Shown here in pieces: positions 1 through 14,486 of a stretch of 14,486 bases of DNA. A model generated the notes under the pieces. The model did not search any database and was not told the origin of the DNA. It worked only from the letters and a program-made list of their open reading frames with translations. The DNA comes from Candidatus Hodarchaeum mangrovi (GTDB lineage Archaea > Asgardarchaeota > Heimdallarchaeia > Hodarchaeales > Hodarchaeaceae): positions 1 to 14,486 of the forward strand of contig JAEOUE010000118.1 of the NCBI GenBank assembly GCA_016839515.1. Direction: 5' to 3'. Position numbers and translations under genes: made by a program. Numbering within the stretch: the first letter of the stretch is position 1; the number at the start of each line of letters is the position of its first letter.

Positions 1-52
1 ACATGAATACAAATCTTTTCACCAGAGTGTATTTTTTATATCTTCTATTCAT
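1..52 (-). CDS. Possible 5' end of a gene running off the left edge (MNRRYKKYTLVKRFVFM...)
   Basis: ATG at 52-50 is open to the window edge. The basic N-terminus resembles a signal-peptide n-region. GGAAGA lies just upstream, with TTTATATA on the minus strand at 99-92. Only 17 codons are visible. Confidence 0.3.
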   Translation of the reverse strand, partial: MNRRYKKYTLVKRFVFM

Positions 53-91
53 TTATCTTCCATTTATTACAATCAAGGTTTTTATGCACTA

Positions 92-99
92 TATATAAA
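92..99 (-). promoter_or_regulatory. Candidate archaeal TATA box (TTTATATA) for the leftward gene
   Basis: Matches the TTTAWAWA consensus about 40 nt upstream of ATG 52. The AT-rich background weakens it. Confidence 0.3.
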
Positions 100-336
100 G
101 TCTAGGAATAGTATCTTTAAAAACAGTAGGTATCGCATGTTATTGTTTTCAGAACGCATGTAACCTACGACAAAAATTGCAACCATTAGTAAACCAATTT
201 TATCACTCAATTTGATATTTTTTAATTATTTTGACAAACTCGTGTTTAAAATATCAAAATCATTCTTTATATACTTATTTTAAGTATTTATGAAAAATCT
301 CTAAATATTTTGAACAATTGACGCTGAAAATGTAAA

Positions 337-352
337 TTTCTTTATAAAGAAA
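337..352. promoter_or_regulatory. Perfect 16-bp palindrome TTTCTTTATAAAGAAA centred on TTTATAAA
   Basis: Read directly. It lies in the intergenic region upstream of the aminotransferase. Confidence 0.35.
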
Positions 353-471
353 CTTCAATTTATTCTGGAAACCAACATCTAGTTGAGCTTTTTTCTACCT
401 CACACTTTTTATCTCAATTGTTTATCTAAGTTCATTAAAATTCCTTAACGTATAGTGAATAAAATAATAGG

Positions 472-1824
472 TTGGATAGTGTGTTTCTCCATAAAGAACT
501 AGAAAAGTACTTCAAAAAACGAATTCGATCTACTAGCCTATGGGAAGAAAGTGTAAAGGTTTTAGCAGGAGGTATTTCACATAATATTAGAAATCTTAAT
601 CTCCCATTAATTAATGCATTTCCTCCATTTATTAAAGAGGGTCAAGGGATAACTGTCAATGATATAGATAATAATTCATATACTGATTATTGGTGTGGCC
701 ATTATGCTCTAATACTAGGACATAAACATCCTACTGTAATTAATGCACTTCGTGAACATCTAGAGCTGGGATGGCACTTTGGAACTGTTCTTGAGAATCA
801 AACCAGACTTGCTAGTCAAATAATTCAGGATAATCCTGGTATTGAAAAAGTCCGATTTTGCACTTCTGGGACTGAATCTACCATGTATGCTAGCCGATTA
901 GCACGAGCTTTTACGAAAAAAAGGTTAATTATCAAAGCACGGATGGGATGGCATGGAGCTAATGATACATTATGCTATGATGTTCGTTACCCCTTCACTG
1001 GACAAGATAGTGTTGGTTTACTTTCTTTAGAAGAAGCAGGAGTGTTGACGTTTGATATTCAAGATAATATGGAAACTATTGACCTCCTGATCAAAAATTA
1101 TCCAAATGATATAGCAGCGATAATCATTGAACCTGTTCTAGGCGGTGGTGGAGGTTTTCCAGTTGATATTGATCTTTTAAAATTTTTAAAAGAAGTTACG
1201 ATAAAAAATAATAGTCTTTTAATATTTGATGAGGTAATAACTGGCTATAGATTTAGATATGGATTATATCAAAACCTAATTAATGTTATCCCTGATTTAA
1301 CTTGTATGGGAAAGATTGTTGGAGGAGGTTTGCCATGTGGAATCATTGGTGGAAGAGACGATGTTATTGAAATGGCAAATCCACAAAATCCAAATCGTGT
1401 ATGGATCGGAGGAGGTACTTTCTCCGCAAATCCGTTGGCAATGGTTGCAGGATTAAAGACTTTAGAAGAGGTAAGGAAGCAGAAATTTGAGTACTCACGA
1501 ATTAACAAGTTAGGAACTTCTCTTAAGGATAGATTGAACTCCTTCTTCCAAGAGAATAATTTAAAATTTTATGCTACTGGATTTAACTCATTAATAACTA
1601 TCCATAGCTTGAATCGGCCTCTCTCTGATCCTCTCCCACTAGATTTAGTGAACGAGGCAAATAAAAAACGTGAAGCTTTACTTAATCTTGCACTATTGAA
1701 TCGTGGGATAATGGGAATGCATGGTATCGGTTCCTTGTCACTACTTCATCAAGATATTCATATTGATTATTTAATGGATGTAATTGAAGAGATTTCCCCC
1801 ATTATTTCATCGTTTGAGTTTTAA
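472..1824 (+). CDS. Class III PLP aminotransferase, glutamate-1-semialdehyde aminomutase (HemL)-like
   Basis: Motifs SGTEST, IIIEPV, LIFDEVITGYR, PLP-lysine motif DLTCMGKIVGGGLP and GGTFSANP. TTG start. Several HemL-specific motifs are altered, so no symbol is given. Confidence 0.9.
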   Translation: MDSVFLHKELEKYFKKRIRSTSLWEESVKVLAGGISHNIRNLNLPLINAFPPFIKEGQGITVNDIDNNSYTDYWCGHYALILGHKHPTVINALREHLELGWHFGTVLENQTRLASQIIQDNPGIEKVRFCTSGTESTMYASRLARAFTKKRLIIKARMGWHGANDTLCYDVRYPFTGQDSVGLLSLEEAGVLTFDIQDNMETIDLLIKNYPNDIAAIIIEPVLGGGGGFPVDIDLLKFLKEVTIKNNSLLIFDEVITGYRFRYGLYQNLINVIPDLTCMGKIVGGGLPCGIIGGRDDVIEMANPQNPNRVWIGGGTFSANPLAMVAGLKTLEEVRKQKFEYSRINKLGTSLKDRLNSFFQENNLKFYATGFNSLITIHSLNRPLSDPLPLDLVNEANKKREALLNLALLNRGIMGMHGIGSLSLLHQDIHIDYLMDVIEEISPIISSFEF

Positions 1825-1841
1825 AAAGAAGGAAAGGTAGA
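1825..1841 (-). terminator. Pyrimidine/oligo-T tract after the Mrr-like gene
   Basis: The minus strand reads TCTACCTTTCCTTCTTT(TT) directly after the stop, in a 17-nt gap between convergent genes. Confidence 0.3.
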
Positions 1842-2228
1842 TTATAATACCTCTAATCGATTCATAATTAGGGAAATTAATTCTCCTCGGGTTAATAACC
1901 CAATTTCAGTCTTTTCAGCTAATCTTTGTGCGGAGTAAGAAAAACCCATTGAGGAAACAATAATTATTTTATTTAACATGGGTTGACACGTTTGTAAAAG
2001 TTCCTCCGCCTTATGAATTTGTCCAACCCCAACAACTCGTTTCCAATCACGAATTATTATGCCAGTATATTCAGATTGTGATCCTTTATGTTTAATTATA
2101 CATGACAATCTGGAATCAGCAAGTTTGTGTTTGAAAACCTGCATAGGGTGTAAACAAACCATTCCAAGTGACTCAAATACCTTAATAACTAAGTCTTGTA
2201 ATTTCATCGAATGTAATTCTGCATCCAT
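1842..2228 (-). CDS. Stand-alone Mrr-type restriction-endonuclease-fold protein, catalytic motif degenerate
   Basis: Mrr_cat-like pattern: LV..VFESLG, WKRVVG...I, KIIIVSSMGFSYSAQRLA, IGLLTRGELISLI. No canonical D...(E/Q)xK motif. Confidence 0.75.
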   Translation of the reverse strand: MDAELHSMKLQDLVIKVFESLGMVCLHPMQVFKHKLADSRLSCIIKHKGSQSEYTGIIIRDWKRVVGVGQIHKAEELLQTCQPMLNKIIIVSSMGFSYSAQRLAEKTEIGLLTRGELISLIMNRLEVL

Positions 2229-2520
2229 TTTTATACCTACGATAATTTTCTGAATTTTCGTGATTGTGTATATGTCTGTCCGTTTGTTTTTATTCTCTCA
2301 TAACATTTAAATAATCTTGCAATGTTCGTGGTGCAATATTTCTATTATCTAAAACGACTTTATTCATATTTCAATAAAAAAAACCGACTTAAATTAAAAA
2401 TTTAGAAAAAAATTGTTTATCCAACCCTGAATAATTTCTTTTAACTGTACGAAGGAGTTGAGAACAAATATGTCACTTTACCTTTAAGAGGTATCAAAAA
2501 ATCTCGTAGGAGGAAATTTT

Positions 2521-2534
2521 ATACTTTAAAGTAT
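2521..2534. promoter_or_regulatory. Perfect 14-bp palindrome ATACTTTAAAGTAT overlapping the likely TATA region of the kinase gene
   Basis: Read directly. It ends 26 nt before GTG 2560, and a related CTTTTAAAG follows at 2541-2549. Confidence 0.4.
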
Positions 2535-2559
2535 TTTTGACTTTTAAAGGCAATAAAAA

Positions 2560-3642
2560 GTGAAACTTATGGATTTGAATATCAGGGCACCAGGTCGTGT
2601 TGTTTTATTTGGTGAACATCAAGACTACCTTGGGTTGCCCGTTATACCAGCAGCAATCGATCTTTATATGACGGTTTATGGAAAGAAGCATGAAAATCCC
2701 TATTATAAAATTGATCTTCCTGATTTGAAGAAAAAAGAGCAATTTAGTTCCTTTAACATTCAATATCTGGGAGATCGTGACCGTGATTATCTACGTGCAG
2801 GGGTTAAAGTACTCCAAGAAGAAAATGTTGTACCTCAAAATAAAGGGGTAGTAGCTACTATAACTAGTGAAATACCTATCCAAGCTGGATTATCTTCTTC
2901 CTCTGCATTAAATGTAGTTTGGATTCAGTTTTTAGCGAGACTTTTTGGGGCTGAATTAGATCCACTATCTCTCACGAAGCTTGCTCATAAAGCTGAAGTT
3001 CTGGAATTTCAAGAACCAGGTGGTATGCAGGATCACATGGTAATTTCCCATGGTTACTTGAATTATGAAGAGTTTGATCCTATTAAGTGTACACGTTTAC
3101 GTGAAAATTTACCTGGGATAGTAATTGGGAATTCTAAAGATAAAAAGGATACTCTAAATACTTTAAGAACAATTAAAGAGGCAGTTAATACTGGATTAAC
3201 GTATTTAGGAAAATCAAATGTAAAACAACTTAAGGAAGGAGATATTACTGAATTAAATAATTCATATTCCTCTTTGGATAGCTTCTCAATTAATGCACTA
3301 AAAGCTGCTTTTACTAATTATAATATTACTCAATTTGCCTATAATGAGTTTTTAAAAGTTGACATTGATCAGTTAAAAATTGGGGATTTACTTTCAAAAC
3401 ACCATGAAAGTTTACGAGATTTTCTTGATGTCAGTACACCAAAAATTGAGAAATTAATTCGAGCAGCCACAGACGCTGGGGCACTAGGTTGTAAAATTAC
3501 TGGTTCAGGCAATGGGGGATGTATGATTGCATACTGCCCTGGAAACGAGATAAAAGTAAAGAAAGCAATTGAACTGAATGGGGGAGAAGCGCATATTGCT
3601 CATGTGGTTCCTGGTGTAGGAAGGAATAAAATTGTTGGTTAA
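2560..3642 (+). CDS. Galactokinase-family GHMP sugar kinase
   Basis: APGRVVLFGEHQDY (GalK sugar-binding signature), PIQAGLSSSSA (ATP loop), GGMQD and GCKITGSGNGGC. Start is GTG 2560 or ATG 2569. Confidence 0.9.
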   Translation: MKLMDLNIRAPGRVVLFGEHQDYLGLPVIPAAIDLYMTVYGKKHENPYYKIDLPDLKKKEQFSSFNIQYLGDRDRDYLRAGVKVLQEENVVPQNKGVVATITSEIPIQAGLSSSSALNVVWIQFLARLFGAELDPLSLTKLAHKAEVLEFQEPGGMQDHMVISHGYLNYEEFDPIKCTRLRENLPGIVIGNSKDKKDTLNTLRTIKEAVNTGLTYLGKSNVKQLKEGDITELNNSYSSLDSFSINALKAAFTNYNITQFAYNEFLKVDIDQLKIGDLLSKHHESLRDFLDVSTPKIEKLIRAATDAGALGCKITGSGNGGCMIAYCPGNEIKVKKAIELNGGEAHIAHVVPGVGRNKIVG

Positions 3643-4006
3643 TCAAATATAATACAGTCTAGAAATTAAAATCATAAGAGTTATGGATCTCCTATCAAAT
3701 AAATCATTATTGATAGTATTATCAGGAGGGTTAGATAGCACTGACATTGATTAGATTACTGAACTTAGTGACACTAGAATTAAGTCCTCAACGTCTATAG
3801 TTTTGACTTTGAAATAATATTTTTTTAATAAGTAAATAAACATCTTTGTATAATGAAGGAGGAGTATAAATATTGGATTTTTAAGGAAATTAATTTATTT
3901 GAGAAAGATTTCTTCTTTTTTAATTACCTGATTCATTATCTTTAATTTTTTGAATGCCTTTAAAATATTGGGATTTTGTTATTAGCTATTCTTTCTGGGG
4001 ATTTAA

Positions 4007-4480
4007 ATGACCTTTGAAGAACAGAAATTTCCTTATAAATGGTTTAATGCAATAATTAATACATTAAATAAATAAAAAAATGATTCACATCTATTATCCT
4101 TTGAGATAGCCAGTCAAATCGGATCGTGTGTTTCTGATGCTAGTGAATCAACAAGGATGCTATACTATCTATTGCATTTTGGGAAATTAGATAAAGATCA
4201 ACATGGAAAATGGTACTTAATCTCTGATTCCCCAAATAAATTTCCAGAAATTGATTTTCGGATTAAATATCTCCAAAATCTTGTTGAAATCTTGAAAATC
4301 ATCCAGAACGCTGATCACCCAATACATATTGATGAATTAACCGAAATCGTGAATTTTGGGTCAGATTACGTTTTACAGGCTCTAGAATTTTATGCTTCAA
4401 TATCTCAAAAGGGGAAAATATATTCAGAAGGGAAAGGTTATCAAAGATCTTGGAGAATAATAGACTGGCCTTCAAAGTAA
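4007..4480 (+). pseudogene. Tandem winged-helix protein gene (157 codons before the final stop) interrupted by an in-frame TAA at 4073-4075
   Basis: ATG 4007 is preceded by GGGGA and is in frame with ORF 4157..4480. Translation: MTFEEQKFPYKWFNAIINTLNK*KNDSHLLSFEIASQIG...MLYYLLHFGKL...GKWYL, then a second helix-helix-helix-wing unit ending GKI...SWRI. Confidence 0.6.
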
Positions 4481-6784
4481 TTGAATATTTTTCCCATCAA
4501 ACGTAACCATCCCACGGATAGATAACATTTTTAGGACTGGAATGATTTCTTCTTCACTCCGATTTAACATCATACAAATTCTATCTGTTGTTGTTGAAGG
4601 ATTGAATTTCAAAATTGTAATTATTGCTTCTACAGCATCTGGGGATTCAGTTGATTTCATTGCTCCAAGTCGATGAGTAGAATCTGAGCCAATTAAATGA
4701 GCAAAGATTACTTTGAATATAGTGATTCGATCAAGGCATTCTTCAAAAATATAGGACATTGCTTGAGATCTTGAAATAGTATGACGATCTACAGTCAAAT
4801 CTCCTGCACTAGCATAATCTAATAATTTTTTAGTAGCAAGTAAAGCTTGGTTACTATGAAAATCGATATAATAAAGACCACCATACTCAGTAAGTGACTC
4901 TGCTAGATCAAGCGATTTCGTTGCAGTTCTTTGTATAGAAAGTTCCTCATCTCTTAAGATGAAAGCGTATCGGATATTACCTTTCACTAATTTCTTTAAT
5001 CGTCTTAAACTTTGAAATACAGTTGAACCATGTTCTGAGTTATTAATTTCGATTCCTACAGAGGTAGGCCCACGAGCAGTTTGATAAGTGAAAACTAGAT
5101 CAAGGCCTTTGGTATCAGCGTCAATTAAATTCCTATCAACACGAACATTCAATATCGTTAATCCATAAATAGGTATATTCTTCTCTATTGCAGCATTCAA
5201 TAATTCATATAGCACTCCCTTTGTAAAATCCCGACGCACAGGATGAGGATATTCATATATCTCAGTTTCAAATTCCCTTGCATAATTTCCCCATTTTCTT
5301 TCTAAAAAACTAATGATTTGTGATGGTGGAGAAGCTGGAGTTTTTGTGGTAGGGACTAATTCATTTAATGTTTTTATAGCAGCTTCTGATGAAGTTTGAG
5401 GGGTAATTGGAGGGGGAGAAGGGACAATCTCCTCCTCTAAGAATAGGTCAGCTAATTGTTCCTTTTCCTCAGTAGATAAAGCTAAAAAGCCTTGTTTACT
5501 TGTCTGACTTAGTTCAGATTCTTGTACTACCTTATCAGGAGTCATAGGTGGTACTCCAGCAATCGCATGAATTTGAATTTCTGTTTCAATATCTTTATCA
5601 GTCAAAACACGGATTAATCCTTGATCCTTAAATTCATTGAGTCTATCACGTAAATTACGAAGGAAAAGTCTCGGATTTCCCTCTGTATTTTGTTTAGCTA
5701 TGTTAATATATTCCTCTGAAAACGGATATGTCGGAAAAGGAGGAGAAATTCCTGAATCTTTGAATAATGTATCAAATCGAGCTTTTGCTAAAAGCATAGC
5801 AGTATCAGTTGATAAGGGTTCCAAAGTAGTGATATAATCAATTCTTTGGCGAGAATATTCAGGAACCTCATTTACAATAGATTCATTCCATACAATAGAC
5901 TGTACCATTGCAAGTACTAGGATATGTTTACACTGGTTATAGAGATTTGTAAGAGAATCAAATAATAATTGAATTCCATTATCTCTTTTGAAACGAATAT
6001 AAATGGATTCTAGCTGATCGAAGCTTAATAAAATTGGTTTTTTTGCGAGAGCTGTGATTGTATGAATAATTGATAAAGCTCTACTCTCGGTACTGATAGA
6101 TTCTGGGACATCTAACCTTTCTAAATCTGATTCAGAAATTTCTATGCCAGATAGCCATTTAAACGCTGTTGGTCTTACAGTGGGATTTAATGTATGAAAA
6201 AGAACTTCTAGAAACTGAATGTCTATATCAGGAGCAGTTGTTGCCAAATAATTAATTGCCATCTTTCTAAGATTTGTTGCATAGAATTTTTCTGGTTTAA
6301 ATGAAAAAATCTTAAGAGGATCATTTTCGAACGAAGCAGCAAGGCTACTTGCGACAGGATTATCAGGGAGCCCGTCACTAAGTGCACGAGAAATTACCTC
6401 TCCTATGAACTTTTCAAGAGGACTAAATTCCTCTCCTTCCCCTTTCTTTCTCAAGCTTATCATGATTTCTTGCAGAATATGACCATAAATTCTTTGTAAA
6501 TCACCTAGTGGCCTGACTGAGATAAATAGATAATTTTGTTCCTCAGCGATCCGTCGGAGTCGTGCGAGAATATGAGTTTTACCTACACCGGCATCTCCCA
6601 AGATCATACACATTCCTGATCGTCCTGTTGAGCGGACTTCATCAAGAGTCTCCAGTACGACCCGAGTCGCTTTTCGGTTTATTTCGGGGACGTCTATTAC
6701 TTCAGATTGCCATGGATCCCCTACACTTGTGCTTCGGAATGGATTGACTTTTCCAAGAATAATTGCATCATATATTTCAGGCAT
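4472..6784 (-). CDS. AAA+/P-loop ATPase (BrxD/DUF2791- or AAA_16-like) with Pro-rich linker, PD-(D/E)xK-like domain and C-terminal wHTH
   Basis: Walker A GDAGVGKT (6598-6575), KWLSG, Walker B LLSFDQLE, Arg-finger-like SRQRI and sensor-2-like GNPR. GLDLVF...VGIEIN near 5107-5042. The terminal ~55 aa look like a wHTH. Confidence 0.85.
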   Translation of the reverse strand: MPEIYDAIILGKVNPFRSTSVGDPWQSEVIDVPEINRKATRVVLETLDEVRSTGRSGMCMILGDAGVGKTHILARLRRIAEEQNYLFISVRPLGDLQRIYGHILQEIMISLRKKGEGEEFSPLEKFIGEVISRALSDGLPDNPVASSLAASFENDPLKIFSFKPEKFYATNLRKMAINYLATTAPDIDIQFLEVLFHTLNPTVRPTAFKWLSGIEISESDLERLDVPESISTESRALSIIHTITALAKKPILLSFDQLESIYIRFKRDNGIQLLFDSLTNLYNQCKHILVLAMVQSIVWNESIVNEVPEYSRQRIDYITTLEPLSTDTAMLLAKARFDTLFKDSGISPPFPTYPFSEEYINIAKQNTEGNPRLFLRNLRDRLNEFKDQGLIRVLTDKDIETEIQIHAIAGVPPMTPDKVVQESELSQTSKQGFLALSTEEKEQLADLFLEEEIVPSPPPITPQTSSEAAIKTLNELVPTTKTPASPPSQIISFLERKWGNYAREFETEIYEYPHPVRRDFTKGVLYELLNAAIEKNIPIYGLTILNVRVDRNLIDADTKGLDLVFTYQTARGPTSVGIEINNSEHGSTVFQSLRRLKKLVKGNIRYAFILRDEELSIQRTATKSLDLAESLTEYGGLYYIDFHSNQALLATKKLLDYASAGDLTVDRHTISRSQAMSYIFEECLDRITIFKVIFAHLIGSDSTHRLGAMKSTESPDAVEAIITILKFNPSTTTDRICMMLNRSEEEIIPVLKMLSIRGMVTFDGKNIQLL

Positions 6785-6963
6785 TAAGTCATGCTTCCGT
6801 GACTGCTTGTTTGCCTTATAACTTCCCTAACTGGTTTTGAAGGATGGCACTGCTAGCTTAATTGAATTGAAGATTTTTGTCGGTTTTTTTAACTCTTTAT
6901 ACCTTCTACTTAATAATGGGTTTATAAGGATTTTATTAAACCAGAAACTTTCACCTTCTTAAA

Positions 6964-7011
6964 TCCTTATGTTATGAGTGACATAAGGAAAGAGAAGAAA
7001 AAGATGAAATG
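6964..7011 (-). terminator. Pyrimidine tract plus hairpin downstream of the class V aminotransferase
   Basis: The minus strand reads TTTCATCTTTTTCTTCTCTT, then an inverted repeat TCCTTATGTCA-CTCA-TAACATAAGGA (6989-6964, one mismatch). Confidence 0.5.
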
Positions 7012-7012
7012 A

Positions 7013-8095
7013 TTATTGAGTTAAATCATCTATCGTTTTAAGATATTTTTTCACTTCTTCAAGCGTCCTATCTCCCATATGGGCAATTCGGAAGTTGGAT
7101 TCTTTGAACTTTCCATATCCTTCAGAAAAGAAATAGCCTTTTTTCATTAGATCAGCTTTTAATTTAGAAACGTGAATTCCTTTTGATTCAATACATGTTA
7201 CTGTATTACTAGCAACGTGTTCATCAGCAAATAGGCTTAACCCTTTATTTTTGGCCCAGTTTCGTGTGTAGTCCGCCATTATTGTATGTCTTGCCCAGCG
7301 ATTTTCTATTCCTTCTTCATCGATGATTTTATGAAGCTGATATTGTAGTTGATAATAAATGGGGATTACAGGGGTAGCAGGTTGCATCCCATTCTTATCA
7401 TGATATTTCTTAAGGTCTATGAAGTCAAAATACAATCCTCTATTTGGAATAGTCACTGCTTTTTCTAAAGCTTGTTTTGACACAGAACCTACAGCCAGTC
7501 CTGGAGAAAGGGCCATACATTTTTGTAATCCAAAAAAGAATACATCAATTTCCCAATCATCGATTCGGGCTTCAATACCTCCAGCACCTGAAACCGAATC
7601 AACAAGGAGAAGACAATTATGGTCTTTAACGGTTTTATAGATATCTTTTAAGGGAGTCATTACTCCAGTAGAAGTCTCATTGTGTGTTATACATACAGCA
7701 TCATATTCCTTTTGGTCTAATGCCTCATTGAGAGTTTTGCGATCCACCGCTTTTCCCCAAGGAATTTCTAGCATATCTGCTTCTTTTCCATTAGCTTTAG
7801 CAATATCGTACCATCTTTCTGCAAATGCTCCATTTATAACATTTAAAACGCCTTTCTCGCCCACACAATTTCGGATTGCTGCTTCCATATATCCTGTTGA
7901 AGACGATGTTGACATTATAATGTCATTTTGGGTAAAAAGTAGTTTCTGTAAATAGGAGGTTATATCTTTGTGAAGATTACCCATTTCGGGGCTCCGATGA
8001 GCAATAATCGGTAATATCATTTTTTCTCTACAATCTTTGGATACATTCACTGGTCCTGGAATGAATAAATCAAGGAATTTTATATTTTCAATCAT
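7013..8095 (-). CDS. Class V PLP aminotransferase (alanine/serine-glyoxylate or archaeal phosphoserine aminotransferase family)
   Basis: Motifs FIPGPV, IAHRS, SSSTGYME, HNETSTGV, VDSVSG, GLQKCMALSPG (PLP Lys) and FRIAHMG. ATG 8095 is preferred over 8140 because of the family N-terminus length and an upstream GGAAGAG. Confidence 0.92.
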   Translation of the reverse strand: MIENIKFLDLFIPGPVNVSKDCREKMILPIIAHRSPEMGNLHKDITSYLQKLLFTQNDIIMSTSSSTGYMEAAIRNCVGEKGVLNVINGAFAERWYDIAKANGKEADMLEIPWGKAVDRKTLNEALDQKEYDAVCITHNETSTGVMTPLKDIYKTVKDHNCLLLVDSVSGAGGIEARIDDWEIDVFFFGLQKCMALSPGLAVGSVSKQALEKAVTIPNRGLYFDFIDLKKYHDKNGMQPATPVIPIYYQLQYQLHKIIDEEGIENRWARHTIMADYTRNWAKNKGLSLFADEHVASNTVTCIESKGIHVSKLKADLMKKGYFFSEGYGKFKESNFRIAHMGDRTLEEVKKYLKTIDDLTQ

Positions 8096-8210
8096 AGGGC
8101 TCTCTTCCTGTTTCAATGTTTGATTTGAGAGTGAATACATACAATATTATACCGTGCAAAAATATTTGGGTAAACCTTTAGGGTAAATCATACCTAATAT
8201 AAATTGAGTT

Positions 8211-9218
8211 TTGACACTTATGCAACTAGAGAACCTGATCTATATTGAATGGATTGCTCATCTTCTTCTTAAAAATAAAATTAAGACTGGTCCAAAGATT
8301 AAAATATTAGATAAATCGTCATATACTTTTTCTGACAAGTTGTTGCTTGATTCTGACACAAATTTTCTCATAATGCAAGGATCATTTGATCCCCCAACAA
8401 TGGCTCATTTAGAACTTATAAAAAAGGTTCTCGACATGAACGATGTATTAAAAGGGAAGAAAGGTTATCATATTCTTATCCTACTTTCTCTAGCACATGT
8501 GGAGAAAAAACTTGATGTCACAAAGAGTTGTTTATTTGGGTATCGCTTTGAAATGTTAGATTTACTTTTTTCTAAAAAAAATATGCCATATAATATATCT
8601 TTTGGACTTTCTAATGAGGCACGATATGTTGATCTAATAGACGCATTTCCAAAAACACTATTAGGTTCTATTGAGTTTATAGTTGGAACAGATGTATTTC
8701 AAAAGATATTAAATCAATCCTTTTATTCAACTCCCTTAGAAGATCTTTATGAAAAGATTTTTGCGGTAAACTATTATGTAGTTGGTCGCAATAATTTGGT
8801 TAAACCTGATCAATTTAATAATTGGCTCTCTTCAATTATTGCTAATAATTTAATGATTCAAAATCATATAAGATTTATTAAAGTACCTCATAAATTTCAA
8901 AAAATTAGTTCAACTGCAATAAGAACTAAAATTAAGAATGGAGAAGTCCCAAGAAATGCTGAATTATCCCCTAAGGTAAGAAAGTATATCTTATCTAATT
9001 TTTTGTATTCTAGTAATTTAAATTGGATAACTTTCCAAACTATTATTTATGAATCAATTAATATTATAATTAAGGATAATGGAGCAATTGATGAAGCAAA
9101 ATCATTTATTTCTCAGATATTGGGAAATAAAGCAACTATCCAAGAAATTCAACAGCAAAATAATTCTAAATTACAAGAGGAGTTTATAATTAAAAGATGG
9201 AAGGAATTCAAAAGATAA
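8211..9218 (+). CDS. Nicotinamide/nicotinate mononucleotide adenylyltransferase (HIGH-fold, NadD/Pof1-like)
   Basis: GSFDPPTMAH (T/HxGH variant), IVGTD, VVGR and ISSTAIR. It overlaps a CinA gene. Start is TTG 8211 or ATG 8220. Confidence 0.85.
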   Translation: MTLMQLENLIYIEWIAHLLLKNKIKTGPKIKILDKSSYTFSDKLLLDSDTNFLIMQGSFDPPTMAHLELIKKVLDMNDVLKGKKGYHILILLSLAHVEKKLDVTKSCLFGYRFEMLDLLFSKKNMPYNISFGLSNEARYVDLIDAFPKTLLGSIEFIVGTDVFQKILNQSFYSTPLEDLYEKIFAVNYYVVGRNNLVKPDQFNNWLSSIIANNLMIQNHIRFIKVPHKFQKISSTAIRTKIKNGEVPRNAELSPKVRKYILSNFLYSSNLNWITFQTIIYESINIIIKDNGAIDEAKSFISQILGNKATIQEIQQQNNSKLQEEFIIKRWKEFKR

Positions 9219-9796
9219 ATTACTATTTAGACTTAATTACTGAGCTGAAGCTTTCTTCCAAAGATTTTCCAGTATCTATAGGAAATTCTTATCAGCTTTT
9301 ACAGCTTTTCTCAGATGAATTTGTTATTCCTCAAATTACTAGAACAAAAATGACTCTTGCGATTGTTGAAACAACTACATGTGGCCTCTTAGGTGATTTA
9401 CTTACGATAAGAAGTGGGGCTTCTGAATATTTTATAATGAGTATAATTCCTTATCATAATAGGATAAAAGAAAAAATTGGAGTGTCTAAGGATTTTTTAT
9501 CAAGTGTTGGGCCAGGAACTGTATCGAAAGAGACAGCAAGAGAGCTTTCAAATAAAATAATCGAATTTTCGGGTGCAAAATTGGGTATAGCAGAAACAGG
9601 ACTATTATCATCCACAGAATTAGAAAGGCGTAAAACTAAAAAACGAGCTGGGGAAGTTTACGTTTCTATTACCTTAAATGGATATTCAAAAGAAGAATAT
9701 TTACGTATTCAACCAGATCTCCCAAGAAATTATATGAGACATGAAATTGCTTTTCGTATACTCCAAAAAGTACAGGAATTTCTTGTAAAAATCTGA
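9197..9796 (+). CDS. CinA/PncC-family protein (NMN deamidase-like)
   Basis: LAIVETTTCGLL (AESCTGG equivalent), SGASEYF, YHNRIK, GTVSKETA, ETG and GEVYVSI. 22-nt overlap with the upstream gene. Confidence 0.85.
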   Translation: MEGIQKINYYLDLITELKLSSKDFPVSIGNSYQLLQLFSDEFVIPQITRTKMTLAIVETTTCGLLGDLLTIRSGASEYFIMSIIPYHNRIKEKIGVSKDFLSSVGPGTVSKETARELSNKIIEFSGAKLGIAETGLLSSTELERRKTKKRAGEVYVSITLNGYSKEEYLRIQPDLPRNYMRHEIAFRILQKVQEFLVKI

Positions 9797-9885
9797 TAAA
9801 GGAATTTGACAATGATTTGGAAAATACAATATTCCTGTAAAATAAGATTTAAAATATTTATACATTGTTATATTTATGTGGTCAT

Positions 9886-12800
9886 ATGCCTAAGGTTATC
9901 TTCAACGTTACTTTAAAAGACATTTTAGCCTTTTTTTTGATCCTTTTGATAATTCCTTTTCCTAGTACATTTTCTCTAAATGAAAATACCAAAGATCAAC
10001 AAATTGATCTAACAAATTTATCCCAGATAAAAAATGAAATTGAAAGTTCAATTTTAAAAACAAATTATTTGTTTCATGTTGATACCAATTCCTTCCAGAT
10101 TTTTAAAAACATATTTCAGGAAATTAATCCTTCTGTTCTTCATTTTTATGAAAATCTTAAAGGATTTGGCTTCGTTTCGTTAACAACAGAAGAATTTCGT
10201 GAATTAAATGATAAATATCCAAAACTCCAGTCTAGATTAATAAAATCAGAATTAGCGCAAGTTTTTCCATCCGATGATGATTTATTAGTTCAATCTATCT
10301 ATCAACAAGATTCTTATCAACTTCCCGTTGATCTAATAAATGCTCGTGATCTTTGGAATGAAGGATATGAAGGAAACTCAATAAAAATAGCAATAATCGA
10401 TTCAGGTATCGATAACACACATCCTGACTTTTCTGATCGAATAGTTTATGAAGAGTCTTTCGTAACGATAGAGAATGGTTTTTCAAATAATGAAACAACT
10501 TTTGATGAACATGGGCACGGGACTCATGTTGCAGGAATTGCAGCTGGAGGAGGGTCTCAATTTCCAGGAGTAGCTCCTAAATCAGAATTATATAACTTGA
10601 AAGTAGCAGATATGACGGGACATGCCACAGAAAAAGCCTTTATTGAAGCTATTGACAAAGCTATTAGCTTAAATGTGGATATTATTTCTGTTTCTTTGGG
10701 GTTTTCAATTTCTTCACCGTGGAAGGAAGAAGATCTTCTTAGTCAAGCAGTAAACGAAGCTGTAGAGTCAGGGATAATAGTTATTGTTGCAGCTGGTAAT
10801 GAAGGCTCTGAGTCACCAAAAGCTACTATTAACTCCCCTGCTTCGGCTAAATATGTCGTAACAGTAGGTGCAAGTAATGGCAGTAATAGTATCGCCTCTT
10901 TTTCAAGTAGAGGACCATCTTTTAATTTTATAATGGATCCTGACATTATTGCTCCTGGTGTAGGAATCTATGCTCCTTTAGCTGACGGCAGTGTGATAAA
11001 ATTAGGATATAATAGTATTAGAGGAGTAAATTTGGACAAATATATTCCATTAACTGGTACTAGCATGGCTTCACCTGTCGTAGCTGGAGCTGCAGCTCTT
11101 TTACTTCAAAAGTTTCCTGATTTAAAACCAGAATCCTTTCGAGCAGCAATTCAAGAAACCGCTATTTTATTAGATAATGTTAGTAAATTTAGCCAAGGTA
11201 ATGGTTTGTTAGATGTTAAAGCTGCAGCAAATTTATTAGATTTAAGAAAAATATCAAATGGTTATAACATTATATCTTCTGAACCTAAAGGACAAGTAGA
11301 ATTTGCTGAAACTGCTACTTTTCCTGGTGATACAACTTATTTAACGATTCCATTTGTAACAGGAATGACGGGGACTGTGACATGGGCGATTGATAATGAA
11401 ATAAAAGATATAATTGAATTTGATACTAACCCAGTTGTATTAACAGAGGCATCTTACTTTGAAAAAATTTTGAGGAAAAAGGTGCCTCTAAATTTTCCTG
11501 CAGCTACATATTCAGGTAATATTACGTATATTTTTCAAGGAATTGAAAAAAGAATCCCAATTAGTGTTAGTGTAACTTCCCCTCGTACTAAATTATATTT
11601 AAATTCCCATTATACAGGGATAGAAGATTCAAGATTTTACAATTATCATGATCTTGATTCTCTACTTACCTCAGAATTATTTTTTGATATTAATGAATAT
11701 TCTGGGTCTATTGATTGGGGAAATTTAAGTATTAATGATATTCTTGTTCTTTCCGATCTGGAATTCCCCTTTAGCTCTATAGAAATCAACTTTATAAAGC
11801 GTTTTCATGATCTGAATGGATCAATCCTACTTGTCTCATCAGCCTATCCCTTCTTTAATCCCATTCCCTATGATCAAATTGCAAAAGCCTTAGAAATACC
11901 TGTAAATTATTTAGATCAATATAATATTATTAATTACACTGATGATGGGAGAGAAATCTCGCCTATCCTTCGACCATCTCCAATATTAACATATGAAACT
12001 ACTAATGAGTTTTTAGATGGTGTTTTCAATATTCAACTTAATTTTGGGTCTGCGATTTATGGAAATCTTAGTGATTCAAGATTATCAAACTCAGTACTTA
12101 TTGAAGGGACCTCTTACTTAGCTGCAACAGGATTTAATCCTCTTAGTAAAGGAAAAGTTGTTCTTTTAAGCTCAGAACTATGGCTCTATTCTTCATCACT
12201 TAAAAACAATGATGGCCAAGCTTTTATTAAAAATATCTTTGAGTGGTTGAAACCTAATGATCAAATAACAGTCAATATTAACTATCTTCAAGATAATAGG
12301 ACAATAGAAGTAGTTCTGTATCCATCATCGAAGCTCCCAACTACATTAGAAGTGTTTTTTACAAATGGGACCCAAAAATCTATTTCTTTGATGAATGATT
12401 CTATTTATGATTATGCAAGATTTTCTTTAGCTCCCGAAGCTCAAAATGAGATTATAATACAAGTTTTAAACGGTTCAAATTTATTGAAAGAATTTTCAGT
12501 CATAGACACTTTTCCTGAAGATTTCCCACAAATATATGAAATCACCATCAGCTCTCCAACCCCTGCTATTCTTCCTAGTTGGGCTGAGGATTATCCATCA
12601 GTAAAATTCTCTTTGAGCAATTTAGAGGTACTTATTAATCATACATCCTCCCCGTTAATAGAAGCTCGATTGTTGATTACAAACCAACCTGAAATTTCTT
12701 TAGATTTTATCGCTCCTCCAATAGACACACTCGATATAATTTCTAAGGAGCTAATATTTAATAAAAGTGATAGTAATGATTCTCAAGGTATTATTTGGAT

Positions 12801-13590
12801 GTTTCCATCTGATCTACCAACAAGCTTTTATTCCTATGAAGTACAAATTTGGTTTGAATTAGAAAATATAACAATATTAATAACCTATGAACGAGATTAC
12901 TTTTTCAAACCTGATTCTGAACCTATTTTCGGGATGCAAAGTACAATTCATGGTCGAAGTCTTGAAGAATATCAAAAGATAGAAACAACTAAAGATATTT
13001 ATCCATGGAATGGAGGAGAAACAGTCACTTTTAATTTAATTCCTCAAGATACGAATTCAGAGCGTTTTACAGTTTATGTGCAGCTGATACACTATTATTT
13101 ATGGTTCGCTGAGAGAACTGTACTACAAACCTTTGAGATTCCGTTTATAGCTGAAGAGAATCGTAATATCGGTACTTTTATTATTCCTGAGGACACTATT
13201 CCAGTGCCTAATTCTGAATATGAAATTGAGATTAGTAACCAACTTTTCATCCTCTTGCTCTTTTTAAGAGATTTACAAGGAAATATTGCTATTGAAGTTA
13301 TTTTCTGTATTTTTGACCAAGGATTTATTCTAGATCCCAGTTTATTAATTATTGGGATGCTCTTTGGTATTATTGCAGTAGCTGGTCTTGTTATATTCTT
13401 TAGAAATCGCTCTAGAGGTAGAAAAGCATATTATTCTTATAGATATACTTCCCCTGATTATTTTCCTAGACCCTCACCAACTTTGAGCATGAAATATTGT
13501 GGTTTTTGTGGAAATCAGATTCCCCTTCAATCTCGTTTTTGTAGTTTTTGTGGGAAAAAATTAACCTATGAGGGAGGCCATAAAGATTAA
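9886..13590 (+). CDS. Membrane-anchored S8 subtilase with Site-1-protease-like architecture and C-terminal zinc ribbon
   Basis: Signal peptide, catalytic triad D (10399, IIDSG), H (10516, HGTHVAG) and S (11062, GTSMASP), and oxyanion AAGN. TM helix at 13342-13401 and CxxC-x10-CxxC at 13498-13551. ATG 9886 is preferred over TTG 9865. Confidence 0.92.
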   Translation: MPKVIFNVTLKDILAFFLILLIIPFPSTFSLNENTKDQQIDLTNLSQIKNEIESSILKTNYLFHVDTNSFQIFKNIFQEINPSVLHFYENLKGFGFVSLTTEEFRELNDKYPKLQSRLIKSELAQVFPSDDDLLVQSIYQQDSYQLPVDLINARDLWNEGYEGNSIKIAIIDSGIDNTHPDFSDRIVYEESFVTIENGFSNNETTFDEHGHGTHVAGIAAGGGSQFPGVAPKSELYNLKVADMTGHATEKAFIEAIDKAISLNVDIISVSLGFSISSPWKEEDLLSQAVNEAVESGIIVIVAAGNEGSESPKATINSPASAKYVVTVGASNGSNSIASFSSRGPSFNFIMDPDIIAPGVGIYAPLADGSVIKLGYNSIRGVNLDKYIPLTGTSMASPVVAGAAALLLQKFPDLKPESFRAAIQETAILLDNVSKFSQGNGLLDVKAAANLLDLRKISNGYNIISSEPKGQVEFAETATFPGDTTYLTIPFVTGMTGTVTWAIDNEIKDIIEFDTNPVVLTEASYFEKILRKKVPLNFPAATYSGNITYIFQGIEKRIPISVSVTSPRTKLYLNSHYTGIEDSRFYNYHDLDSLLTSELFFDINEYSGSIDWGNLSINDILVLSDLEFPFSSIEINFIKRFHDLNGSILLVSSAYPFFNPIPYDQIAKALEIPVNYLDQYNIINYTDDGREISPILRPSPILTYETTNEFLDGVFNIQLNFGSAIYGNLSDSRLSNSVLIEGTSYLAATGFNPLSKGKVVLLSSELWLYSSSLKNNDGQAFIKNIFEWLKPNDQITVNINYLQDNRTIEVVLYPSSKLPTTLEVFFTNGTQKSISLMNDSIYDYARFSLAPEAQNEIIIQVLNGSNLLKEFSVIDTFPEDFPQIYEITISSPTPAILPSWAEDYPSVKFSLSNLEVLINHTSSPLIEARLLITNQPEISLDFIAPPIDTLDIISKELIFNKSDSNDSQGIIWMFPSDLPTSFYSYEVQIWFELENITILITYERDYFFKPDSEPIFGMQSTIHGRSLEEYQKIETTKDIYPWNGGETVTFNLIPQDTNSERFTVYVQLIHYYLWFAERTVLQTFEIPFIAEENRNIGTFIIPEDTIPVPNSEYEIEISNQLFILLLFLRDLQGNIAIEVIFCIFDQGFILDPSLLIIGMLFGIIAVAGLVIFFRNRSRGRKAYYSYRYTSPDYFPRPSPTLSMKYCGFCGNQIPLQSRFCSFCGKKLTYEGGHKD

Positions 13591-13597
13591 ATTATAC

Positions 13598-13611
13598 AAA
13601 AAATATTTTTT
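13598..13611. terminator. Candidate bidirectional oligo-T terminator AAAAAATATTTTTT
   Basis: The palindrome gives a T6 run on each strand, 8 nt after the subtilase stop and between convergent units. Confidence 0.45.
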
Positions 13612-13644
13612 CACTTATAGATTTTTAATTTTGATGAAACTTTA

Positions 13645-13953
13645 CTAGAGTAATTCCTTTAGAGCCCTCTTTACTTCTAAATAATCAAGTTGAACATTTT
13701 TATTAATTTCTTTAGCAATTTTCTTAATAGTTCCCTCTCTAATTGCTCGTATCGCTAAAGAATTTACCTGAAATGAGTGAGGAAGGTTGAAAACATCTAC
13801 CGTGTTTAGTTGTTTAACATGGTGTAAAATAATTCCTAATTTAATTTCAGCTATAATTCTTTGAATTACCTTTCAGAATGGATTGAATGTATTTAAGTTG
13901 GAATCCTGGTCTATTAAAGTATTAAAGAACAGTATAGAAGGGAAAATCTCCAC
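13645..13953 (-). pseudogene. Unannotated interrupted ORF / gene remnant
   Basis: GTG 13953, in-frame TGA at 13875-13873, then 75 sense codons to TAG 13647-13645, ending IREGTIKKIAKEINKNVQLDYLEVKRALKELL. Confidence 0.4.
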
Positions 13954-13970
13954 TACATAAGAATAGTCTA

Positions 13971-14486
13971 TTAAGAAAAGAACTTTATGTGGGAATAAAC
14001 AATTCTTTTTCCTATTTCTGTTGAACTCATGTAAATTAATACTATTACAAACAAAATAATCAGAAACATGAGGGGAATAGAGGAAAAACTAAATAGGGAT
14101 GATATTGGGGAGAATGGAATAAGAAGGGTTAAGAAGATGACAATAATAATTGAAATTAGTAAATTATTACTCGGTTTGCTTTTATAGAAAGTTTTTCGTG
14201 TCCTAATTACCAAAAGAATTAATAACTCCGATATAACTGAAACAAGGAACCAACCTGTTTGAAATTCTGCTTCCTGAGCATGTAGAACAGAGATAAGAAC
14301 AAAAAATGCTAAAATATCAAAAAAAGTGCTTATGAGACCAAAAGTAACCATGAACTCGCTAATATCTCTCATATTCCATCTTTTAGGAGTTTGTATCATT
14401 TCAGAGTCTACTTCATCTGTTGCAATAGTCATTGAAGGGAAATCGGTCATAAAATTAATTAAAAGGATCTGTGTTGGGAGTAATGG
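13971..14486 (-). CDS. mgtA: Mg2+-translocating P-type ATPase (P3B), C-terminal part, 5' truncated by the window
   Basis: The frame is open to the right edge: PLLPTQILLINFMTDFPSMTIATDEVD...PKRWN...FGLISTFFD...FQTGWF...LVIRT, all typical of the MgtA/MgtB C-terminal TM region. Confidence 0.88.
   Translation of the reverse strand, partial: PLLPTQILLINFMTDFPSMTIATDEVDSEMIQTPKRWNMRDISEFMVTFGLISTFFDILAFFVLISVLHAQEAEFQTGWFLVSVISELLILLVIRTRKTFYKSKPSNNLLISIIIVIFLTLLIPFSPISSLFSFSSIPLMFLIILFVIVLIYMSSTEIGKRIVYSHIKFFS

Follow-up and report, generated by a model that had tools for sequence, protein, structure and literature searches.

The gene at positions 9886-13590 on the forward strand of the window, i.e., the whole 14,486-nucleotide stretch of DNA that was analysed, probably encodes a subtilisin-like serine protease that is anchored in the membrane with type-I topology and faces outward; the archaeon is an Asgard, probably one of the Hodarchaeales, and the enzyme would work by the mechanism proposed below. 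The protein is one branch of an Asgard-wide S8-GIFT(-TM) protease superfamily, and its layout is like that of S1P (MBTPS1), a central regulatory protease of eukaryotes that starts the regulated proteolysis of SREBP and ATF6. Common descent of the two is unproven, and orthology with S1P is not shown.

The open reading frame, drawn at the same place in a preliminary description of this DNA, is genuine; with the ATG at 9886 chosen from the start candidates 9865 and 9886, it has 1234 amino acids and ends with a stop codon at 13588-13590. Its close homologues are full-length proteins of 1215-1270 amino acids, the closest of them carry Hodarchaeales names, and the host belongs to the Asgard archaea. 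The signal peptide and the prodomain named in that description correspond to a hydrophobic N-terminal segment with predicted cleavage and to a region upstream of the catalytic domain where the family profile aligns with pro-Tk-SP. Its S8 domain has intact catalytic residues, and its GATase-like segment (~11581-12255) is, by profile matches, a GIFT domain (Table 1).

Table 1. Parts of the S8-GIFT membrane protease gene, with residues numbered from the ATG at 9886.
Feature	Residues	Positions	Strand	Basis
Whole gene, S8-GIFT membrane protease	1-1234	9886-13590	+	ORF, full-length homologues
N-terminal signal or anchor	1-30 (hydrophobic core 12-30)	9886-9975	+	Kyte-Doolittle scan; predicted cleavage
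Propeptide	about 31-140	9976-10305	+	Profile alignment to pro-Tk-SP; predicted boundaries
Peptidase S8 catalytic domain	163-440	10372-11205	+	Pfam E 1.1e-61
Catalytic-site codons	D172; H211; N305; S393	10399-10401; 10516-10518; 10798-10800; 11062-11064	+	
Beta-rich segment at position of S1P P-like sandwich	456-565	11251-11580	+	Position only
GIFT (GATase-like) domain	566-795	11581-12270	+	Profile matches to IFT52, S1P, OST48
Beta-rich region, S1P without counterpart	796-1149	12271-13332	+	Without Pfam or PDB match
Transmembrane helix, then RNRSRGRK	1150-1173	13333-13404	+	Hydropathy maximum 2.95
Predicted cytoplasmic tail, 61 aa	1174-1234	13405-13587	+	Hydropathy, Pfam
Zinc ribbon	1204-1226 (C1205, C1208, C1219, C1222)	13495-13563	+	Zn_Ribbon_1

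The catalytic domain matches the Peptidase_S8 model (PF00082) with 209.1 bits, the cut-off being 21.8, and the Asp-His-Ser triad and the oxyanion Asn, which occur in the canonical order of the S8 family, show conservation of at least 90% in an alignment of 12 homologues. The best match for propeptide and S8 domain together is Tk-SP from Thermococcus kodakarensis (3AFG, 9UES), to which the family profile aligns with 215.7 bits, from chain residue 44 of pro-Tk-SP (3afg) and with the segment that precedes the catalytic Ser included; propeptide models as such match the homologues weakly (Inhibitor_I9, E 0.021; Fervidolysin_NPro-like, E 0.056). When the single sequence is compared with the PDB, the whole S8 domain scores 173.7 bits with Tk-SP and 97.2 bits with S1P, the stretch from Asn to Ser scores 97 and 47 bits, respectively, with S1P in about the 57th place, and overall S1P ranks about 55th by score among PDB S8 chains. 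The stretch before the catalytic Ser has a longer form, shared with Tk-SP, and the S1P match does not reach across it. Judged by these alignments, the S8 domain belongs with the archaeal Tk-SP type and is not specifically S1P-like. The likeness to S1P that the preliminary description had noted at the end of the S8 domain is generic, since the same stretch aligns with Tk-SP and many subtilisins at higher scores; as for a branching of the S8 domain away from S1P, the result goes against S1P by similarity rank only, with Tk-SP and subtilisins far above. The match to Tk-SP stops at the S8 end: its PDB chain has 539 residues and is without a GIFT domain, a matched post-S8 region, a TM helix or a zinc ribbon.

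The Kyte-Doolittle scan gives two hydrophobic segments only, the N-terminal one and that at residues 1150-1173, the latter followed by basic residues; there is no Cys before residue 1141, and N-x-S/T sequons number 17 where 11.7 are expected. This hydropathy fits the S1P-type arrangement of an ectodomain, one C-terminal TM helix and a tail, and suggests a type-I topology in which the protease faces outward. The tail itself differs: the TM helix and basic stretch of the preliminary description stand, and to its basic tail must be added a zinc ribbon, CxxC-x10-CxxC (Zn_Ribbon_1, E 5.4e-4, 20.1 bits, below the 25-bit cut-off), which reaches up to 33 bits in homologues and is found in distant family members too, whereas the tail of S1P is short. 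For residues 456-565, the segment that the preliminary description took as Ig-like, protein and family profiles gave no family-model or PDB sequence match, none was found in Pfam or PDB for residues 796-1149, and the C-terminal part alone had no match in the PDB (phmmer). In homologues the beta-rich region gives weak Ig-type matches only (MG2, 0.0018; Filamin, 0.016; Big_12, 0.045).

The GIFT superfamily includes IFT52, OST48, GldG and S1P, and family profiles match it over the whole domain. The protein alone has no match to a GIFT Pfam model at E ≤ 1; of 12 close homologues, 10 match IFT52_GIFT (best E 1.1e-5), and there are DUF4350 and ABC_transp_aux matches as well. Against the PDB, profile A3 matches the GIFT domain of IFT52 with E 1.1e-11, human S1P with 3.9e-4 and OST48 with 0.07, and profile A5 matches IFT52 with 1.5e-13 and S1P with 1.9e-8; A3 spans mouse IFT52 (5fms) in one stretch (profile 149-340, E 2.2e-9). 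Of the solved relatives of residues ~604-795, IFT52 (5FMR, 5FMS, 8BD7) scores highest; it acts in intraflagellar transport in the cytoplasm and has no protease part; OST48/WBP1 (8PN9, 8B6L, 6S7O), the weak match of which covers profile 171-323, has a lumenal or extracellular GIFT domain followed by a C-terminal TM helix, and no protease domain. By profile comparison, the domain is homologous to the GIFT domain of S1P, where the alignment spans residues 655-727/736. HMMER aligns the human S1P segments 601-630, 655-727 and 816-846 (not significant) collinearly, which independently reproduces, in order, the S1P motifs listed in the preliminary description. Between close homologues, S8 is the best conserved part (56% identity), GIFT comes second (47%), and the beta parts have about 40%.

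The specificity of this relation is another matter. On the post-catalytic part, generic models (IFT52_GIFT, ABC_transp_aux, DUF4350) score at least as well as MBTPS1_4th, and IFT52 outranks S1P in four of four profile searches of the PDB, with S1P as the second-best PDB family in all four; both results weaken the S1P reading of the preliminary description. The ranking is not decisive, because the OST48/WBP1-like protein of the same genome (437 aa, a separate gene) also matches IFT52, not OST48, in the PDB, and IFT52 seems to be the least diverged eukaryotic GIFT domain.

To tell S1P from IFT52, consider the acidic motif D-x-E-x6-E, here D624, E626 and E633, which is unchanged in 26 of 26 aligned GIFT domains of the family. 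At the aligned positions human S1P has D, E, E, and IFT52 chains have G-K-E or G-R-E. Among sequences collected by likeness to the S8-GIFT family, the kin of which are not independent, D, E, E occurs at the three columns in 55 of 60 distinct S8-linked GIFT domains and in 8 of 20 GIFT domains where no S8 was detected. Of these eight, five are N-terminally cut fragments of S8 families, and when the fragments are removed the count becomes 3 of 15. The GIFT pocket of S1P binds a putative Ca2+, according to passages of the structural account (PMC11231238), and the motif may be connected with this pocket.

That account gives the cryo-EM order of S1P as signal, pro-domain, S8, beta-sandwich, GIFT, TM and tail (PMC11231238); passages there and in a second paper (PMC12067269) describe an enzyme that cuts membrane-bound transcription factors ahead of S2P, matures in two steps through an A/B pro-domain and is activated by SPRING. 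The archaeal protein shares with S1P (8UW8, 8UWC) the signal, propeptide, S8 domain, a domain at the P-like position, the GIFT domain, one C-terminal TM helix and a tail. Unlike S1P, it has a propeptide of about 110 amino acids in which no two-part A/B arrangement was found and an extra beta-rich region of ~355 amino acids before the TM helix, and it lacks the Golgi, SPRING and SREBP context.

The Pfam models for domains of S1P respond unequally. MBTPS1_4th (PF23090) has no match at E ≤ 1 in our protein and none at E ≤ 0.01 in its genome. Of 24 scanned proteins, two score above its 27-bit cut-off (28.2 and 31.2 bits; P0028 and P0029), where the matches cover only model positions ~37-113 of 275, and the model exceeds the cut-off in 19 of 400 Asgard genomes versus 0 of 14 control genomes. 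MBTPS1_3rd (PF23094), the P-like domain of S1P, had no match by sequence in the 24 scanned proteins, and in 0 of 400 Asgard genomes did it exceed its cut-off; its two weak matches are unrelated short ORFs. In the ESM-Atlas, the look-alikes of the Baldrarchaeia homologue P0096, which are this homologue's and not those of our protein, begin with one archaeal cluster (0.96), followed by nine eukaryotic MBTPS1 clusters (0.93), with all bacterial S8 clusters at or below 0.88. Its top 30 look-alikes contain no bacterial S8-GIFT cluster, and one S8+IFT52_GIFT cluster without recorded taxa; when its post-catalytic part is taken alone, MBTPS1 fragments rank second (0.84), which is a lead only. M50 site-2 proteases, for which the preliminary description had proposed a search, are three in the genome; since they are present in 14 of 14 control genomes, they are uninformative about an S1P-type role.

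Within the genus the gene is single-copy, and 20 of the 21 other genomes have a match; in the phylum, 60 of 400 genomes do. The distant members of the family bear the names Odinarchaeia, Baldrarchaeia and Promethearchaeota, and members in different Asgard classes retain the complete architecture down to the zinc ribbon. In a tree of a subsample with midpoint root, 30 GIFT-linked proteins have S8 domains that fall into a single clade (100/100), separate from three of four GIFT-less S8 paralogues of the genome; this clustering favours a single ancient fusion in Asgard over several separate fusions. GIFT domains occur in other contexts as well in the genome and its relatives, as stand-alone GIFT-TM, as double GIFT, and about 800 amino acids after an S8 domain. 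The gene is 39-46% identical between genomes where its neighbours are 59-76% identical. Synteny is confined to the genus, where a class-V aminotransferase gene is kept at 10 of 10 loci; at distant loci 0 of 6 keep any neighbour, with no conserved partner gene beyond the genus. When the single sequence was searched against 1.84 billion representatives, 58 matches had E ≤ 0.001: the query's own cluster and proteins comparable to it in length and match span, along with fragments and with sequences matching only briefly, at the zinc-ribbon end; among 8 of the 58 scanned with Pfam there was no S1P. A GIFT-only profile gave 14 matches among longer proteins, none of them eukaryotic, and the tier-2 profile one match among proteins of similar length.

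The mechanism that we propose is as follows. The protein would be made as a zymogen with signal sequence and propeptide, to be activated later, and the Tk-SP-type S8 domain would be the catalytic unit. After it come the beta-rich domain and then GIFT, in the order of eukaryotic S1P, and by analogy with S1P the GIFT domain may pack on the protease domain via the acidic D-x-E-x6-E patch, so as to support or gate the active site. The long beta-rich stalk, the single TM helix and the zinc ribbon on the cytoplasmic side would together tether the enzyme to the cell, and its likely job would be protein processing at the cell surface, with substrates presumably found there.

The preliminary description had gone further, to an archaeal relative of S1P and possibly a eukaryotic signature protein. 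In its full form this reading says that an S8, beta-sandwich, GIFT and TM protein arose once in Asgard archaea, that eukaryotes inherited it as S1P, and that the present gene is a surviving archaeal branch, which may perform site-1-type cleavage ahead of an M50 protease; we hold it as possible and no firmer than tentative. It draws on the shared domain order, the collinear S1P pieces of the profile searches, the acidic motif common to S1P and not to IFT52, the MBTPS1_4th counts, the Atlas rank of MBTPS1 above bacterial S8 clusters for the Baldrarchaeia homologue, the apparent monophyly of the GIFT-linked S8 domains in Asgard, the Asgard host, and the indecisive rank of IFT52. Against these stand an S8 domain far closer, by similarity rank, to Tk-SP and bacterial subtilisins than to S1P, with its longer pre-Ser stretch; the absence of MBTPS1_3rd matches above cut-off; GIFT scores of generic models that are as high or higher; the long beta-rich region and zinc ribbon without S1P counterpart; and M50 proteases that are universal among the controls. 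The larger scenario is a speculative one: Asgard archaea would have invented the membrane-anchored S8, sandwich and GIFT protease from which S1P descends, their extracellular GIFT radiation, S8-linked and OST48/WBP1-like, would be the source of eukaryotic GIFT proteins, and the zinc-ribbon tail would hint at coupling to a cytoplasmic partner. Hodarchaeales are the Asgard lineage closest to eukaryotes.

The opposite reading, which we regard as about equally tentative, is that the gene encodes an ordinary archaeal surface or nutritional subtilase with its own gain of a common prokaryotic GIFT module, the likeness to S1P being convergent domain shuffling without any particular tie to eukaryotes. 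The many other contexts of GIFT and the Tk-SP type of the S8 domain speak for it, as do the lack of a conserved partner gene and the fast evolution that exposed proteins often display. But a near-universal single copy within the genus and an architecture kept across Asgard classes are not typical of a dispensable nutritional protease; moreover, the S8 domains of GIFT-linked proteins group together, and a bacterial S8-GIFT cluster is missing from the top 30 Atlas look-alikes. The membrane-anchored, outward-facing protease proposed above is the reading that we prefer.

To our knowledge, no prokaryotic counterpart of S1P has been described. Databases label the family only 'S8 family serine peptidase', and in the full-text literature no paper was found that connects S1P with Asgard archaea; the main text of two papers on Asgard signature proteins (PMC10307638 and a 2026 bioRxiv preprint) mentions neither S1P nor subtilases. 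A conserved Asgard family that shares the domain order of S1P and has a GIFT domain homologous to that of S1P opens the origin of this protease to direct test and offers a simple archaeal system for what GIFT does for a protease. If the S1P link fails, what is left is a clearly delimited group of surface proteases with a wide distribution in Asgard archaea. A sigma-70 and terminator scan found 17 sites where 20.3 are expected, a result that carries no meaning in an archaeon. No RNA run is among those listed as containing the sampled words of the DNA; 20 DNA runs, which come from 7 metagenome studies (sediment, soil and others), each contain half or more of these words.

The layout of S1P (MBTPS1/SKI-1) is described by Hendrix et al. 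(2024; PMC11231238) and in a 2025 inhibitor paper (PMC12067269). A signal peptide precedes two pro-domains, A and B; the S8 domain that comes next has D218, H249, N338 and S414. Residues 479-616 form a P-like beta sandwich of unusual topology, with a discontinuous N-terminal strand that both sheets share, and residues 617-998 form the GIFT subdomain, after which the chain ends in a TM helix and a short tail. Compared with this description, the archaeal protein has its parts in the identical order, but it is about 355 residues longer between GIFT domain and TM helix, and its tail contains a zinc ribbon, which in homologues exceeds the Pfam cut-off and reaches 33 bits.

The gene is a single long ORF (9865/9886-13590, + strand) in an AT-rich window (G+C 29-38%), and choosing the ATG at 9886 as start gives 1234 residues. 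A Kyte-Doolittle scan of the whole protein returns two hydrophobic segments only, residues 12-30 and 1150-1173, the latter continuing directly into RNRSRGRK. The only cysteines are those at positions 1141, 1205, 1208, 1219 and 1222, and between the two hydrophobic segments there are 17 N-x-S/T sequons, when 11.7 are expected from composition; six cytoplasmic neighbour proteins have 0-0.9 sequons per 100 aa. From the two segments, the placement of the cysteines and the excess of sequons we infer a type-I topology, in which most of the membrane protein lies outside the cell. D172, H211, N305 and S393 are kept among homologues, and the protease should therefore be active. The alignment of the family profile to pro-Tk-SP, the Thermococcus kodakarensis subtilisin-like protease (3afg), begins at chain residue 44, which shows that the protein has a subtilase propeptide. 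An A/T-rich, TATA-like stretch (~25-38 nt 5' of the ATG) suggests that the gene is transcribed from an archaeal promoter of its own, with a very short leader.

A phmmer search with the S8 domain places Tk-SP (173.7 bits) and bacterial subtilisins (~140 bits) at the top of the solved relatives, while human S1P scores 97.2 bits and ranks about 55th; with the family profile, S1P is absent from the best 60 PDB matches. In S1P, the segment between the oxyanion Asn and the catalytic Ser touches the GIFT domain. Over this segment Tk-SP scores 97 bits across the full length, and the S1P match, of 47 bits, is limited to profile positions 2-66. Since Tk-SP outscores S1P in these searches, the S8 domain is classed as Tk-SP type, by similarity rank rather than by a tree.

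Residues 456-1234 searched alone against the PDB gave no match. Alignments restricted to the C-terminal part were then assembled from loci to keep S8 from driving the matches, and in all four profile searches (A3, A5, A6 and A8; see the table) IFT52 outscores S1P; segment 456-565 and region 796-1149 had no PDB match with family profiles. The preliminary description had set motifs of human S1P beside collinear motifs in the archaeal protein, and the A3 and A5 profiles recover the same pieces against human S1P, from which follows that the observation is real and beyond chance.

How the ranking of IFT52 over S1P should be read is illustrated by another protein of the same genome, L042, whose 437 residues comprise a signal, a GIFT domain and, at the C-terminus, a TM helix. 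In Pfam it matches IFT52_GIFT at 44.9 bits and OST48_N at 31.7 bits (model positions 40-245, below the 36-bit cut-off), and its best PDB match is IFT52 (1.3e-6), with OST48 not matched. WBP1/OST48 homologues are reported for Heimdallarchaeia in the relevant passage of Eme et al. 2023 (PMC10307638), and L042 is probably the WBP1/OST48-type subunit described there. Because this OST48-like protein also matches IFT52 and not OST48, the ranking is not decisive; among eukaryotic GIFT domains, that of IFT52 seems nearest to the prokaryotic consensus, irrespective of true kinship.

The Pfam model of the S1P GIFT domain, MBTPS1_4th, does not match the protein at E <= 1. It exceeds its 27-bit cut-off in 2 of 24 scanned proteins, P0028 (28.2 bits) and P0029 (31.2 bits), with matches that span just ~37-113 of its 275 positions and on a stretch where IFT52_GIFT, ABC_transp_aux and DUF4350 score similarly or higher. 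Across the phylum it is found in 59 of 400 genomes at E <= 0.01 and above the cut-off in 19 of 400, with none in the window's genome (E <= 0.01) and none in the 14 control genomes. MBTPS1_3rd, the model of the P-like domain, exceeds its cut-off in 0 of 400 genomes and gives two weak matches in unrelated ORFs; by sequence, a P-like domain of the S1P kind is not detected.

In S1P, the GIFT subdomain is described as packing on two S8 loops, stabilising the oxyanion Asn, and as having, close to the interface, an acidic pocket with a putative Ca2+ (PMC11231238; PMC12067269, structural passages). In the archaeal GIFT domain D624, E626 and E633 (D-x-E-x6-E) are invariant in 26 of 26 aligned family members. 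In a sample gathered by likeness to this family, in which kin are not independent, D, E, E occurs in 55 of 60 distinct S8-linked GIFT domains, scored against the GIFT model made in this analysis, and in 8 of 20 GIFT domains with no S8 detected, five of these eight being N-terminally cut fragments of S8-linked families. At these positions of the printed alignments D, E, E also stands in human S1P, against G-K-E or G-R-E in the two IFT52 proteins; L042 has A-T-E. The motif would correspond to the putative Ca2+ pocket of S1P, and this acidic signature points toward S1P, in the direction opposite to the IFT52 and Tk-SP rankings.

Language-model look-alikes in the ESM Atlas were sought with P0096, a Baldrarchaeia homologue, so that the matches belong to P0096 and serve as leads only. 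For the whole protein, a Thorarchaeota S8+TCAF_N+DUF4350 cluster ranks first (0.96), and the nine clusters at ranks 2-10 are all eukaryotic MBTPS1 (0.93; the two printed rows give 173-175 of 256 features); one S8+IFT52_GIFT cluster, taxa unrecorded, scores 0.88 and bacterial S8 clusters at most 0.86. With residues 475-1170, a cluster of plant MBTPS1 third-plus-fourth-domain fragments ranks second at 0.84, under the tool's reliable level. Of the earlier proposal that the protein is a relative of S1P, the S1P layout and the homology of the GIFT domain, which bears an acidic motif like that of S1P, hold up; against it stand the Tk-SP-like S8 domain, the undetectable P-like domain and the equal fit of generic GIFT models. 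Common descent with S1P is a serious possibility, though in our judgement a somewhat unlikely one.

A word-indexed search returned 12 proteins, of which 11 are homologues (38-49% identity, mostly 1215-1270 aa) with the source names Hodarchaeales, Heimdallarchaeota, Hodarchaeota or Promethearchaeota. Exhaustive phmmer against 1.84 billion representatives gave 58 proteins at E <= 0.001, among them a second tier (1220-1350 aa, 23-28% identity) whose named members are Odinarchaeia, Baldrarchaeia and Promethearchaeota MAGs and which retains the complete architecture, zinc ribbon included. The family matches in 60 of 400 genomes of the phylum and in 20 of 21 other genomes of the genus, nearly always as a single copy.

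The window's genome has eight S8 ORFs, three with a GIFT domain: the present protein, L040 and L041. In the latter two Pfam detects S8 only, and the GIFT domain is detected by the family model alone. In L040 little separates the GIFT domain from the TM helix, and the tail is short and basic, a size plan nearer to that of S1P than is the plan of the present protein. L043, a GIFT, TM and zinc-ribbon protein truncated by a contig end, also carries D-x-E-x6-E; it may represent a fourth paralogue of the S8-GIFT kind, with its protease part unassembled. In a midpoint-rooted IQ-TREE tree of 34 S8 domains (each family subsampled, a fragmented C257 hit left out, thin outgroup), all 30 GIFT-linked domains and one long-branched GIFT-less paralogue form a clade with 100/100 support, and three GIFT-less paralogues fall outside. 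This grouping fits one old S8-GIFT fusion within Asgard, as far as the thin outgroup allows.

A separate Asgard family of ~915-1030 aa has S8, ~120-170 aa, GIFT, a short beta part and TM; its cytoplasmic tail is basic and acidic and ends in most members with a conserved P-P-x-I-E-like C-terminus, possibly a signal for sorting or recognition. A GIFT gene cluster consists of three adjacent genes for GIFT-domain membrane proteins, two of which carry a pair of GIFT domains and lack a protease domain.

Features, profiles and loci (G000, the window's genome; other G numbers, other genomes; C, contig; L, locus)
Feature	Location or scope	Strand	Details
Peptidase_S8	residues 163-440		Pfam E 1.1e-61
C-terminal zinc ribbon	residues 1204-1226		Pfam E 5.4e-4, below model cut-off in this protein
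Profile A3	residues 456-1150, 27 rows		IFT52 1.1e-11, 1.8e-11, 2.2e-9; human S1P 3.9e-4, 21.8 bits, S1P 655-727, weak collinear piece 601-630; OST48 0.07
Profile A5	second tier, sandwich + GIFT, 9 rows		IFT52 1.5e-13; human S1P 1.9e-8, 37 bits, pieces 615-637, 661-736, 822-852 (last not significant)
Profile A6	Asgard S8-GIFT family B, ~965-1030 aa, short tail		IFT52 1.4e-6; S1P 1e-3
Profile A8	Asgard S8-GIFT family C, ~1000 aa, window's own class		IFT52 1.2e-3; S1P 0.15
Paralogue L040	G000:C34:10006-12501	+	832 aa, S8 + GIFT + C-terminal TM
Paralogue L041	G000:C86:28246-31416	-	1057 aa, S8 + GIFT + C-terminal TM
L042	G000:C150:87872-89182	-	OST48-like protein
L043	G000:C268:4771-6147	-	truncated GIFT protein
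~915-1030-aa family	L061-L069, L072, L073		genomes G370, G381, G396, G017, G311, G387, G357, G325, G321, G371, G323
GIFT gene cluster L070	G286:C135 552-6898	-	
GIFT gene cluster L071	G289:C168 184-7526	-	
TATA-like stretch	window 9848-9863		
AAA_16/ATPase_2-type ATPase	window 4472-6784	-	770 aa
ORF without family	window 4157-4480	+	107 aa

The neighbours are housekeeping genes, for class-III and class-V aminotransferases, a GHMP kinase, an AAA_16 ATPase, a cytidylyltransferase-like protein, CinA and the end of a P-type ATPase. At loci of the genus the class-V aminotransferase gene adjoins the protease in 10 of 10 cases and the ATPase in 9 of 10; at six distant loci none of nine neighbours is kept. 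In the same genomes the identity of the protease is 39-46%, against 59-76% for the flanking genes, and from this follows that the protease evolves fast, as is often so for exposed proteins. The 770-aa ATPase has 71-76% identity across the genus, and the 107-aa ORF (28-35% identity) always adjoins it; the two are a conserved pair.
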